Notes under the pieces: model-generated | The model's database searches: none | Seen by the model: the letters and a program-made list of their open reading frames with translations, nothing else | What the model was told of the DNA's origin: nothing | In this document: one piece after another, positions 1 to 64,000 of the stretch | Layout: each line of letters opens with the position of its first letter | How positions within the stretch are numbered: position 1 is the first letter of the stretch | Position numbers and translations under genes: made by a program | NCBI GenBank assembly: GCA_017999345.1 | Contig: JAGNLY010000002.1 | Location: forward strand, 4,425-68,424 | Source of the DNA: Candidatus Woesebacteria bacterium | GTDB lineage: Bacteria > Patescibacteriota > Microgenomatia > UBA1400 > PJMF01 | DNA length: 64,000 bases | Direction: 5' to 3'

Positions 1-2
1 AT

Positions 3-227
3 ATTTCGGATAAGGGATATGGTCAAAATTTTAATCACACCACCGGGCATAGTCTTGGATTGTCAATCCATGAACAACCATCAGTTAGTTGGAGCAATAC
101 AACTGATATTATTCCCAACATAATCATCACAATCGAGCCAGGAATCTATATTTTGGGAGAATTTGGCTATCGTTATGAAAATACGGTGTTAATTACAGAA
201 CGCGGGGCTGAAGAACTTACTAACTAG
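3..227 (+). CDS. M24-family metallopeptidase (Xaa-Pro aminopeptidase-like), C-terminal fragment; 5' end outside window
   Basis: Frame open from window edge to TAG 225-227; translation ..NHTTGHSLGLSIHEQP..TIEPGIYI..YENTVLITE matches the C-terminal metal-ligand blocks (GHxxG..HE, EPG, E) of pita-bread fold peptidases. Confidence 0.7.
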   Translation: MSDKGYGQNFNHTTGHSLGLSIHEQPSVSWSNTTDIIPNIIITIEPGIYILGEFGYRYENTVLITERGAEELTN

Positions 228-261
228 GTTTGAGCCTCTACTAGGTGTTACAATAACCTTT

Positions 262-1509
262 ATGCAAGACAAAAATGTACAAACACTAAAAGGCTTTAGA
301 GATTTTTTACCACCAGAAAAAAAGGCTAGAGATTTTGTAAAAGCCAAAATTACTGAGGTTTTTGAACTTTATGGATTTGAACCAATTGAAACTCCAACGC
401 TGGAATATGCATCCTTATTGTTGGGAAAATATGGAGAAGAAGCTGATAAATTAGTCTACTCTTTCAAAGATCGTGGCGATAGAGAAATTGCGTTAAGATA
501 CGACCAAACCGTTCCAACAAGTAGAATTTTATATCAATATCAGAATGAATTACCAAAATATTTTAGAAGATATCAAATTCAAAATGTTTTTAGAGCTGAC
601 AAACCTCAAAAAGGTAGATATCGAGAATTTACTCAATGTGACTGCGATATTTTTGCCACCAAAAGTACTATCGCCGACGCAGAATTACTTGCGGTTTATT
701 ATTCAGTGTATAAATCTCTAGGCATCAACTCTATTAAATTAGTAATAAATGATCGACAAACTTTAATTGATACTCTGTCACCTTTTGCACAATCAGCTAA
801 TGTTGAAGTTTTGTCAGTTATCCAAACTATCGATAAACTTGATAAATTATCTAGCGACGAAGTTATAACTGAATTAGTAAAAAAAGGCTTTTCACAAGAA
901 GCTGCAAGCAAAACTTTATCTGCTATTAAATCTGCAAAAATGTCTGCAAACTTAGAAGAAATCGTCAAAAATACTATCGCTTTGGGCGTTGAAGAATCAG
1001 CTATTGAGTTCAGACCAACATTGGCAAGAGGTTTGGATTATTACACCGGAATGATTTTTGAAGGTGTGATTCCAGAGTACTTGGTTGGCTCTGTTGGAGG
1101 CGGTGGTAGATATGACAATCTTATTGGTCAATTAAGTGGTAAAGATATATCCGCTACTGGGTTTGCCATTGGATTTGATAGAACTGTAGAAGCTGTGCAA
1201 CAACTTAATCTGCTTCCAAAAGAGGCAACAAATAGTGCTCAAATTTTAGTAACAATTTTTGACCAAAATTCACTTGAAAAAACTCTAGGAATTGCTTCTA
1301 AACTCAGAAGTAATAATCTTAAAGTTGAAGTTTATCCAGAATTAGACAAGCTTGGCAAACAATTTAAATTAGCTAATCAAAAAAACATTCCATTTGTGAT
1401 TGTAGTTGGAGAAAGTGAAATTCAACAAAATAAAGTTCAACTTAAAAATATGCAAACTGGTGATCAAGAACTTTTGACTGTTGATGAAGTAATCAAAAAA
1501 CTTAAATAA
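262..1509 (+). CDS. hisS: histidyl-tRNA synthetase
   Basis: 415-aa ORF; class II aaRS layout with LRYDQTVP, FTQCDCD and the HisRS-typical GGGGRYDNL block, C-terminal anticodon-binding domain (IPFVIVVGESE). Confidence 0.93.
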   Translation: MQDKNVQTLKGFRDFLPPEKKARDFVKAKITEVFELYGFEPIETPTLEYASLLLGKYGEEADKLVYSFKDRGDREIALRYDQTVPTSRILYQYQNELPKYFRRYQIQNVFRADKPQKGRYREFTQCDCDIFATKSTIADAELLAVYYSVYKSLGINSIKLVINDRQTLIDTLSPFAQSANVEVLSVIQTIDKLDKLSSDEVITELVKKGFSQEAASKTLSAIKSAKMSANLEEIVKNTIALGVEESAIEFRPTLARGLDYYTGMIFEGVIPEYLVGSVGGGGRYDNLIGQLSGKDISATGFAIGFDRTVEAVQQLNLLPKEATNSAQILVTIFDQNSLEKTLGIASKLRSNNLKVEVYPELDKLGKQFKLANQKNIPFVIVVGESEIQQNKVQLKNMQTGDQELLTVDEVIKKLK

Positions 1510-1526
1510 ACAACGGAATTTGTTTG

Positions 1527-2468
1527 TTAACTAGTTTTTACCAAATCACTCAAAATTTTCTCAAACATTTTTATCAACTCTTCTTCGCCGTTGTCATTAA
1601 TGAAGTAGGAAAATCCTGGCTGAGTATTAATTTCAATTAGTTGAAAATCACCATTTTTGTCGCGAGCAATATCCAAGCCGGCATATTTCAAACTAAGTTT
1701 TTCGTAAATTGGACTAATAAATTTTTGCAAATCAGCAAGAAGATTTTCATCTTTAACTATGCGTGCGATTGCATTTTCCCAATGTAGAGGACTGAGATTG
1801 CCCACAAATTTCGCAACTTTGGTTTCACCACTCATTATTTTTTCGCCACCGGATTCGTTCGCACCACCAGGCCTGTTTTCACCACCAAGGATGTTTTCGC
1901 CCCCAACCCCTGAGGTATTATCTTTTTGATAAGCAAACATTATTTTTTGGTCATACACAACAACCCGATATTCTTCTTTAATTTCCAAATAATCCTGTGA
2001 AATTAAAACATGATCATAATTCTTTGATTCTTTGTTAAAAATATTGTTTACAGCTTCAGCCACTTCTTGCTTATTTTCGCACTTATAAACATTTATTCCC
2101 CTAGAGAGGCTATTAGCCTTAACAATTAGTGGAAACTTATGCATAGCAGCTATCTCTTCTACCACACTCACATTTGATTTAAATTTGCTAAATCCCTCAT
2201 AGATATCATCAGCATTTGGATCAACAAAACTAAAAGATTTAGGCATGCTAACGGTTTTGTTTAAAAGTAAATAAGAATAAAATTTATCTACTGATATTTT
2301 CCCCACAACTTCATCATTCAAGCCTAAATTATTGGCAATAAATAAATGAGATTTTGTTTTATCTTCATTCAAAAAAACTCTTAAAAACATTTGCGCATCA
2401 TCAATAAGCTCATAGCTCAAATTAAGATTGTCACAAGCCCTTTTTATAATTGAAGTTGTTCTGCTCAT
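1527..2468 (-). CDS. ATP-grasp domain protein (RimK/glutathione-synthetase-like ligase) with Gly-rich insert
   Basis: 313 aa; FPLIVKANSLSRGINV, EYRVVVYD and C-terminal LIEINTQPGF are typical ATP-grasp strands; substrate unknown. Confidence 0.55.
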   Translation of the reverse strand: MSRTTSIIKRACDNLNLSYELIDDAQMFLRVFLNEDKTKSHLFIANNLGLNDEVVGKISVDKFYSYLLLNKTVSMPKSFSFVDPNADDIYEGFSKFKSNVSVVEEIAAMHKFPLIVKANSLSRGINVYKCENKQEVAEAVNNIFNKESKNYDHVLISQDYLEIKEEYRVVVYDQKIMFAYQKDNTSGVGGENILGGENRPGGANESGGEKIMSGETKVAKFVGNLSPLHWENAIARIVKDENLLADLQKFISPIYEKLSLKYAGLDIARDKNGDFQLIEINTQPGFSYFINDNGEEELIKMFEKILSDLVKTS

Positions 2469-2503
2469 ATAATTTTTATGCTAAGCTTATTCTATTGAAA
2501 AAA

Positions 2504-3445
2504 ATGAACAAAAATAAGCGCGAAAGAATTTCATCTTTTATTTATCTAGCTATTAATACAGTTGTTTGGGGAGCTGCGTTTATAACTGTTAAACCCGCTC
2601 TTTCAGTAACTACCCCATACAGGTACTTATTATACAGGTTCATATTCGCCGCTCTGCTCTCCTTACCAATTCTTATTCATTACTGGAAAAAGATAAAAAA
2701 TAAAAAAGAGATTATTAAAAAAATAGTTTCATTAGAACTGCTGGGCACCACTCTTTCACTTGGCTTACTTTATCTTGGGCTAGCTAAAACAAGTGCTATC
2801 GAAACCGGTTTTATCACAACTACCACCCCAATTTTCGTTGTGGTTGCCGGCATTTTGTATTTAAAAGAGAAACAAGAAAAACATGAATGGCTTGGCTTAA
2901 TTTTAGCTTTTATTGGCACCGCTCTACTAACGGCCATACCAATAATCATAAATGGCAGTTCAATAGATGGACTTTCATTAGATGGCAATTTATTAATTGT
3001 GGCACAAAATATTGTGATTGCTATTTACTTTGTGTTAGCTAAAAAGCATTATAAAAAAATTCCAAAATTATTTGTTGCAGCAATTAGTTTTTATGTAGGA
3101 GTTGTTACTTTTCTACTATTAAGTTTATCAGAATTACAATTTTCCTTAGCACAATTGGCAAATGTAATCGTTACAGATTTTTCCAGTTCTTCTGTCTGGA
3201 TTGCTGTTTTATACATGTCAATTTTTGGCTCAATTATTGGTTTAACCACATACATCAAAGGTCAGGATGGCATTGAAGCATCAGAAGCAAGTCTTTTCAC
3301 CTATCTTCAGCCACTGATTTACGTTCCTCTAGGAATGATTTTTCTAAAAGAAGAAATTCACTATCTTCAAATCTTGTCTCTAATAATAATCTTTTTAGGC
3401 GTGTATCTTGCAGAAAGAAAACCTAAGCCACTAAAAAGTAGGTAG
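2504..3445 (+). CDS. EamA/DMT-family transporter
   Basis: About ten hydrophobic helices in two EamA-like halves; ATG at 2504 (MNKNKRER) preferred over track start 2450, which overlaps the divergent gene. Confidence 0.8.
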   Translation: MNKNKRERISSFIYLAINTVVWGAAFITVKPALSVTTPYRYLLYRFIFAALLSLPILIHYWKKIKNKKEIIKKIVSLELLGTTLSLGLLYLGLAKTSAIETGFITTTTPIFVVVAGILYLKEKQEKHEWLGLILAFIGTALLTAIPIIINGSSIDGLSLDGNLLIVAQNIVIAIYFVLAKKHYKKIPKLFVAAISFYVGVVTFLLLSLSELQFSLAQLANVIVTDFSSSSVWIAVLYMSIFGSIIGLTTYIKGQDGIEASEASLFTYLQPLIYVPLGMIFLKEEIHYLQILSLIIIFLGVYLAERKPKPLKSR

Positions 3446-3483
3446 CTCCAGAAAATTCTTTAGTAAAAAAAATAATAAGTTAG

Positions 3484-5340
3484 CTACTTAACAGTAACGC
3501 TTTTTGCTAAATTCCTAGGTTTATCAACATCATAGCTATTCTCCATTGCAATATAGCAAGTTAAAAGTTGAGATGGAATAATACTTGAAATGAAGGAAAA
3601 ATCATCTGTATCAGGAATTTGAATCCATTCATCGTAAAGTGAATTATTAAGTTTTGAAATAGCAATTATTCTTCCTCCCCTTGCCTTTACTTCAGTAATT
3701 GCGTTAAGCATATTTTTTTTGTTTTCATCTTCAGCAACCAAGCACATTACTGGAGTACCCTTGGTAACTAAAGCAATCACGCCATGCTTGAGTTCACCAC
3801 CAGAAAATCCTTCTGCATGAATATATGAAATTTCCTTTAATTTGAGAGCGCTTTCCAAAGTTGCATAATATAAATCACCTCGTCCTAATAAAAATAATTG
3901 ACTAGTATTAACTAATTTTTTAGCAATTTTTTTAATTTTTCTTTGAATAAGATTATCTCCAAACCATTCTGATAATTTATGTTCAAATTCATTAATTTTG
4001 ATTTCTATATCATTAAATTTTGATCCGGATAAAATTTCAGAAATAATCATTCCCCAAAGCACTTGACCCGAAAATGTCTTCGTACTAGCAACTGCTTGTT
4101 CAGGACCAACTTTTAACATAAATGTAAGATCTGACATTTGAGATAATGAACTTGCCGGCATATTTACCACACTAATAATTTTCATTTTGTTTTTTTTCAT
4201 TTGCTCAACAATTTCATTTGTATCTGCCGTCTCCCCGCTTTGACTAAACACTATGCCCACAGAATTTTTATCAAAGAAATCCTGATAAGAATCAGCTTCA
4301 TAGGCAGCAATAGTTGAGGCATAAATACCACTTTTTCTGAGCAAATACGCAGTATTTCCTGCAGCAAAGCTAGCAGAACCACTTCCGAGCGTAAAAACTT
4401 TATTTGATTCTTTAATCATCTTAGTAGCTAGCAAATAATCTTTGTTTGAATCTTTTATCACATTAGAAAGCATTGTTGCCTGTTCATGGATTTCCTTGAG
4501 CATAAAACTACTAAAATCATTTTTATTCATGTTCTGAATACTATTTTTCAGTGACTCTTCGTCTTTTATATGCTTAAAATTCACATCTACTGATTTTTGG
4601 GTTTTGACATCCATAAGACTAAATATACCATTTTGCGAATTAAAAATGGCCAACTGACCAGATTCAATAATTAAATAGCTCTCAATTAATCCAAACAATG
4701 AAATAATATCTGAGGAAAAATAAAACTCGCCCATTGAATTTTTGCCCACAACGAGTGGTGAACCATTTCTTATTGCCATTATTCGACCATCGTTGGTAAT
4801 GCATGCGATAGTATTTCTGCCCAATAGTCTGTTAAAAACTTTTATAAACGAATTTTCATCTAGAGTTTGAATTTCTCCCATCTCTTTTTCTAACAAACCT
4901 ACGATTACCTCGGTATCTGTTTCAGAAATAAAATCATATCCCGTTTTTTCAAGTTCTTGCTTTAGCTCCTGATAGTTATCAACTACCCCATTTTGCACCA
5001 GTGCAAAACATTCATTAGTGGCTAAGTGTGGATGGGCGTTGATTTTTGTTACACCACCATGAGTTGCCCACCTAGTGTGTCCCAAGGCTAAATTTGAGAC
5101 CAAATTTTCGAATTTCCTAGCATCACTAAGTTTTCCCGTTTCTTTTTGAACTTTTATTGCGAAGTTTGGTTTTTGACTATTATTGTTATCTTTTGATGAA
5201 GATTTAGAAAAAGTTGAAAAATTTTGTTCAACCAAAGTTGCAATTCCCCAAGAATCATAACCTCTATACTCAATTTTCTTTAAACCATCAAAAACTTTTT
5301 TATTAGCATCTGCACTAAAACTTGCATAAATTCCACACAT
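3484..5340 (-). CDS. glmS: glutamine--fructose-6-phosphate aminotransferase
   Basis: 618 aa; N-terminal MCGI (Ntn nucleophile Cys), GHTRWATHG, two SIS domains, C-terminal ..KSVTVK. Confidence 0.95.
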   Translation of the reverse strand: MCGIYASFSADANKKVFDGLKKIEYRGYDSWGIATLVEQNFSTFSKSSSKDNNNSQKPNFAIKVQKETGKLSDARKFENLVSNLALGHTRWATHGGVTKINAHPHLATNECFALVQNGVVDNYQELKQELEKTGYDFISETDTEVIVGLLEKEMGEIQTLDENSFIKVFNRLLGRNTIACITNDGRIMAIRNGSPLVVGKNSMGEFYFSSDIISLFGLIESYLIIESGQLAIFNSQNGIFSLMDVKTQKSVDVNFKHIKDEESLKNSIQNMNKNDFSSFMLKEIHEQATMLSNVIKDSNKDYLLATKMIKESNKVFTLGSGSASFAAGNTAYLLRKSGIYASTIAAYEADSYQDFFDKNSVGIVFSQSGETADTNEIVEQMKKNKMKIISVVNMPASSLSQMSDLTFMLKVGPEQAVASTKTFSGQVLWGMIISEILSGSKFNDIEIKINEFEHKLSEWFGDNLIQRKIKKIAKKLVNTSQLFLLGRGDLYYATLESALKLKEISYIHAEGFSGGELKHGVIALVTKGTPVMCLVAEDENKKNMLNAITEVKARGGRIIAISKLNNSLYDEWIQIPDTDDFSFISSIIPSQLLTCYIAMENSYDVDKPRNLAKSVTVK

Positions 5341-5960
5341 AATTATCCTTTTTGTGTACTAAAAATTATAAAATTGAAAAAATCGGCAAAACCAACAAAA
5401 TGATTGGTTTACCGCTTGATATCACTATTCACTCTATTAAAAATGTTTCCATTTCTTTTTTATAAATAGTGTTGATTGGACTATCAAAATGCCCAGGAGG
5501 TCTCCGTAGATTCTCGAGATTACGTGAATAATTTAGCAAATATACTTCATTATTCGGCAAAACTCGGTTCGATCGCTTTTACTTTTTCCAGTTTTAAAAA
5601 TTGATTCAATTATTTTTGAGTCTTATTTTTCTTATTCTGTAAAAAAACTAAAGCATCCTCCTTCCTCGTATCCCTTTTGTAAAATTATTTTTTTGTTTCT
5701 ATCAAAATTTGCGATTATTCGCACTCGCAGTAAATTAAAAATAGTTATTACAAATTAGGGCCACACGCTCAGATTTTTATTATATATTTAGTCCTTTCAT
5801 TTAAAATACTTATTTAATCCTACATTTGTCTTAAGCAAAAAACAAGTTTTATTGATCTTTTTCCTCTGTATCAAAAACTAATTTGTGATACAATATCAAT
5901 CTTATACGCAAAGGTATTTTTTATACCTGCTGCGTTTTATGAAAACACAGGGTCTAAAAT

Positions 5961-6308
5961 ATGAAAAAAGGTATTCATCCAAACTGGACAAATCAAGCTC
6001 AAGTTACTTGTAGTTGTGGCGCACAATTCACTATTGGTTCAACTCTAGATACATTAAAAGTAGATATTTGTAGCAAATGCCACCCTTTCTTTACAGGAGA
6101 AATGAAATTTGTTGACAGACAAGGTCGTGTCGATAAATTTATGAAAAAGATGCAAGTTGCTCAAACAATTCAATCAAAGAAATCAACCAAAAAATCTGCT
6201 AAAACAGAATCTGCTGAAGAATCAAAAACATACAAAGATGTTTTACTTCAACAACAAAATGTCCTCAAGCAAGTTGCTAAAACAAGAAAAGCACCAGCAG
6301 AAGCATAA
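5961..6308 (+). CDS. rpmE: 50S ribosomal protein L31 (zinc-ribbon type) with long C-terminal tail
   Basis: [23 protein letters not shown] is the L31 signature; about 45 extra Lys/Ala/Gln-rich residues at the C-terminus. Confidence 0.9.
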
Positions 6309-6408
6309 CTACTTTTCCTAGTCGTTTTCTTTGTATCTCACCTCATGGTCGGTTATAATTGAAAATAAATAAACTTGCGCGAAGCAAAAGCTGAGCGCAA
6401 TCTTTCAT

Positions 6409-7362
6409 ATGACAAACCCTTACCAAATCCAAATTAGCGAACTTGAAGAAAAGATTTCTGAATCTACAAAGTTATTAAACGATCCAGAAATGAAGGATCT
6501 TGCGGAAATGGAGATTGATAGTCTTAAATCACAAAAGCAACAACTTGAAGATGCAGCACTTCAATATGAACAAGGTCAAGAGGCTTCAGAAGAGTTTTCA
6601 GAAGAAAAAGTGAATTGTATTATTGAATTCAGACCTGGCGCTGGTGGTGATGAAGCAAAAATTTGGGCAAATAATGTGATGAGAATGTACATTAGATTTT
6701 GCGAAATTATAAACCTTAAAATTGAATATATTGATGAGTTGGTAATCAAAATTTTAGGCAAAACCAGATCTATGGAAGAACTCCATCCAGATGGCAAAAA
6801 CTACATCACTGCCTACGAATTATTCAAATATGAATCTGGAGTACATCGTGTCCAAAGAGTTCCAGAAACTGAGGCTCAAGGAAGAATTCACACCTCTACA
6901 TGTTCAGTGGCTGTTTTGCCAGAGATAAACTCAAAAGAAGTCGAGATTAAAACCGAAGATATCGAGTGGCAATTCATTAGAGCCAGCGGAGCTGGTGGTC
7001 AAAGTGTTAACAAAACTAGTAGTGCTGCTCGCTTGTTTCATAAGCCAACAAAAATCATGATCGTTTCTAAACAAGAAAAAAAACAAGAACAAAATCGAAA
7101 AATTGCACTAGAATTACTTAGATCGCAACTTTGGGAAATCCAAGAAGAAGAAAGACTCAAGGAAATTGGTGTCGCCCGTTCTGCAATTGGTCGAGCTCAA
7201 CGTGCTGAAAAAATTAGAACTTACAACTATCCGCAAAATCGTATTACCGACCATAGGTCAAAACAATCTTGGCATAATTTACCACTGGTTTTGGACGGTG
7301 ACTTGAATAAGCTATTTATTGAGCTTCACCCTGCTCTTGATCAGATGTATGCTCTGGAATAA
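6409..7362 (+). CDS. prfA: peptide chain release factor 1
   Basis: SGAGGQSVNKT (GGQ motif) and VQRVPETEAQGRIHTS (RF1-type P-x-T tripeptide region); 317 aa, N-terminal domain shorter than usual. Confidence 0.9.
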   Translation: MTNPYQIQISELEEKISESTKLLNDPEMKDLAEMEIDSLKSQKQQLEDAALQYEQGQEASEEFSEEKVNCIIEFRPGAGGDEAKIWANNVMRMYIRFCEIINLKIEYIDELVIKILGKTRSMEELHPDGKNYITAYELFKYESGVHRVQRVPETEAQGRIHTSTCSVAVLPEINSKEVEIKTEDIEWQFIRASGAGGQSVNKTSSAARLFHKPTKIMIVSKQEKKQEQNRKIALELLRSQLWEIQEEERLKEIGVARSAIGRAQRAEKIRTYNYPQNRITDHRSKQSWHNLPLVLDGDLNKLFIELHPALDQMYALE

Positions 7363-7380
7363 TGGCATAAAATCTTGATC

Positions 7381-8643
7381 TTAAATTTCCTCAATTGCCC
7401 TAAGCAACTGCTCATCTTCTGGAGTATCTGGATTTGCTTCAACTTCTATATCAACTGGAATTCCTGTTTCATGGATCCACTCCCCACCTGGAAGCAACCA
7501 CTTGGCAACAGTTACGTGTAAACCACCACCATTTGAGAGACCAATTCTGTCTTGAACAGTACCCTTGCCGAAACTATTTTCACCAATCAGCTTGGCTCCA
7601 AGTCTATCTCTAACAGCACCAGCTACGATTTCTGATGCGGAAGCACTACCTCGATTAATCAAGACTTCTAGCTCCATATCCTTAAGTCTGGCTTGTCCTC
7701 TTGCAGAGTAGTCTTGCTTGGTCAAACGATCTTGCTGACTAACCACTACGCCATCTTCAATAAACTCACTAGACATATCAATTGCTACATCAAAAAATCC
7801 ACCAGGATTATTTCTGACATCAAGAATTACTCCATTTAAAGAATCTTTTTGGGCTAATATTTCGTTAACTACTAAATCCCATTCAGCGTCAGTTCGCTCT
7901 CCAAATCTAGATAGTTTAATGTGAGCTACTTTTTTGCCAGCGTGTTCAACAAACTCCATTGTTACAGACTCAACAATTATCTCTCCACGCTTGATAGTGA
8001 TATCAAAAGGCTCATCAACCCCTTCTCTCACCAACGATAATGTCACTTCGGTATCTTTTGGACCACGAATAATATCTACAGCCTTAGTTAAAGACCACTT
8101 AGAGCTATCTTCATCTAGATCTTTTGCGATGTCCTTTACTCTAACTATATAATCACCTGCTTCTACCCCAGCCAAAGCTGCTGGACTGCCATTTAATGGC
8201 GAGACTGCCGCTAGGAAACCATTGATATAACCCAGCTCTATACCCACGCCATAAAAAGATCCTGCTAAATCTTGACCACTTCTTTCGTTTTCTTTTGGTG
8301 GTAAATACATAGTATATGGATCACCCAATGCAGAAGTCATACCTCCTATTGCGCCATCAACCATTTTACCGGCATCAATTTTTTCTTGATCAATATATCC
8401 TGACTCAAGAATAGACCAAACTTCCCAAAAAGTACTAAAATCAACATTTTCTTTGCCTTCAGGCACAGCTGCTTCTTTGATTCTTGAAAGTTGAGATTGA
8501 ATATTTTTATTGTCGGATGCTGCGTTGAGTTTGGAATATCTGTCCAAATATTGAGTTTTATGTTCGGCATAAGCTCCTACGAAAAGTATTAGCAAAACTG
8601 CAAATACATTTCCTACATAACTGAGCTTAATTTTTTTAATCAT
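7381..8643 (-). CDS. carboxyl-terminal processing protease (peptidase S41) with PDZ domain
   Basis: N-terminal membrane anchor, PDZ-like GVEAGDYIVRV, S41 blocks VILDVRNNPGG and NRGSASASEI. Confidence 0.85.
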   Translation of the reverse strand: MIKKIKLSYVGNVFAVLLILFVGAYAEHKTQYLDRYSKLNAASDNKNIQSQLSRIKEAAVPEGKENVDFSTFWEVWSILESGYIDQEKIDAGKMVDGAIGGMTSALGDPYTMYLPPKENERSGQDLAGSFYGVGIELGYINGFLAAVSPLNGSPAALAGVEAGDYIVRVKDIAKDLDEDSSKWSLTKAVDIIRGPKDTEVTLSLVREGVDEPFDITIKRGEIIVESVTMEFVEHAGKKVAHIKLSRFGERTDAEWDLVVNEILAQKDSLNGVILDVRNNPGGFFDVAIDMSSEFIEDGVVVSQQDRLTKQDYSARGQARLKDMELEVLINRGSASASEIVAGAVRDRLGAKLIGENSFGKGTVQDRIGLSNGGGLHVTVAKWLLPGGEWIHETGIPVDIEVEANPDTPEDEQLLRAIEEI

Positions 8644-8704
8644 AGATGGTCTATTCTACTTAATCTCGATAGTTATTTAAACCACTAGAAATGGTTATAA
8701 AAAA

Positions 8705-8769
8705 ACAAAGTATTTGTGTAAACTCGCCTATAAGCTTGTCTTATCGAGCGAATATTACAAATACTTTGT
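8705..8769 (-). terminator. long hairpin downstream of rpsR
   Basis: 13-nt perfect inverted repeat acaaagtatttgt (8705-8717) / acaaatactttgt (8757-8769) with inner ctcg/cgag stem; on the minus strand followed by a T-run. Confidence 0.5.
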
Positions 8770-8794
8770 TTTTATTATTTACTTTAATAATTGA

Positions 8795-9019
8795 TTAAAG
8801 AACTTGAGTAAATGGCAATAAAGCCAAATGTCTTGCTCTTTTAACAGCGGTAGCCAGACTTCTTTGTTGTTTTTGAGTTAGTCCACTCTCTTCTCTTGAG
8901 AGAATTGAGCCTTGCTCATTAACAAATCTAAACAAAACATCAACTTTCTTGTATGAGAAAGTAACGCTTTTACTGACCTTCATTGCACGCTTAAAGCGTT
9001 TTATTTTTTTTCTTTTCAT
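8795..9019 (-). CDS. rpsR: 30S ribosomal protein S18
   Basis: 74 aa; ..LTQKQQRSLATAVKRARHLALLPF typical S18 C-terminal half; last gene of rpsF-ssb-rpsR. Confidence 0.9.
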   Translation of the reverse strand: MKRKKIKRFKRAMKVSKSVTFSYKKVDVLFRFVNEQGSILSREESGLTQKQQRSLATAVKRARHLALLPFTQVL

Positions 9020-9041
9020 ATTGTCTCTTTTCTAGTTAAAA

Positions 9042-9512
9042 CTAAAATGGAACATCATCAGATACATCTTCAGCTGTTGGCATATCATCATCAGCAGGCA
9101 TTTCTTCCTTTGGTGCTGATTTTTTGCTTCCTGAATCAAAACTTCCTTCAGAAGCTTCGGTTGGTGATCCAGATGCTGAACGTAAAAGAATCATGTTATC
9201 TATTACTATTTCTGTGGTTTTTCTCTCGGCTCCGTCTTCACCTTTCCAGTCTCTTGTTTGCAATCTACCTTCAACGTAGATTTTGTCTCCCTTGTGAAGG
9301 AGTTGACCACAAATATCTGCAAGTTTTGACCATGCAACTATGTTGTGAAACTCAACTCTTTCTTGTTTATCACCGCCATCACTTGGTGCCCAAGATCTGT
9401 TGGTAGCAATGCCAAAAGAACAAACTGCTGTATTACTTGGTGTGTAACGTAAATTAGGATCTCTAGTTAAGTTACCTATTAACATAACTTTGTTTAATGA
9501 TCTAACCGACAT
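9042..9512 (-). CDS. ssb: single-stranded DNA-binding protein
   Basis: OB-fold N-terminus NKVMLIGNLTRDP..RVEFHNIVAW, disordered tail ending DDVPF; purine-rich SD before ATG 9512 (track start 9533 less likely). Confidence 0.9.
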   Translation of the reverse strand: MSVRSLNKVMLIGNLTRDPNLRYTPSNTAVCSFGIATNRSWAPSDGGDKQERVEFHNIVAWSKLADICGQLLHKGDKIYVEGRLQTRDWKGEDGAERKTTEIVIDNMILLRSASGSPTEASEGSFDSGSKKSAPKEEMPADDDMPTAEDVSDDVPF

Positions 9513-9607
9513 ACTCTTCCTTTCTTCTCCCATACAAAACTGTTGGGACTGATACTAAACACATATTATATTTACAATTCTTACATAAACTGTAAATTAA
9601 GCAACCT

Positions 9608-9967
9608 TTATTCAACTCTTAAATCCTCGACACTTGAAGTTTCTTTTTCAGCTAATACTATTAGATGTCTGATAACTTCTTGAATCAAGTATAGACCTTT
9701 TTCAAACTTACCAATTTTAAGAGAATCTCCTTCAAGAACCATATGAGTATAAAAACCCTCATAATTCTTTTTGCTCTTAAACTTAATTGGATAAGCTAAA
9801 TCTTTCTTTCCCCAATCTTCTTGAGAAAGAAGTTTAATACTGTGTTTTTTTAGAAGCTTCAATACTGCTTCGTTTATTGTTGAGACTTCACTTGATGAAA
9901 GTGAACCAGGCACTAAATAAGTCAATTCATATTGACGAATTTTAGGTGATGCCAAAATTTCCATCAT
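9608..9967 (-). CDS. rpsF: 30S ribosomal protein S6
   Basis: RQYELTYLV.. S6 N-terminus; AAAGGAG 6 nt upstream of ATG 9967; track start 10042 adds an unlikely 25-aa extension. Confidence 0.85.
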   Translation of the reverse strand: MMEILASPKIRQYELTYLVPGSLSSSEVSTINEAVLKLLKKHSIKLLSQEDWGKKDLAYPIKFKSKKNYEGFYTHMVLEGDSLKIGKFEKGLYLIQEVIRHLIVLAEKETSSVEDLRVE

Positions 9968-10064
9968 GTTACGCTCCTTTCTATTTCGTCCTAAGGTGCA
10001 CTTGGAATCTGTTAGTGAAATAAAACACTGACAAATGGACAAAACTTAATTATTATTAGAGGTA

Positions 10065-10958
10065 TTATAACACAAAATAATCTGGGGTGAACTTATTGTC
10101 TACTAAATCTTGCCAAAATTGGTCATTCATCAAACCGCCACTCATATCAAAATAAACTTGCTTAACAATTTCATACTCATTTTTTAAAGCTTCTTTAATT
10201 TTTGGATCATTCTCCTGATCGATTCTTTCTAAAAACCTTTTGTGACTTTCATAAATCATAATTTGTTCAGCTAATTCTGGCATATCCTCAAAAGTGCCTT
10301 GCTTCCTTTCAGGACTTGCCTTTGCACCAGAATTAAAATTTTTACGATACTCAAAATAATCATCAATTGACTTGAAACGATAAGTCAAAAGATGAAAGAT
10401 TTCATGATGAAAAGTGCATTTAAAAGAATGCAAATCATCTCTATTAAATTCTAAAGTTATATCAGTGAGACTAGCTGCTAATCCATAAATTGGTTCGTCA
10501 AACCATTTCATATTATTTGAAAGTCGAACGCCTTTAATATTATTTTTTACAAAAAAATCTTGAGGATATTTGGCTGCTTCTTGTGAGATTAGAAACAAAC
10601 TATCTCTTAGATCAGGCATTGATATATCAATACCGTCTCCTACAAAACCGGCTGTCAAAAAACTTAAAATCTTATCTTTGCCATTAAATATTTCAAGATC
10701 GTATGTATTTTTTAAATAAATTAATGAATTTTTTATTGTCTCAATTATTGTCTCATCAATATTTTCGTTGCTTTCAAGACTCTCTGGAGTTACAAGTCCA
10801 TTTGATTCTCTGATAAGTGGTCTAAGTTTTGGCTTTATAAAAAGTTCATTGGTAGCCGCGGCAGCTCCAAGAAATATTAATTGGAAAAGGTGTCTTCTTG
10901 AAACATTATTTTTATTCTTTGATTTTGACTTTTCAACAGTTTCCTCAGCTCTATTCAT
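10065..10958 (-). CDS. putative secreted zinc metallopeptidase (HExxH), family unknown
   Basis: HHEIFH motif (HExxH); N-terminus SRRHLFQLIFLGAAAA resembles a twin-arginine signal peptide. Confidence 0.45.
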   Translation of the reverse strand: MNRAEETVEKSKSKNKNNVSRRHLFQLIFLGAAAATNELFIKPKLRPLIRESNGLVTPESLESNENIDETIIETIKNSLIYLKNTYDLEIFNGKDKILSFLTAGFVGDGIDISMPDLRDSLFLISQEAAKYPQDFFVKNNIKGVRLSNNMKWFDEPIYGLAASLTDITLEFNRDDLHSFKCTFHHEIFHLLTYRFKSIDDYFEYRKNFNSGAKASPERKQGTFEDMPELAEQIMIYESHKRFLERIDQENDPKIKEALKNEYEIVKQVYFDMSGGLMNDQFWQDLVDNKFTPDYFVL

Positions 10959-10977
10959 AGTTACTATTTTAAACTAT

Positions 10978-12060
10978 TTAGCTACCAATCATGAACTCAA
11001 CCACATCATCTGCTCTCATTTCGTAATCTTTACCTTCAATTCTTTGTTTTCCTTTTTCCTTAGTACCTTTCCAACCGTCAAAATCTAGAAAATCTTGATA
11101 AGAAACTACTTTAGCCTTAATGAATTTTTTCTCAAAATCAGTGTGGATCACACCAGCGGCTTGAGGCGCGAACATGCCTTTTTTAATTGTCCAAGCTCTG
11201 ACTTCAATCTCACCTGCGGTCAAATAGGTTTGCAAACCAAGTCGGTCATATGCCTTTTGTATCAACCTTTCTAAACCACTTTTCTTTAATCCTAATTCTT
11301 CCAAAAATAAAGCTGAATCTTCATCGCCCAATGACGCAATCTCACTTTCAATTTTGGCACTAATAATCACAATTTGATCTGGAGAAACATTTAAAAGATC
11401 AACATAATTTTTAGTTTGAGAATCCTGCTCACTAATCACATTTTCATCAACATTAATAATGTAAATAATTTCTTTGGCAGTGAGCAATCCCATTTCTCGA
11501 CCTACTTTTTTTTCTGCCTCAGAATTAAGTACGGAAGAAATCAATTTGCCTTCCATTGCAGCTTGAAGCATTTTTTGAGTCACATCCCACCTAAACAAGA
11601 GATCTTTATCTTTAGTTGCCTTTGGTTGCTTTTGCTTTTCTAAGGTAGCAATATCTGCCAATAGCAACTCCATCTCGATTATCTCTCGATCTGATTTTGG
11701 ATCAGTACTACCCTCACGCAGTATTGAGTCATCGCTAAAACCCCTAACAACGTGGCAAATTAAATCAGTTTCTCGAATATTTGCTAAAAATTTATTTCCC
11801 AAACCTTCACCTTTGCTAGCTCCAGCCACAAGTCCAGCGATATCAACAAACTCCACAGTGGCTGGTTTTATTACCTGAGTACCAACTGCTTTGGCCAAAA
11901 CTTCCAAACGATCGTCAGGCACTGGAACAATTCCCGTATTTGGATCTATAGTTGCGAAAGGATAATTAGCGGCAAGTGCAGCTTGGCGTTTTAGAAGTGC
12001 GTTAAATAAAGTAGATTTTCCTACGTTTGGTAAGCCAACTATTCCGACAGATAAAGACAT
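10978..12060 (-). CDS. ychF: ribosome-binding ATPase YchF
   Basis: GLPNVGKST P-loop, DIAGLV, coiled insert and C-terminal TGS-like domain; 360 aa. Confidence 0.95.
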   Translation of the reverse strand: MSLSVGIVGLPNVGKSTLFNALLKRQAALAANYPFATIDPNTGIVPVPDDRLEVLAKAVGTQVIKPATVEFVDIAGLVAGASKGEGLGNKFLANIRETDLICHVVRGFSDDSILREGSTDPKSDREIIEMELLLADIATLEKQKQPKATKDKDLLFRWDVTQKMLQAAMEGKLISSVLNSEAEKKVGREMGLLTAKEIIYIINVDENVISEQDSQTKNYVDLLNVSPDQIVIISAKIESEIASLGDEDSALFLEELGLKKSGLERLIQKAYDRLGLQTYLTAGEIEVRAWTIKKGMFAPQAAGVIHTDFEKKFIKAKVVSYQDFLDFDGWKGTKEKGKQRIEGKDYEMRADDVVEFMIGS

Positions 12061-12111
12061 ATAGGATGTATTTTATCAGGTTTAGGTGAAATCAGTAGAC
12101 TGCTTAGAAAC

Positions 12112-13041
12112 TTAATCTTTTACAATCTCTTCTTTTTCCATGTCTTCTTTTTCTTTAGCATCTATTAAGTCCATTTTTGACATGACAGACATAACTTTTT
12201 GAATCTGATCCAAAGTAAAGGTTTCGTAATCATCCTCAGGTGTCATTAGTCCATCTGCTTTAGTAAAAATCAAAGATATCGTTTTAATTATATCTTGATT
12301 TTTATAACTGGAAGCAACAGTACGAGCATCTATACCTGCCACGACCTCATCTGCTTGAGTTGTTTTTTTCTGTAAAAAGTTCAATTTTACTAGTAAGTCA
12401 ATTGTTAATTTCAGATCAGCATCTTTCAAACCGAATAAATTCTCTAATCTTCGTTCAAATTGGCCAACCATAATAAAAACTGCATTTATTTCAGGAATGG
12501 TTATAATCATCTTTTCCAAGAGTCTCTTATCCTCTTGTTTCTGCAACGAATTAATATGTTTTAGGAAAAGCAGAGTTCTGTCTAAATCTTCAGCAGTACA
12601 ATCTTCAGAATCTTCTCTATGTGTTAGCATATCAACACTAAGTGCAGCCATTGAAACAGATGTAAATTCCAAGCATCTGGTGTTTCTGTGATCAATTGGC
12701 ACGCCTTTGGTATTAAAATGTTTTTCCTCAATAATAATATCTAGCTTTTCTAATATTTTCAGAGTTTTTCTAATATCTTCCTCATTTATTTCGACATCAT
12801 TTCTTGTTAGCTCAATTACTCTATCAGCAAAATCTCCAACCATAATAAGTGACTCTTGAACGTCGGGATCTTTGATTCTTCTTCTAACCTCTTTTTTTTC
12901 GGAGCCTGCATCTGCTTCTTTAGCTTTTGCCCTTGATAATTTTGCAACAATTTCATTAATAATTCTCCTAAGTCTGTCTCCACCTCTAGATTTTGGAGCG
13001 CCCTCTTTATGAGTTTTTTCTGCCTCTGATCTACCTTGCAT
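12112..13041 (-). CDS. hypothetical charged protein with internal repeats
   Basis: 309-aa ORF, SD AAGGA upstream; repeated IMVGxFxxR.. and ..I-x-K-x-L-x-I-L-x-K-L-D modules; no family recognised. Confidence 0.6.
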   Translation of the reverse strand: MQGRSEAEKTHKEGAPKSRGGDRLRRIINEIVAKLSRAKAKEADAGSEKKEVRRRIKDPDVQESLIMVGDFADRVIELTRNDVEINEEDIRKTLKILEKLDIIIEEKHFNTKGVPIDHRNTRCLEFTSVSMAALSVDMLTHREDSEDCTAEDLDRTLLFLKHINSLQKQEDKRLLEKMIITIPEINAVFIMVGQFERRLENLFGLKDADLKLTIDLLVKLNFLQKKTTQADEVVAGIDARTVASSYKNQDIIKTISLIFTKADGLMTPEDDYETFTLDQIQKVMSVMSKMDLIDAKEKEDMEKEEIVKD

Positions 13042-13141
13042 ATTTTTCCTTGATATAAAATAAAAAAATAATCAATGATAATTACAATATATCACTAACT
13101 TATTAAGTTGTCTTTAATTTAGGAGTTTGATTGAAATATTA

Positions 13142-14053
13142 TTAATTTACTTCTTTTGGTTTTTTCTCTTCAAAAGATTGAATTATCGCTGCTTTCAATA
13201 CATCTGGAGTGTAACCTGAAACAAAAGATAAATAAACATCTATCTGATAATTTTCTGAAGAACTTTCAGTGCCAGTATCTCTGGCCACTCGATCATAGAT
13301 TCTAATATTTAATCCAGTAACCTGATTTGAATCAATGTTTGCACTATAATCTTTCCATACTTGATTATTCATTTTAATCACATTAAGATCGAATCCAAGT
13401 AAATTTTTCAAAAAATCATTGAGCTCTGCATTAGAGGTAAAAGTCATTTTACCAGGTGCAGAAATTGAATCATATGAAAGTTTGGTCTGTTCCAGTCTTT
13501 GGCGTAATGCATCTTCTAGTGTTAACTTATTGCTAGTAGTCAAACTCTTTTGTTGAGTTTCAAGTATGCGTTTAAATATTTCTTCTTTTAATGCTTCTAT
13601 ATTCTTTAACAGTAGTTGTTTGTTCTGTTCACCCATCTTCTCCGCAATTTCAACTAATTTTTTCAATGGCGATTCATTTAATTGAGCCGCTTTTTCTTTA
13701 GTAACCTTATCATCAAGTTTATCTAAAACCAATCTAGCAACATCAATTTGCTCTTGGGTAGCGCCTTCAACACCATTCTTTAACATTTCGGCAACTGATC
13801 TAATTTTTGGATCTCCAAATTCTTCTGGTTTCCTAATATCAACATTTTCTAAGACAGTAGTTGTGTCTCTAGCCTCAACCTGATCCGTATCTTTAATTTG
13901 AGCTTGATCATGGTCTACAACACTAATTTCTTCAGAATGTGTCTTAGATTTTGTTTTTAAATATCTAGCTAACAGAGCGTCAAGATTTTTACCTATGTCT
14001 TGAAAACTAAATTTTTTTTCAACATTAACACCAGGTTGTTCTTGCGCTTGCAT
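13142..14053 (-). CDS. hypothetical charged protein
   Basis: 303-aa ORF with its own extended -10 promoter; shares the short EQIDVARLVLDKLD-type module with the neighbouring ORF. Confidence 0.6.
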   Translation of the reverse strand: MQAQEQPGVNVEKKFSFQDIGKNLDALLARYLKTKSKTHSEEISVVDHDQAQIKDTDQVEARDTTTVLENVDIRKPEEFGDPKIRSVAEMLKNGVEGATQEQIDVARLVLDKLDDKVTKEKAAQLNESPLKKLVEIAEKMGEQNKQLLLKNIEALKEEIFKRILETQQKSLTTSNKLTLEDALRQRLEQTKLSYDSISAPGKMTFTSNAELNDFLKNLLGFDLNVIKMNNQVWKDYSANIDSNQVTGLNIRIYDRVARDTGTESSSENYQIDVYLSFVSGYTPDVLKAAIIQSFEEKKPKEVN

Positions 14054-14107
14054 AAATTTCTTTCAAATTAATTATTTTAAATCAATAATACCAATATACC
14101 ACTAATT

Positions 14108-15697
14108 TTATTTACTCTCCAATTTTTGACCATCTGCAGAATCCAAGACCTTATAGCCTTTTTCTAGAAGCAAGTCTCTTAATTCGTCAGATTTTTTCCA
14201 GTCATTATTTTTTCGAGCCACTTCGCGCTCTGCTAAAATTTGTTTAACTTCTTCAGTTAACTCACTATTTTCACCAGAACCGTCATCGGTCAAACCGCCG
14301 TCAGTAGATTTTGAGCTAACTTTGCCTAATTTAATTTTTTGCAAAACAGCTGCTGCATTTTCCAAATCTAGCTGAAAAATTTCATTAAACTGCAACAAAA
14401 GTGACAGTTTGTCTTCTTTATTTATCTCTGTCGACTTAGTAACTTCCCAAAGCGTGGCCAAAGCTTGTGCTGTATTCAAGTTTTCTGCTAATGCTCCAAA
14501 AAACTTTGCTTTAAATTCTTTGGATTTTTCACTCAAATCGTCATCTTTGTTCGCTCTTTCAGATTTTTTCCCATTCTCATCTTTGACATCAGAATTTTTT
14601 TGCAAATCCGCCACCAATTTTAGCAATCTTTCATAACTTTTTTGCATCCCTGCTAAATTTTCCCAGGTAAAATTCATTTCAGATTGATAATGAGCCGACA
14701 TAAGCAATAATCTTAAGGCTCGTGGACTAAAACCGCGATTAATAATGTCATCAACAGTAAAAAAGTTACCCAATGATTTACTCATCTTAATACCATCTAC
14801 TTTCAACATATTGTGGTGAACCCAATATTTAACAAATGGCACCTTACCAGTCGCCGCCTCAGTTTGAGCAATTTCATTTGTGTGATGCACTGGGATATGA
14901 TCGATTCCTCCTGTATGAATATCAAACTGGTCGCCTAAATATTTCATTGACATCGCACTACATTCAATATGCCATCCTGGAAAACTTCTTTTATTCCAAG
15001 GACTTTCCCAAACCATGGCTCGATTCTCGCCTTCTCTTTCAAACTTCCACAAAGCAAAATCAGATGGATTTCTCTTACCTTCAACTTTTTCAACTCTAGA
15101 GCCTTCTTTTTGATGATCTAAATCTAAGCCAGCCATTTTCCCATATTCTGGAAACTTGCTGGTATCAAAGTAAACACCGTCATTTTCAATAACGTATGTG
15201 TATCCTTTTTCCTCAAGTTTTTTGACTAAATTTAGCTGTTCTTCAATGTGCTCAGTGGCTCTGGTACTTTTATCTGGTCGCAAATTACCCATCAAATCCA
15301 TACTTCTAAAAAAGTAATCTTCAAACTCTCGGGCAATTTCCCAAACAGTTTTACCATATTTTTTAGCACCCTTTTCTAATTTGTCTTCACCAGTATCTTC
15401 ATCTGATGCAAGATGGCCAACGTCAGTGACATTTTGAATAAAATTCACTTGATAACCCTCATGTTTGAGCATTCTAACCAGAACATCATCCATCGTGTAT
15501 TTTCTTAAATGACCGAGATGAGTGTAGTCATAAACTGTAAGTCCGCAGGCATATAAACCAACTTTTTTGCTGCCGCCAGCTGGAGAGTCACCACTGGGTT
15601 TTTGCCCAGCACTGGCTTGACTGCCGCCATCAAGCTCGCCGCCATCAAATGGTTCAAAATTTTCAACTTTTTTGGTCAGAGTGTTATAAAGTTTCAT
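14108..15697 (-). CDS. cysS: cysteinyl-tRNA synthetase
   Basis: HLGH (HIGH-type) and KMSKSLGNF motifs, WHIECSAM zinc site; carries low-complexity inserts near both termini. Confidence 0.95.
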   Translation of the reverse strand: MKLYNTLTKKVENFEPFDGGELDGGSQASAGQKPSGDSPAGGSKKVGLYACGLTVYDYTHLGHLRKYTMDDVLVRMLKHEGYQVNFIQNVTDVGHLASDEDTGEDKLEKGAKKYGKTVWEIAREFEDYFFRSMDLMGNLRPDKSTRATEHIEEQLNLVKKLEEKGYTYVIENDGVYFDTSKFPEYGKMAGLDLDHQKEGSRVEKVEGKRNPSDFALWKFEREGENRAMVWESPWNKRSFPGWHIECSAMSMKYLGDQFDIHTGGIDHIPVHHTNEIAQTEAATGKVPFVKYWVHHNMLKVDGIKMSKSLGNFFTVDDIINRGFSPRALRLLLMSAHYQSEMNFTWENLAGMQKSYERLLKLVADLQKNSDVKDENGKKSERANKDDDLSEKSKEFKAKFFGALAENLNTAQALATLWEVTKSTEINKEDKLSLLLQFNEIFQLDLENAAAVLQKIKLGKVSSKSTDGGLTDDGSGENSELTEEVKQILAEREVARKNNDWKKSDELRDLLLEKGYKVLDSADGQKLESK

Positions 15698-15708
15698 ATT
15701 AATTTAAT

Positions 15709-16335
15709 CTATTCTCCTTGGCTGTTGGATAAAGTTGTTCTATCTTGTTTCATTTTATGTAGGACTTGTTGTTTTCTAGTTTTACCACCATTCTGCGCAC
15801 CTTTTTGTGGACCAGCAGGCATTTCAAAACCTTGTTCAGATTGCTGAGCTTCCATTTCTTTTCTCTGGCGATCTTCTCTTTCCTGGGCGTGTTTTTTTTC
15901 CATTTTTTCTTGATACATTTGTCTAGCCACACCTTGTTGCTCTTGATCAAGTCTTTGATAATTAGCATGAAATTCTTTTGCCTCAGCTTGTTCTTCTGGG
16001 GTCATTCCTTCAGGATTAATGCCAAGCCAAGTATTTATTGAGAAAAATTGTTTTACTTCTTTCCAAACATCTTCTGCTCCTCGCTTAGCTTCTTCAGGAA
16101 TTTCCGCTACCTCTCTTGGCTCCACCGGGGCTGGGGCTCCAGCATTTCCCATGCCATGTCCTGAAGAATTATGTGAACCTGCTGCTCCAGAGTTAGCGCC
16201 AGAACCACCGCCACTTTTAGACATAGCTTGCATGATAGCATTCTCATCGGGATTTTCACCAAAACCACCACCAAATCCTCCCATACCTCCTGGATTACCC
16301 ATTCCTGAACCATTGCCTGGAGCTGGAGAAAACAT
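15709..16335 (-). CDS. hypothetical Gly-rich / Glu-Gln-rich low-complexity protein
   Basis: 208-aa ORF directly abutting the upstream ORF; locally GC-rich so several overlapping frames are open; longest co-directional frame chosen. Confidence 0.5.
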   Translation of the reverse strand: MFSPAPGNGSGMGNPGGMGGFGGGFGENPDENAIMQAMSKSGGGSGANSGAAGSHNSSGHGMGNAGAPAPVEPREVAEIPEEAKRGAEDVWKEVKQFFSINTWLGINPEGMTPEEQAEAKEFHANYQRLDQEQQGVARQMYQEKMEKKHAQEREDRQRKEMEAQQSEQGFEMPAGPQKGAQNGGKTRKQQVLHKMKQDRTTLSNSQGE

Positions 16336-16336
16336 T

Positions 16337-16726
16337 TTAAACCTTTGTATGATCTAATTGATTAATTTCATAACCATCTGAAGCCACAACTTTTTGAGCG
16401 TCTTCATCATGCTTTTTAGAATCTTGTTGAACTCTGGCTTTGTATTGGTCAGTATCCTTAATTTTAACAATCGCCTCTCGATGTTCTTTTAGTTTTAGCT
16501 CATCGTCTGCTTTTTGTTCAGCTTGTTGTTTTTCAAATTCCAGTCTTTTTGCTTCCAGCTCTTTGGCCAAATCTTCCTCTGCCTTTTCTTTAGCTTTTTG
16601 AGCATCATCTGGAGACACTCCTCCTGCGGGTCCACCACCGGCTGAGTTGGCACCACCTTTTGAGCTATTAGCTTGATTAAGTAACTCTTCTAAAACATCT
16701 AAGGGATTTTTGTTATCGTCTGCCAT
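16337..16726 (-). CDS. hypothetical coiled-coil charged protein
   Basis: 129-aa ORF, heptad-like KEKAEEDLAKELEAKRLEFEKQQAEQK; no family recognised. Confidence 0.5.
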   Translation of the reverse strand: MADDNKNPLDVLEELLNQANSSKGGANSAGGGPAGGVSPDDAQKAKEKAEEDLAKELEAKRLEFEKQQAEQKADDELKLKEHREAIVKIKDTDQYKARVQQDSKKHDEDAQKVVASDGYEINQLDHTKV

Positions 16727-16782
16727 AATAATTACATTGTAAGATACAGTTGCAAACGTTACAAGTCATATCTTAAAAGAAA

Positions 16783-17121
16783 CTAACTTGTTAGCGAAAC
16801 TTTTTCGTGAGATCTCTTGATCGTTTTTCTTTTTTCATTCACTTTTCTAAGTTTTCTAACAGCGCTGGTGGTTGCTTCCACAATTGCATCGTACATATTA
16901 GTTGATTTACTCTTCACAACAATGTTTTTTCCAGGAACATCCAAAAAATAGGTCACAATATTAGAATTTTTATCCATCTTTTTCTTGCTGATTTTTTCTA
17001 GATGAATTCTAATTCCCAAAACACTTTTCCCGAGCTTGCTCACTTTGCTTGCTTGTTTTTGAGCAAACAACCTGATGGCTTGGGTTACCTTCATCTTTTT
17101 TGACTCGACTAATACTGTCAT
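16783..17121 (-). CDS. hpf: ribosome hibernation promoting factor (HPF/RaiA family)
   Basis: MKVTQAIRLFAQKQ..IRIHL..VPGKNIVVKSKSTNMYDAIVEATTSAVRKLRK matches the beta-alpha-beta-beta-beta-alpha HPF pattern; AGGAGG 6 nt before ATG 17121. Confidence 0.8.
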   Translation of the reverse strand: MTVLVESKKMKVTQAIRLFAQKQASKVSKLGKSVLGIRIHLEKISKKKMDKNSNIVTYFLDVPGKNIVVKSKSTNMYDAIVEATTSAVRKLRKVNEKRKTIKRSHEKVSLTS

Positions 17122-17374
17122 ATAAATCCTCCTGCCTTTAAAGGCATTGTTTATACTTTGAATCAACGTACTATGTGCGATTTTCCTGAGAATTTGCTGA
17201 TTTTTTACCTCCTTTATACAAAAAAACCACCCATTCTTTTTATTAAGAATTTAGGCGGTTTGAGTTATTGATATAAATAACCATCTACTTAAATAGTACC
17301 ACTAAAAATTTATTTTTTAACAGGATAAATATGATTTTAAAGTTAGGCAAAGGCAAATAATCAATATAAAATTC

Positions 17375-17983
17375 TTAAATCTTCCTTCTACCTTCCAAAG
17401 CTCTGGTTAGAGTAACGCCATCTGCATATTCAATATCAGCGCCAATTGGCAAACCATGTCCAATTCTAGTAATAATAATTTTCTCAGAATTAACTTTTGA
17501 GTTTTTATTGAGATATTCAGATATGTATAAAGCAGTTGCTTCTCCCTCCATTGTTGGGTTTGTAGCAATAATTAGTTCTTCAACTTCATCCAAACGATTG
17601 GCTAAATCATGAAGAAAAAGCTGTTCAGGACCAATATTATTAAGAGGAGCTATGCTTCCATGCAAAACATGATAATAGCCTTTGAATGAATTAGAACGTT
17701 CCAATGCCAAAACATCGAGTGGCTGCTCCACTACACAAAGTACAGTGCTCTCTCTTGTGCTATCAGAACATACCTCGCAAGGATTTGATTCACTAACATT
17801 GTGACAAATATCACATAGAACAGTATTTTTTTTCAGCTCAGTTAGTTTTTTTGAAAAATCTTCTAGCTCATGATCAGGATTATGTAATAAATAGAAAACT
17901 AAACGTTGGGCAGATTTTGGTCCAATTCCAGGTAATTTCTCGAATTTTTCAATTAAATTTTGGACTGCTCTTGGCAACTTCAT
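17375..17983 (-). CDS. recR: recombination protein RecR
   Basis: GIGPKSAQRL helix-hairpin-helix, C4 zinc finger CDICHN..CEVC, Toprim domain; 202 aa. Confidence 0.95.
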   Translation of the reverse strand: MKLPRAVQNLIEKFEKLPGIGPKSAQRLVFYLLHNPDHELEDFSKKLTELKKNTVLCDICHNVSESNPCEVCSDSTRESTVLCVVEQPLDVLALERSNSFKGYYHVLHGSIAPLNNIGPEQLFLHDLANRLDEVEELIIATNPTMEGEATALYISEYLNKNSKVNSEKIIITRIGHGLPIGADIEYADGVTLTRALEGRRKI

Positions 17984-18076
17984 AGTTTCTTTCTCTAATC
18001 AGGGTTTTATACTACAAAGCTTTCGGAGTTTAAGCAATAGAAAAGTAATAAAAAATATTATAAATAGATCAAACTA

Positions 18077-18105
18077 TTGACTCTAAATGTTTTCTATCCT
18101 ATAAT
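18077..18105 (+). promoter_or_regulatory. sigma70-type promoter TTGACT-N17-TATAAT
   Basis: TTGACT 18077-18082, 17-nt spacer, TATAAT 18100-18105; ATG of the downstream ORF is only 9 nt after the -10 box, with no SD (leaderless-type). Confidence 0.55.
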
Positions 18106-18114
18106 TAATGAAAT

Positions 18115-19008
18115 ATGATCGCAAAAGGTGAACATCTATCTAGACTTCTTTCAGCAGTTGAGGGCATGCCTCTTCAACAAGCTCTTGATGTATTCAGTTC
18201 TGCAAACATTGATTCAATTCACTTGCTAGAAAATTTTGAAACCGAAAAACTGATCGCCGAAATTATTGAAAGTAATCAAGAAAAAACTAATACTGAAACC
18301 AGTAAAACTGAAAACGACCACGAAGATACAACTCAAGAAATTAGTTGGAGATTAATTGCTCACCCGTACTTAAGAAAAGAAAACAATACTTATAGAAAAG
18401 GAAAATCAGTTCCACCAGAGGTAAAAATTATGTTTACTGTTGGTAATGGAGAGGATGATGATTTAGGCACCATGAAAGATTTTTCTGGCGAAAAAATAAG
18501 AAACAAAGATGATGGAGGTTTGTACAAACAGCCAGAAATTGATGAAGTTCTAGGTGTTATTTCTAGATTCATAGAAAACAAAGGTGATACTGAAGTTGAG
18601 GTTTTATCTGAAATTGCTGATATTTTTTATAATTTAATCCATCTAACGGAAACAGATAGTGATGCTAAGCCAACTTATATTAAGGGATTCAAAAAACTTA
18701 TAGACATAATTGGATATACTCCACAACAAGCAAATCTATTGGCAATTGCTAAATATCATTATCGCATGTTTAAAAATGGTGGAAAAAACGGTTTTAAAAT
18801 AGAAAATAATTTTATAGAGCAACTTCTAAACGAAGGAAAAATTCCAAAAATAACCACCATTCAGGCTTCAAATTTTGCAAAAAAACTAAAAGTTTTTGGC
18901 AAAAAAGTTTTGCTATCAAGACTAAGTACTCTAGAGGTTGAATTTTCAGACAAAAGTGATGGACTTATCACAAATGCTCTTATTAGCACTTTTGATGAAG
19001 AAAAGTAA
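18115..19008 (+). CDS. hypothetical protein with possible MazG/HisE-like all-alpha NTP pyrophosphohydrolase region
   Basis: 297 aa; EVLSEIADIFYNLIHL and AIAKYHYR resemble the E..aD..Y.l..L and KY..R helices of MazG/PRA-PH folds; weak. Confidence 0.4.
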   Translation: MIAKGEHLSRLLSAVEGMPLQQALDVFSSANIDSIHLLENFETEKLIAEIIESNQEKTNTETSKTENDHEDTTQEISWRLIAHPYLRKENNTYRKGKSVPPEVKIMFTVGNGEDDDLGTMKDFSGEKIRNKDDGGLYKQPEIDEVLGVISRFIENKGDTEVEVLSEIADIFYNLIHLTETDSDAKPTYIKGFKKLIDIIGYTPQQANLLAIAKYHYRMFKNGGKNGFKIENNFIEQLLNEGKIPKITTIQASNFAKKLKVFGKKVLLSRLSTLEVEFSDKSDGLITNALISTFDEEK

Positions 19009-19019
19009 AAACAGTTTAT

Positions 19020-19667
19020 TTAAGAAATTTTTAACTTTTCGCAAACAGTCTGCCAAATTTGGTCTTCAACTTGATCAACAGTTTTTGAGGCATCGATAAT
19101 TTGCCATCTTTTAGATTTATCTTTATTTGCCAATTCTAAATATGCTTTTCTAACCTTGTTATGAAAGTTTTTTGCCTCCATATCTAGGCGGTTCATTGTG
19201 CCAGAATTTTCTCTTCTCTTCAGGCCTTTGGCAACTGGAACATCAAGTAAAAGAGTGAGGTCAGGCAATGTTTTGTTTGTAGAAATATTATTAAGCTGCT
19301 CAATCATTTTTTTGCCAAATCCTCTAACCATGCCCTGATAAACCACCGAGCTATCTCTTGATCGATCCATCACCACTACATTTCCAGCTTCAATTGATGG
19401 TAAGACCAATTCTTGATAAATCTGAGCTCTAGCCGCTTGAAACAATAAAACCTCTGTTGTAAATCCAATATTGTTATTTTTTGCAGATAAAACGACTTCT
19501 CTAATTTGTTCGCTAATTTTTGTACCACCGGGCTCTCTAAAACTTACCACCGACTTGCCAGCTGCTTTAAGTCTCTGACACAATTTTGCAGATTGGGTTG
19601 TTTTACCGCCACCTTCTCCACCTTCCAATGTTATTAAGAAACCTTTTTTAGAATTCGTATTTATCAT
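19020..19667 (-). CDS. tmk: thymidylate kinase
   Basis: ITLEGGEGGGKTTQ P-loop, DRSRDSSVVYQG, LID region; 215 aa. Confidence 0.9.
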   Translation of the reverse strand: MINTNSKKGFLITLEGGEGGGKTTQSAKLCQRLKAAGKSVVSFREPGGTKISEQIREVVLSAKNNNIGFTTEVLLFQAARAQIYQELVLPSIEAGNVVVMDRSRDSSVVYQGMVRGFGKKMIEQLNNISTNKTLPDLTLLLDVPVAKGLKRRENSGTMNRLDMEAKNFHNKVRKAYLELANKDKSKRWQIIDASKTVDQVEDQIWQTVCEKLKIS

Positions 19668-19672
19668 ATTTT

Positions 19673-20647
19673 CTATTCAAGCCTGCTATTTACTATTTTT
19701 TCTTGAGCTAATCTTAACACTTCAATAATAGCATAAGGAGCTCCTGATATTTGACACATCAAAGCCATTCTCATAGCTACATCATCTTCTTCTGGCAAAA
19801 TATCATATAAATCTGGGTCAAAATAACTACTCACTGCCTCTGGATCATCCCATTCAACTAGCTGTTGAGTAACTCCACCTCCACCCATATCTGGATAAAT
19901 TTGAACCTCCTCTAGTGAGTCAAGATCAATATCAATATGTAACTCAATTAATCTTTTGCTTATTTTAACAATTTCACCATTCAAAGCGTTCAAAACCGCA
20001 ACTCCATTGGTATGTATTATTTGCTCGCTACTTGCATAAAAAATCATTTTATATGCCTCAAGATATTTTTTGACTGCTTCTAAATAAAGTTCTTCATCAT
20101 AGCCTGATTCATGATTGAATTCTTCTTTTTGAGGAAAACCAAAGTCATTTTCTGGCTTGCCCAAAGGAAATTTTGAAGAGCTTGGTTTGTCTACCGTATC
20201 TGTACTTACAATTAATACTTTTCTTCCTTTATAAATTTCATATAAATCCTCTACCTTGTTGACGGCTTCCTGATATGGATCTTCATTAGAACTAGTCTCA
20301 CCATTGCTTGGCTCAGCATAAAACTCCAAGCCATATAAATAACCTAAAAATGTCTTTTCCTTGAGAGAGCCATTGCCGTTATAAATGTTATCGTTAAAAT
20401 ATCTTTGAAGCTCTAGTGGACCAGTTATTTCTAAAAAGTTGCCAGCTTTATCATAAACTTTAAACGAGAAGTCATTCATTTGAGCGACCATCATTAATGC
20501 TTTTCTAACACTTCCTGTAGCAATAATAACTTCTTCTGGAGGTTCACCGCTCCAAAACTCAATATCTTTTGCAGTTATCTCCTGTTTTTCCTCACGGTCT
20601 GGAATATCGATGTATTTTTCAACTAGGTTATTGGTTTCTCTTGTCAT
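19673..20647 (-). CDS. Maf-like nucleoside triphosphate pyrophosphatase, divergent with insertions
   Basis: IIATGSVRK (cf. ASxSPRR), LIVSTDTVDK..LGKP (cf. gaDTvv..gKP), MGGGGVTQQL (cf. GaYgIQ); 5 nt downstream lies tmk. Confidence 0.4.
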   Translation of the reverse strand: MTRETNNLVEKYIDIPDREEKQEITAKDIEFWSGEPPEEVIIATGSVRKALMMVAQMNDFSFKVYDKAGNFLEITGPLELQRYFNDNIYNGNGSLKEKTFLGYLYGLEFYAEPSNGETSSNEDPYQEAVNKVEDLYEIYKGRKVLIVSTDTVDKPSSSKFPLGKPENDFGFPQKEEFNHESGYDEELYLEAVKKYLEAYKMIFYASSEQIIHTNGVAVLNALNGEIVKISKRLIELHIDIDLDSLEEVQIYPDMGGGGVTQQLVEWDDPEAVSSYFDPDLYDILPEEDDVAMRMALMCQISGAPYAIIEVLRLAQEKIVNSRLE

Positions 20648-20878
20648 TTTATTTTAAATTAGTAATTTCTAATTTATGCTTAAAATGTAACTAAACCACA
20701 ACATGTTGTATGTATGCAATAGGTAAAAAACAAAATGATGTATTTGTCGCTGATCTATAAACCAAATTTTAAGTTTTGAACAAGTTTGAATTTTTTAGAA
20801 AAAAACCAACTATTTGGGAAATATTTGTATTATTAAATTAACAAATTAAACTTTGACTTGATTTTATACAAGTAAAAA

Positions 20879-21331
20879 CTATATTTTGCCAGTTGAACCA
20901 AAACCACCTCTGTCTGGATCATCAAAATCATCTGAGATTTCAATTTTCACTGGTTCTCGATACATTACGATTAATTGAACCACTCGCTCAGCCTTTTCAA
21001 TTAACACATCTTGATCTGTGAAGTTGTAAACTGCGGCCAAGTATTCATCATTTGGACCTCGATAATCATAGTCCCCGACACCAACGCCGTTGGCAAGAAT
21101 TAAGCCTCTTTTGTGCAATGAACTTCTGGCTGAAATCATCGCCCAGTGGTTTTCCGGAAGCTGCAAGGCAATATTTAATGGAATATAGCCAACACTCTTG
21201 GCAGGTATTTTCGTTTCAAGCCTTGCATACAGATCTACCGCAGCCGCACCTTTCGTTTTATATTCTGGTTTTGGCAAAGATTTATCAAAAAGTTTAACTT
21301 TTAGGGTAATATTATCAGTAGAATTCGTCAT
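20879..21331 (-). CDS. dut: dUTP diphosphatase
   Basis: GAAAVDLYA, ARSSL, GVGDYDYRG and C-terminal RGGFGSTGK dUTPase motifs. Confidence 0.9.
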   Translation of the reverse strand: MTNSTDNITLKVKLFDKSLPKPEYKTKGAAAVDLYARLETKIPAKSVGYIPLNIALQLPENHWAMISARSSLHKRGLILANGVGVGDYDYRGPNDEYLAAVYNFTDQDVLIEKAERVVQLIVMYREPVKIEISDDFDDPDRGGFGSTGKI

Positions 21332-21388
21332 TTGTTTGGTTCTTTCTAAGTTTTTATTATTGAAATTTTGCCGATTAATAACGGGGAT

Positions 21389-21898
21389 TTATCGAACAAC
21401 TTTGTAGTGCATTACTTTTGTTTGTTCTGATAAATCAATTATTTCAATAAGGTTTAAATTTTGATTAATTGGGGTTTGAAAAAGTTTTATGCCTTCACCA
21501 AATACAATTGGCTCTACAGTCAAATAAAGCTCATCCACTAAGCCTTCTTTCATAAATTGTGTGTAAACACTAGAACCACCAGAAATTGCAACTTCTTGCT
21601 GTCCAGAATCTGAAAGCTCTTTAATTATCTCCTTGAGACTTCTACTTTCTGCCACCACTTGGCTAGAATCAAACTGATCGTATTTTTGAGATTTGGTTAA
21701 AACAATAATTTTTCTGCCTGGAAGAGGTTTGCCAATTGTTGCAAAAGTTGTTGAACCCATAATTAAGACACCAACTTTTTTGGTAAAATCAATAAAAAAT
21801 CTAGTATCTTCCCTACTCGTCCACTTGAGAGAAGATTGCTGAGTATTTTGTGCAATAAAACCATCGGCAGTAATAGAAGCGATCAGTGTAACTTTCAT
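21389..21898 (-). CDS. dihydrofolate reductase-like protein (RibD C-terminal domain family)
   Basis: MKVTLIASITADGFIA.., GSTTFATIG, ISGGSSVYTQF pattern of RibD_C/DHFR-like reductases; sits in the thymidylate cluster; ATG 21898 preferred over 21919. Confidence 0.6.
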   Translation of the reverse strand: MKVTLIASITADGFIAQNTQQSSLKWTSREDTRFFIDFTKKVGVLIMGSTTFATIGKPLPGRKIIVLTKSQKYDQFDSSQVVAESRSLKEIIKELSDSGQQEVAISGGSSVYTQFMKEGLVDELYLTVEPIVFGEGIKLFQTPINQNLNLIEIIDLSEQTKVMHYKVVR

Positions 21899-21940
21899 AG
21901 CTTGCACATATGGTAGCACAACAGATAAACATATAGTAGG

Positions 21941-22510
21941 ATGCTAGGAGTTATGAAAAATGGACATAAAATAATTACGGACTACCAAAAAATACCTGCT
22001 TTAATCAAAAAATATAAAAGTTCAGGCAAAAGAATAGTAGTCACCTCCGGCTCTTTTGACATGTTGCACATCGGACATTGCAGATACCTATGTGATGCCA
22101 AAAAGTTTGGAGATGTGCTTTTTGTGGGTGTAGACGGTGACGAAAAAATTAGAAGCCGCAAAGGTCCAGATCGACCAGTTGTTCCTGAAGAAGAAAGATT
22201 AGAGATGCTCACATATGTCGAAGATGTTGACCATGTGGTTCTAAAAAATTTGGGCAGACCAAAGTGGGAACTAATAAAATTAGTTAAGCCTGATGTGTTG
22301 GTTACAATTGATGAAACATATGACAAAGAACAACTAGATCAACTTAAAAGTCTTTGTGGAGAAATTAAAATTCTTGGTAGACGCGCAACCACATCAACAA
22401 GTGCTAAAATTAGACTTGTGCAAATTGGAGCAGAAAAAAAGATAACTAAGACTATTTCTAAACGCTTAATTTCCACTATGGAAAAAATGCTTGAAGAATT
22501 AAAAGATTAA
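21941..22510 (+). CDS. cytidylyltransferase-like nucleotidyltransferase (RfaE domain II / TagD-like)
   Basis: RIVVTSGSFDMLHIGHCRYL (strand + HxGH), GDVLFVGVDGDEKIRSRKGPDRPV closely follows the RfaE-II/heptose-1-P adenylyltransferase pattern. Confidence 0.7.
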   Translation: MLGVMKNGHKIITDYQKIPALIKKYKSSGKRIVVTSGSFDMLHIGHCRYLCDAKKFGDVLFVGVDGDEKIRSRKGPDRPVVPEEERLEMLTYVEDVDHVVLKNLGRPKWELIKLVKPDVLVTIDETYDKEQLDQLKSLCGEIKILGRRATTSTSAKIRLVQIGAEKKITKTISKRLISTMEKMLEELKD

Positions 22511-22519
22511 ATCAAAAAA

Positions 22520-23380
22520 ATGACAGAAAAACAAAATATTCCAAAAATAATCATCTATTTACCAGTCATACATGCCGGCTATATAAATTTTTTAAAGCAA
22601 TATCAAAATAATGACATTTATATAATTGATGACTCAATGATCAAGCTGATTGATCAAGAATTTGACTATTTAAGAAAAGAAATTAGGGCAATTAATCCAA
22701 ATGACGCCGCAATAGGTTTAAAAGCTATTTTTCCTGACAGAGAGATATCCTTGCTCTCGGCTGAAGACTTCGTGCAGATGGCAAATAATGAATTTATCAT
22801 GCCAAAAGAAGATATTTTTATCTGGCTTGCCAAAAAATATTTATCACCTGATCGTGTTGAGTTTTCGACCACGTTTTTAAGATGGAATCGAGATAATACA
22901 GATCAAAAAAGTGATCCAGAGCCATCTTCCACAGAATCTGTAGATAAATTTTCACAAGAAATAATGAAACGCACAAACTTAGAAAAAGAACTTAGTTCTG
23001 ACTGGTGGAGACAAGTAGCGGCAATCTTAATAAAGGACGAAAAAATTATTTCAATTGCTCATAATCAACATTTGCCAAGCCCATACGGCCCATACATTAA
23101 TAGCGATCCAAGAAATAGTTTTCACAAGGGAGAAAATATCGATCTTTCAACCGCAATCCATGCAGAAGCCGCAATTATTTCTTCAGCTGCAAAAGATGGA
23201 ATTGTTACTAAATCAGCTCAAATGTATGTCAGCACCTTCCCATGTCCAACTTGCGCAAAATTAATTGCAGCTAGTGGCATATCAAAATTATATTTTAGTG
23301 AGGGTTATTCTGTTCTTGATGGAGATAAAATTTTGAAAGATGCAGGTGTTGAAGTTATTAAAATTCCACCAGCACTTTAA
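22520..23380 (+). CDS. deoxycytidylate (dCMP) deaminase with about 150-aa N-terminal extra domain
   Basis: C-terminal half has HAEAAII and PCPTCAKLI (zinc-binding H-A-E / PCxxC); N-terminal half IIIYLPVIHAGYINFL is not part of standard ComEB. Confidence 0.8.
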   Translation: MTEKQNIPKIIIYLPVIHAGYINFLKQYQNNDIYIIDDSMIKLIDQEFDYLRKEIRAINPNDAAIGLKAIFPDREISLLSAEDFVQMANNEFIMPKEDIFIWLAKKYLSPDRVEFSTTFLRWNRDNTDQKSDPEPSSTESVDKFSQEIMKRTNLEKELSSDWWRQVAAILIKDEKIISIAHNQHLPSPYGPYINSDPRNSFHKGENIDLSTAIHAEAAIISSAAKDGIVTKSAQMYVSTFPCPTCAKLIAASGISKLYFSEGYSVLDGDKILKDAGVEVIKIPPAL

Positions 23381-23417
23381 CGTCTCCTAAACTTAAGTTG
23401 CTTGATCCAACCGAAAA

Positions 23418-23864
23418 TTAATCTTTGCCGATTTTAATTCTAACTGGCTCATAATCTGGAGCATCAAGATCAGGCTGAACAAACTGAACATGAATGTGAT
23501 TAACTGAAGCTGCAGAGTAATTAGTGTCACCAAAACGCATTGACCAACCACCACCTGGAACTTTGAATTCTTCTTCTGCCCACTTTAGTAAATCGAGTAA
23601 TTCTTTGCCTGATTCTGAGTCAATTCCAGCCAAATCTATTTTGTGGTCTCTATAAATAACAAGTAGATGTAATTTGGTGCTTTTGTATGGCCATTGGTTC
23701 TTGGTTACAATCCAGTATTTTCCCTCTTTTATGATCGGCTCTTTGTGATATTTTCTCAAATTTTCAAGACAAAAAGGACAATGATCTGCCTTTATGATCT
23801 GCTTCATAATTTCTTTTTGATCTTCTTCCCTAGCATTATCTAAATCAACAAATTGTTTTTTCAT
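23418..23864 (-). CDS. HIT-superfamily nucleotide hydrolase/transferase (HxHxQ branch)
   Basis: CPFC near the N-terminus and NHIHVQFV (H-x-H-x-Q as in the GalT/Ap4A-phosphorylase-like HIT branch); 148 aa. Confidence 0.6.
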   Translation of the reverse strand: MKKQFVDLDNAREEDQKEIMKQIIKADHCPFCLENLRKYHKEPIIKEGKYWIVTKNQWPYKSTKLHLLVIYRDHKIDLAGIDSESGKELLDLLKWAEEEFKVPGGGWSMRFGDTNYSAASVNHIHVQFVQPDLDAPDYEPVRIKIGKD

Positions 23865-23914
23865 ATTTTTATCAGAATTTCCTATTCTAGGAAAAATATC
23901 TTATCTATATCTCT

Positions 23915-24796
23915 CTAAATCGCCACTGGAATATCCCAAATTCCTGGATGTGGATCATAATCTTCTAATTCGAAATCCTCTACCCTGAAGTCAAAAATTG
24001 ATTTTTTACCATCGCCGACGTTCATTTTCATGGTTGGCAAAGTTTTATCTTCACGTCCAAGCATTTCTTTGACATGATCTATTTGATCAACAAACATGTG
24101 GGCATCCGAAAAACTATGAATGTATTCATAAGCTTCGTAACCCGTTACATGCGCAATCATCATCGTTAAAGCCGCATATTGAGCCAAATTTGCTGGCAAA
24201 CCAATTGGAGTATCACTACTGCGTTGGAACATGTGTAGCGTGAGCTTATTATCAATGATTCTAATATGTATCCAGCCATGGCATGGACAAACCACAACTT
24301 TTTGCTGTTTTCCTTCTCCTCTGATCGTGTATTGAGGAATCCAAGGAGTAATAAAGTGAGTTCTCAAGTGAGGTTGCTCTTTGATTTGTTCGATTATATT
24401 TTTGAATTGGTTGTAAGTTCCACCCTCCGATGTTGGAAAGTCATGAAAAGCTGCCCCGTAGCTTCCAGGACCCATATCTCCTGGCTCCAAACCTCTTTTT
24501 TTGCATTTAGCATCTGTAACCCAATATTTCCACCATCTGCAACCATAACTTTCGAGCTCTGCTTGAGTACGTGCACCATTTACAAATCCAATAATTTCAC
24601 CAATTGCTTGACCCCAAATCTTCTTGCTAATTTTTCTTTCAGTAATAATTGGAAATCCATTTGAAAGTCTAAATCTCAATGACTGAGGTGCCATGAGAGT
24701 GAGCGCATCAACTTCTTGCTGAGATTTGGTAACAGTACCATTCTCCAGTATTTCTCTTAGAAGTCTTTTGTATTGTGAATCTGGTGTTTTATTCAT
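23915..24796 (-). CDS. thyA: thymidylate synthase (ThyA type)
   Basis: 293 aa; CPCHGW (catalytic Cys), MFQRSSDTPIGLPANLAQYA, C-terminal ..IPVAI. Confidence 0.9.
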   Translation of the reverse strand: MNKTPDSQYKRLLREILENGTVTKSQQEVDALTLMAPQSLRFRLSNGFPIITERKISKKIWGQAIGEIIGFVNGARTQAELESYGCRWWKYWVTDAKCKKRGLEPGDMGPGSYGAAFHDFPTSEGGTYNQFKNIIEQIKEQPHLRTHFITPWIPQYTIRGEGKQQKVVVCPCHGWIHIRIIDNKLTLHMFQRSSDTPIGLPANLAQYAALTMMIAHVTGYEAYEYIHSFSDAHMFVDQIDHVKEMLGREDKTLPTMKMNVGDGKKSIFDFRVEDFELEDYDPHPGIWDIPVAI

Positions 24797-24842
24797 TTAT
24801 GCCCTTTGGGTTTGCTAAGAAACTATAACACAAGTTGTTAGC

Positions 24843-27065
24843 CTATTCAGACTTTTTCTTCGCAGATTTTTTCTTTGCTGGCTTCTTGGTTACTTTCTTT
24901 GTCTTTGTAACTTTAGTTTCTTTTTCAGCTACCTTTTTACCATTTCTCTCAGCCCACTTAGCTTTTCTTTCTTCTCTAGCAGCTTGAAGTACCACCCACT
25001 CTTCTTGAGACATCATCTCTCCTTTTTCTGGTTTTTTCCATGACGCCCAATTGCATTTTGGATAATTGCCGCAGCCAAAGAAAGGCTTTCCCCATCTGGT
25101 ATTTTTGATAGTGACTTCACCTTTTTGACAAAGCGGACAGACAACGTCTTCTACTTTTTCAACAATATTTTGAGTAAATTTACACTCGGGGAATCTATTA
25201 CAACTCTTAAATTTTCCAAATCTACCAGATCTAATAACTATCTCTCCGCCGTGTTCTTTGCCACAATCTGGACAAATCTCACCAGTTTTTTCAACAGGAA
25301 TTTGAGTTCTCTCTGCTTTATCCGTAACAGTCTCAATCTTCTTTTCCAAAGGTGTGTAGAAGTCAGCAACAGTTTTGCGCCATTCCTTTTCACCTCTAGA
25401 AATTTTATCTAAATTTTCTTCCATTTCAGCGGTAAAATCATAATCCATCACAATTGGAAAATGTTCTAGTAAAAAATCACTAACAGTCATGCCTACAGCA
25501 CTTGCAAAAAATTTCTTTTGAGTTCTTTCAATATATCCTCGATCAATAATGACTGAGATAATTGAAGCATAAGTACTTGGCCTTCCAATACCACGTTTTT
25601 CTAGCTCCTTAATCAAGGATGCGTCGTTGTATCTAGCCGGTGGTTGCGTAAATTTTTGTGCCGCTGTTTTATCAATAAAATTTAAATTTTCTTCTTCTTT
25701 CAAATCTGGTAATAAAATATCTTCTCTGTTTGGAAACAACCTCATCCAACCATCAAATTTTAAAATCGAACCAGATGTTCTTAGTGTTCCATATTTTGGC
25801 CCAACATTTTTTGTATTTTTAAAACCAATCTTAACAGAAGTTTGACTGTATAAAGCTTTGTCCATTTGACTTGCTACATACCTTCTCCAGATTAAATCAT
25901 AAAGCTTTACATGTTGAGGAGTAAACCTAGCACTTTTTTGCATGATATCACTGGCTTGTATTGAAATATCAGTGACACGAATTGCTTCATGAGCCTCTTG
26001 AGCATTCTTGCTTTTTTTGTCAAAAATATTTTGAGTCTTTGGAAGATACTCATTACCATATTCTTTTATGATAAACTCTCTCGCCATGTTAATTGCTGTA
26101 TCTGACAAATTAACAGAGTCTGTACGATGATATGTGATCAAACCTTCTTCATATAATTGTTGAGCTAAACTCATTGTTTGCTTACCACTATATCCAAAAC
26201 TCGTGGCAGATTTTTGTTGCATTGTAGAAGTAGTAAATGGTGCCAAACTAACTCTACTTCGATCTTTTCTTTCGATACTCTCAACTTTGTATTCTGCAGT
26301 ATCTAATACATCTAAAACTGGAGTCACGACTCCTTCTGTTTTTGGTTCAAATTTATTTCCCTCAACTGATACAACTCTTGAAACAAAAATAGATTCATCA
26401 AGATCTTCAATAAATTTAGATTCTTGTGTGAAGGCAGCTGTATTTGAGATATTTTTTGCACTTAAAGCTACATCGAGTTCCCAATATTCTTCTGGTTTGA
26501 AAGCTTCAATTTCTCTTTCCTTCTCAACTATTAAGCGTAAAGCAACTGACTGAACTCTTCCTGCAGACAACCCTCTACGTACTTTTTTCCATAAAACTGG
26601 CGACAACTTGTAACCAACAAGCCTATCAACAACTCTTCTGGCTTGTTGAGCATTAACCATATCCATACTTAGCTCTGTAGGATTTTCAATTGCTTTCAAA
26701 ACAGCAGCTTTGGTAATTTCATGGAACGTTGCTCTTAGGAACTTGGCTTTAGTTTTAAATTTGCCTGTAGTATTCTCTAAAACATATTTAACATGCCAAG
26801 CAATTGCCTCTCCCTCACGGTCAGGGTCAGTTGCTAAATAAATTATGTCTGCTTTAGCGGCTTGAGTTCTCAACGTACTTACGACTTTATTTTTGTCTTT
26901 AGAAATTGCATAAGTTGGCTCAAAATTATTCTCTGTGTCCACTGAAAGGCCGGTTTTTGGCAAATCTCTAATATGACCAACTGATGCCTCAACCACAAAG
27001 TCTTTTCCCAAGAATTTCGTTAGTTTTCTTGCTTTTGTAGGTGATTCAACAATTACTAAATTCAT
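24843..27065 (-). CDS. topA: DNA topoisomerase I
   Basis: Toprim LVIVESPTKA, DPDREGE, active-site ITYHRTDS, C-terminal CxxC zinc ribbons and Lys-rich tail; 740 aa. Confidence 0.95.
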   Translation of the reverse strand: MNLVIVESPTKARKLTKFLGKDFVVEASVGHIRDLPKTGLSVDTENNFEPTYAISKDKNKVVSTLRTQAAKADIIYLATDPDREGEAIAWHVKYVLENTTGKFKTKAKFLRATFHEITKAAVLKAIENPTELSMDMVNAQQARRVVDRLVGYKLSPVLWKKVRRGLSAGRVQSVALRLIVEKEREIEAFKPEEYWELDVALSAKNISNTAAFTQESKFIEDLDESIFVSRVVSVEGNKFEPKTEGVVTPVLDVLDTAEYKVESIERKDRSRVSLAPFTTSTMQQKSATSFGYSGKQTMSLAQQLYEEGLITYHRTDSVNLSDTAINMAREFIIKEYGNEYLPKTQNIFDKKSKNAQEAHEAIRVTDISIQASDIMQKSARFTPQHVKLYDLIWRRYVASQMDKALYSQTSVKIGFKNTKNVGPKYGTLRTSGSILKFDGWMRLFPNREDILLPDLKEEENLNFIDKTAAQKFTQPPARYNDASLIKELEKRGIGRPSTYASIISVIIDRGYIERTQKKFFASAVGMTVSDFLLEHFPIVMDYDFTAEMEENLDKISRGEKEWRKTVADFYTPLEKKIETVTDKAERTQIPVEKTGEICPDCGKEHGGEIVIRSGRFGKFKSCNRFPECKFTQNIVEKVEDVVCPLCQKGEVTIKNTRWGKPFFGCGNYPKCNWASWKKPEKGEMMSQEEWVVLQAAREERKAKWAERNGKKVAEKETKVTKTKKVTKKPAKKKSAKKKSE

Positions 27066-27124
27066 ATTTTACTTTCTATCGACACTTCATTATTCGGACT
27101 ATTATAAAGCAAGTAGCCCCAAAT

Positions 27125-28261
27125 TTATAATTTTAAACTTATAATATTATCAGCAACATTAACAATACCATTAATTTCCAATAAAGTAATTTCTGTAAAT
27201 AGCTTATCTACATCGATTCCGGTTAGATCTGCCAAGGAGCCAATCGAAAGTGGTTCTATTTTTAATTTATCCACTATTTGTCTTTGATTTTCTGCCAAGT
27301 TATCATAATTTTTTTCTTCAATCGGTCCAGTGTACTCTGAGTTAAGTTGCTGTATAACATCAAAGCCTGAAGTAATCAACGTAGCCCCTTGATTAATCAG
27401 ATATTTTGTTCCTTCAGAAAATGGATTATTAATTGGCCCAGGGACGGCAAAAACTTCTCTACCTTCATTGATAGCGCACTGCACGGTAATATGGCTTCCA
27501 CTTTTCTTGGCTGCCTCAACAACTACTACTCCTTTACTTAGTCCGGCGACAATCCTATTTCTTGAGGGAAAATTGCCAACAGCTGGCTCAACGTCTGGTA
27601 AATATTCAGTGATAAAACAACCTCCTGAATTAATGATTTTATCAAAATATTTTTGGTGACTTTTGGGATACATATGATCAAATCCAAAACCCAAAACTGC
27701 AACTGTCGAACCTCCATTTTCTATTGCCTCAAGGTGAGCCAGAAGATCAACGCCATACATAAAGCCTGAAGCAATTGAAAAGCCGCCAGCTACCAGATCT
27801 TCAACAATTTTTTTGGTTGCAAACTTGCCATAATCTGTAATTCTTCTTGTGCCAACAACTCCAATAAAATCGTTATGTAAAATACTAATATCGCCTTTAG
27901 CAAATAACACAACTGGAAAATCATCGCACTGCTTTAATAACTTTGGATACTCATTTTCCCAAAAGAAAACTACCCGAATATTCTTATTTATGATCGAATC
28001 ATATAGAGAATAACTTAGTTGATCTTTATATATATTTTTTATGCTATCAATAGATTTATTTGATAACTGACATTTTTCCCAAATATTCAATTTATTCACC
28101 CAAAAGTCACTAAAATTGAGTTCGTATTTTATTAGGTGCAAAAGAATCTTTTTGATTGTTTGTCTGCCCACTCCGACTATCAAAAAAAGTGATAGAACAA
28201 ATTCCTTATCTCTTTTGGAAAAACTAAAATTAGAATCTACGAGTTCTTGCTCAACTTTCAT
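27125..28261 (-). CDS. dprA: DNA processing protein DprA (Smf)
   Basis: IGVVGTRRITDYG, GGSTVAVLGFG, SGSHITV Rossmann-like DprA core plus C-terminal winged-helix-like tail. Confidence 0.9.
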   Translation of the reverse strand: MKVEQELVDSNFSFSKRDKEFVLSLFLIVGVGRQTIKKILLHLIKYELNFSDFWVNKLNIWEKCQLSNKSIDSIKNIYKDQLSYSLYDSIINKNIRVVFFWENEYPKLLKQCDDFPVVLFAKGDISILHNDFIGVVGTRRITDYGKFATKKIVEDLVAGGFSIASGFMYGVDLLAHLEAIENGGSTVAVLGFGFDHMYPKSHQKYFDKIINSGGCFITEYLPDVEPAVGNFPSRNRIVAGLSKGVVVVEAAKKSGSHITVQCAINEGREVFAVPGPINNPFSEGTKYLINQGATLITSGFDVIQQLNSEYTGPIEEKNYDNLAENQRQIVDKLKIEPLSIGSLADLTGIDVDKLFTEITLLEINGIVNVADNIISLKL

Positions 28262-28288
28262 AATAAGCCAAGCATATTCCTGAATTCT

Positions 28289-30190
28289 TTAGTTATTTGT
28301 AGCAGGAATTTTTCCAGAACTCATCCAGTCAAAAATAGCCTTGACTACTGGACCAGCATCTTTTGACCCCTCCTTGTAAGGGTTGATCTCATCGCTCTCA
28401 ACCAGAACTACAATCACAATCTTCTCTGGAAAACCAAACTTTTTAACTTCTTCTCCCCACTTTTCTCTCGACAATAAAACTTGATCATTAGCCAAATTTG
28501 TTTGATTTAAATCATTACCAACTTCAGCCTGATCAGAAGCTTCTAAGTCACCTTCATTATCAGCATCTAATTTTGATTCTATTAAATTCTTAGTCCCAAA
28601 AATGGAAACAAACCAGCCATGTGTTTTTCGATACCCTCGCTCGTCGGCTTGACCAAACTCAGATGTACCTGTTTTACATGCAACTGCCCCATTTTCCAAT
28701 AACTCATTAGCATTCTTGCCACTTTCTAAGATGGATTCATTATGCTCAAAAAAAGGAAATCCCGTCCCACCAGTACTACATGCACCGACCATTCCCTCAA
28801 GTACAAGATTAATATTCTCTTCCAAAACCCCTACCTCTCTACACCTGCTTTTACCAAACAAGCCACCAATTCCACTTGATAACTGTCCACTTTCATCATT
28901 AATCAAAGTTGCTTTACAAAGATTTCCTCTGTTGGCGATTGCTTGAATAAGTTGAGCAATTTGAATTGGAGTTGTCAAAATATCACCTTGTCCAATCCCC
29001 ATATGGTATGTATTTCCCAAAAACCATCTTTCACCAGTTACCCGTTGCTTCCATTCTGGATCTGGGACAACTCCTTGAATCTCTGCTTGTAATTCAATTT
29101 CACTTTTTTCACCCAAAGAAAATAAATTTGCCATTTCTTTGAGCTTTTCTGGACCAACCCACTCAGCAACCTTATAAAAATATATGTCGTTACTTCTAGA
29201 TATTGCTCGCAAAAGACTTATCTCCCCCTCCTTGCCCCCAAACTGGGTGTAATACCAGTTCGCATAACTGTACTCACCAACCTCAAGAACACCCTCGTCC
29301 AAGACAGATGTATTTTCATTAATCTTATTACCTTCTAACCCCGCCAAAGAAGTTATAATTTTAAAAACAGAACCCGGTGGATAAGCACCACTTATCGCAC
29401 GATTGAAAAACAACTTTTGAGGATTAGAAAAGAAATCTTGAATTTTAAGAATTCTCTGTCGTTCTTCCTCTATATCTTCGGATGTTTCACTCATAACCGA
29501 ACTATCAAAACTGGGACTGCTTAGAAGACTAAGTACCTCTGAATTTGAAGCATCTAAAATTACGACCACACCTTTTTTATCTCCCAATGCCAAAAGAGAA
29601 ATTTCAGAAAGATGTGGATCTAAAGTTGTTTTGATATTTTTTCCAGGAACACTTGGAATATCAGCAATTAATCTTTGTTTTTCTCCAAGCGCATTAATTT
29701 CGTAGACGCTTGATCCTTTGCTTCCTCTTAAAAAACTCTGATATTCCTTTTCCAAACCAAATTTTCCAATTCTGTCACTAATGTGCAAACTCTTATCTTT
29801 ATCCAGATCGTCTTGGCTAACATTGCCCACGAATCCTAAAACATTGGCCATAGATTTTGGATAAAGATACATTCTTTCCAAGTCTGTTCTGATTAAATCT
29901 GAGTTTTGCGACATGGTCTCAAAAGCTTGTTCGTGGCTGATTCTTGTTTTATCGCTGTAAAGAGTGCTGTCTGTATCTAGTTTGTAGTAAACAGGCTTAT
30001 TATAGACCAATGGATTGTCATATCTGTCCAAAAATACTCCTCTTTCTTCAGGATAATCGATAGAATAAGTTTTATTATTTTCAGCTAAATTTTTATAAAC
30101 CGAGCCATTCACAATTTGAATATCAACCAATCTAAATATCAAAGTTGTAAAGATAAAAATTATCAATCCAAAAATAAGATTATTTTTCAT
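28289..30190 (-). CDS. mrdA: penicillin-binding protein 2 (elongasome transpeptidase)
   Basis: N-terminal anchor, PPGSVFK (SxxK), SRSND (SxN), CKTGTSE (KTG); follows mreBCD. Confidence 0.9.
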   Translation of the reverse strand: MKNNLIFGLIIFIFTTLIFRLVDIQIVNGSVYKNLAENNKTYSIDYPEERGVFLDRYDNPLVYNKPVYYKLDTDSTLYSDKTRISHEQAFETMSQNSDLIRTDLERMYLYPKSMANVLGFVGNVSQDDLDKDKSLHISDRIGKFGLEKEYQSFLRGSKGSSVYEINALGEKQRLIADIPSVPGKNIKTTLDPHLSEISLLALGDKKGVVVILDASNSEVLSLLSSPSFDSSVMSETSEDIEEERQRILKIQDFFSNPQKLFFNRAISGAYPPGSVFKIITSLAGLEGNKINENTSVLDEGVLEVGEYSYANWYYTQFGGKEGEISLLRAISRSNDIYFYKVAEWVGPEKLKEMANLFSLGEKSEIELQAEIQGVVPDPEWKQRVTGERWFLGNTYHMGIGQGDILTTPIQIAQLIQAIANRGNLCKATLINDESGQLSSGIGGLFGKSRCREVGVLEENINLVLEGMVGACSTGGTGFPFFEHNESILESGKNANELLENGAVACKTGTSEFGQADERGYRKTHGWFVSIFGTKNLIESKLDADNEGDLEASDQAEVGNDLNQTNLANDQVLLSREKWGEEVKKFGFPEKIVIVVLVESDEINPYKEGSKDAGPVVKAIFDWMSSGKIPATNN

Positions 30191-30195
30191 ATTTT

Positions 30196-30669
30196 TTATC
30201 TGAAAAAATTACCTTTTTTCTCACCGATCTTTTTTGTCAGGCCATATTTTGCAAACAAAGTTTTCATTAAAATTAATAAAGCAATTAATGATCCAAAAAA
30301 CAAAGAAATTATAAGTGAGCTACTAAAATCAATTTCGGACTTAAATGCAACCATTGCTATGAATACATAAATTGAAACAAAAACTCTATTTATATCACTC
30401 GCAATGAGGTTGTTTCCACGAGCAACTAAAATAAATAAAATCACCATTAAAATCAGAGAAAAAGAGATGGAAAAATTGTAAGTTAAAGCAAGAAATATTG
30501 ATCCTAAAATAATATATATGTACTTATATAAATCTTTTTCTTTGATAATGAATACTAAAAATAAGGTAGCAAAAACTATCGGTAAACCGATGACTTTTTC
30601 AAAAGATATTACAAATATTAATATTAATAATTTTATAAATATAAAAATTAAATTCTTAAGTAAAATCAT
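30196..30669 (-). CDS. mreD: rod shape-determining protein MreD-like membrane protein
   Basis: 157 aa, five hydrophobic helices, position immediately after mreC with 1-nt overlap; call rests mainly on context. Confidence 0.5.
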   Translation of the reverse strand: MILLKNLIFIFIKLLILIFVISFEKVIGLPIVFATLFLVFIIKEKDLYKYIYIILGSIFLALTYNFSISFSLILMVILFILVARGNNLIASDINRVFVSIYVFIAMVAFKSEIDFSSSLIISLFFGSLIALLILMKTLFAKYGLTKKIGEKKGNFFR

Positions 30670-31427
30670 TATTTAACCTCCAATAAGACAACATCATAAA
30701 ATGTAATTTCTTGGTCAATGACTGCTGTTTGAGTGGGAGCAGAAGGATTATTGTCAATCAATCTTAGGGTTCCTATAAAAATATTTCTCTCAACACCTTC
30801 TTGGCCAACACTAACAACTCTTTCGCCATTTACTAGACTCATATTTCTTGGCACTTGAGTAAAAAGAACATTTCTTCCATCTCCGTCAACAACACCCTCA
30901 ATTCCAGATTCTGTTTTTGCTAAAATTTTATTTGCTCTATGTCTTGAAAGAAGAGACACTTTTGACTGGAAATTTTCTACCTCTTCTATTGTCCCCAGCA
31001 ACATACCATTGTATAAAACCATTTTATTCACCTCTACCCCATCCTTACTGCCAACTCCAATTGCTGGATAAGCCAGTGAAATAATTGGGGCGCTAATAAT
31101 AGTTTTTTCCAGTTTTAAATCTCTATTTTCAATTATTTTTTTAAGTTCATTATTTTCCTCCCTCAATTTATCAAGTTCACTTAACTGGGATAGACTTTGG
31201 ACGTATCTTGATTCCAGCTGACCCATATACTTGAATTTACTGAAAGAAAAAATAAAAAAATCGTATGGTTTTTTTATTTGTTTTATCAAGGAATTGTCTA
31301 GATCATATATTGGCACAAGCAACTGAGAACCTTTTTCTTTTAAAACAGAAAACCAGCCAACCCATTCAAATAAGGAAAAAATTATTATCAATAATAATAA
31401 TAAAATATATTCATTTAGCTTCTTCAT
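30669..31427 (-). CDS. mreC: rod shape-determining protein MreC
   Basis: N-terminal anchor, coiled coil (LSELDKLREENNELKKIIE) and beta-barrel C-terminal half; overlaps mreB stop by 4 nt. Confidence 0.75.
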   Translation of the reverse strand: MKKLNEYILLLLLIIIFSLFEWVGWFSVLKEKGSQLLVPIYDLDNSLIKQIKKPYDFFIFSFSKFKYMGQLESRYVQSLSQLSELDKLREENNELKKIIENRDLKLEKTIISAPIISLAYPAIGVGSKDGVEVNKMVLYNGMLLGTIEEVENFQSKVSLLSRHRANKILAKTESGIEGVVDGDGRNVLFTQVPRNMSLVNGERVVSVGQEGVERNIFIGTLRLIDNNPSAPTQTAVIDQEITFYDVVLLEVK

Positions 31428-32404
31428 AACGTTAAACCAAATACGACATCTTTGATTGGATTATCTGAAATGAAAACATCGCACTTGAGTCGTTTACGTA
31501 TTACTTCATCAATGCCATGAAGCATGCTGCCACCACCGGTCAAAAATATTCCTCTGTCCAAAACAGAGACTGCTGTTTCCGATGGTAAAGTTGAGATAAA
31601 AATTTGAAAACTATCTAAAAGCTCATTTAATAGATCAGTAAACTCTTGCTTCACATCTTCAGAATTAAAAACTATGGTTTTACTTGACTGAGAAATAAGA
31701 TCTTTGCCTTGTAAGGCAAACTTGCTCTTATGATTGCCAAAACTACCAACTTGTTTTTTAGCTTCTTCTGCCAGATGCCAGCCAACCACACATTGATTAT
31801 TAGTTCTAACTATTTTTTGCAACGCTTCTGTGAGCTTTATTCCACCCCACTTAAAACTTTTTGAGCTAACTAGCTCATTAACAGAAAAAACAGCTATTTC
31901 AGTTTTTTGAGCTCCTATGTCGATAATACACATATCATTGAGTTGGTTTTTATTACCATTACAAATGGTCAACCCGGCGGCATATGCGCTATCTATTAGT
32001 TCGACGCTAGAAAATCCAACTTTTTTTAGTAATTCTTTCATTAAATTTTTCTTAGCAGGAGAAAGTGAGCTCATTGAAGAAACCTTGCCGCTCAAACCAA
32101 AGATAAGTTTCTTAAAGTTTTCTTCAGGAATAATTTTATTAATAACCGTTGATAAAAAAAGCTCAAAATACTTCGTGTTGGCCACTGCACCATATTGAAC
32201 CGGAAAACCAATTTCAATTGAACTTGGAGCTTTGCCAAGTAAAGACAATGCTTTTTTACCAATAGCCACAACTGAGTCAGTGCCCTTGTGATAAGCAAGA
32301 CATGTGGGCTCATTAAACAATTCTTTTTCACTAGAATGAATCCTAGTATTTGAAGAACCGATATCAATATATAGTTCTTTCCTATTAAGATTCGTAAACT
32401 TCAT
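31424..32404 (-). CDS. mreB: MreB-like actin homologue (divergent)
   Basis: IDIGSSNTRI, NEPTCLAY, VAIGKKALSLLGK, IIDIGAQKTEIAV, LTGGGSML follow the MreB/actin ATPase phosphate and adenosine motifs. Confidence 0.8.
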   Translation of the reverse strand: MKFTNLNRKELYIDIGSSNTRIHSSEKELFNEPTCLAYHKGTDSVVAIGKKALSLLGKAPSSIEIGFPVQYGAVANTKYFELFLSTVINKIIPEENFKKLIFGLSGKVSSMSSLSPAKKNLMKELLKKVGFSSVELIDSAYAAGLTICNGNKNQLNDMCIIDIGAQKTEIAVFSVNELVSSKSFKWGGIKLTEALQKIVRTNNQCVVGWHLAEEAKKQVGSFGNHKSKFALQGKDLISQSSKTIVFNSEDVKQEFTDLLNELLDSFQIFISTLPSETAVSVLDRGIFLTGGGSMLHGIDEVIRKRLKCDVFISDNPIKDVVFGLTL

Positions 32405-32452
32405 GGAGTTAGTATAGATTAGAAAACTGAGAAATTAATAACCAATTTATCG

Positions 32453-33271
32453 TTAATTTGTTTCAACTTTATTTAGAATTTCAGATGCAGAATGCCATTT
32501 GTTCTCGTTCATAAGTTGTTCAGCTCTGTTTATTTGCTCAAGAATTGCTGGATTGCCTGAGTTATATTCTCTTAGACCTGCAATTCTCTCAACAAACAAA
32601 TCTGATTTTAAATCTAATGCTTTCTCAAGCATAATTTCTTCTAAATCTGGAATTAATGTTTCTAAATATGCAATTAGAGCATTTTGAATGTTTTCACCTT
32701 CTTGACCATTTATCTGACTTGGATCAAGAGCAGATCTTTTTGCCATAATTTCATCAAATTTAACCTTTTCTTCAGAAGTTATGAGCATATTAACATCATT
32801 TTCCAAGAAATCATTCCAAACAACATCTTGTAGTTCATTTAAGAAGTTTTCCTTGACTTCTTCGCCACCATTCTCAGCTCCTAACATAAAGAAAATATTT
32901 TGGTCGTCAAGCTTTTCACTGACTGCATCCTCTGAATCATCAGTTTGCATATTGTCAACGGAGTTATCATCGCCAGACATATTGCCAGCAGACATATCAT
33001 CACCAGACATATCATCACCAGGCATGTTGCCAGCAGACTTATCGTCACCAGACATATCATCTGATTTTTGATCAGCTACAGCAGGGTCGGAAAATGAATC
33101 ATCAGCTTTTAAATCATTGCTGACAACTGGAGCACTGCTGTCTGCAGGACTGTTGTTCGTTGAAAAATCATCAGATTTCATTGCACTATCATCTGCAATC
33201 ATTGGTGGCTGATAATCGTCGACATAAGAAGCACTAGATTGATTTTGGTTTTGGGCAGAATTATCGTTCAT
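32453..33271 (-). CDS. hypothetical acidic protein with MSGDD/MSAGN tandem repeats
   Basis: 272-aa ORF; N-terminal half low complexity with 15-nt DNA repeat units at about 32940-33070; structured C-terminal half; no family recognised. Confidence 0.6.
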   Translation of the reverse strand: MNDNSAQNQNQSSASYVDDYQPPMIADDSAMKSDDFSTNNSPADSSAPVVSNDLKADDSFSDPAVADQKSDDMSGDDKSAGNMPGDDMSGDDMSAGNMSGDDNSVDNMQTDDSEDAVSEKLDDQNIFFMLGAENGGEEVKENFLNELQDVVWNDFLENDVNMLITSEEKVKFDEIMAKRSALDPSQINGQEGENIQNALIAYLETLIPDLEEIMLEKALDLKSDLFVERIAGLREYNSGNPAILEQINRAEQLMNENKWHSASEILNKVETN

Positions 33272-33337
33272 AATAATATAACTATACCAGTTTTTTATAA
33301 TAATTTGAAATAGTCAATTTTCTGCTACTATATAGTA

Positions 33338-35500
33338 ATGAAACTCCCCAGAACTATAATAGTATATTTTTTTAATTTTCTACTCTTATCTGTTCCTCTT
33401 TACTTCAGGTTTGTTAATGAAGAGTTGTTTGAATTCAACAAAATGATTCTAGTCTACGGAATTACCACAATTATTTCATTTTTTTGGCTTTTAAGAATGA
33501 TTTTCCATAAAAAATTGATTTTCAAAAGAACAGCCCTCGACATACCTATTCTACTTTTTTTGATTTCTCAAATAATATCAACAGTGATTTCAATTCACCC
33601 AAGAACCTCTATGCTGGGATACTATTCAAGATTCAATGGTGGACTGCTTTCAACAATCAGCTACATCATCCTTTATTATGCATTTGTTAGTAATATTAAA
33701 AAAAAGGATATCCCAGGAATACTAGTTAGTACATTCATTTCTGGAGCACTTGTCTCAATCTACGGAATCTTTGAGCACTTCGGACACTCACTAAGCTGTC
33801 TTTTTGCACCAGTTGATAAAAATGATTTTAGTGTTGGATGCTGGAAACAGGATGTGCAGTCAAGAGTATTTGCAAGTTTTGGTCAACCAAATTGGTTGGC
33901 TGCCTACGCAATTACTCTGTTACCACTAGGAATTGGATTAAGCATTCAAAAAAAATATAAATTTAGTCAAAAGCTATTTTTTTCTGTTGTCTCGATTCTG
34001 TTGTTTATTGTCTTGATATTTACAAGATCAAGATCTGGTCTAGTTGGTCTTGGAGGTGGAATAATATTTTCAATTTTGATGGCACTTTTTCTAAATTTTA
34101 AAAAAGATAAAAATCTAAAATCTAAAATTGACCACCAGTTTTTTTATCTCATCACTGCAGGAATCATGATTTCATCAGCAATTTTTGGCACTATGTTCAC
34201 GCCTTCAATTACAGAAATTCTGAATAATCAAAAAGAAAGCCAAATTGCAATCGAAACGAAGATAAATAGTGAAAATTCACCAGCAGAAGCTGGAGTAACA
34301 CAAGCTCTAAATAGCCTTGAGACTGGAGGAACAGACTCGGGTAAAATTAGAAAAATAGTCTGGAAAGGTGGACTACAAATCTGGAAAAGATACCCATTAT
34401 TTGGTTCCGGAGTAGAAACTTTTGCATATAGTTATTATTTAGATAGACCAAGAGAACATAATGACGTCTCAGAATGGGACTTCCTTTACAACAAAGCGCA
34501 TAACGAATTAATAAATATTTTGGCAAATACAGGAATTTTTGGCCTACTTACCTATTTATCAATCCTGATAACTTTTGGATTACTGGTGATCAAAAAAGTT
34601 ATCACCAACCAAAAAGACAACTTCATTTCATTGGCAATTTTGATTGGAATTATAAACTTATCAATTTCGAATTTTTTCGGTTTTTCCACAGTAACTGTAA
34701 ATTTACTCATGTTTGTCTTTTTTGGCATCAGCATGGTTTTAAACACAAAAATAGAATCCAAAAACTCACAAAAATCATCAATGAATACAAAAAGCTCTAA
34801 GGATTTGTCGGCAGAACAGTACTTTTTTATCTCCATTTTATTTATTACAGCATTAATAATTTTAATAAAAATATACAATTATTGGGATGCAGATCGATTA
34901 TTTTATATTGGAAAAACAAAATTTAAGGAAGGAAATTATCTAGTTGGTGTTCAAAAACAGCTAGAGGCTACACAAAAATCTCCTCATGAATCATTGTTTT
35001 ACGATAATCTTTCTGATAATTATGCCAAATTAGCCGTAGAACTAATTAATGTTGGAGATGCAACCGCCGCCTCAGCAGTTATTGACGAATCTATAAAAGC
35101 CAGCGATTTGGCTTTAGAAAATAATAATCGACATTTGAATTTCTATAAAACTAGATCAAGAGTGTTTGTAACATTGGGTCAAATAGACGAAAGATATTTA
35201 ATTGAAGCCCAAAATACGCTAGATATGTCTATTAAACTTGCTCCAACGGATCCAAAACTTGTTTATACTCAAGGAGTGATTGACCTAAGTTTGGGTAAAA
35301 TTGAAAGCGGCACCCGGCTCATCGAAAAAGCAATAGAGCTCAAACCAAACTATGAAAAAGCAAGGTGGAAAGCTGCGGAAATATATGAAAACAATGATCA
35401 AATACCAAAAGCTCTCGAACAGTTGAATTATATTCTCGAAAATATTTCACCAAATGATGAAAAAACAAAGGAAAAAATATCCAAGCTAGAGGCACTCTAA
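33338..35500 (+). CDS. O-antigen ligase/polymerase-like membrane protein fused to C-terminal TPR domain
   Basis: More than 10 TM helices with a Wzy_C-like loop (HNELINILANTGIFG), then TPR-like repeats (..ALENNNRHLNFYKTR.., ..AIELKPNYEKARW..). Confidence 0.7.
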   Translation: MKLPRTIIVYFFNFLLLSVPLYFRFVNEELFEFNKMILVYGITTIISFFWLLRMIFHKKLIFKRTALDIPILLFLISQIISTVISIHPRTSMLGYYSRFNGGLLSTISYIILYYAFVSNIKKKDIPGILVSTFISGALVSIYGIFEHFGHSLSCLFAPVDKNDFSVGCWKQDVQSRVFASFGQPNWLAAYAITLLPLGIGLSIQKKYKFSQKLFFSVVSILLFIVLIFTRSRSGLVGLGGGIIFSILMALFLNFKKDKNLKSKIDHQFFYLITAGIMISSAIFGTMFTPSITEILNNQKESQIAIETKINSENSPAEAGVTQALNSLETGGTDSGKIRKIVWKGGLQIWKRYPLFGSGVETFAYSYYLDRPREHNDVSEWDFLYNKAHNELINILANTGIFGLLTYLSILITFGLLVIKKVITNQKDNFISLAILIGIINLSISNFFGFSTVTVNLLMFVFFGISMVLNTKIESKNSQKSSMNTKSSKDLSAEQYFFISILFITALIILIKIYNYWDADRLFYIGKTKFKEGNYLVGVQKQLEATQKSPHESLFYDNLSDNYAKLAVELINVGDATAASAVIDESIKASDLALENNNRHLNFYKTRSRVFVTLGQIDERYLIEAQNTLDMSIKLAPTDPKLVYTQGVIDLSLGKIESGTRLIEKAIELKPNYEKARWKAAEIYENNDQIPKALEQLNYILENISPNDEKTKEKISKLEAL

Positions 35501-35517
35501 ATGTTATAATAGCCCTA

Positions 35518-36069
35518 ATGAAAAAAATTATTACAATTCCCAACAAAACGCTAAGGGAAAAGGCAAAAGAAGTTTTAGAAGTTGATAAAAAATTAAAAAA
35601 TTTTATTTCAGAATTTGAAGAAACGCTTGATAAAAAAAGAAATCCTCGCGGGATTGGTCTGGCTGCTCCACAAGTTGATAAATTATTGAGAATTTTTTCA
35701 ATTAACTTGGACGGAATTGAAACATACATTAATCCAAAAATAATCAAAACTAGCAAAAAAGTTATCTTTGGACCAAATAGTGAGGACCCAATTTTGGAAG
35801 CCTGTCTCTCTATTCCAAATTTATATGGACCCGTACCTAGATTCTCATGGATTGAAGTGGAATTTCAAATAATTGAAAATGACAAATTGATAAACAGAAA
35901 AGCAAAACTTGAAGCCTTTAAGGCCAGAGTTTTTCAACATGAATTTGACCATCTAAATGGCATATTGTTTACTGATTATTCTTTAAAATATAACCTTCCA
36001 GTTTATAAAGGAAGCAGCAGAGGAGATGAGCTGCAAGAAGTAGACCCTGCTCTTCTAGAACTCTATTAA
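35518..36069 (+). CDS. def: peptide deformylase
   Basis: GIGLAAPQV, EACLSIP, QHEFDHLNG: the three PDF motifs. Confidence 0.95.
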   Translation: MKKIITIPNKTLREKAKEVLEVDKKLKNFISEFEETLDKKRNPRGIGLAAPQVDKLLRIFSINLDGIETYINPKIIKTSKKVIFGPNSEDPILEACLSIPNLYGPVPRFSWIEVEFQIIENDKLINRKAKLEAFKARVFQHEFDHLNGILFTDYSLKYNLPVYKGSSRGDELQEVDPALLELY

Positions 36070-37035
36070 ATGAAAAAATACACAATCGCTATAGTTGGCT
36101 CCACAAAAAGAACAGTGCTGTGTGCTCAGGAACTTAAAAAGAGTGATAAGTTTGAAATAACTTGGCTTTTGACACCAATTCCAAAGCCGGTGGGCAGAAA
36201 AAAAGTTATTACTCCAAATGAACTGGACATTTTTGGACATGAAAATGAAATAGATACTTATTATGTTCAAAAAAAAGTTGACGAGATACTCAAAGTTGAA
36301 CTCGAAAATAAAAAAGTAGACTTTTTATTAGTAGTGGATTTTGGCTATATTATTCCAAAATGGCTGCTTGATTTGCCAACAATTGCTCCGCTCAACATCC
36401 ACCCTTCTCAGTTACCAAAATGGCGAGGAAGTTCTCCGGGACAATACTCAATTTTATTTAATGATAAAAATTCAGCAGTAACTTTGATGAAAATTAACGA
36501 TAAATTTGATCAAGGGCCAATTGTTCATCAAGATTTTTTCGAATTAGATCCAAACTGGAATCACCAAGACTATTATTCCCATGCTTTCAAATTAATTTGC
36601 GAAAATTTAGATGAAAAAATCATTAAATCAATTGACTATTCTCAAAACCAGCCTGAAGAATCGCCAACACCGACTGCAAAAATTCTAAAAAAAGAACAAA
36701 CATTTGTTGATTGGGAATTACTAAAAAAAGCCACCGGGGTTGGAAATAAAATCGAGGTTGAAAAAATAATACCAATCTCTCCCCTGCTTAAAACTGCGCT
36801 TGAACATAACAAATCACTCGCATTGACACTGGAAAGAGCAAGTAAGGCTTTCTATCCATGGCCAAACCTGTGGACTATCATCAACACTCAAAAAGGTGCC
36901 AAAAGAATGAAGTTGCTAGATTTAAAAGTTGAAGTGGATGCTTCTGGAAAAACGAAATTAATAATAGAAAAAGTTCAAATAGAAGGCAAAAATCCAACAA
37001 GTTGGAACGAAATTAAAAATTTAATTATTGAATAA
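36070..37035 (+). CDS. fmt: methionyl-tRNA formyltransferase
   Basis: Starts on the def stop; NIHPSQLPKWRGSSP formyltransferase motif, C-terminal beta-barrel domain. Confidence 0.88.
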   Translation: MKKYTIAIVGSTKRTVLCAQELKKSDKFEITWLLTPIPKPVGRKKVITPNELDIFGHENEIDTYYVQKKVDEILKVELENKKVDFLLVVDFGYIIPKWLLDLPTIAPLNIHPSQLPKWRGSSPGQYSILFNDKNSAVTLMKINDKFDQGPIVHQDFFELDPNWNHQDYYSHAFKLICENLDEKIIKSIDYSQNQPEESPTPTAKILKKEQTFVDWELLKKATGVGNKIEVEKIIPISPLLKTALEHNKSLALTLERASKAFYPWPNLWTIINTQKGAKRMKLLDLKVEVDASGKTKLIIEKVQIEGKNPTSWNEIKNLIIE

Positions 37036-37040
37036 GAAAA

Positions 37041-37253
37041 TTATTCTGGTCTTTTCCAATGTGTGGTAATTCCAGATTTCTTGAGCATTTTTAAAACTTT
37101 TGCAGGAACTTTCATTTTTTGTTTTTGACCGTCAACAAGGATAGTTACTGTGTGAAGGTTAAACTTAAATGGTCTGCTGCTTCTGTTTTTTGCATGGGAA
37201 ACTTTATTTCCGATGTGAGCTACACTTTTGTGTTTGAATGCGAAACTTGACAT
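37041..37253 (-). CDS. rpmB: 50S ribosomal protein L28
   Basis: MSSFAFKHKSVAHIGNKVSHAKNRSSRPFKFNLH.. matches the L28 pattern (gn.vShsn.rt.R.f.pNl); ATG 37253 rather than track start 37349. Confidence 0.85.
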   Translation of the reverse strand: MSSFAFKHKSVAHIGNKVSHAKNRSSRPFKFNLHTVTILVDGQKQKMKVPAKVLKMLKKSGITTHWKRPE

Positions 37254-37340
37254 AAATATATTCCAATCTAATTTTAGTCGAACTGTGATTATACTACCTA
37301 GCCCCTTGATTGGCAAACACAATAGTTTATAATTTAGAAC

Positions 37341-37982
37341 ATGCCTCAAATCGGTTTACTCCCAATACTCTTTAGTGATCCAATCTCATTTTTTATCATT
37401 GCTGCCGGCCTAATTATCTCTGTGACCATCCATGAATTTGCCCATGCATTTACTGCTGACAAGCTTGGTGATCCAACTCCAAAATATCAAGGAAGAGTGA
37501 CTTTGGATCCAAGAGCACATCTTGATCCAATGGGCACATTAGCAATTTTAATTATTGGTTTTGGTTGGGGAAAAGCAGTTCAATTTGATCCTTTCAACCT
37601 TAAAAATCCCAAAAAAGACACTGCCCTGATTGCTCTCGCTGGTCCGGCCTCAAATATTATACTTGCCACCTTAATTTCTGTCGTTATTGGCGCGCTAAAT
37701 ATTTCAGGCATTTTACTTTCGGTCTTGGTAACAATTATTTTTATCAATGTCATGCTGGCAATTTTTAACCTTGTGCCAATTTATCCCCTAGATGGATCAA
37801 AAATTGCCCAAGCTCTATTGCCAAAACAATTGGCTCTAGAATATGAACTATTTATGAGGAGATATGGAAATTTAGTTTTAATCGGCTTAATTTTGCCTTG
37901 GAACGGCACTGGTTCCCCAATTTCACACCTTATCTCTCCTATCATTGATTTTGTTACGGGCATTTTAATGCTACTTTGGTAA
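37341..37982 (+). CDS. site-2 protease family zinc metalloprotease (peptidase M50)
   Basis: HEFAHAF in TM helix and NLVPIYPLDGSK (NxxPxxxLDG); six TM segments. Confidence 0.8.
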   Translation: MPQIGLLPILFSDPISFFIIAAGLIISVTIHEFAHAFTADKLGDPTPKYQGRVTLDPRAHLDPMGTLAILIIGFGWGKAVQFDPFNLKNPKKDTALIALAGPASNIILATLISVVIGALNISGILLSVLVTIIFINVMLAIFNLVPIYPLDGSKIAQALLPKQLALEYELFMRRYGNLVLIGLILPWNGTGSPISHLISPIIDFVTGILMLLW

Positions 37983-38000
37983 AAAATACTAAAAAACATT

Positions 38001-38648
38001 TTGCTTAAAAATAATCAAGAAAATAAATTAGATCCAGAAATAACCATATTCAAACTTGGCGATCTTGAAACAAACTGCTACTTAGTCTGGTGCCCAAAAA
38101 CACTAGAAACAATTATTATCGACCCAGCAGATAATGGAGATTTCATTAGTGAGAAAATTTTAGAGCTAAAATTAAAACCACTTTGCATGGTTTTCACTCA
38201 CGGCCACTTTGACCATGTTTTAGGATCATTAGAATTAAGACTCAACTTTGATTTGCCAATTTTTCTTCATGAAGATGACCTTTTCTTGATAAAAGATGCA
38301 CAAAAAAGTGCAAAATATTGGCTTAAAAAGGAAGAAGTTGCTCCAGTGCCCTCAGAGGTTTCATTTATATCAGAAAAAAGTGTGCTAGATTTTGGCGAAT
38401 GCCAACTTGAGGTAATTGAAACTCCGGGCCACACTCCAGGGAGTATTTCTTTATTTTCTAAAGCTAAAAAACAGATTATTTTCACTGGCGACACTTTATT
38501 TAAAAATTCCGTTGGCAGAACTGACTTTAAATATTCCAAACCGATGGAGCTAGAAAAATCACTACAAAAATTATCAAAGTTTCCAAAAAACACAATTTGT
38601 TATCCAGGACACGGAGAGCCAACAACTATTGGTGAGGAACTAAATTAA
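38001..38648 (+). CDS. MBL-fold metallo-hydrolase (glyoxalase II-like)
   Basis: THGHFDH (HxHxDH), TPGHTPGS, GDTLF, YPGHG; TTG start. Confidence 0.85.
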   Translation: MLKNNQENKLDPEITIFKLGDLETNCYLVWCPKTLETIIIDPADNGDFISEKILELKLKPLCMVFTHGHFDHVLGSLELRLNFDLPIFLHEDDLFLIKDAQKSAKYWLKKEEVAPVPSEVSFISEKSVLDFGECQLEVIETPGHTPGSISLFSKAKKQIIFTGDTLFKNSVGRTDFKYSKPMELEKSLQKLSKFPKNTICYPGHGEPTTIGEELN

Positions 38649-39471
38649 CTTCAACTACTAATGGCAAATGGTCGGAAATATCCACGTTGAGACAACTTTT
38701 ACTGATTATTTCAATATCATTTGAAACAAACATCATATCAACAGCCGCAGTTGCGTAACCAGGGTCTTTGACCAAATCTTTTCTGGCTAAATTAAAACTT
38801 GTGACTAATTCTGTTTTAAAAACACTTTCAAGAGTTTTTGAGATGTTTTCTACAACCTTTGTGTCTGGATTAAAATTAAAATCACCGGCCAAGATGAGAG
38901 GCTGATTGTTGCCTATTTCATTTAAAATAACTTTGCCCATTTCAGTTCTTCTCTCCGTATCTTCTCCATGAGTTCCCCAAATTCCTTGGGTATTTAAAAC
39001 ATGAAGCAACGGTTCATTTTGAGTTTGATCTGCCAAATTTTGAACTTGGTCTACCGAATTTTGAGTTTGATCAGCCAAATTAATAGTGACATGCTGCAAA
39101 TTTCTTGGAGTAACTGGGAAATACTCATATTGGTCAATTCTTTCACCAAAAGGAATATCGTAAAAACAAGTTTTTGAATTTTTGATGGCAAACCTACTAA
39201 AAATAGCGTTGCCTTGATTAATTTTTTGATTTTCACCAATATTTTCGATAAATGCTGGCGCAAAATCTGAATATTTATACCCAAGTTCATTTTTTAAAAC
39301 TGAAAAAGCTCTAAATCTTTTTTCCAAACTGATATCTTTACCATCAAAAACTTCTTGCAACATCAAAATGTCAGGATCTTGTGCTTTTAGAAACTCTACA
39401 ATCTCTTCGAAAAGCAGGCCTCCTAACCAAATATTTAAACTAATAATTTTTAGCTTCATAGGTTCATTCAT
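38626..39471 (-). CDS. endonuclease/exonuclease/phosphatase (EEP) family protein
   Basis: LNIWLGG, DILMLQEV, LAGDFNF, C-terminal DISDHLPL; internal NLADQTQN duplication. Confidence 0.75.
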   Translation of the reverse strand: MNEPMKLKIISLNIWLGGLLFEEIVEFLKAQDPDILMLQEVFDGKDISLEKRFRAFSVLKNELGYKYSDFAPAFIENIGENQKINQGNAIFSRFAIKNSKTCFYDIPFGERIDQYEYFPVTPRNLQHVTINLADQTQNSVDQVQNLADQTQNEPLLHVLNTQGIWGTHGEDTERRTEMGKVILNEIGNNQPLILAGDFNFNPDTKVVENISKTLESVFKTELVTSFNLARKDLVKDPGYATAAVDMMFVSNDIEIISKSCLNVDISDHLPLVVEVNLVPHQ

Positions 39472-39521
39472 CAGAGTATGTTAGCATTATTTAGCCAATT
39501 TTTCCTGATATAATTCATTTT

Positions 39522-40745
39522 ATGTTTATTTTGAATGTTATTAATTCTGAAGTTGCTCATTTCAAGAACCTTTCGCAAAAAGCTAGGTCTCTAACTTGGT
39601 CGATTCTGCTTTACCAGCTGGCCAACGTCAGTATTTGGATTTTTATGATTGCCTATATGGTGCAGAAATCCAACCAAATTGAAATTCCAGCAATTTTTGC
39701 CCTAGGATTTTATATCACCATGCCAATTGCATTTATTTGGGCGGCTTTCTTATTAAAGAAATACTCACTTAAAAATGTTTCTTTGTTTGGTTTGGCGGGA
39801 ATGGGCATAATGACCTTGATTCTTTTTTGGATGCAAGATCTTAACACCACCACTGTTTTTATATATGGACTTTTTTATGGTTTACCAATGGGATTGTATT
39901 GGGCTACAAGAAATTTTATTTTTTCTGCAGAAATCACTGACGCCCACCGCGACTATGTTTCAGGATTCACAGGATCGGTTGGTTCAATAACCAGCACCAT
40001 CATACCTCTAATTATTGGCTGGGTGATAGCCCTCTCGCCATCATTTGGTTGGGAAAAGGTTTCAATCTACAGGCTAATAGCTTTTATCAGTATGTGTTTT
40101 TATATAATTGCTGGATTAATAATCAAGAAAAAAAGTACACTAAATCCAATAATTAATAAGCTTTGGCTAAAAAACCCTTCTAAGCAATGGAAAACTTTTA
40201 GACTTTTTACATTTTTGGGCAGCATTCAATTTACCCTAGCACTAGCCTTACCAGGTGCATTAATCATTACATATATTGGCGATGAAGGAATCTTGGGTAC
40301 AATTATTGGTATTACGAGTTTAGTATCTGGACTATGTCTTTATATCTTAGGAAGACTGAAAAATGCGGCAGAAAATAGAACTAAAATACTTTTATTTGGA
40401 TTAATTCCATTAATCATCAGCTCTTTGCTCTTGTTAGTTTCATTCAATTATCTAAGCATCATGATTTATCTTGTGATAATGATTGTCTTCGATAAACTTT
40501 ATTGGTTTGTATTTTTTCCAATTTTCTTCAATCAGGTAGAAAAAAATAGTGACCAAGGTGTTACAAATGACTACCGACTAATTATGGACCAAGAGATTTT
40601 TATTAATTTAGGCAGAGCCCTAATGAGCTTGGTTTACTTATTCTTAATTTTCAAATTTGATAATAAAACTGCCATTACTATCATCATATTATTGGCCGCA
40701 GTCTCACAGATTGGCATTCTTGGTTTAGCTAAGAAATTAAAATAA
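39522..40745 (+). CDS. MFS-type transporter (putative)
   Basis: 407 aa, about 12 hydrophobic helices in 6+6 arrangement; no diagnostic motif seen. Confidence 0.55.
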   Translation: MFILNVINSEVAHFKNLSQKARSLTWSILLYQLANVSIWIFMIAYMVQKSNQIEIPAIFALGFYITMPIAFIWAAFLLKKYSLKNVSLFGLAGMGIMTLILFWMQDLNTTTVFIYGLFYGLPMGLYWATRNFIFSAEITDAHRDYVSGFTGSVGSITSTIIPLIIGWVIALSPSFGWEKVSIYRLIAFISMCFYIIAGLIIKKKSTLNPIINKLWLKNPSKQWKTFRLFTFLGSIQFTLALALPGALIITYIGDEGILGTIIGITSLVSGLCLYILGRLKNAAENRTKILLFGLIPLIISSLLLLVSFNYLSIMIYLVIMIVFDKLYWFVFFPIFFNQVEKNSDQGVTNDYRLIMDQEIFINLGRALMSLVYLFLIFKFDNKTAITIIILLAAVSQIGILGLAKKLK

Positions 40746-40790
40746 TAATTGGTTTAAACAAAAAAAAGTTTATTATTAAGGTAAGTAATT

Positions 40791-41660
40791 ATGGATAAAA
40801 CTTTATTAAGCATACTTGCAGGATTGGGAGGAATGGTTGGTTGGGGAACATCAGATTTTTTTGCTAATATTTCATCAGATAAAGTAGGTCATTTAAAAAC
40901 ATTCTTTTGGTCGCAATTGGCAGGTATCGTCTTAACTTTAATTTTAATCCCTATCTTTGGCTTTTACTCAAATATCACTTTTATATTTGGATTTTTTGTT
41001 ATTCTGGCTTCATTGTTCTATTCAGCAGGATATTTACTTTTTTACAAAGCCTTTGAAATTGGCAATGTTTCCATCGTGGCTGCCTCAATTAATTTATATG
41101 TAATTCTTTCAATGATTATTGCTGCAATATTCTCCAAACAAACTCTGACAACCTCTCAGGGCATCGCCATAACCTTAGTGCTAACTGGTGTAACATTAGT
41201 TTCCATTAACTTTGAGGATCTTAGATCAAAAAAAATTAAGCTATTTGCTGGAATAAAAGAAGTCTTATTTGCGTCTTTATTTTTTGGAATTTTTTGGGGC
41301 ATGAGTGAACATATTTCTGAAAAAATTGGTTGGTTGCCAACTACACTTTATATAAAATTTGTTGCCATAATTTCTATATTTATTTTTGCGATGATTTCAA
41401 AAAAACCACTCAAGCTAAGTAAAACTGAATCAAAAGCTTGGTATTTTATTATGTTGGTTGGATTACTTGAGGCAGGGGCTGTAGCGAGTGTAAATTTTGG
41501 GCTTGAATTTGGCGACTTGATTCTAGTCTCGCCGATATCCTCTGCACTATCTGTTGTCACAATATCTATGGCAGTTATTTTTCTAAAAGAAAAACTCTCA
41601 AAAATTCAGGTAGTTGGGATCGTCACAACTTTGGTTGGAATAATTTTAACCACTATTTAA
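40791..41660 (+). CDS. EamA/DMT-family transporter
   Basis: 289 aa, 10 TM helices, two EamA-like halves. Confidence 0.75.
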   Translation: MDKTLLSILAGLGGMVGWGTSDFFANISSDKVGHLKTFFWSQLAGIVLTLILIPIFGFYSNITFIFGFFVILASLFYSAGYLLFYKAFEIGNVSIVAASINLYVILSMIIAAIFSKQTLTTSQGIAITLVLTGVTLVSINFEDLRSKKIKLFAGIKEVLFASLFFGIFWGMSEHISEKIGWLPTTLYIKFVAIISIFIFAMISKKPLKLSKTESKAWYFIMLVGLLEAGAVASVNFGLEFGDLILVSPISSALSVVTISMAVIFLKEKLSKIQVVGIVTTLVGIILTTI

Positions 41661-41694
41661 TGGTTAAAATTGTTTGGTATTTAATAGATACATC

Positions 41695-42555
41695 TTAGAT
41701 TTTTAAAATCAAATTTAACTTATTTTCAGGCACTGCTAAAATATTTTGAAAACCAAAAATCTCGTGAGTTAAAGGTCGATAATTTTTGAGTGGATACAAT
41801 CCATGAGGCAAAATTCTATAAAATGAATAACCTGGCAAAAGATTTACAAAATCTTTGAAGAAATTTCCCGAAAAAACATTCATTTCGTTAAATTCAAATT
41901 GAATAAAACCAATTTTTTGATCATTAATTAATTGTTTTGCTCCCTGCAAAACTTGGAGCTCGTGCCCTTCCGTGTCTATTTTAAGAAAATCAATCATTTT
42001 TATTTTTTGTTGGCGAACAAATTCATCCAAAGTAATTTTTCTCACTAAAAATGATTGTGCTTTTTGTCCATGAAGTTGATTAATCACCGTTTTATTTAGT
42101 GACGAAAGTTGCGAAGTTGGTTGAGTTTTTTTTAGCTGCGTGTCGTCTGCAAAATCCCAAAGCTTAGCAGTACCTTTTTTATTACTAACTGCAAAATTAA
42201 ACTTCAAAATTCTTTTGTTTTTTCTAAAAATATTAGTTAATTTTTCAAAAGTTTTTGGATGAGGCTCAATTGCATAAATTTTTGCTTTTTTAAAATATTT
42301 GTACCCATATACATCCGTATTGGAGCCTACATCAAAGATTATTTTTGGGTTCCATTTTTGGGAAAGTTGTTTCAAAAGATAATCTTCACCGGTTGCCTCA
42401 CTAACTTCTGAATTTAAGATTCCCAATCCTCGCAATGAAAGTTTAAACAGGTGCTCGTTGAACTTATAAAAAATAGGTCTGCAAAAAATCCAGCGATAAA
42501 ATTTAAAAAAAGTATTCATAAAAATGATTTTGGCGTCAATTTTTGCTGATGCCAT
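41695..42555 (-). CDS. FkbM-family methyltransferase
   Basis: IFDVGSNTDVYG (SAM-binding loop), IDFLKIDTEGHELQVLQGA typical FkbM block. Confidence 0.8.
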   Translation of the reverse strand: MASAKIDAKIIFMNTFFKFYRWIFCRPIFYKFNEHLFKLSLRGLGILNSEVSEATGEDYLLKQLSQKWNPKIIFDVGSNTDVYGYKYFKKAKIYAIEPHPKTFEKLTNIFRKNKRILKFNFAVSNKKGTAKLWDFADDTQLKKTQPTSQLSSLNKTVINQLHGQKAQSFLVRKITLDEFVRQQKIKMIDFLKIDTEGHELQVLQGAKQLINDQKIGFIQFEFNEMNVFSGNFFKDFVNLLPGYSFYRILPHGLYPLKNYRPLTHEIFGFQNILAVPENKLNLILKI

Positions 42556-42629
42556 TTGTGTATTATACCAAGAGATATTAATTATTATGGAATTTATGGT
42601 TTTTATGAATTTTCTTAAGGAATTAAAAA

Positions 42630-43556
42630 TTATTTTCTTTCCTTTTTTGATCTTGAACCACGAAATTCATCGCCTATTTGTTTCCAAATATCATTCCCTA
42701 AGAATGCTTGAATTTCAGCATATTGGGTAACTCTTTTGGAAAAAAAATCATCTCCTAAATCTCCTTCTTCCATCTCTTTCTGTCTTAAGTCATATTTATA
42801 ATTCACGGAAGCAGGCACAACAGCAATTCCCTCTCTAATAGCCCGATGAACAGGTTCCATCAATCCCTCCCACCTAGGACCCTTGCTCTCAAGAAAAAAC
42901 CTAGCAGCTGCTCTTGAAAAAACTTTAGGACCAAACCAAAGATCTAAATTTTGAGAACCAACAATTTTTGCAGCTTCTCTATTTGCTCTTTTCTCAATCC
43001 AAGCTTGTTTTTGCGGCAAAGTTTCCCAGCCTTCTTGCATACGTGCTGGTACCACAATTTCAGCATTTTGTTCAGTAAATGTTAGTAGAATTTTTTCCAA
43101 GTTTTCTTGGGTAACTAAATCTGCTTTTTCAGGCTCAATCCAAAGACAAAATTCTGCACCTTCTTTATCTGAAACATCTCTCTTACCGCTATTCCATTCA
43201 TCAATGGTACCACCAAAAACACTAAAAAATGCCAATCTCCTGCTCTCTCCCATAGACATTTTTTCTTTAGCTGATGTTTCTGGAATAACTCTAATAACCT
43301 CTCTATTTGCTTCGGAGTTAATTTTATTTATTTCATCAAAAAATTCCTTATTAGAACCGCCATCAGTCAAAACACATGTTGCGCCAACCTTGGCAACATT
43401 TCTAAAAGTGTCTAAAGCCAGTTGCATTCTCAATATAGAAGTTTCGTTGGCTAATTTAATTTTTTTTAGCTCCTCACCCTTCAATTCATTGGTAATTTCA
43501 ACGATCGGATAATATGTCGAAGTACAAAGTACTATTTTTGAAATATTGGCGCTCAT
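42630..43556 (-). CDS. hypothetical protein, possibly GT-A-fold glycosyltransferase
   Basis: KIVLCTSTYYP strand, VLTDGGS, WIEPEK, LWFGPKVFSR loosely follow the GT2 pattern; ATG 43556 abuts the upstream ORF stop. Confidence 0.35.
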   Translation of the reverse strand: MSANISKIVLCTSTYYPIVEITNELKGEELKKIKLANETSILRMQLALDTFRNVAKVGATCVLTDGGSNKEFFDEINKINSEANREVIRVIPETSAKEKMSMGESRRLAFFSVFGGTIDEWNSGKRDVSDKEGAEFCLWIEPEKADLVTQENLEKILLTFTEQNAEIVVPARMQEGWETLPQKQAWIEKRANREAAKIVGSQNLDLWFGPKVFSRAAARFFLESKGPRWEGLMEPVHRAIREGIAVVPASVNYKYDLRQKEMEEGDLGDDFFSKRVTQYAEIQAFLGNDIWKQIGDEFRGSRSKKERK

Positions 43557-43557
43557 C

Positions 43558-43914
43558 TTAGGATTTTTCTTTTTCATCCGTAAATTCCCACTTAACTCCA
43601 GAATTAAGAACATTTGGCATATGTTGCATCTTTAGAGCCATTTCGCGTTCCTCCGTTGTGCCCTTGATAACAGCAGTTCTTTTTTGCTCACCAGTTCTTC
43701 CATCAATAAAAGCTTTTAATTTCATCCCTAGAAAATAGTCGCCTTTCCATGGAACAGCAATTTTTAAATGGACTGCCAGTTTTCTATATTTTCTTAGTTC
43801 ATCGCTGAAAACCATTGGATCCATGGTTAAAAATTGTTCACTGAGGTCAATAATTTCTAGCTCCATTTCTTTAGCTGATGGTTCTTCAAGTGTTTTTTTA
43901 TATTCTTCATGCAT
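43558..43914 (-). CDS. hypothetical protein
   Basis: 118-aa ORF co-directional and contiguous with the next ORF; no motif recognised. Confidence 0.5.
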   Translation of the reverse strand: MHEEYKKTLEEPSAKEMELEIIDLSEQFLTMDPMVFSDELRKYRKLAVHLKIAVPWKGDYFLGMKLKAFIDGRTGEQKRTAVIKGTTEEREMALKMQHMPNVLNSGVKWEFTDEKEKS

Positions 43915-43967
43915 AAAAATATTCTATCATTTTGCTGGAACTTTTGAATGATATCTAAACTTACTCC

Positions 43968-44864
43968 TTAACCGAAAATCTTTACGATTGCCAAACCGAT
44001 CAGAATCAATATTCCTACAAATATTTTTCTTGAAAGGTTTTTTTCTTTGAATAAAATAGCACCAATTACAATGGTAAAGAAGACACTTGATGATAAAACA
44101 GCTGAAACATATCCTGCTTTGCCTTGCTCTAAAGCTGCGAACCTCAGCCAAGTATATGCTGCCACCACCAAGCCAATCAAAGAAAATGGAACTATATTAA
44201 CACTTATTTGATTCAAAGACTTTTTGGCTTTTACTAGTGCAATTAGTAACAATGAAATGGAAACAAAAAAATAATTTATCAGTGAATAAAAATAAATATC
44301 TGATGATTTAATCGCCAACTTATCTATCAAAATACCCAAAGAATATGATAAAAGCATGAGAATTATATATTTAAAAGCTTGATTACTAACAAGATATTTA
44401 AATGGATCTAAAAAATGTTCATTTTTCTTTTCCAAATTAAGAATATACAAAGCAAATACAATTATCACCATGCCAAAAACACCAATTATTGTTGGAAACT
44501 CTCTGAAAAAAATAGCTCCAAAGAAGGTTGTCATTAATGGGCTGAGGCCTAAAAGTGGTGCCACATAACTCACTTCTTCTGTTTTTAAAGCTTTGTAGAA
44601 AAATATCATTTCCATTGGAGTCATTACAAATGAAATTAAAAATATAGCTCCCCAAAATCTAAGTGGTAACTCACTAATAGCTGGAAAATGAGCTATTCCA
44701 AATATAAAAGGAAGTATAAATAGCGGCAACGCAAATAATCTAACCGACAACGCAAGAATATATGGATCAACTTTTTGTAGAGACCATTTTTCCAAAATAC
44801 TTCTTAATGAATAAATCAGTGCTGATAGAGAAGCAAATATAAACCACATGGAGATATTATACAT
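43968..44864 (-). CDS. EamA/DMT-family transporter
   Basis: 298 aa, 10 TM helices; third EamA paralogue in the window. Confidence 0.75.
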   Translation of the reverse strand: MYNISMWFIFASLSALIYSLRSILEKWSLQKVDPYILALSVRLFALPLFILPFIFGIAHFPAISELPLRFWGAIFLISFVMTPMEMIFFYKALKTEEVSYVAPLLGLSPLMTTFFGAIFFREFPTIIGVFGMVIIVFALYILNLEKKNEHFLDPFKYLVSNQAFKYIILMLLSYSLGILIDKLAIKSSDIYFYSLINYFFVSISLLLIALVKAKKSLNQISVNIVPFSLIGLVVAAYTWLRFAALEQGKAGYVSAVLSSSVFFTIVIGAILFKEKNLSRKIFVGILILIGLAIVKIFG

Positions 44865-44912
44865 ATAGACTAATGTGCTAGACTACAATAAATTAAAAAC
44901 AAAAAGGAGAAT

Positions 44913-45053
44913 ATGAAGAAAGAAGGCGACGAAATCAATCATGAGGCATTGAAAACACCTGATTTAATGACTAATCTTCTATCTAGAATCGAAAATTCGG
45001 CAAAACCACCCGGCGGCGGAGATGATGACGCCTGGAATCATTGGGAAGATTAA
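44913..45053 (+). CDS. small ORF (46 aa), candidate precursor peptide; absent from the ORF track
   Basis: AAGGAG at 44904-44909, ATG 44913, TAA 45051-45053; MKKEGDEINHEALKTPDLMTNLLSRIENSAKPPGGGDDDAWNHWED; overlaps the TTG start of the next ORF by 13 nt. Confidence 0.45.
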   Translation: MKKEGDEINHEALKTPDLMTNLLSRIENSAKPPGGGDDDAWNHWED

Positions 45054-46600
45054 TATTTAATAAATATAAGTTAATTTTTAATGTGAGTATATTCAAAAGC
45101 ACTCTACGTGCAGTAATTCACACATCCGATCTCACAAATTTTCTTCATTGGAAAAATAAAAGTGACTTAAATTTTTTGTCACTTCAATCTAAACAAAGCT
45201 TTATAAAGCTTGCAGCTTTTTCTTATCCAAAAACCACTTTTAATATCAATAAATATGAACTTTCATGTTCATATTTGCTTGCCGACGATGATAAATTTAC
45301 AATTACTTTGTCTGAAAAAGGTTGTCAGATTTCTACGCCCTTGCTTTCCGAACTACAAGTATTTTGGTTTAAAACAAATAGTGTTCTATATTTTGCAGAT
45401 AGTTTTTTTGACCTTATAGAACTAATTCCTGTAAATGAGCGTCCAAAATTAAATTTAACAGGAATATTAGAATACATTACACATACCTACTCTATTCAAA
45501 ATAGAACTCTCTTTCATGGGGTCACCCTTTTATCAGGCAATCAAATACTTAACTGGAATAAAAATGATGTAAATATTAAATTGCGAAAACCAGTTGCAGA
45601 TCAAATCAAAAGTTTTCCAGTTCCCAAAAACAAACTTGAAGCAATCAACAAAATTTCAAACTTGGTTTCTGCCCAAATTGCCAAAATTTCTCCAATTTTA
45701 GTAAAAGTAGGAGCACTATCTGGTGGAACTGATAGTGCAATTATTTCACATTTGGCTACAAAATTTGGATGCACAAAATTTATAACAATTCTTTTGTCTG
45801 GAGAAGCTGCTGCTATTCAGCTCAAACAACTTAGCCAGATCAAAAAATATATAAAAGGTGATTTCTTTACTTCAAAAGCTAATCATCAACCTTTGTTAGT
45901 TTCACAAGAAAACTGGCAACTTGATCCGTATATAAATCCATATCTTTCTATAAATCTTCCCTTAATCAAACAAATTAAAAAAGCCAACTGCGAAATTCAT
46001 CTCGATGGGATTGGAGGTGGCGATTTTTTCAGCATCAGTCGTCAAATTTCAAAAAATAAAGAGATTAAAACAAATGATTTAAAAATTTTTTCCGAGTTTT
46101 TTTCGGATTTGGGCAAATCTCATTTTTCAGAAAAATTAGCAACAAACACTTCAAAAAATATTAACACCCTAATTCCATCCGACTTATCTTCAACTTTGCT
46201 TGAAAAAAATATTCCTTTTAAAAAAGCAGGAATCTGGCCAATTAGTCCATTTCTATCAAATTCGTTAATATCTTATTCGCTGCATCTTCCAAAAGAAATG
46301 ATGTATGGCAAAGCTGTTTTAAACACGTATCTAGAAAATAACTTTCAAATGACAGATCAGAAAAAAACTGGTAGTTTCTTTCCATATTTTTCTGAAAGTT
46401 TCAAAAAACTTGTGCAAGAAAAAGGGGTGGAATTTTATACAAACTCTTTATTGTTTAGTTCTGGTCTATTTGATAATTCAAAAGTTATGGATTTAGTCAA
46501 AAAAATGCTCAAAGAATCAGAAGATGTGTCTAATTCTGATAAATCATTTCTATTTTTCTTTACACGATTGGAAATTTATTTTCGCTACCTTTATCCGTAA
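45041..46600 (+). CDS. asparagine synthetase B-like adenylating enzyme lacking the glutaminase nucleophile
   Basis: LYFADSF, TLFHGVTLLSGNQIL, PP-loop ALSGGTDSAI, DGIGGGDFF follow AsnB/lasso-cyclase/beta-lactam-synthetase blocks; no Cys after the initiator; start TTG 45041 or GTG 45083. Confidence 0.7.
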   Translation: MGRLIFNKYKLIFNVSIFKSTLRAVIHTSDLTNFLHWKNKSDLNFLSLQSKQSFIKLAAFSYPKTTFNINKYELSCSYLLADDDKFTITLSEKGCQISTPLLSELQVFWFKTNSVLYFADSFFDLIELIPVNERPKLNLTGILEYITHTYSIQNRTLFHGVTLLSGNQILNWNKNDVNIKLRKPVADQIKSFPVPKNKLEAINKISNLVSAQIAKISPILVKVGALSGGTDSAIISHLATKFGCTKFITILLSGEAAAIQLKQLSQIKKYIKGDFFTSKANHQPLLVSQENWQLDPYINPYLSINLPLIKQIKKANCEIHLDGIGGGDFFSISRQISKNKEIKTNDLKIFSEFFSDLGKSHFSEKLATNTSKNINTLIPSDLSSTLLEKNIPFKKAGIWPISPFLSNSLISYSLHLPKEMMYGKAVLNTYLENNFQMTDQKKTGSFFPYFSESFKKLVQEKGVEFYTNSLLFSSGLFDNSKVMDLVKKMLKESEDVSNSDKSFLFFFTRLEIYFRYLYP

Positions 46601-46633
46601 TGGGCTTATGATAGTCTGACTTTAAGAAAGACC

Positions 46634-47596
46634 TCAATCTTGAACTGTTAAATTCTCTGGCGCTTCCTCTCCTTTTGTTATCAAAATTTCAAAATATGCG
46701 TCATGATCTTCAGCATCATTTTCGTGATATTTAACTGATAAACTCACGCCTATGACACCGGCCCATTTTTTTTGAATTAAACCGATCTCTTCTGACAAAA
46801 ACATTGGAGCTTGCAATAACATTATTCCGTTAGGAGACAACTTATTCCAACACTGATTCAACAACCACAACCATATTCCTGGATCTTCAGGGATTTTGAA
46901 ATATGCACCTTTACCCATAGAAATAATAAAATCAAGATTATTTGGAAGTTTAGCCCATGTTTTTTTTGATAAAACATCGCCATAAATTGGATTAATATTT
47001 GGTTTAATATTATCTTTTTTCTGTCCCAATCTAATTGCGTAGCCTTTATCGACATCTAGCTCTTCTAGAACTGTGGTTCCTCCAAGTATGTTGGCTACTG
47101 AAACCTCACCCTTTCTATCCTTAATGGCTTTAACCAACTCCTTAATAGTGATTCCACCCAAAACTGAGGAGAAAAACAGTTCGTAAGCATCTAATGATGC
47201 TTCGTCAAAACCCCAGTTATCTACTTCTGGTTTTCTCAATTCTCTTCTAAGTCTAAACAATGATAAAAACTTTTTTTTGGGTTTGACAATCTTTTCAATC
47301 ATTTCTTTTCTCAAATTTGCATCTATCACAATTTTTGCCGTGAGGTCAAAAGGTTCACTTGAATCACTACTAGTTGTGCCAACTATTTTAACCAAAGACA
47401 TATCTATTAACTCTTTAAGGAAGCCTATTAGCTCAGTGATAGGTTGATCTTCATCGGAGCTAAACAATAGCAAATCCTCAACTCTAGATCTGGCCAATGT
47501 GTTCGAAGAATAACTTGCAAGCGACTCTAATAATTTTTGAGCACCTTTTGAAAGGAATTTTAACTGTTCTAAAATGTTTTTATCTTCATCAATCAT
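46634..47596 (-). CDS. hypothetical protein, C-terminal half weakly class-I methyltransferase-like
   Basis: 320 aa; VANILGGTT, YGDVL, DFIISMG, LSPNGIMLLQ in Rossmann-MTase order but no clean GxGxG. Confidence 0.45.
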   Translation of the reverse strand: MIDEDKNILEQLKFLSKGAQKLLESLASYSSNTLARSRVEDLLLFSSDEDQPITELIGFLKELIDMSLVKIVGTTSSDSSEPFDLTAKIVIDANLRKEMIEKIVKPKKKFLSLFRLRRELRKPEVDNWGFDEASLDAYELFFSSVLGGITIKELVKAIKDRKGEVSVANILGGTTVLEELDVDKGYAIRLGQKKDNIKPNINPIYGDVLSKKTWAKLPNNLDFIISMGKGAYFKIPEDPGIWLWLLNQCWNKLSPNGIMLLQAPMFLSEEIGLIQKKWAGVIGVSLSVKYHENDAEDHDAYFEILITKGEEAPENLTVQD

Positions 47597-47615
47597 TGTT
47601 ATAATGTACTACATT

Positions 47616-48407
47616 TTATACTTTGAATATTGCCTTAAAATCATCCAGCCCCTCTAGATATCCTCCTTCTATCGGCTCAAAATCTTCTTTTTTTGTAAGC
47701 TCAAGATCAATAATTTTGATTTTTCCTTCAGGAGTAATAAAAAAATCTAAGTCACTAATTTTAAAATGCTCTTCTAATTTAGCCATTTGGCTTGCTAAAA
47801 TTCTTGCCTCACCAGTAGCGATAGCCCACATAGTTGAAGGTACAAACTTTTGCAGAGCCATTCTTTTGAGATCAGTCCATTTGTCAGGATTTTCCTTAAA
47901 ATATTCTTCAACTTCAGCTATTGGAATTGAGGCAGTAAGCAATTCGATAACCTTGATCACAAAAGTTTTTAATTGCACTCCCTCTTCTCTTTCTTGAACA
48001 ACAAAAAGTTGTTTGTCAGGCGCAGAACTTGCTGAAATTTCTACGTACTCGGTTTCTGGTAAAAAATGGTTGGTTATATATTCTCTGAGGATTTTATCTT
48101 GATCTGCTTCTCTTTGCCAAGCCTCTCTTGATTCAGCGTCGAAAGCTTTTAAAACAATATCTGGCTCATCTGAAGAAACAAAAACTTTCTTGAATGCCGT
48201 TGCCTCATCTGTTAATAATTCAAGTTTTCCAGAAGCAACTTGCTCTGATAACCATACTTCTAATCTTCCTTGATCTTCTGATTCGTCTGAGAGTGAGTTA
48301 AGTTTTTCTTTAAGTTTTGAAACTGGATTATCAACCTTAGTTCGCTTAGTAGCAACATCATACTTTCCAATCGATTCGAGTGGTGATTTCATGGCTTCAT
48401 CAATCAT
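47616..48407 (-). CDS. hypothetical protein, weak protein-kinase-like C-terminal strand pattern
   Basis: 263 aa; ISDLDFFITPEGKIKIIDLE resembles the catalytic-loop/DFG region of APH/RIO-type kinases without the His/Asn. Confidence 0.4.
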   Translation of the reverse strand: MIDEAMKSPLESIGKYDVATKRTKVDNPVSKLKEKLNSLSDESEDQGRLEVWLSEQVASGKLELLTDEATAFKKVFVSSDEPDIVLKAFDAESREAWQREADQDKILREYITNHFLPETEYVEISASSAPDKQLFVVQEREEGVQLKTFVIKVIELLTASIPIAEVEEYFKENPDKWTDLKRMALQKFVPSTMWAIATGEARILASQMAKLEEHFKISDLDFFITPEGKIKIIDLELTKKEDFEPIEGGYLEGLDDFKAIFKV

Positions 48408-48419
48408 AAAAAATAAGCC

Positions 48420-48770
48420 TTATTCTATTTTATTCAGCAAAAAAACTTGCAAATAAGCTTTGTAAAAAGGAAGAGACTCTAAAACAATTCTGCTTGCCCC
48501 ATCAACAGATCCTATAAAGGCAATTGTCGCAGAAGACGCAATTGATAGCCTGCTTAAAGGTAATTTATCGATTATTTCAAATACTGGCTGAGCATAAATT
48601 GGTAATAATTCGGGATTAATCAATGCAACTAAAAATAAGTATGTCGCTATTGCTCCAGCAACATATTCTAATTCTGGTCTAATTTCATTTCTCAGCTTTT
48701 GTATGGCATCAAGTATCTCTGAATTTGTTGAAGGATTGTGCTTAAATTGACTTTCTTCATCGATGATCAT
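48420..48770 (-). CDS. hypothetical small protein
   Basis: 116-aa ORF in a co-directional string, 12 nt before the next ORF. Confidence 0.45.
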   Translation of the reverse strand: MIIDEESQFKHNPSTNSEILDAIQKLRNEIRPELEYVAGAIATYLFLVALINPELLPIYAQPVFEIIDKLPLSRLSIASSATIAFIGSVDGASRIVLESLPFYKAYLQVFLLNKIE

Positions 48771-48799
48771 ATTTCCATTTTATCAGACAAACAAAACTA

Positions 48800-49264
48800 T
48801 TAATTTGCTAGATAGGTTCTAAGTGCGATTTCTAACACATGGCTTTTAGCTCCTTTTAGAATAGATGTGTCAATTTTGTAGCCTTTAAGAAAAGAAAAGT
48901 CATCATCTAAGACACTTTGCAAAATCTCAGTATTTAGAACATTTGTAAGCTTTAATGCTGCGTGCAATGCATTAAAAACAAGAGCTAGGCTGTCTCGATG
49001 AATTTCTACAGTTGCAGCAAGAGTGTTGTCTTCATGAGCATTTTCAGCAATCCTTGCAATCTCTTTAATACTCTCATTTGAAGCAAGAATTGTATTCGAT
49101 GCAGATTTAAAATCTGGAACATAGCCGAAATTTTTTCGACAAAGTATGGTGATATATGCAGCTTCTTTTATGGAATTAGCGGGATACTTGCCTTGGGCTT
49201 TGATAAAAAGTTTAAAAAATTCCTTATTAAGATCATGCTCAGATAATTCTTTATGTTTAATCAT
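48800..49264 (-). CDS. hypothetical alpha-helical protein
   Basis: 154-aa ORF, no motif recognised. Confidence 0.5.
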   Translation of the reverse strand: MIKHKELSEHDLNKEFFKLFIKAQGKYPANSIKEAAYITILCRKNFGYVPDFKSASNTILASNESIKEIARIAENAHEDNTLAATVEIHRDSLALVFNALHAALKLTNVLNTEILQSVLDDDFSFLKGYKIDTSILKGAKSHVLEIALRTYLAN

Positions 49265-49344
49265 TTTCCCTTATCCAATATTTTATAAACTATAATTCTA
49301 ATAACTATATTTTATTTGCAGTGCCTAGCGAAGAAAGTAAGAAC

Positions 49345-49920
49345 CTATTTAATAAAGACTTCTTTGAGTACCTCCACTCTATGTTTGACTTCTGCCCTCA
49401 CTTCATCAAAAAATATTTTCTTGTTAAAATCATGCTCGATTTTTTTTGACACCCATTCTCTACATTCTTCAAAATTCTTATTTTCTGGCAAATGCATCCA
49501 AGTAAAATGTACAAAGAAATCTGTTGTTATGTGTGCTAAGGCATCTGCGGTTGCCATCACTTTACCTTCTATTTGAGTTGGAATAAACCCGTCTCTACAA
49601 GAATGTGGAGCAATCACCTCCTCTAAGATTTCTTTAATCTCTTCTCTGCTGTATCCTGCTTTTTCTAGTACTTGGCTAGATTTTTCTACAGTAATTGAAG
49701 CATGCTCAGCAGAGTTACGATGAACAAAAGCATCGCCAAAATCATGAAGCCATGCGCCAGCTACAGATATATCTGTCTTTGCTCCAAACCGATTAGATAA
49801 CTCCTCAGTTTTTTTTGCAACAACGGGAACGTGGTTCTTCCACATCCATTTACCAAACCACTCTTGAGAGTTTTCGTACGCATCCTTAACTAATTCAGCT
49901 ACTTTGGTATGTTTATTCAT
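49345..49920 (-). CDS. HD-domain phosphohydrolase
   Basis: NHVPVVAKK..AWLHDFGDAFVH..(H...HD...D pattern). Confidence 0.8.
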   Translation of the reverse strand: MNKHTKVAELVKDAYENSQEWFGKWMWKNHVPVVAKKTEELSNRFGAKTDISVAGAWLHDFGDAFVHRNSAEHASITVEKSSQVLEKAGYSREEIKEILEEVIAPHSCRDGFIPTQIEGKVMATADALAHITTDFFVHFTWMHLPENKNFEECREWVSKKIEHDFNKKIFFDEVRAEVKHRVEVLKEVFIK

Positions 49921-49970
49921 AACTTAATTCTATCAGAGAAAATGGTCAGGTAGACGATCCCAAATCTATT

Positions 49971-50234
49971 TCAATATTGGTCATGTCTTACTAAGTCAAA
50001 AAAAACATAAGCGTCATCCTCTTTAATTGCCAATGCTCGCAAATCTCCTTCTATTCGAATAGCATACTGACTGGATCTCTCGCCCTTTAATCTATGCAAA
50101 CGTAATCCCACATGATATGGATTTTCTTTAAATCTTTTAAATTGTTTTCTAAATGTTTTGTCTAAAAGAGGGTTTTTATTTATAAATTTTGATATTTTTT
50201 TCTTAAATGCTGAAGTATAAATAACTTTTGTCAT
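49971..50234 (-). CDS. type II toxin, RelE/ParE superfamily
   Basis: 87 aa; ..NPYHVGLRLHRLKGERSSQYAIRIEGDLRALAIKEDDAYVFFDLVRHDQY fits the RelE/ParE beta-sheet pattern; 4-nt overlap with the upstream small ORF. Confidence 0.75.
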   Translation of the reverse strand: MTKVIYTSAFKKKISKFINKNPLLDKTFRKQFKRFKENPYHVGLRLHRLKGERSSQYAIRIEGDLRALAIKEDDAYVFFDLVRHDQY

Positions 50235-50488
50235 AGAGAATCAAAAAACTCATCAACATCATCCATTTCATGAGTTTTTCCCAAACGATGATCTTCTAAA
50301 GCCTTTAAACCATTTTCTTCTGTTTCCTTGCTCATTTTAAAAGTTGGAACTTCATTTTTCAAAATTTCTTCTGATGCTTTACTTATAAAAAAACGAATAG
50401 TCTTTGGTAGATTGTAACCAAATTGAGAACCATAATTTTCCAAAAGAGCAGCTTCTTGAGTTGTGAGAGATAATTGAACTTTAGTCAT
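50231..50488 (-). CDS. antitoxin partner of the RelE/ParE-like toxin
   Basis: 85 aa, acidic C-terminus, ATGA overlap with toxin, palindromic operator in its promoter. Confidence 0.6.
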   Translation of the reverse strand: MTKVQLSLTTQEAALLENYGSQFGYNLPKTIRFFISKASEEILKNEVPTFKMSKETEENGLKALEDHRLGKTHEMDDVDEFFDSL

Positions 50489-50497
50489 AGTAGTACT

Positions 50498-50532
50498 ACT
50501 TTATTATTAAATCATTGTTTTGTCAATGATTT
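50498..50532 (-). promoter_or_regulatory. TA promoter with overlapping palindromic operator
   Basis: Minus strand TTGACA (50521-50526), N17, TAAAGT (50498-50503), ATG 9 nt later; perfect inverted repeat aaatcattg/caatgattt (50509-50517 / 50524-50532) spans the -35. Confidence 0.5.
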
Positions 50533-50552
50533 AGAACTATTTTTGAGATTTT

Positions 50553-50620
50553 TCAGGGACTAGTGAATGATGTTAGAACCTATTTTTCCTCAAGTTGGGA
50601 TGTGGGCTTGGGCTTATAAG
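50553..50620 (-). repeat. tRNA-Trp-3'-portion-like repeat, copy A (most decayed long copy)
   Basis: Minus strand ..GGTTCTAACATCATTCACTAGTCCCTGAA; aligns with copies C/D; a half-copy gatttagaactattttt abuts it at 50528-50544. Confidence 0.65.
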
Positions 50621-50643
50621 TATAAAAAAATAGCCTCGCAAAG

Positions 50644-50964
50644 TTATTTTATTAAAAAATAAAAAAGTAACAATATAGTTCCAAAAATTAAATAAAAAAT
50701 TCCCCAATTAACTGCTTCTTTTCCATTAACTTCCTTCATTGGACCATTATCAGAAATCATCACTAATGACTTTTTAGATGTTATTACTAAAATTCCTAAA
50801 ATAAAAATGCTAGTTGCAGAAATAAGTAAAGAAAAATAACCTTCAAAAAGTGCTGAGTAAAATAATGTTGAAAATATTCCAACCACAAAGATAGTTGCTT
50901 GAGTTTTAAACTCTTTAACTTCAAAAATTCTTTTTACAATACTTGGAAAATCTCTATAAATCAT
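50644..50964 (-). CDS. hypothetical small membrane protein (3 TM)
   Basis: 106-aa ORF, three hydrophobic helices. Confidence 0.5.
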   Translation of the reverse strand: MIYRDFPSIVKRIFEVKEFKTQATIFVVGIFSTLFYSALFEGYFSLLISATSIFILGILVITSKKSLVMISDNGPMKEVNGKEAVNWGIFYLIFGTILLLFYFLIK

Positions 50965-50983
50965 TAATAAAATAATAGCATGA

Positions 50984-51883
50984 TTAAGGCATATTTAATT
51001 TCTTAATCTCTTTAACTTTTCCATCACCAATACCTACGTAAGACATCTCTAATAATTTATTGACCAATTCTTTTAGCTCAATTTTACCAGTTGATTCTTC
51101 TCTAATTTTTTCAGCCGCATCATCTAAAATATTATCTCTTAAAGATGGAAAAATTGCTTTAACCATATCAAGGGCTATGCGCTTTGAATAACTTGCATCT
51201 TTTAGAAAAATTCTAAAAACATTTTCTAAAGCCAAAATAGCATTTTTCGGAGAGTTTTCTTTTATAGCTCTCTCTAAAAATCTTGTGGAGACAGTAATAA
51301 TTTGATCTAAGCCAAAAGGTGTATCTGGAAAACAATACTTTTCACAATAAAGTTTAAAGGCTTCAGCAGCTCTTTCAAATTTAGCTTTTTCAATCAAAGA
51401 AATCAAAGCAAAAACGTCTGTTGATTTTTGTTCGCTAAGATCTAACAATAAAACTAAAATCTGACTACTCAAATTATTAATTTCATCACTAGGTGCAACT
51501 TTGGAAACAAATTCTAGCAAACTCAACATGTCTCTAAGACAAATTAGTTGTGCTGATTGATTTTCTACTAACGCCCCATCCCAATATTCATTTCTTTCTT
51601 TGGCTTCTTTTTGTCTTGCTGAAACTGGATAATGATCTAAGAGCACTTGAATTGCATTTTTAAAATGCTTAAACGCTACTTCAGATTCACTTTTTAGAGC
51701 CGCTGACTTACTAAGTACTAAAGCAAGTCTAGAATACTCGGCATGTTTTTTTCTTGATTCTAAAGAATTCGGATGAGAAGGATTTAGCTCAAATAATGCT
51801 TTAATTGCTTCGTCAGCTGCTTGAGATGAATCATCTTTTTTTACATGTTTGTTCCAAATTTTTTGCTCCTGAGATTGTGACAT
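50984..51883 (-). CDS. hypothetical all-alpha protein
   Basis: Track start 51952 lies inside a terminator stem; ATG 51883 sits 7 nt after TGATATAAT (51891-51899), giving 299 aa. Confidence 0.55.
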   Translation of the reverse strand: MSQSQEQKIWNKHVKKDDSSQAADEAIKALFELNPSHPNSLESRKKHAEYSRLALVLSKSAALKSESEVAFKHFKNAIQVLLDHYPVSARQKEAKERNEYWDGALVENQSAQLICLRDMLSLLEFVSKVAPSDEINNLSSQILVLLLDLSEQKSTDVFALISLIEKAKFERAAEAFKLYCEKYCFPDTPFGLDQIITVSTRFLERAIKENSPKNAILALENVFRIFLKDASYSKRIALDMVKAIFPSLRDNILDDAAEKIREESTGKIELKELVNKLLEMSYVGIGDGKVKEIKKLNMP

Positions 51884-51925
51884 ATAAGTGATTATATCAA
51901 AATAAACTACCACAAAAGATGAAAG

Positions 51926-51958
51926 CCCAAGATGGAACTCTTGAGTTTCCATCTTGGG
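51926..51958 (-). terminator. intrinsic terminator after the 153-aa ORF
   Basis: Perfect 12-bp inverted repeat cccaagatggaa / ttccatcttggg with 9-nt loop; T-rich tract follows on the minus strand. Confidence 0.6.
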
Positions 51959-51980
51959 CTGTTAATTGAATATTATTTTT

Positions 51981-52442
51981 TTATCTGCTAGTCCATATCG
52001 GACCAACAGACATTGAGGCCTGTCCAGACATGTGCTTCCAGATTAAGGTATCAAAGTTGTCGTAGGATGATAGGATGCAGGAAGAACCTTCTTCGCTATG
52101 CTCATCCATTGTGCTTGTGTCTTTTGAAATTACACAATACGTTCCGCCATTATTATGGACATAAGATTTATCACCCTGATGTCCGATAGATGGGGAATCC
52201 CCTTCAATGTAGAAACCAATGAAAAGGTAGGTAAACATGACCTTTTCCTTGGTGACCTCGTACACTTTGATTTGCGCAGTATTAATCTTGGTTAGCTCCC
52301 AATTAATAGGGTAATACCAAGAATAGATTGCACTTGCTAAAACCAAAAGTGCACAAACTGATATTAAGATCTGCAGCCAATTCTTATGAAGAAAGGCTAA
52401 AGAATTTCTTAATACCATCTTCAATGACTTAAAGCTAAACAT
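51981..52442 (-). CDS. hypothetical membrane-anchored protein
   Basis: GGAGG 5 nt before ATG 52442; single TM (ILISVCALLVLASAIY) then about 100-aa extracytoplasmic domain with 2 Cys. Confidence 0.55.
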   Translation of the reverse strand: MFSFKSLKMVLRNSLAFLHKNWLQILISVCALLVLASAIYSWYYPINWELTKINTAQIKVYEVTKEKVMFTYLFIGFYIEGDSPSIGHQGDKSYVHNNGGTYCVISKDTSTMDEHSEEGSSCILSSYDNFDTLIWKHMSGQASMSVGPIWTSR

Positions 52443-52629
52443 TTTGTCCTCCAGGACTCTGGTGCTACCAGAAAAATAGTCGGTGACAGTGCGCGACACT
52501 GTTTCTTATCCTCAAATTTATTTTAATTAAGAATAAAAAACAGTGTCGCTAATAATATTCAATTTTTAACGTGCATGCTCCAAAATTTTGATAAATATAT
52601 TATCAGTTTTAAAGCAAATGCAAAGAAAT

Positions 52630-52658
52630 ATTATATCAAAATATATCAATAATGTCAA
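52630..52658 (-). promoter_or_regulatory. consensus promoter TTGACA-N17-TGaTATAAT
   Basis: Minus strand TTGACA = 52653-52658, 17-nt spacer, TATAAT = 52630-52635 with TGA immediately upstream; lies directly next to repeat copy B. Confidence 0.6.
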
Positions 52659-52670
52659 TTGTTATAGGTC

Positions 52671-52705
52671 GTTGCAGGGACTAGTGAATGATTTTTGAAC
52701 CTATT
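52671..52705 (-). repeat. tRNA-Trp-3'-portion-like repeat, copy B (short)
   Basis: Minus strand GGTTCAAAAATCATTCACTAGTCCCTGCAAC; left flank identical to that of copy E, right part like copy A. Confidence 0.65.
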
Positions 52706-52724
52706 AAGTAGAGCAATGTGTTTC

Positions 52725-52754
52725 TTGACATCATAAGTTCTAAAATTATACAAT
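52725..52754 (+). promoter_or_regulatory. promoter TTGACA-N18-TACAAT
   Basis: TTGACA 52725-52730, TACAAT 52749-52754; ATG 52763 follows 8 nt later without SD. Confidence 0.4.
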
Positions 52755-52762
52755 TTGAATAT

Positions 52763-53014
52763 ATGAATAGCAAAGAACTGGCTAAGGTCAAAAAACCATT
52801 CGAACCAAGAGGATATTCAGTTGTGGCAAATGACCCGCTAGCACAATTATTGATTAATGAAACTTTAAGAGATTCAGGCTCGGGTACATTGGAAATGTAT
52901 GACCATGGGGAACTGATTCAATTTATGCTGCCGGCGAAAAGCATTGCCGAGCGAGATGCTTACATTATCATGCTTGAAGCATTGTATAAGATTCGTAAAA
53001 ATAAAAATCAATAA
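52763..53014 (+). CDS. hypothetical small protein
   Basis: 83 aa from ATG 52763 (track GTG 52718 would start inside the promoter); convergent with the 110-aa ORF. Confidence 0.45.
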   Translation: MNSKELAKVKKPFEPRGYSVVANDPLAQLLINETLRDSGSGTLEMYDHGELIQFMLPAKSIAERDAYIIMLEALYKIRKNKNQ

Positions 53015-53088
53015 TCTGCCCAACTACTTTCAGAATATATCAATAAGCTGCTGAATAAAACCATAAAATAGAGCACATTCGGCTATGT

Positions 53089-53421
53089 TCAAACTTTTTC
53101 TTTTGCAATTGGCGTACTATCAGCTGACCAGGAATAACCATATTTATCAATCTTTAGTTGGAGCTGTCTAAACCAAGGCATACAAATTCCATAAGCATTA
53201 AAACGAACGACTTCACCACTTTCAAGAGTTACCTCAAATCTACCATCTTCCTCTACCTTTGTGACTTTTCCTTTGGCAAGAAGATCAGTTGAATTTTGCA
53301 ACCTAGCTTCAAGCTCTACTTCAGCATCTATAGTAGCGACACTCCTAACAAAATCTCTGCGTTTCCTCGCATTTTCCATTTTGAGTTGCTCTGCCTCACC
53401 TTTGTCTAAATTTTCAAACAT
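53089..53421 (-). CDS. hypothetical small protein
   Basis: 110-aa ORF, AAGGAG 5 nt before ATG. Confidence 0.55.
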   Translation of the reverse strand: MFENLDKGEAEQLKMENARKRRDFVRSVATIDAEVELEARLQNSTDLLAKGKVTKVEEDGRFEVTLESGEVVRFNAYGICMPWFRQLQLKIDKYGYSWSADSTPIAKEKV

Positions 53422-53518
53422 TTTTCTCCTTATTCTTAATTGCTCTGAAATTAGTATACATCAACAAATAATCTTTGAAAAATAATTAGAAATTATGATA
53501 GGAAGACCTATTTATATG

Positions 53519-53600
53519 AAAAAATTGGTGATTTGCAGGGACTAGTAAAGGATGTTCGAACCTATTTTTCCTCGATTTGGGAGGTGGTTTTAGTCTTATA
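53519..53600 (-). repeat. tRNA-Trp-3'-portion-like repeat, copy C
   Basis: Minus strand ..ACCACCTCCCAAATCGAGGAAAAATAGGTTCGAACATCCTTTACTAGTCCCTGCAAATCACCAATTTTT; near-identical to copy D. Confidence 0.7.
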
Positions 53601-53634
53601 GTTTTGAACTATTTAATAATGTTTAATGAAAACA

Positions 53635-53937
53635 TTATTTTGGTGCTATGCGCCGAATATCGTTTAACAGTGTCATTAAAGCAACTGAGTCACTCCAATC
53701 CGCTGCGTTGACAAGATTTATAATATGATCTAACTTTGATGGATCTAGTCCATTATATACTGGCAATTTTTTAGCATCTACTAATCTAGCAATCATTTTT
53801 TTCTTAGCTCCTTCAAAATCATTATCATTTTTGAGTCTTACAGGTGTTAAAACATTTCCAAGTAAATCATCTAACTCAAACTGTGTTGAACCCCTATATT
53901 CATTATTCTCAGTCAATTCAGAACGATATGATTTCAT
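53635..53937 (-). CDS. hypothetical small protein
   Basis: 100-aa ORF preceded by TGATATAAT (53970-53978). Confidence 0.5.
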   Translation of the reverse strand: MKSYRSELTENNEYRGSTQFELDDLLGNVLTPVRLKNDNDFEGAKKKMIARLVDAKKLPVYNGLDPSKLDHIINLVNAADWSDSVALMTLLNDIRRIAPK

Positions 53938-54016
53938 AAAATGATATTTTCCATTTAGTATGCAAGTAAATTATATCATTTCTGAGAATAAAACTAAAAA
54001 ATAGATATCTATAGGC

Positions 54017-54096
54017 AAAAATTGGTGATTTGCAGGGATTAGTGAAGGATGTTCGCACCTATTATTATTCTAGTTTGGAGGTGGTTTTAGTCTTAA
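54017..54096 (-). repeat. tRNA-Trp-3'-portion-like repeat, copy D
   Basis: Minus strand ..ACCACCTCCAAACTAGAATAATAATAGGTGCGAACATCCTTCACTAATCCCTGCAAATCACCAATTTTT; contains CTCCAAA, identical to the Trp anticodon loop. Confidence 0.7.
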
Positions 54097-54132
54097 AATA
54101 ATTATGTTTAAATTCTGTTCTGTAGACGCAAA

Positions 54133-54157
54133 AGTGCCTCTCATTTAGAGAGGCACT
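54133..54157 (-). terminator. intrinsic terminator after the 69-aa ORF
   Basis: Perfect 10-bp stem agtgcctctc / gagaggcact, 5-nt loop, TTT on the minus strand. Confidence 0.6.
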
Positions 54158-54181
54158 GAAAACATTGCAAACTGAGTTTAT

Positions 54182-54391
54182 CTATTTTTTCTTTATGATG
54201 TTGAAAACTACTACGCCAACTATTCCAGCAGTAAGACCTGCTAAAAATGAAACTACAACCAATGGAAAAAAACCCATGGTTAGTTTCGGCACGACTAAAT
54301 GCTGGTAGCAAAAATTCAAACCTATGTTAACGAGCATAGACAATGAAAATGCTAACCTGTGGCCACGCATATCTTTGAACAAGTCTCTCAT
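54182..54391 (-). CDS. hypothetical small membrane protein (2 TM)
   Basis: 69 aa, GGAG 6 nt before ATG, two hydrophobic helices, KKK C-terminus. Confidence 0.5.
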   Translation of the reverse strand: MRDLFKDMRGHRLAFSLSMLVNIGLNFCYQHLVVPKLTMGFFPLVVVSFLAGLTAGIVGVVVFNIIKKK

Positions 54392-54573
54392 TTGATTCTC
54401 CAGTCAAATTATGGCTTTCCACTTCCTTCTCGTGAAACAGCTCTAAAAATCTCCCAAATTAATGAGGAACTTTATAAGCTGTTCCAATAAACTCTAGTTT
54501 TTAATGTGCATTAGAAATCAAACTCTTTTTCACCAGCAAATGGAGATAAGAATTTTTATTCTACTAATAGACT

Positions 54574-54602
54574 ATTATATCAAAATATATTGGATAAGTC
54601 AA
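54574..54602 (-). promoter_or_regulatory. consensus promoter TTGACT-N17-TGaTATAAT
   Basis: Minus strand TTGACT = 54597-54602, 17-nt spacer, TATAAT = 54574-54579; homologous to the 52630-52658 promoter. Confidence 0.6.
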
Positions 54603-54614
54603 TGTTATAGGTCG

Positions 54615-54634
54615 TTGCAGGGCCAGAGGGAATC
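54615..54634 (-). repeat. exact 20-nt copy of the tRNA-Trp 3' end (copy E)
   Basis: ttgcagggccagagggaatc identical to 54799-54818, same orientation. Confidence 0.9.
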
Positions 54635-54772
54635 TACGATTCGCCAACTATTTATATTTTAAGTCAGTTGGCTCACATGCATTTCCCAGGTGCCTTCACT
54701 TCGTTACGGCACTTGGTGTCAGAACTATGCTTCGCAAGGGTTAAATTTCCTATTGACCCCATAAAATAAAAT

Positions 54773-54790
54773 AGAACCCATTCGGGTTCT
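54773..54790 (-). terminator. intrinsic terminator after tRNA-Trp
   Basis: agaaccc attc gggttct hairpin; on the minus strand followed by ATTTTATTTTAT. Confidence 0.6.
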
Positions 54791-54801
54791 CTTTTACTTT
54801 G

Positions 54802-54872
54802 CAGGGCCAGAGGGAATCGAACCCCCGTCAAAGGTTTTGGAGACCTCTATTCTACCGCTAAACTATGGCCCT
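54802..54872 (-). tRNA. tRNA-Trp (anticodon CCA)
   Basis: AGGGCCA-TA-GTTT-AGCGGTA-GAAT-A-GAGGT-CTCCAAA-ACCTT-TGAC-GGGGG-TTCGATT-CCCTC-TGGCCCT-G; cloverleaf folds by hand; CCA end not encoded. Confidence 0.9.
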
Positions 54873-54995
54873 ACTCTTGATATCAAGCATTTTATCATTT
54901 TAAGTTCCAAAAATCCTAGATAAAGTATGTTTTTGAGAAATAAGCCAATAAATTAAAAACAAAAAACTTAAAAAATTACATAACCACAAGATAAT

Positions 54996-55313
54996 TTAAG
55001 CAAGGTTGTCAAGCTCATCGCCTGTTTGTCCATCACCCACCGCTGCTAACATTTTTAAATATTCATCGGCAAAAAAGCCATATTTAGAAATTACACCAAA
55101 CTGATTAATAATTTCCAAAGCGTCTTTAATATCATCTGCCTCAACCTCTAAATATCTAACTGCATTCAACAAAAAAATCTCAATTTCATCAAGAGCTCTT
55201 TTTCTTTCCGCGCCACCGTCATCACCAACTTGAAAACCATCAAGTATCGCCTGATTAACCCCATATTTCCTGGCTAATTCAATAATTCGCTCATCATCAA
55301 TTGTAATATCCAT
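54996..55313 (-). CDS. hypothetical acidic protein
   Basis: 105-aa ORF, no motif recognised. Confidence 0.5.
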   Translation of the reverse strand: MDITIDDERIIELARKYGVNQAILDGFQVGDDGGAERKRALDEIEIFLLNAVRYLEVEADDIKDALEIINQFGVISKYGFFADEYLKMLAAVGDGQTGDELDNLA

Positions 55314-55430
55314 AAGACATCCTTATGATATATATTATATCAAAAAATATCTTGCACACCATTTTAATCTTGGCTAACACTCCGACTTACCCACTGGCTA
55401 AAATATCTTCAATTAATATATACTCTAAGT

Positions 55431-56744
55431 ATGCCAGAACTTTTTGACCCCTACTTAGTAGAAACTTTCAAAAAAGATAGAAAATTCCTCGAAACTACCA
55501 AAATTCCAATCATTACTGTCTCAGCCAGTTACAAAGAAGACCTCAAGAAAAGCCATGGTTTTCCAAACAACGACACCGTTAAAGATGTGGTTTTTTCTAG
55601 AGCTCACTACTCGATGGCATTGGGTGTTGCAATCAAAATTTGGGGTGACAAAATTGATGCAAAAAAAGCTTGGATTGTTGATCCAACCAACTATGTTTCA
55701 CATAAAAATTGGTCTTCAATAGAACTAACCGAGCTAATCGGCAAAACGCTTGCTCGCCATCCACTATTAAAGAAAATTAAAGATTTAATCGACACTTTCG
55801 GAAGATCAAAACTTCCAATCCTAAAAAGCATTACACCGCCACTTTTACATCTAACTGAAAACATTCATTCGCCAATTCTCTCTTTCCACATTGCAGCAGG
55901 TAATATTTTGGCCGGACAAGGAAAGAAAATTGTTCAAGTAATTACTGACCCACATGTTAGAGAGGAATATGTTAAATTTGCGGATAAAAAAAATGTTAAG
56001 TTCTGCGTTTTTGATGAAGATACAAAGATCGAGTTTATGGAAAAAGCTGCCTTACTTGGAATTAAAGCCAATCCTGACAGAGTTATTGTCACTGGTCCTC
56101 CAATTGATCCACGTGTCATTCAAGCCAAAACCAAAAAACACCCATGGCGAAATGGCCCGATCAACCTTTGTATTACCACCGGTGGCCTAGGCACAAATAA
56201 AACTGAAATGATGGAACTTTTGGAACAAATTTTACCGGAACTTAGAAAGCAGAATCCAAAATACAAACTCCTTGTTTATACTAGTACCCATCAAGATATA
56301 AATTTAAAAGTTAGAGAACTTGCAGAAAAAAATCATGTCAAAGCATCTGATCTCAAAGAAAAATCTGCCAAACTTAGAATTATTCACCACCCACAGTTAG
56401 TTGATGCTAATGAAATGTTAGTTAAATACGCTTTTCCTTGGGCAGATGGCTTCCTAACCAAGCCTTCAGGAGACATGGCCTATGATGTTGCCGTCTCTGG
56501 ATCTTTTATACTCACTTTGGCAGAATGGGGCGAATGGGAAGAGAAAATTAGAGAAATTTTTGAACAAAAAGACATTGCTAGAAAAGCTATCTCAGATAAT
56601 ATCGTAGCGCAGTTGGAAGTCCTGTCATCAGCTTCAGAAAAATCGCAGTCATGGATTGAAAAAGCCATGAACCAAGCTCACTCTATCGAGCCTCTTTTCT
56701 TGAATGGAGCAAAAGAAATTATCAAAGTTGTTGAAGAATTCTAA
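55431..56744 (+). CDS. GT-B-fold glycosyltransferase (UgtP/MGDG-synthase/MurG-like)
   Basis: LCITTGGLGTNK and FLTKPSGDMAYDVAVSGSFIL resemble the C-terminal nucleotide-sugar-binding half of GT28-type enzymes. Confidence 0.5.
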   Translation: MPELFDPYLVETFKKDRKFLETTKIPIITVSASYKEDLKKSHGFPNNDTVKDVVFSRAHYSMALGVAIKIWGDKIDAKKAWIVDPTNYVSHKNWSSIELTELIGKTLARHPLLKKIKDLIDTFGRSKLPILKSITPPLLHLTENIHSPILSFHIAAGNILAGQGKKIVQVITDPHVREEYVKFADKKNVKFCVFDEDTKIEFMEKAALLGIKANPDRVIVTGPPIDPRVIQAKTKKHPWRNGPINLCITTGGLGTNKTEMMELLEQILPELRKQNPKYKLLVYTSTHQDINLKVRELAEKNHVKASDLKEKSAKLRIIHHPQLVDANEMLVKYAFPWADGFLTKPSGDMAYDVAVSGSFILTLAEWGEWEEKIREIFEQKDIARKAISDNIVAQLEVLSSASEKSQSWIEKAMNQAHSIEPLFLNGAKEIIKVVEEF

Positions 56745-56793
56745 TTTTCTACAAATAATTTGGATTTTGACCAACCCATTAGATTGGTATTAA

Positions 56794-56997
56794 TTATTTA
56801 AGCTTCTTAGATTGCTTGTGATCAGTGTGCTTGCGACAAACTTTGCAGTATTTACTGATTGGAAAAGTTGCTTCGTTAGTGGTTTGCTTTTTGAGTTGTT
56901 CATTGTTTTTGTTGAACTCTGTAACATAACCAAATGCACTACAAACACTGCATTTTAAACCTACTATTTGTCTTGGACCCTTACTTTTTTTTGCCAT
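56794..56997 (-). CDS. rpmG: 50S ribosomal protein L33
   Basis: MAKKSKGPRQIVGLKCSVCS..YCKVCRKHTDHKQSK: L33 zinc-ribbon pattern with a short insert. Confidence 0.88.
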   Translation of the reverse strand: MAKKSKGPRQIVGLKCSVCSAFGYVTEFNKNNEQLKKQTTNEATFPISKYCKVCRKHTDHKQSKKLK

Positions 56998-57127
56998 ATT
57001 TACTTTATCTTATTTAGATCACTACCTGTGTTTATTTTTCTGTAAAAATTAAACAGAGCCGTATTATACCTCAGAATATCGTCTCTGACTATGGTCATTC
57101 GCCTAGAATCAAATCACCAAAGTAATG

Positions 57128-57200
57128 AGCCACCTCAGAGATTCGAACTCTGGACCTACTGTTTACAAAACAGTTGCTCTACCAACTGAGCTAAGGTGGC
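57128..57200 (-). tRNA. tRNA-Thr (anticodon TGT)
   Basis: GCCACCT-TA-GCTC-AGTTGGTA-GAGC-A-ACTGT-TTTGTAA-ACAGT-AGGTC-CAGAG-TTCGAAT-CTCTG-AGGTGGC-T. Confidence 0.92.
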
Positions 57201-57204
57201 ACTG

Positions 57205-57287
57205 TGCCAGGTAAAGGATTCGAACCTCTGAAGACGTACGTCAGCAGATTTACAGTCTGCCCCCGTTGACCACTTGGGTAACCTGGC
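57205..57287 (-). tRNA. tRNA-Tyr (anticodon GTA), class II with long variable arm
   Basis: GCCAGGT..GCAGA-CTGTAAA-TCTGC-TGACGTACGTCTTC-AGAGG-TTCGAAT-CCTTT-ACCTGGC-A; 83 nt. Confidence 0.92.
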
Positions 57288-57418
57288 TTATTAGCAATTA
57301 CTTGCTACACACTTTAGTTATTAATTTGCTTTAAACATTGATTGATCAAACATAAATCAATCAATAACTCGACTATATTATATCAGCATAGACACAAACT
57401 TGCAGATAAATCGAAGTG

Positions 57419-57490
57419 AGCCCAGGGAGGGAATCGGACCCTCGACCTCTTTCTTACCAAGAAAGCGTTCTGCCACTGAACTACCTGGGC
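57419..57490 (-). tRNA. tRNA-Thr (anticodon GGT)
   Basis: GCCCAGG-TA-GTTC-AGTGGCA-GAAC-G-CTTTC-TTGGTAA-GAAAG-AGGTC-GAGGG-TCCGATT-CCCTC-CCTGGGC-T. Confidence 0.9.
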
Positions 57491-57570
57491 AGCTCATTTA
57501 AAGTTATGTCTGCGTAAGATTGGAATTTTATCACTAAACAATCTTAAAATCATTAGTCATAAAAATAACA

Positions 57571-57710
57571 GCCGAGCGTGAAGGAGTTGAGTTTTCCCGC
57601 AAAAAGCAGGTGGGTAGGAAACTTCCAACACCACGGTGTTGGCAGATAATCCATGAACCCGTCATAAAAATCGTTCAGGAAAAATATGTTACGACCCCTT
57701 CACGCTCGAC
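57571..57710 (-). ncRNA. candidate structured RNA of unknown family
   Basis: 14-bp closing helix 57571-57584/57697-57710, 7-bp helix 57592-57598/57678-57684, hairpins 57625-57642 and 57654-57677; two G-U pairs exist only in the minus-strand reading. Confidence 0.4.
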
Positions 57711-57723
57711 TGTTAAAGAACGG

Positions 57724-58614
57724 TTACTTTTTAAACTCTTGTAACCATGATTCCAATTTATCACCATAACTCTCATGTTCAATCACGAATCTCATGTGGG
57801 CTCTAAAATAATTCTCAGGGTCCCCTGTAGTAAGCCAAGTACCCTCACTCTTTCCTACCAAAATTCTACCTTTTCCTGCCATTTTAGTGATCGCGTCCAC
57901 TGTCCAAAGTTCATTATCTTTGCCCGTATTTGAACTGACCAAATGTTCAAATACTTCAGAAGTTAATAAATATCTACCATATGAAGCTAATCTTGAAGGC
58001 TCTGTGCCTTTATCTGGCTTTTCTACGATATTATCTAGGTCAGTCTCTGAACCTTCTTTAAAGGCAATAATTCCATATTTATCAACTACATTTGCTTCAA
58101 CTTCTTGAGCCATAATTACACCATCTACATCTGGATTTTGATCATAAAGATCAACCATAATTTTGGAATCACCAGGATTGCCAAAAACTACGTCATCACT
58201 ATACAAAACTAAGAAAGCTTCCTCGCCTTCTAAAAATTTTTGAGCAGAAACTACAGGAGAACCATTGCCATATGGCAAGGTTTCATCTTGAGTAATAACA
58301 ATTATTTTTGGAAAATCTAGAACTCTTTGCACCGGCTCATACCTGTCAGCCTTGCCCATGACTGTGAGCTGTTTTTTAATCTTGTTTACACTGTTATTGA
58401 AATAATCTTCATAAATTGGCTTACCTTCTGGAGTTGCCACAATGATTATTTCGTCAATGCCTGCTTCAACACATTCTTCGACAACATACTGCATGATTGG
58501 CTTGTTTCCTAGAGGAAGCATGCCTTTTGGAACTGTTTTAGTAATCGGTAAATATCGACTTGCAAAACCTGCATCTGTGATAACTGCTTTTCTTACTTTT
58601 TTTTCCATATTCAA
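57724..58614 (-). CDS. galU: UTP--glucose-1-phosphate uridylyltransferase
   Basis: KAVITDAGFASRYLPITKTVPKGMLPL (GxGxRxLPxTK), VLYSDDV, 296 aa. Confidence 0.9.
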   Translation of the reverse strand: MNMEKKVRKAVITDAGFASRYLPITKTVPKGMLPLGNKPIMQYVVEECVEAGIDEIIIVATPEGKPIYEDYFNNSVNKIKKQLTVMGKADRYEPVQRVLDFPKIIVITQDETLPYGNGSPVVSAQKFLEGEEAFLVLYSDDVVFGNPGDSKIMVDLYDQNPDVDGVIMAQEVEANVVDKYGIIAFKEGSETDLDNIVEKPDKGTEPSRLASYGRYLLTSEVFEHLVSSNTGKDNELWTVDAITKMAGKGRILVGKSEGTWLTTGDPENYFRAHMRFVIEHESYGDKLESWLQEFKK

Positions 58615-58685
58615 ACTCTCCTGTATTTATTTTAACATAATAAATACTTTTACTACTGTAAAAAAATAGTTTATACTAAAAATCA

Positions 58686-60248
58686 ATGCAAGAAAAATCA
58701 ACTACAACTAAAAGGTTGTTGGGTAACTTAAATAGACTCATGCCTTTCGTTGGCTTTTTGATGGTTATTGCTGGAATTATCGGACTAATTTTTGTTCAAA
58801 AACCACTTAATGAGACTCAAGATTTACGTAGCGATGCATCTCAAGAAGTTCAAACTATCTGGCCTGTAATTACTGCCACTAATCCTGATCAAGATTTTAC
58901 CGTCGATGAAGATTCTCAAATTCTTCTCAAACTCACAACAAGTGAGTTAACCCTCAAGAAATTAAACTTGGTTTTTAACATTATTAATAGTGATTTTGAA
59001 ACTCCAGAAGTATCAATCGTAAATACTGCCGAGCTCAAATCTAAAAAACTTGAAATCGAAAAAACAGAAGACGGCTATCTAGTAAACCTGCAAGCAGTTC
59101 CAGTTGACCAATCTGAAAAAACCTTTTCGTCTGATTCTACTTTATTAAGCATTGATTTCGTTCCTAAAAAAGCTGGCACAATTACAATTAGTTTCGATGA
59201 AGATAATAGTTATATAGATACCCCAAGCCTAGCCTATGCCATAGATACTCAAAATATAAACTTTGATATCAAAGACAAACAAAATGAGGAAAATGAAGAA
59301 GAAAACAAAACTAAATCATGTAACGAATCCTGTAGCTCCAATGGTGATTGTCAAGTAAATTACCGATGTTTTAATACTGGATCAGAAAACAAATGCAGAT
59401 TAGTCACAAATCCAAGTAGCGCTACCTGCTCTGTTGTACCAGTAGCACCTCTAAACAGACAATGTAATCAAGGCTGTGCCACTTCCAATGATTGTAAACA
59501 AGGCCTTACTTGCTGGCTAAATACTTGCAGAAATCCTGAAAATATTGAAAGTACTAGCTGTGCCAAGCTAACTTCCAACCAACAGACACAAGCCATCAAC
59601 AGCTGTGGTGAAGGCTGTTCGTCTAATGCAGATTGCGCTGTTAACTTTAGATGTTATAAAAATGAATGTAGATTGGCTTCAAACCCAAGTAGTCTCACAT
59701 GCTCTACTGCAACTGTAAAAACTGTTTCACTTATTTATGACAAAATTATAAAAGATGACAAAGAAACATCTGGCGAAGCTGAAGAAGTAGTTATCCCAAT
59801 CAAAAAAGGAGATAACTTAATCCCAGAAAGTGATCCAGTTATAGGTAAAATAGAAGAAGACAAACTAAATAATAGAGTTAATGCCAATCAAAATGAAGAA
59901 GTCCCTGCCGAAGAAACCGCCTTTGATTTTCTAATGAACATGCTCAAAGATAAGCAACAAAGCTTGCCAACAACTATCATTTTAATTGGAATTGGTCTAT
60001 TAGTTGCCTCGTTAATTGTCCTTTTGATTGCAAGATTGCTACATGCAAAACCAAGCACGACCAACATGAATTTGCACAAAAGTACTGATTTACTTAAAGA
60101 AAGAGTTGTCTCTCACGAGATAAATCCTACAGTCGCAAACACAGGCACCAGCGAATCAGAAAGACTTTTTACTCAAGAGATTGCTAAACAAGACAAGGTA
60201 AAAGATCTAATGAAAAGTCTGGAAGAACGGTCAAAAAACCAAAATTAA
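58686..60248 (+). CDS. membrane-anchored surface protein with three 6-Cys repeat modules
   Basis: N-terminal TM, beta-rich domain, three C-x3-C-x5-6-C-x5-C..C-R..NP-x-S-x-x-C modules (59319-59702), LPTT + TM near the C-terminus. Confidence 0.65.
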   Translation: MQEKSTTTKRLLGNLNRLMPFVGFLMVIAGIIGLIFVQKPLNETQDLRSDASQEVQTIWPVITATNPDQDFTVDEDSQILLKLTTSELTLKKLNLVFNIINSDFETPEVSIVNTAELKSKKLEIEKTEDGYLVNLQAVPVDQSEKTFSSDSTLLSIDFVPKKAGTITISFDEDNSYIDTPSLAYAIDTQNINFDIKDKQNEENEEENKTKSCNESCSSNGDCQVNYRCFNTGSENKCRLVTNPSSATCSVVPVAPLNRQCNQGCATSNDCKQGLTCWLNTCRNPENIESTSCAKLTSNQQTQAINSCGEGCSSNADCAVNFRCYKNECRLASNPSSLTCSTATVKTVSLIYDKIIKDDKETSGEAEEVVIPIKKGDNLIPESDPVIGKIEEDKLNNRVNANQNEEVPAEETAFDFLMNMLKDKQQSLPTTIILIGIGLLVASLIVLLIARLLHAKPSTTNMNLHKSTDLLKERVVSHEINPTVANTGTSESERLFTQEIAKQDKVKDLMKSLEERSKNQN

Positions 60249-60293
60249 GGTTCGTGTTTCAAATTATCAAGTTATTTGCTACAATACTTGCCT

Positions 60294-60473
60294 ATGCTTA
60301 AGGTCACAACTTATATCAGCGAAGTAACTCGTGAAATTAAAAAAGTTACGTGGCCAAGCAAGAAGCAAACTCAAAATATGACTTTGCTTGTTATTGGAGT
60401 TAGTTTGGTAGTTGGACTTTATATTGGCTTACTAGACACTATCTTTCAAAAACTAATGGCAAGTATTTTATAA
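60294..60473 (+). CDS. secE: preprotein translocase subunit SecE
   Basis: ..YISEVTREIKKVTWPSKKQT..single TM; immediately upstream of nusG; ATG 60294 preferred over TTG 60276. Confidence 0.85.
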   Translation: MLKVTTYISEVTREIKKVTWPSKKQTQNMTLLVIGVSLVVGLYIGLLDTIFQKLMASIL

Positions 60474-60487
60474 AAAGTAAAAAAAAT

Positions 60488-61108
60488 ATGACTGACAAAA
60501 CACAAATTGTACCAGAAGTACCAGAAATTCAAGAAGTTAAGGTTGAAACACCTAACTTGGTTAAAATTTCTAATGAAGAAAACAGCAAAGCTCGTTGGTA
60601 TGTTGTTCACACATATTCTGGACATGAAAATAAAGTTGCTGAAACACTCAAACAACGTGCTGAGACTCTTGATTTAACCAGCAAAATTATTGCTGTTTTG
60701 ATCCCAACTCAAGAAAAAATTCAAATTAAAAGAGGTCAAAAGAAAACTGTCAGTGAAAAAATCTTTCCAGGATACATGTTGGTCCAAATGGAACTAACCG
60801 ACAATTCTTGGTTAGCAGTTAGAACAACACAAGGTGTCACAGGATTTGTGGGTATTGGTAATAAGCCTACCCCACTCCCAAGACATGAAGTTGATGCAAT
60901 TAAGAAATATATGAGTCAAGGTGTGGCTCAATACAAAGCCGATTACGTTGAAGGTGAAGCTGTCAGAATTACTGATGGACCATTCAACGAATTTCTTGGA
61001 ACTGTTAACGAGATTGATGAAGAAAAAGGTCAAGTCGAAGTCTTGGTTAACATTTTCGGCAGAGAAACTCCAGTTACTCTGGATTTCCTCCAAGTTAAAA
61101 AGGTTTAA
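60488..61108 (+). CDS. nusG: transcription termination/antitermination factor NusG
   Basis: WYVVHTYSGHENKV NGN domain, KOW GEAVRITDGPFNEFLGTV. Confidence 0.95.
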   Translation: MTDKTQIVPEVPEIQEVKVETPNLVKISNEENSKARWYVVHTYSGHENKVAETLKQRAETLDLTSKIIAVLIPTQEKIQIKRGQKKTVSEKIFPGYMLVQMELTDNSWLAVRTTQGVTGFVGIGNKPTPLPRHEVDAIKKYMSQGVAQYKADYVEGEAVRITDGPFNEFLGTVNEIDEEKGQVEVLVNIFGRETPVTLDFLQVKKV

Positions 61109-61159
61109 AAATAGAAAGAGCGAATTGGAAGCAAAAAAGACTACCAAGCGCAAAAATAT

Positions 61160-61582
61160 ATGGCAAAAAAAATCGTTAACGTCCTCAAACTTAATCTTCC
61201 AGCAGGAACTGCAACCCCAGCTCCTCCAGTAGGACCAATTTTGGGTCAAGCTGGTATTAACATGATGGATTTCTTGAAGCAATACAATGCAAAAACTCAA
61301 GATCAAAAGGGACAAATTATTCCTGCAGAAATCACTGTTTATTCAGATAGATCTTTCACTTTTGAACTAAAGCTTCCTCCAGTATCAGCAATGATCATGC
61401 AAGCTTTAAAAATTAAAGCAGGAAGTCAAACACCAGGAAAAGCTGTTGCCGGAACTCTAACTTCAGATCAAGTTAGAGAGATTGCAACCAAAAAATTGCC
61501 AGACCTAAATACCAATGATGTCGAAGCAGCAATGAAAACTGTTGCTGGAGCAGCCAGAAGTATGGGCGTAACTGTTAAATAA
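61160..61582 (+). CDS. rplK: 50S ribosomal protein L11
   Basis: [22 protein letters not shown] signature. Confidence 0.95.
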
Positions 61583-61688
61583 ATTGTTTATAAATTATTA
61601 AAAATTAATATCATCTGTACTTAAAGTTAAGGTTTAACACCAACGAGTCCCCAAACTCGCACAGCTTTTAAGGAGATAGAAAGAAATT

Positions 61689-62414
61689 ATGGGAACAAAG
61701 AAAAAAAGTGTAGACATGTCTACAACTGAATCAACAGTTAAAATTGTTGAAGAGGTTAAAGAAGAGTCTCAACAAGAAGAAACAAAAGCTTCAAAGAAAA
61801 ATGGATTCGGCGGTAATGCCAACAGAAGACATAGAAGTAAAAAATATATTTCTTCTAAATCCAAAGTAGATAGAACTAAAAAATACCCAGCTTCCGAAGC
61901 TGTTGCTATTATCAAAAAACTTTCTTATTCAAGTTTTGATGGCACCATCACTCTTGACGGAGTTCTTAGAGAAGCAGGTAAAGTTGGCACATTCAGTTTG
62001 CCACACTCCACTGGAAAATCTATCAGAGTTGAAATCGTTACCGACGAGTTGATCGAAAAAATCACAGCCGGCAACCTCGATTTTGATGCTTTGGTCACCA
62101 CTCCAGCTTTTATGCCAAAATTAGCAAGATTAGCTAGAGTTTTGGGTCCAAAAGGCTTAATGCCTAACCCAAAGAATGGTACTGTTACATCAAAACCAAA
62201 AGAGAAAAAAGCAGAACTTGAAAAAGGTAGTTTTGAACTCAAAACAGAGAAAAAAGCTCCAGTAATTCATGTAAATATTGGAAAAATTTCAGCTGATGAC
62301 AAAAAATTAACTGAAAATATTGAATATTTATTAGGAAAAATCAGAGATAGAGTTATCCAAGCAAGTATTTCTGCAACTATGAGTCCAAGTATTAAACTTG
62401 AGATGATTAAGTAA
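61689..62414 (+). CDS. rplA: 50S ribosomal protein L1
   Basis: LGPKGLMPNPKNGTVT signature; about 40-aa charged N-terminal extension. Confidence 0.93.
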   Translation: MGTKKKSVDMSTTESTVKIVEEVKEESQQEETKASKKNGFGGNANRRHRSKKYISSKSKVDRTKKYPASEAVAIIKKLSYSSFDGTITLDGVLREAGKVGTFSLPHSTGKSIRVEIVTDELIEKITAGNLDFDALVTTPAFMPKLARLARVLGPKGLMPNPKNGTVTSKPKEKKAELEKGSFELKTEKKAPVIHVNIGKISADDKKLTENIEYLLGKIRDRVIQASISATMSPSIKLEMIK

Positions 62415-62490
62415 ACTATTTGCTAAAAAAATTTGCTGTGATTCCTGAGCTTAAACTTAGAATCAGGCAAAATCCAAATTAGAATTAAAT

Positions 62491-62518
62491 AAAAAACCGC
62501 CAGAAATGGCGGTTTTTT
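62491..62518. terminator. bidirectional intrinsic terminator between rplA and thrS
   Basis: AAAAAA-ccgcca-gaaa-tggcgg-TTTTTT: perfect 6-bp GC-rich stem, GAAA loop, A6/T6 flanks. Confidence 0.8.
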
Positions 62519-62558
62519 AAAAATTACAATCTTTTATTAATCTAAAGCTCTGTTCAAA

Positions 62559-64000
62559 TTACAAGCTTTTCTCGTTTATCTCTTCCAAAATTTTAGTTGT
62601 GAAATCTGCAACAGAAACAATATTTTGCTCTCTAGTATCAAGTTTTCTCACAGCAACAGTATTATCTTTTGCTTCATTCTCTCCCACCACCAACATGTAT
62701 GGAACTTTATCCATTTGAGCGTCTCTAATCTTTGCCTGCAAGCGCTCTGCTCTCTCGTCAAGCTCAACTCTAACGCCAGCTTTGCGCAACTGCTCAACAA
62801 CTTTTTTTGCATAATCCATATGTTTGTCAGAAACCGGCAAGACTTTTGCCTGAACTGGAGCCAACCAAACTGGGAATTTACCTGCGAAATGTTCAATCAA
62901 GATAGACATATAACGCTCAATTGATCCCATGATTGCTGCATGAATCATTACGATTCTCTCTTTTTCACCATTTTCATTGGTGCATGATAGATCAAATGAG
63001 TTTGGCATGTTCATATCGAGTTGATTGGTTGCGACTTGCCACTCTCTTCCCAAAGAATCATGGGCCATAAAATCAAGTTTTGGGCCATAAAATGCTGCTT
63101 CACCCAAGGCTTCGACTGTCTCAATACCTCTTTCTTTAGCAATATCTCGCAAGGCATTTTCTGCCATATTCCAATCTTCTTTGCTTCCCAAATAGTTTTC
63201 TGGTTTTTCTGGATCAGAAAGCGATAATCTAAGCGTAAGTTTGAAGCCAACTGCGTTGTAAAAATCATCAATAATGTCCCAAATCTTCAAAATTTCATCT
63301 TTGAATTGAGAAATTCTACAAAAAACGTGAGCATCATCTTGCGTAATAGCACGAACTCTAGATAAACCAGACAGTTCGCCTGTCTGCTCATCTCGATAAA
63401 CCATAGTTGTGTTGGCATATCTTTGAGGCATTTCTTTGTATGAATGTGGCTTTCTAGCAAAAATCTGGGTGTGATGTGGGCAGTTCATTGGCTTCATCAC
63501 AAAATGATGTCCTTCTCTGGTTTTCATGCTAAATAACTCATCGCCAAATTTATCCCAGTGGCCACTAACAACGTATAAATCTTTCTTGGTAATATGAGGA
63601 ATCTCCACTCTTTCGTAACCTTTTGCTTTTCTAAGTTCCCAAACAAAATCATTGAGAATATTTCTCATTAGAGTACCTCTTGGGGTCCAAAGTGGCAAAC
63701 CAGGGCCAACTAAGTCAGAAAAAGTAAACAAGTCTAATTCTTTACCAAGTTTTCTGTGATCACGCTCTTTGGCTTCTTTTTTCATTTTCAAGAAAGCCTC
63801 CAATTCCTCGGCTGTCTCAAAAGCAGTGCCATAAATACGAGTTAGCATTTTGTTTTTTTCGCTACCTCGCCAATATGCACCTGCCACTGACATTAATTTG
63901 AAATGTTTGAGTTCTACTGCTGGTTTATCAATGTGCCCTCCCCTACATAAATCCAAGAAATTTCCAGATTTATAAAAAGTTAGCTGATCTCCATTTTTTG
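62559..64000 (-). CDS. thrS: threonyl-tRNA synthetase, C-terminal about 480 aa; 5' end outside window
   Basis: Frame stays open to the window edge (..KNGDQLTFYKSGNFLDLCRGGH..); class II motifs YRDEQTGELSGLSRVR, GREWQ, anticodon-binding PYMLVVGENE. Confidence 0.95.
   Translation of the reverse strand, partial: KNGDQLTFYKSGNFLDLCRGGHIDKPAVELKHFKLMSVAGAYWRGSEKNKMLTRIYGTAFETAEELEAFLKMKKEAKERDHRKLGKELDLFTFSDLVGPGLPLWTPRGTLMRNILNDFVWELRKAKGYERVEIPHITKKDLYVVSGHWDKFGDELFSMKTREGHHFVMKPMNCPHHTQIFARKPHSYKEMPQRYANTTMVYRDEQTGELSGLSRVRAITQDDAHVFCRISQFKDEILKIWDIIDDFYNAVGFKLTLRLSLSDPEKPENYLGSKEDWNMAENALRDIAKERGIETVEALGEAAFYGPKLDFMAHDSLGREWQVATNQLDMNMPNSFDLSCTNENGEKERIVMIHAAIMGSIERYMSILIEHFAGKFPVWLAPVQAKVLPVSDKHMDYAKKVVEQLRKAGVRVELDERAERLQAKIRDAQMDKVPYMLVVGENEAKDNTVAVRKLDTREQNIVSVADFTTKILEEINEKSL

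Follow-up and report, generated by a model that had tools for sequence, protein, structure and literature searches.

A tRNA-Trp-anchored array of small integrase-less cassettes in Candidatus Woesebacteria, probably moved by a large serine recombinase

Streptococcal CIMEs are integrase-less, att-bounded modules that are stacked in tandem beside an ICE or IME or replace it, and their mobilisation by the recombinase of the neighbour has been proposed. Dehalococcoides islands at ssrA use a serine recombinase and are stacked in tandem; each is 10-30 kb in length and has its own integrase. Canonical large serine recombinases (LSRs) require a pair of recognisable half-sites and act on no combination but attP with attB. 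The Dehalococcoides islands integrate site-specifically at the end of ssrA, the tmRNA gene (PMC3146451). In the tRNA islands of Alteromonas and Prochlorococcus, near-clonal strains differ by cassette, a repeat accompanies each addition, and newer cassettes push older ones inward (PMC4898812; bioRxiv 10.1101/2020.12.28.424599). Serial integration that pushes older elements distally has also been documented for tycheposons (bioRxiv 10.1101/2020.12.28.424599). A 5-bp shift between attB and attP is a hallmark of the motifs of the LSR zinc-ribbon domain (PMC3783163).

In a 64-kb stretch (the window) of a contig of Candidatus Woesebacteria, an ultra-small member of the Patescibacteria, an array of small modules lies behind a tRNA-Trp gene, from about 49.94 to 54.80 kb (Table 1). 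The first-pass annotation had proposed serial site-specific capture of tiny integrase-less cassettes at tRNA-Trp by a catalyst acting in trans, and this central idea survived the refutation tests. It could not match the combination to a described system, but CIMEs, additive genomic islands and tycheposons do. The array looks like an accretion of cis- or trans-mobilisable integrase-less modules beside an integrative element, as in those systems, since relatives carry at the same tRNA an LSR element that ends in a variant of the array's repeat. As in CIMEs, integrase-less modules with att-type boundaries lie in tandem at one site, and a neighbour's recombinase is the proposed mobiliser; unlike CIMEs, the modules span 0.1-4 kb, carry one or two genes, can number 10 or more in an array and are found in Patescibacteria, conjugation genes are absent, and the proposed recombinase is of the serine rather than the tyrosine type. 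The array resembles additive islands and tycheposons in being anchored at a tRNA, in varying by cassette between near-clonal strains and in having a repeat that marks each addition. Their separators, however, are partial tRNA copies and their elements are kb-scale, usually with a tyrosine recombinase, whereas the separator here is a non-tRNA 35-bp site with 8 nt common to the tRNA. The Dehalococcoides islands are alike in site-specific integration at the end of a small-RNA gene, whereas the present cassettes are small and lack an integrase.

Table 1. Features of the tRNA-Trp locus, listed from the tRNA gene to the distal end (window coordinates).
Feature	Position	Strand	Remarks
tRNA-Trp (CCA) gene	54801-54872	-	ARAGORN; Rfam tRNA 66 bits
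Shared core CCCTGCAA	54799-54806	-	last 5 nt of tRNA plus 3 nt of trailer; same as X copy ends
Hairpin and T-run	54773-54790	-	native tRNA-Trp trailer, first part of Y unit; terminator-like site
Y, RNA-like, about 145 nt	54616-54760	-	conserved; nhmmer E = 8e-38
Promoter-like TTGACT-N17-TATAAT with TG	54574-54602	-	part of 'type 2' start CGACCTATAAC...
Cassette 1 ORF, 69 aa	54182-54391	-	hydrophobic, no family (Pfam)
X copy D, long form	54029-54096	-	nhmmer E = 6e-12; repeat family D1/D2
Cassette 2 ORF, 100 aa	53635-53937	-	orphan (Pfam)
X copy C, long form	53532-53598	-	nhmmer E = 7e-14
Cassette 3 ORF, 110 aa	53089-53421	-	within 52718-53421
Cassette 3 convergent ORF, 83-98 aa	52718-53014	+	within 52718-53421
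X copy B, short form	52672-52706	-	nhmmer and repeat-family search
Promoter-like site, 12/12 consensus	52630-52658	-	type-2 start after X copy B
Cassette 4 span	50644-52499	-	three ORFs
Cassette 4 ORF, 172 aa	51981-52499	-	
Cassette 4 internal hairpin	51924-51960		
Cassette 4 ORF, 322 aa	50984-51952	-	
Cassette 4 ORF, 106 aa	50644-50964	-	
X copy A, long form	50551-50616	-	nhmmer E = 2e-12; core mutated to CCCTGAA
Cassette 5, toxin-antitoxin pair	49971-50488	-	weak Pfam matches
Possible decayed sixth X	49942-49971	-	3' of toxin gene; would mark distal array end

The separator, here called X, is a site of about 35 nt with the consensus aAAATAGGTTCnAACATCCTTCACTAGTCCCTGCAA. Four matches were found within the 64 kb (0 expected), all at a single locus and on a single strand, co-oriented with tRNA-Trp, which was confirmed at 54801-54872 (minus strand). 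Five copies of a single family had been counted. Copies A-D are indeed the same site, and C and D are near-identical as stated (87% over 90 nt). Copy E (54615-54634) matches the tRNA 3' end exactly over 20 nt (family D10) but is the end of a separate element, Y. The candidate sixth X is the positional homologue of the X behind the same toxin cassette in locus L025 of a relative; alone it is not significant (p = 0.14).

Copies A-D had been regarded as decayed copies of the tRNA-Trp gene from the anticodon loop to the 3' end. The 8-nt core CCCTGCAA is all that X and the tRNA end have in common; outside it, A-D were no closer to the gene than shuffled sequence (p = 0.06-0.29), and the Rfam tRNA model gave no match to them even at E <= 10. 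Thus, such an origin is unsupported. The reported T-loop-like box is real as a GGTTCGA motif, which is better read as a protein-binding motif than as a tRNA remnant. That X should be a dispersed repeat of the REP/MITE type, or a set of tRNA pseudogenes, without any part in recombination is highly improbable. Its shortness, its repetition, its intergenic position and the T-loop-like box would fit, but it occurs at one locus and on one strand, with no fold, no match to the tRNA model and no significant similarity to tRNA-Trp, and this candidate was rejected. In a collection-wide scan, X was confined to the tRNA-Trp locus, and contigs of 0.5 and 1.2 Mb each gave one locus.

The conservation of X ceases right after CCCTGC(AA) at 46 unique junctions, so that the 35-nt block is sharply bounded; the left arms alone are kept, and no conserved arm exists to the right of the core. 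Neither a single-strand, attC-like fold nor dyad symmetry around the core was found in X, and the lack of a fold agrees with a duplex site. From the start of GGTTCGA to the end of CA, the distance is 24 nt in the tRNA and 29 nt in X, and this 5-bp displacement was counted for a serine integrase as an attP/attB signature. Genomes with about 73% identity in their core genes have about 87-91% identity in X, so selection seems to act on the site itself.

Is this array common among relatives? All comparisons were built on metagenome assemblies. X arrays were found behind tRNA-Trp in 15 non-redundant loci of related Patescibacteria, with 53 X copies, all co-oriented, and 1 to at least 10 copies per array; wherever the tRNA is in view, X lies downstream of it (11/11 loci). 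The tRNA-Trp genes of relatives end in CCTGC in 22 of 22 cases, nearly all in CCCTGC. The median interval is 845 bp, with 1-2 ORFs per interval, 70 of the 79 cassette ORFs are co-oriented, and X often overlaps the stop codon of the cassette. Identical cassette starts join either the tRNA core or X, depending on the genome. Three families of starts, namely type 1 (ATCACCAATTTTT..), type 2 (CGACCTATAAC..) and the Y hairpin, join the tRNA end in one genome and X in another, with 8 nt common at the joint. In the window, the type 2 start is also found after X-B; elsewhere it stands after X (L022 and L007) or directly after the tRNA (L034). The hairpin of the tRNA trailer is likewise found after X, at five places in L012 and two in L028.

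The locus varies between siblings: strains at 96-99% identity share the distal cassettes and differ by whole tRNA-proximal ones. Y and the 100-aa cassette have been precisely gained or lost, and a different cassette occurs joined directly to the tRNA core. L034, a sibling, lacks the whole 497-bp cassette of the 100-aa ORF and has a hybrid site made of a D-type X and a C-type right flank, as well as precisely missing the whole 184-bp Y unit. Another sibling difference, a 1.1-kb stretch at 51950-53044, has no bounding repeats. A conserved 35-bp duplex X closes every module, and units are gained, lost and reshuffled with boundaries at the core. Homologous recombination could equally explain how the 100-aa cassette (X by X) and Y (by its 20-nt repeats) were lost. 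An account with no enzyme today, in which X is a former attR scar and RecA-dependent unequal crossing-over and uptake of relatives' DNA use tRNA and X as homology anchors, draws on the L034 crossover within 21 identical nt inside 90-nt, 87%-identical repeats, the loss of Y between identical 20-nt repeats, a 1732-bp tandem triplication in L012, and the DprA and RecR encoded within the window. It is nevertheless unlikely, because the tRNA/cassette-start joints have only 8 nt in common with the X joints, conservation stops exactly at the core without fading, and the identity of X relative to core genes argues for selection on the site.

Y, whose last 20 nt equal the tRNA-Trp 3' end, is probably a structured RNA-like element, judging from its pairing pattern: 95% of cells are paired, versus 37-49% with the partners slid, and there are two compensatory pairs. 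Copies were also found in L004, L005, L012 (5) and L028 (2-3).

No recombinase domain was found in window ORFs of 150 aa or more, as the first-pass annotation had noted for the 64 kb; the 77 kb searched of the 84-kb source contig contained neither an LSR nor any other recombinase, and none was found in loci whose arrays lack an integrase element. Thus, the link between enzyme and site comes from three relatives (L042, L051 and L052), in which an LSR gene overlaps tRNA-Trp in antisense. The proteins (515-521 aa) have Resolvase, Recombinase and Zn_ribbon_recom domains and an intact YARKSS motif. These elements contain no internal X and end 5.8-7.9 kb away in an X variant, a weak nhmmer match in each case (3.5e-5, 9e-5 and 2e-3); in L042, a further cassette and then a good X lie beyond. 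This 6-8 kb element also encodes a LexA-like repressor and proteins resembling Cro and DnaD. At tRNA-Gln, a homologue with 53% identity is arranged in the same way. As in LSR elements and prophages of the phiC31, Bxb1 and A118 type, an enzyme of roughly 515 aa abuts its target, short att sites have a small core in common, and the position of a 7-bp motif differs by 5 bp between the attB and attP arms. Unlike in those, the integrase ORF runs through attL into the tRNA gene, only left arms are conserved, the target is reused many times, and most modules are integrase-less.

Since complete LSR elements lie at the same tRNA in relatives with cargo next to X, and tycheposons show how serial integration pushes older elements distally, each cassette might be the stump of a serially integrated island that has lost its mobility genes. 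This is improbable: none of the 71 cassette ORFs, nor the array DNA, has homology to the LSR-element backbone, with no integrase or repressor fragments; the cassette starts abut the core without the conserved right arm of the LSR element (C[AG]TTAGTA[CT]GAT); and siblings differ by whole cassettes.

I favour, with a probability of roughly 55%, a hot spot anchored at the tRNA-Trp 3' end at which integrase-less cassettes are moved by an LSR of the family found on the relatives' element. The integrase gene of that element runs into the tRNA in antisense, and an X variant forms the far end of the element. The tRNA 3' end, and likewise the identical 20-nt end of Y, would be the attB left arm, the hairpin/T-run trailer the attB right arm, X the attP left arm, and CCCTGCAA the crossover region; GGTTCGA in both arms would bind the zinc-ribbon domain of the integrase. 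The cassettes would be cargo left or picked up when the element excises via an X other than its own. Such accretion-mobilisation would place the newest modules beside the tRNA, with older ones pushed distally and decaying. Against an LSR, the right arms are unconserved, and repeated insertion beside the tRNA would require the enzyme to accept a target made of the tRNA core and any cassette start.

The layout had also been called integron-like, which holds superficially. As in sedentary chromosomal integrons and CALIN arrays, cassettes are small, mostly single-ORF and co-oriented, with a 3'-end recombination site that in many cases overlaps the stop codon; toxin-antitoxin pairs are common cargo, and variability is greatest at the proximal end. 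Unlike integrons, the array lacks IntI and an attI/Pc platform, its cassettes bring their own promoter-like starts, and X keeps its sequence but has no structure, whereas in attC it is the structure that is conserved. A dedicated system of this kind, in which a non-LSR chromosomal recombinase (e.g. a tyrosine recombinase or domesticated Xer) encoded elsewhere recombines X cores and the tRNA end through single-cassette circles, would suit the cassette size, the 1-2 co-oriented ORFs, the stop codons inside the site and the coexistence of X-by-X and tRNA-by-X products. A common core of 6-8 bp is typical of tyrosine recombinases, and conserved left arms alone fit enzymes that tolerate variable partners. 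I consider this system doubtful, because about 30 loci and 77 kb of the source contig yielded no such enzyme, X lacks dyad symmetry around the core and an attC-like fold, three relatives have an X-ending LSR element at this tRNA, and the shift of the motif by 5 bp fits LSRs specifically.

In the window, two full-consensus TTGAC(A/T)-N17-TATAAT sites with upstream TG were confirmed, after B and E, and no Pfam family was assigned to the cassette ORFs described as orphans. Cassette 5 encodes an 85-aa RelB/NikA-like antitoxin and an 87-aa ParE/YafQ-like toxin (weak Pfam matches); in L022/L025 the same cassette is flanked by two X copies, and L024 and L028 have a related family, with different neighbours each time. 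The HD gene next beyond the array (49345-49920) is also the chromosomal neighbour past the integrase element in L052. Overall, the first-pass observation was confirmed in part and its interpretation partly supported. With no integrase at the window locus, the array would be passive at present, short of an element that provides the enzyme in trans. Across the arrays, the cargo comprises toxin-antitoxin pairs, Fic/SoFic proteins, helicases, other defence genes and orphan small proteins; it is accessory and partly defensive.

The 84-kb source contig includes the window, and it was found that the cassettes of the array are each closed by a site of about 35 nt, here called X. In the direction of the tRNA, the tRNA-Trp gene with its core (the short sequence common to the tRNA-Trp end and the end of X) is followed by a hairpin and the RNA-like element Y, which also ends in the core, and then by a 69-aa cassette closed by X copy D, a 100-aa cassette closed by copy C, a cassette of 110 and 83 aa closed by copy B, a cassette of 172, 322 and 106 aa closed by copy A, and a toxin-antitoxin cassette. 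A possible decayed X comes next, and after it an HD-domain gene. No further copy of X was found in the 64 kb, and none is expected by chance. The first-pass annotation had described five copies of one repeat family; A to D do belong to one family, X, while the fifth, E, belongs to a different one, since it is the end of Y. Near-perfect sigma-70-type promoter-like sites lie at two cassette starts, after E and after B. The cassette ORFs of the window matched no Pfam family, save for weak RelB/ParE-like matches of the last pair. A 116-aa orphan gene lies outside the recognisable array; its DNA is 87% identical to positions 5914-6294 of the related locus L005 (core genes, ~73%), and it forms a single X-bounded cassette in another locus, L012 (7877-8233). 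The variable zone may stretch as far as a conserved FkbM-type methyltransferase gene.

Features of the tRNA-Trp locus and its surroundings in the window
Feature	Position	Strand or orientation
tRNA-Trp	54801-54872	minus
Hairpin trailer of tRNA-Trp	54773-54790	
Element Y	54616-54760	minus
Copy E (end of Y)	54615-54634	
X copy D	54029-54096	same strand as tRNA-Trp, downstream
X copy C	53532-53598	same strand as tRNA-Trp, downstream
X copy B	52672-52706	same strand as tRNA-Trp, downstream
X copy A	50551-50616	same strand as tRNA-Trp, downstream
Possible decayed X	49942-49971	
116-aa orphan gene	48420-48770	
FkbM-type methyltransferase gene	41695-42555	

Is X a decayed copy of tRNA-Trp, as had been proposed? 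X and tRNA-Trp share CCCTGCAA, which consists of the last five tRNA bases and three trailer bases. With the core removed, local alignments of X to tRNA-Trp were no better than those of shuffled sequences (p = 0.06-0.29 for the five long-form copies), and the Rfam tRNA model (Infernal) gave no match in A to D even at E <= 10, nor did X match anything in Rfam. The proposal of decayed tRNA-Trp copies was thus dropped, with the proviso that the chance-level similarity concerns X outside the core only. The T-loop-like box noted at first reading, AGGTTCGAAcaTCCTT, is real, and its match to the T arm of tRNA-Tyr, a neighbouring gene, has p = 0.004 (post hoc). There was no other signal; a tRNA pseudogene or fragment was rejected as the identity of X, and descent from tRNA-Trp is not shown. 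In a classical tRNA-integrating island, the direct repeats copy part of the tRNA 3′ end (about 15-50 nt); here the 20 nt at the end of Y (copy E) were identical to the tRNA end, and X had only the 8 nt. Among the tRNA-Trp genes of the clade, the CCTGC end is present in 22/22, nearly all having CCCTGC.

The sequence of X is nearly invariant, with the consensus aAAATAGGTTCnAACATCCTTCACTAGTCCCTGCAA across 46 unique junctions, and there is no conservation past the core. Neither strand of X has a single-strand fold (0 to -2.4 kcal/mol, z-scores +0.6 to +1.1). By this lack of structure X differs from an integron attC, from a REP element and from an IS200 end, and an attC-like or hairpin structure was ruled out. 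An IS200/IS605 or PATE origin was likewise rejected, as X lacks the hairpin and the only Y1_Tnp gene found is an independent insertion with different hairpin ends of its own. This insertion lies ~50 nt past an X core in the related locus L023 (1330-1872). It is a gene for an IS200-like Y1 transposase of 143 aa, and each of its ends has a GCGACCTTACGGTCGGGG hairpin. Further down L023 there are two strongly diverged X-like sites (~845-870 and 175-205), which retain ATAGGTT..(~17 nt)..CCC(T)G with unchanged spacing. As for a phage or plasmid source, a BLAST search of 53500-54900 against phage and plasmid collections matched tRNA-Trp genes only, and the X pattern had no match in IMG/VR.

Past the hairpin trailer of the tRNA lies Y, a conserved stretch of about 145 nt. 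The first 18 nt of Y (5′) pair with the last 18 nt (3′), and the latter are identical to the tRNA-Trp 3′ end, which is repeated exactly over the 20 nt of E. Among the variants of Y, G-U pairs are tolerated, and two pairs of a small UGCGAAGCA hairpin are compensatory, which points to an RNA. Neither Rfam nor ARAGORN gave a match that would identify it, and tmRNA and other known RNAs were set aside; the likeness of its 5′ part to a tmRNA 5′ end was seen by eye only. Y acts as a separate 184-bp cassette, and the L012 array holds five copies of it.

Sixteen related genome loci were fetched with the 437-aa neighbour gene as a handle, and eleven further metagenome contigs were obtained from a collection-wide pattern scan. 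A profile of X found 53 copies in 15 non-redundant loci, from one to at least ten per locus, the number for L012 being a lower bound because its array is cut by the locus edge. Within every locus all copies are on one strand, and they lie downstream of tRNA-Trp and co-oriented with it in all 11 loci with the tRNA in view. In the pattern scan, contigs of 0.5 and 1.2 Mb matched at one locus each. Two of the relatives, L008 and L009, both on large contigs, carry the tRNA and no X. X is thus confined to a single locus in a single orientation and has no fold, which disposes of a REP/MITE or other dispersed repeat. Between X copies lie intervals of 94-4362 bp (median 845 bp), most of them with one or two ORFs; of the 79 ORFs of at least 60 aa, 70 are co-oriented with the tRNA. 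Many last ORFs stop within X, at a TAG or TAA of its 5′ AAATAGG. In L012 (4307-7810), a tandem unit of 1732 bp, made up of X, Y, a 121-aa ORF, X and a 147-aa ORF, is repeated about three times. Several independent assemblies (L003, L004, L006, L015 and L049) break 0-500 nt from tRNA-Trp, which is expected if the strains in a sample differ downstream of this gene.

There is evidence that the cassettes move as units with the core as their boundary. The toxin-antitoxin cassette of the window was found again between two X copies in L022/L025 with different neighbours, and a related pair is present in L024, L028 and L025; the similarity begins directly past the core and stops in X. Each of three families of cassette starts directly follows the tRNA end in one genome and X in a different one: type 1, A[AT]CA[CT]CAATTTTT[GT]CCTATA; type 2, CGACC[CT]ATAAC..., which has a consensus promoter; and the hairpin-Y unit. 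In every case the joint lies at CCCTGCAA, the sole sequence common to both left arms. Over the 46 unique X junctions, unrelated cassettes share the short type 1 and type 2 modules right after the core; these modules may be promoters that travel with the cassettes, or they may belong to the recombination site.

Sibling strains with flanks 96-99% identical were identified by exact-protein look-up. In one of them, L034 (GCA_964496685.1), precisely the 184 bp of the Y unit are missing, and the sequence there is tRNA..CCCTGCAA|CGACCTATAAC. L034 also lacks exactly the 497 bp of the 100-aa cassette, and a hybrid site remains that combines a D-type X with a C-type right flank. In another sibling, L037 (JGI 3300005138), the tRNA core joins a type 1 start and a different cassette of ~330 nt, followed by X copy A and the shared distal part. 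The siblings have their distal content in common and vary in the proximal content, and the locus is not invariant. Of the three findings that the first-pass annotation named as refuting its reading, only tRNA similarity at chance level was observed, and only outside the core of X; the repeat is not dispersed, and the locus varies. A separate difference was noted at L034 4274-4286, where 15 unrelated bases replace 1.1 kb of the window (51950-53044) that includes X copy B, the 172-aa ORF and half of the hairpin at 51924-51960. This is an illegitimate deletion, and no repeats bound it. The exact X-by-X and Y deletions of L034 could be the result of homologous recombination, which is a point against the action of a site-specific enzyme.

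The first-pass annotation had seen no recombinase in the window, and this was confirmed by Pfam for ORFs of at least 150 aa: no Phage_integrase, Resolvase, DDE or IS110-type domain was found. The same domains were absent from the rest of the source contig (77 of 84 kb covered) and from the top 25 families listed for 71 cassette and 48 flank ORFs of related loci. No recombinase was detected when 10 large cassette ORFs were scanned individually, in a crude motif scan of 543 frames, or by NCBIfam on the orphans. No Phage_integrase domain that would indicate an intI was found beside the arrays in about 30 loci, the bulk lists covering the top 25 families. The hunt in cis yielded only the unrelated IS200-like insertion and a small HTH_17/MerR protein 13 kb off. 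The latter, a 90-aa protein with an excisionase-like fold (L039 15822-16094, same contig, ~13 kb past the window-side tRNA cluster), has no recombinase beside it. The 437-aa neighbour was considered as a hidden recombinase and rejected; genomes that have arrays and genomes that lack them both conserve it, and a homologue is listed in one source as a GlcNAc transferase.

A candidate enzyme was found in relatives. Through an 80%-identical homologue of the 437-aa neighbour gene, I reached a population (L042, L046 and L048) in which a 515-aa large serine recombinase (LSR) directly adjoins tRNA-Trp. It has Resolvase, Recombinase and Zn_ribbon_recom domains with an intact YARKSS motif, and its last ~20 codons cross the tRNA-Trp gene in antisense. 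The LSR element also encodes a LexA/S24-type repressor, a Cro-like HTH protein and small ORFs, together with several genes co-oriented with the tRNA. In L042 the element ends 7.6 kb from the tRNA in AATAGTAAGTTCCAACATATTCAACTAGTCCCTGCAA, a variant of X, and is followed by a 153-aa cassette and a canonical X. The LSR element thus makes use of this same tRNA, and its far end is of the X type. LSR homologues 56-58% identical have the same tRNA-Trp layout in L051 (GCA_054039875.1), where a DnaD-like protein is annotated, and in L052; the far ends of these elements are X-like and lie 5.8 and 7.9 kb off, respectively. Beside the tRNA, the LSR elements have a conserved right arm, C[AG]TTAGTA[CT]GAT, which is absent from cassette starts, and the backbone genes of these elements have no homologues among the array cassettes. 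A fifth LSR homologue has no adjacent tRNA. The family is large in Patescibacteria (576 matches at E <= 1e-20). The same layout is seen at a tRNA-Gln gene in the locus L057 (9001-10559): an LSR with 53% identity to the tRNA-Trp enzyme overlaps this gene, likewise in antisense, and its element has the same right arm as the tRNA-Trp elements (CATTAGTACGAT). Type I restriction-modification and CBASS-like genes (CD-NTase, Cap15) lie within 8 kb of this LSR. The LSR family may retarget between tRNAs.

How could such an enzyme act on the cassettes? In serine integrases, the recombinase domain binds near the site centre and the zinc-ribbon domain binds a distal motif of 7-9 bp, whose distance from the centre is 5 bp shorter in attB than it is in attP (PMC3783163). 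From the start of GGTTCGA to the end of the core CA there are 24 nt in the tRNA and 29 nt in X. This 5-bp shift agrees with the attB/attP rule for the left arms only. The T-loop-like box is therefore a plausible protein-binding motif that mimics the tRNA T-loop. From the two offsets, the tRNA end, together with the identical 20 nt of Y, is assigned as a putative B arm and X as a putative P arm, and the crossover would lie inside CCCTGC(A). Accretion and mobilisation would account for cassettes without an integrase: an integrated element excising through a more distal X would take the intervening cassettes along, and a later excision through the element's own X would deposit them at a new tRNA. 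Stretches containing the native hairpin-Y segment would be copied likewise, and this route would account for the five Y copies in the L012 array. The action of the LSR on cassette X sites and this route of pick-up and deposit are inferred. A tolerance of non-conserved right arms would be implied as well, because the L042 element sits upstream of an older cassette.

Canonical LSRs require both half-sites and strict pairing of attP with attB, and this demand argues against an LSR acting on the cassettes. In LSR-mediated integration each att site consists of two quasi-symmetric half-sites, and an RDF sets the direction; here the right flanks of X and tRNA are unconserved over 46 junctions, and a conserved right arm is found only in the integrase elements. 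Moreover, no LSR was found in the window locus or in any of the integrase-less arrays. On balance, I hold it possible, at a probability of roughly 0.3, that the array is more than debris left next to an integrase element and is a working cassette-exchange system of Patescibacteria with one-sided att sites, in which a serine integrase reads the left arms only (the tRNA or Y end as B, X as P), every B x P product is again a usable B and P, and Y is a portable landing pad or an RNA that pairs its 5′ end with the att sequence. If the one-sided reading is true, single-gene satellites could be stacked, excised and re-sorted without limit and without an integron integrase.

The array is real and is a variant of known accretion systems. 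It resembles integrons in its small cassettes (median 845 bp) and in the co-orientation of its ORFs (70/79), but there is no IntI and no folded attC here, and X is conserved in sequence. Integron cassettes are mostly promoterless, whereas several cassettes here begin with consensus promoter-like sites. A classical tRNA-integrating island has its integrase at the tRNA-proximal end, which here is the case only in the 6-8 kb elements of relatives. As in CIMEs and their accretion-mobilisation, an integrase-less att-bounded module stands in tandem with an autonomous element in L042; the window array has the same sites, with presence/absence polymorphism alone. It works similarly to the ICE-associated accretion of integrase-less cis-mobilisable elements, and to two kinds of island found at tRNA genes, the additive flexible genomic islands and those of tycheposons. 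Compared with integrons, CIMEs, additive islands and tycheposons, the array differs in its very small modules, often of one gene, in a non-tRNA separator of 35 bp with 8 nt in common with the target, in the serine integrase gene that spans attL in relatives, in the apparent one-armed conservation of its sites, and in the host phylum. No description of such a cassette system in CPR was found in the literature searched.

Among the cargo of the arrays are six or seven Fic/SoFic proteins, toxins of the YafQ/HigB/Gp49 type paired with NikA/CopG/HTH antitoxins, GNAT enzymes, two helicases (one RecQ and PsyrT-like, the other DpdF-like), GIY-YIG, an M48 peptidase, and glycosyl- and acyltransferases, besides many orphans. 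The one-gene orphan modules that travel with the SoFic, PsyrT-like and DpdF-like genes number in the dozens, and they are candidate sources of new functions in defence or host interaction. If the integrase needs only one conserved arm per site, this would be an unusual relaxation of serine-integrase specificity, of interest for directionality and for genome-engineering tools. Patescibacteria (CPR) have genomes of ~1 Mb with few recognised mobile elements, and their exchange of accessory and defence genes is poorly understood. The locus offers a concrete, testable route of gene exchange in these organisms, with a defined 35-bp site, a defined target at the tRNA-Trp 3′ end, a family of candidate enzymes that has hundreds of homologues among Patescibacteria, and natural pairs of strains that differ by single cassettes.

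Follow-up and report, generated by a model that had tools for sequence, protein, structure and literature searches.

The 184-bp block that follows tRNA-Trp(CCA) in the window (the whole 64-kb stretch of DNA analysed here) is one complete non-coding unit in a co-oriented chain of small units located directly 3' of this tRNA gene in a clade of Patescibacteria; the source record carries the label Candidatus Woesebacteria. We call it the T-module. It is more conserved than the coding DNA beside tRNA-Trp. We lean towards the interpretation that the T-module is a non-coding unit of an array built by recombination at tRNA-Trp, and that it provides a terminator and duplicates the tRNA-side half of the target.

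Patescibacteria have genomes of about 1 Mb, in which few mobile elements are recognised. A chain of accessory genes at tRNA-Trp, marked by two short conserved punctuation sequences, gives a searchable handle on gene gain and loss in these bacteria. The T-module also shows that a ‘stub’ between repeats can itself be a conserved unit, which is unusual among tRNA-associated islands. Large serine recombinases are an enzyme class in use for genome engineering. If the link to a serine recombinase suggested below is true, the recombinase, the D-site and the tRNA-Trp end would be natural enzyme-site pairs.

The tRNA-Trp anchor and its alleles in sister strains

The array is anchored at tRNA-Trp(CCA), located on the minus strand at 54801/54802-54872 (ARAGORN; Rfam tRNA, 66.2 bits). 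The 20-mer TTGCAGGGCCAGAGGGAATC occurs in the window in two exact copies, at 54615-54634 and 54799-54818. No further match is present in the 64 kb even at <=3 mismatches, and the chance expectation is 0 matches (100 shuffles). Copy 1 of this T-site (GATTCCCTCTGGCCCTGCAA, 54799-54818, minus strand) extends from the GATT of the T-loop to the discriminator G and the CAA trailer. On the tRNA strand the 20-mer is composed of GATT (the T-loop end), CCCTC (3' strand of the T-stem), TGGCCCT (3' strand of the acceptor), G (discriminator) and CAA (trailer). Copy 2 (54615-54634, minus strand) closes the T-module. It is identical to the last 17 nt of the tRNA plus 3 nt of the trailer, lies 164 bp downstream of tRNA-Trp and has the same orientation as copy 1. 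The exact 20-nt direct repeat of the tRNA-Trp 3' end, reported by the first-pass annotation, is thus confirmed in its coordinates, its orientation and the tRNA parts that it covers. As in attL/attR-type pairs, the 3' end of the tRNA is repeated directly downstream of the gene and co-oriented with it.

The arrangement of the repeats is identical in the NCBI MAG GCA_020049755.1 and in an independent Logan assembly, and a third assembly contains a version that is ~95% identical; therefore, an assembly artefact is ruled out. In other genomes the 20-mer ends every T-module, with 0-2 changes. The genes found beside tRNA-Trp are a 105-aa ORF, a gene for a 437-aa protein without Pfam match and the gene for L33.

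For the sister strains, 7 contigs were fetched, chosen by identical L33 protein. L003 (~98% identical) has a single 20-mer and is without exactly one 20-mer and the 164 bp, i.e. 184 bp in total. Its tRNA-Trp is joined straight to the left flank known from the window (CGACCTATAAC..., leftwards of 54615), and the junction falls in the 20-mer. Unit 1, which is the neighbour of the T-module in the window, is found with the module in the window and without it in L003, where it stands directly after the tRNA. L003 is also without the 497-bp unit 2 with its 100-aa ORF, and here the junction lies within a 90-nt repeat. L002 (~92% identical) has the 20-mer in single copy as well. In this strain the tRNA's own CCCTGCAA(A) is fused to the unit that starts at ~53532 in the window, i.e. 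the unit following the D-site at 53533, and the sequence shared at the junction is only 8-9 nt. The shared unit is followed in L002 by 480 bp of unique DNA and then by the conserved 519-aa gene, located at 46600 in the window. The L003 and L002 alleles thus identify the region of ~46.6-54.8 kb of the window as a hypervariable island of small units downstream of tRNA-Trp. Units are either present or absent as whole blocks, with the breaks at T- and D-sites.

These alleles bear on the origin that was initially proposed for the repeat, an attL/attR-type footprint of integration whose cargo is either reduced to a stub or extends leftwards. An empty site was expected in that case, or a larger insert between the two 20-mers. 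The former is present in L003 exactly, and L002 also has the single copy; the latter is seen in no sibling of the window lineage. Hence, a recombination-type footprint at the tRNA 3' end is supported by the empty site of L003, while neither integrase nor cargo is found between the repeats. The leftward direction was also right, as the island lies at ~46.6-54.8 kb. The stub, on the other hand, is unsupported, since the interval is a conserved unit with the same ends in different genomes.

Anatomy and conservation of the T-module

The T-module occupies 54615-54798 (184 bp, minus strand). It starts straight after the tRNA with an intrinsic-terminator-like part (54761-54798, minus strand; terminator scan), which consists of a hairpin at 54773-54790 and a T-run at 54761-54772. 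Then follows the conserved non-coding body (54635-54760, minus strand), analysed with alignments, RNAalifold with pair counts, and folds. The hairpins listed by the first-pass annotation are all present at their coordinates. That at 54773-54790 scores as terminator-like on the tRNA strand and is followed by the T-run; the 9-bp hairpin 54686-54694/54708-54716 contains a G-T pair on the plus strand, which is an A-C mismatch on the tRNA strand; the 7-bp stem is formed by 54643-54649 and 54666-54672. The motif gaatc-tac-gattc at 54630-54642 (GAATC-GTA-GATTC on the tRNA strand) is real and conserved; its reading as a mimic of a T-arm is unsupported, as the available changes are one-sided only. As was also stated earlier, no ORF is contained in the 164-bp interval. 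Its edges are overlapped by two mechanical 52-aa ORFs (54504-54662, plus strand, and 54673-54831, minus strand), which merely reach over them.

The 190-nt stretch folds better than shuffled sequences, with z = -3.8 for the tRNA strand and -4.6 for the plus strand. The excess of stability comes mostly from the terminator, and the body alone has z of -0.3 to -2.3 in five variants. Comparison of the genomes shows two stem pairs of the 38-nt terminator part with both partners changed (G-C to A-U and A-U to U-A). In L031 this 38-nt part also stands alone after a D-site. The first bases of the body, GGGGTCR-AT-AGG, are pairable with CCT-C-TGGCCCT of the terminal 20-mer; in the window the potential partners are GGGGTCA (54754-54760), at the 5' end of the body, and TGGCCCT in copy 2 of the T-site. 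Predictions show this closing stem in the consensus as well as in each of the five variants folded. Changes in it are limited to one side, because its 3' strand is fixed by the identity with the tRNA, and most of them keep the pairing via G-U. A small hairpin, AUGC-GAA-GCAU, is replaced by ACAC-GAA-GUGU in one variant. The central hairpin (54686-54716) exists in three unrelated sequence versions, which are replaced wholesale between variant types. The centre of the module also tolerates a 39-nt insertion (L009) and tandem-repeat expansions (L011/L018), and the predicted internal folds differ among the variant types. Covariation among only ten variants comprises five pairs changed on both sides, two of them in the terminator and two from a single sequence. 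Outside the terminator, compensatory changes are found in the small hairpin (the single sequence) and in one pair of the central hairpin. The sample is small, as the metagenome scan with the pattern of the T-module 3' junction returned only two stretches.

The Rfam 15 scan (at the gathering threshold and at E<=10) returned tRNA only and no match for the T-module, and no tmRNA was detected with ARAGORN. No promoter-like site is found in the body, between the terminator and the promoter of the next unit. The conserved sequence GGCGARTCGYA is located upstream of the 20-nt repeat. A small protein starting from ATGGGG of the body was considered and rejected: the ORF varies from 12 to 69 aa, is disrupted by a frame-shifting indel in one variant and has no Shine-Dalgarno sequence. 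A MITE was rejected as well, since the ends of the module (AGTAAAAGAG... and ...GGCCCTGCAA) do not repeat each other in inverted form, the repeat that flanks it consists of 20 nt of the tRNA instead of a short duplication, and the 64-kb window has one copy.

The T-module is found directly after tRNA-Trp in five lineages (the window, L005, L009, L010 and L017/L031), and after D-sites, inside arrays, in two further genomes (L012/L018 and L015/L016). Multiple co-oriented copies of the 20-mer are present in both of the latter, and L015/L016 has five copies of the module. In contig JACKFW010000001.1 (HK-STAS-PATE-15) five copies of the 20-mer lie within 9 kb in addition to the one at the tRNA, all with 0-1 changes, and each of the extra copies ends a segment of ~183 nt that is homologous over the full length to 54615-54798 of the window. 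Ten distinct full-length variants were collected in all. The left boundary of the module is always right after CCCTGCAA, and its right end is the 20-mer. The unit that follows the module differs in each of the window, L005, L009 and L031, and L010 breaks off inside the module.

The identity between the window and L009 is 99.2% for the module (119 nt), 83.3% for the L33 gene and 76.9% for the neighbouring 437-aa gene; between the window and L031 it is 88.3% for the module against 76.8%. Nearly all DNA that is common to the arrays of different genomes, and of different genera, belongs to T-modules and D-sites. The downstream units of L002 and L005 have only a start motif of ~20 nt in common. Hence, the 164 bp, described at first as a stub or filler, are a conserved self-contained unit, with the same ends in five lineages and in the arrays of two genomes and with a conservation above that of the L33 gene.

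The scan for the 20-mer, with one genome per species, returned nine stretches, mostly from MAGs labelled as Patescibacteria; three of the nine are labelled Gammaproteobacteria or Pseudomonadales. Viral contigs had no match to the 20-mer or to a degenerate D-site pattern, and blastn of 54006-54830 against phage and plasmid records gave none either. In L014 a repeat of ~31 nt of tRNA-Trp encloses only ~29 nt.

D-sites, the unit array and a candidate recombinase

The array consists of co-oriented, mostly single-ORF units with a site at the 3' end of each. Units start right after CCCTGCAA, often with a promoter-like sequence, and nearly all of them end with CCCTGCAA. The gene-carrying units end in the D-site, a second conserved site of 34 nt with the consensus AATAGGTTCGAACATCCTTCACTAGTCCCTGCAA. 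The first-pass annotation had taken such sequences for more decayed copies of the tRNA end, but they form a strongly conserved site class of their own. The related loci examined contain 27 distinct instances, including a few degenerate ones, and every one has the orientation of the tRNA; the exact consensus recurs in three genomes (L009, the mb.79 MAG and PATE-15). In its long form the D-site extends upstream by another 30 conserved bases. The last 8 nt of the tRNA are found in almost all D- and T-sites, and a few D-sites have a variant core, e.g. CCCTGAAA. The arms adjacent to the core differ (GATTCCCTCTGG in the T-site vs CCTTCACTAGT in the D-site). The stop codons of many cargo ORFs fall at the D-site or within its first bases, as in the window ORF 49345-49920 and in several ORFs of L015, L016 and L018. 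The cargo includes Fic/DOC, RecQ, HD, GNAT, NUDIX, P-loop kinase and ParE-like toxin pairs, and for the most part has no family match. D-sites similar to attC were considered and rejected: as single-stranded DNA the D-sites do not fold (z = +0.5 to -0.95, i.e. about 0), and nothing attC-like appears in the Rfam scan.

The five D-sites of the window are all within the island, with none elsewhere in the 64 kb, and all features of the array are on the minus strand. Unit 1 (54064-54614) begins next to copy 2 of the T-site with a near-consensus sigma-70-type promoter at 54574-54602 (TTGACT-17-TATAAT with TG, 11/12 matches), and contains a 69-aa membrane-like ORF (54182-54391) and its own hairpin terminator (~54130-54165). 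It is closed by the D-site AATAGGTGCGAACATCCTTCACTAATCCCTGCAA at 54030-54063 (long form 54006-54095). Then follows unit 2 (53567-54029) with the 100-aa ORF (53635-53937), the 497-bp unit that is absent in L003. The next D-site, 53533-53566 (long form 53509-53598), is the position at which L002 has the CCCTGCAA(A) of the tRNA. Unit 3 (53045-53532), with a 110-aa ORF (53089-53421), is also present in L002 and L003. Further along the island a D-site at 52672-52705 precedes a consensus promoter (TTGACA-17-TATAAT) and a 172-aa ORF. Another one is located at 50551-50584 (long form 50527 to ~50616), and the degenerate D-site at 49316-49349 provides, with its TAG, the stop codon of the 191-aa ORF 49345-49920.

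The annotation of the window, which covers 4.1-64 kb, contains no recombinase gene; the examined arrays with a T-module have none either, and none lies within 10 kb in PATE-15. An enzyme acting in trans is thus proposed for these arrays. A 504-aa ORF at the end of the PATE-15 tiles is not the 519-aa flank gene of the window.

Related lineages were reached through homologues of the neighbouring 437-aa protein. In three of them (L022, L032 and L033) a large serine recombinase of 513-521 aa (Resolvase, Recombinase and zinc ribbon) abuts tRNA-Trp, with an ORF that extends into the tRNA-Trp 3' end in antisense. After the recombinase come an HTH_3 / LexA-S24 module and variable cargo, and a D-site-like sequence first appears 5.8-7.9 kb from the tRNA (L032, 5659-5692; L033, 3577-3610; L022, 730-763). 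The ends of the recombinase elements have CCTGCA in common, and the tRNA allele of L032 is essentially that of the window. In L022 an ordinary D-site unit comes after the recombinase element. At the far end of the element no direct repeat of the L022-type tRNA end is found; there is a D-site instead. The positions in these three loci lead us to infer an attR-type role for the D-site, at the distal end of a family of large serine recombinase elements, with the exchange in the CCCTGCA core. The T-module as a decayed 3' end of a recombinase element was also considered, and rejected: the local alignment is no better than that of shuffles (z <= 1.7).

Proposed mechanism, alternatives and known systems

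We suggest that units would be inserted and removed by site-specific recombination inside the common CCCTGCA(A) core. The enzyme would act in trans; its best candidate would be the large serine recombinase family that abuts tRNA-Trp, with the D-site closing the element of 6-8 kb. One and the same enzyme may work on both the T-site and the D-site, whose arms differ beside the core. The T-module puts a terminator hairpin straight behind the tRNA and re-creates the tRNA-side half-site ahead of the promoter of the next unit, with the module body between the terminator and this promoter. It may persist because it offers another site for landing or exchange and insulates transcription. With excision the empty junction would read GGGGGTTCGATTCCCTCTGGCCCTGCAACGACCTATAAC, and the junction of the circle, or of a tandem, GGCGAATCGTAGATTCCCTCTGGCCCTGCAAAGTAAAAGAG. 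For the recombinase element of L032 the empty site would read tRNA-Trp|GAACATAAATAGG.

A bolder version of this mechanism is an integron-like platform for gene capture at the tRNA-Trp 3' end. Here the trans-acting large serine recombinase would insert and shuffle promoter-bearing one-gene D-site units, and selection would have kept the T-module as a portable copy of the target, serving as a second landing site or a decoy that spares the tRNA and as an insulating terminator. We consider it a tentative possibility, rather unlikely in this full form.

Some observations stand against the recombination-built array. No recombinase gene is present in 4.1-64 kb of the window or in the examined arrays with the T-module, and the T- and D-sites have different arms beside the core. 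The loss of the 184 bp needs only a deletion between two 20-bp repeats, and in L003 homologous recombination between the 90-nt repeats, which are 87% identical, could account for the missing unit 2. The T-module, moreover, has no detectable similarity to the recombinase elements. The T- and D-sequences could be conserved punctuation, with a role in termination, processing or promoter context, and the units would be shuffled by general homologous or illegitimate recombination and no dedicated system. With 20, 34 and 90 nt the repeats have the length needed for deletion by slippage or in a RecA-dependent way, no recombinase is nearby and many units have their own promoter-like starts. However, the sites occur solely behind tRNA-Trp and in one orientation, almost all of them share the last 8 nt of the tRNA, the junction of L002 has just 8-9 nt of shared sequence, and D-sites, which do not fold, close recombinase-bearing elements at tRNA-Trp in three lineages. 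We therefore give this explanation little credence. An inert scar is only slightly more credible and likewise improbable: a larger attL/attR element in the tRNA-Trp 3' end would have been deleted internally to 164 bp of functionless, inherited filler. Such a scar would account for the direct repeat of the tRNA 3' end, the empty-site allele and the lack of a gene in the interval; tiny stubs do occur, as in L014, and tandem scars at tRNA genes are well known from tycheposon islands. A remnant, however, should decay at least as fast as the neighbouring genes, and the module exceeds the L33 gene in conservation. It also has identical boundaries after D-sites, five times in one genome, and no similarity to the recombinase elements of the tRNA-Trp locus.

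The remaining alternative is a small structured RNA gene with a tRNA-like end, in which 54615-54760 would be transcribed as a multi-branch RNA, with an acceptor-like stem GGGGUCA / UGGCCCU + G, and might be processed as a tRNA is. The sequence is highly conserved, the closing stem is predicted in the five folded variants and in the consensus, and the G-U-rich pairing of the two ends of the module favours the tRNA-sense strand, with the one-sided changes of the 5' strand mostly kept as G-U. The small hairpin retains its stem in ACAC-GAA-GUGU, and the central hairpin persists though its sequence is replaced in three variant types. On the other side, there is no Rfam match at E<=10, the terminator stands immediately upstream with no promoter-like site behind it, compensatory changes outside the terminator amount to those of one variant in the small hairpin and to a single pair in the central hairpin, the internal folds vary by variant type, and the centre tolerates 39-nt insertions and tandem-repeat expansions. 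A DNA-level role of the T-module is favoured because of the weak fold of the body alone (z -0.3 to -2.3), the missing Rfam match and promoter-like site, and the short ORF that is not conserved. Thus, the T-module is probably not an RNA gene, and of the explanations weighed here we rate this one lowest, keeping an RNA role open in view of the paired ends.

Among the known systems the ssrA islands of Dehalococcoides (McMurdie et al. 2011, PMC3146451) are the closest precedent for the recombination-built array. They stand in tandem downstream of an essential small-RNA gene; either this gene or a 20-bp direct repeat of the gene's 3' end marks the boundary, and just upstream of the repeat there is a conserved motif that does not match the gene (PMC3146451). 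Their integrase, a CcrB-like serine recombinase of ~540 aa, lies against attL on the reverse strand, and 15 islands without integration module are read as cis-mobilizable (PMC3146451). Similarly, the array described here has a 20-nt repeat that starts in the T-loop and the conserved GGCGARTCGYA upstream of it, and the serine recombinase of 513-521 aa stands against tRNA-Trp, but only in the related lineages L022, L032 and L033. Unlike in the ssrA islands, the target is tRNA-Trp and not tmRNA, the units are mostly 0.2-2 kb with one or two genes instead of multi-kb islands, and most of the punctuation is done by D-sites, a second class of site that is not identical to the first. In addition, one unit, the T-module, is wholly non-coding, conserved and multi-copy, and no recombinase is present in any examined array that holds it.

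In the tycheposon islands of Prochlorococcus successive integrations at one tRNA push older elements inward, and partial tRNAs and degenerate elements are scattered in a hypervariable island (Hackl et al., bioRxiv 10.1101/2020.12.28.424599). Tycheposons differ in that they use tyrosine recombinases and are kilobases long, and their partial tRNAs are described as remnants, which form neither a conserved site class nor a conserved cargo-less unit (bioRxiv 10.1101/2020.12.28.424599). The push-inward growth and the scattered partial tRNAs are the features in common with the tRNA-Trp array.

The T-module itself resembles a cis-mobilizable element, as att-type repeats flank it and no recombination or transfer genes are inside. 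Cis-mobilizable elements (CIMEs) that grow by accretion, as in the ICESt1/ICESt3 family, and the ccr-less pseudo-SCC at rlmH have functional att repeats and no recombinase of their own, stand in tandem with relatives and are served by an enzyme in trans. These elements are kilobases long and gene-bearing, whereas the T-module has 184 bp and no gene. To our knowledge, no gene-less unit of 184 bp conserved across genera has been described among CIMEs or pseudo-SCC. CIMEs are also cited in the study of the ssrA islands (PMC3146451).

Finally, integron cassette arrays and CALINs (PMC4889954) are similar in their co-oriented, mostly single-gene units with a recombination-type site that often abuts the stop codon, in their toxin-antitoxin, GNAT and unknown-function cargo, and in the variation of gene content between close strains. 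Unlike in integrons, there is no IntI-type tyrosine recombinase beside the array (its flanks are the 105-aa ORF, the 437-aa protein and L33), the sites are conserved in primary sequence with no attC-like hairpins, the units have their own promoter-like starts and the anchor is a tRNA 3' end. The array differs from all the systems compared in its small, compact units, in having two site classes with only the last 8 nt in common, and in a gene-less unit that is conserved and multi-copy.

Coding sequence at the unit boundaries

Many cargo ORFs of the array behind tRNA-Trp end at the D-site, the conserved 34-nt sequence that closes most of its gene-carrying units: their stop codon is the TAG or TAA within the AATAGG opening the D-site, or directly precedes it. 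Therefore, the coding sequence abuts the unit boundary. This arrangement is found in the window (D-site 49316-49349 with the ORF 49345-49920) and in the related array loci L015, L016 and L018. The hypervariable island of the window also contains, at 49971-50488, an overlapping pair of genes encoding 85 and 87 aa with a weak ParE-like match, and a distant homologue of this pair is present in L018 as a D-site-bounded unit. In L015 (3147-6910) a block of 1732 bp, made up of the T-module (the conserved non-coding unit 3' of tRNA-Trp), a 196-aa unit and a 147-aa GNAT unit, is repeated in three tandem copies with 81-99% identity.

Within the T-module, the central hairpin is a hotspot for insertions. 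It carries a 39-nt insert in L009 (4891-4930), and in the mb.79 population ~30-nt and 9-nt tandem repeats are expanded within it (L011, about 5810-6045; L018, 6543-6780).

The ~98% identical sister strain L003 lacks a ~1.07-kb segment of the window (51954-53023) whose two ends form an imperfect inverted repeat of 27 nt with 81% complementarity. Within this segment lie a 172-aa ORF, a promoter of consensus type (TTGACA-17-TATAAT) and the D-site at 52672-52705. In L003 the corresponding junction lies at neither a D- nor a T-site (the latter being the 20-nt tRNA-end repeat), and the segment is therefore an indel of another kind.

Recombinase lineages and the tRNA-Trp region

In the related lineages with the large serine recombinase ORF (L022, 6835-8394; L032, 10001-11577; L033, 10001-11554) this ORF continues beyond the junction on the antisense strand of tRNA-Trp and is lengthened there by 12-15 codons. 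With the element reconstructed as a circle, the ORF would instead stop at ACTAGT-TGA in the D-site.

The L022-type lineage (L021-L030) has a clearly different tRNA-Trp allele with the acceptor AGGATCG (L022, 8322-8394), and the 105-aa ORF is missing from it. Even so, the 436-aa neighbour protein of this lineage is as close to that of the window as the L009 and L031 proteins are. This suggests a replacement of the tRNA region together with the recombinase element.

The neighbouring protein of the window (437 aa, 55431-56744) has no Pfam match in the window copy. It is conserved in hundreds of Patescibacteria (923 matches at E<=1e-30), with the synteny L33 - 437-aa gene - tRNA-Trp kept, and a few homologues bear PF22053 or a glycosyltransferase-type name.

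Other repeats of the tRNA-Trp end

In a Gottesmanbacteria MAG (L014, CAWBPL010000002.1, about 3930-4062) the 3' part of tRNA-Trp is directly repeated over ~31 nt, the copy lying downstream of the tRNA at a distance of only ~29 nt. The stub bounded by this repeat is even smaller than the T-module and unrelated to it in sequence.

In the mb.79 MAG (L013, contig JAHIVL010000091.1, 5457-5476) 23 nt of the tRNA-Trp end, among them the TTC of the T-loop, recur as an orphan copy 141 nt downstream of tRNA-Leu(CAA). Sequence related to the mb.79 tandem repeats lies beside this copy in inverted orientation. The copy is followed by three small unknown ORFs and then by the core genes for Lgt and LspA. The site may be a second small island.
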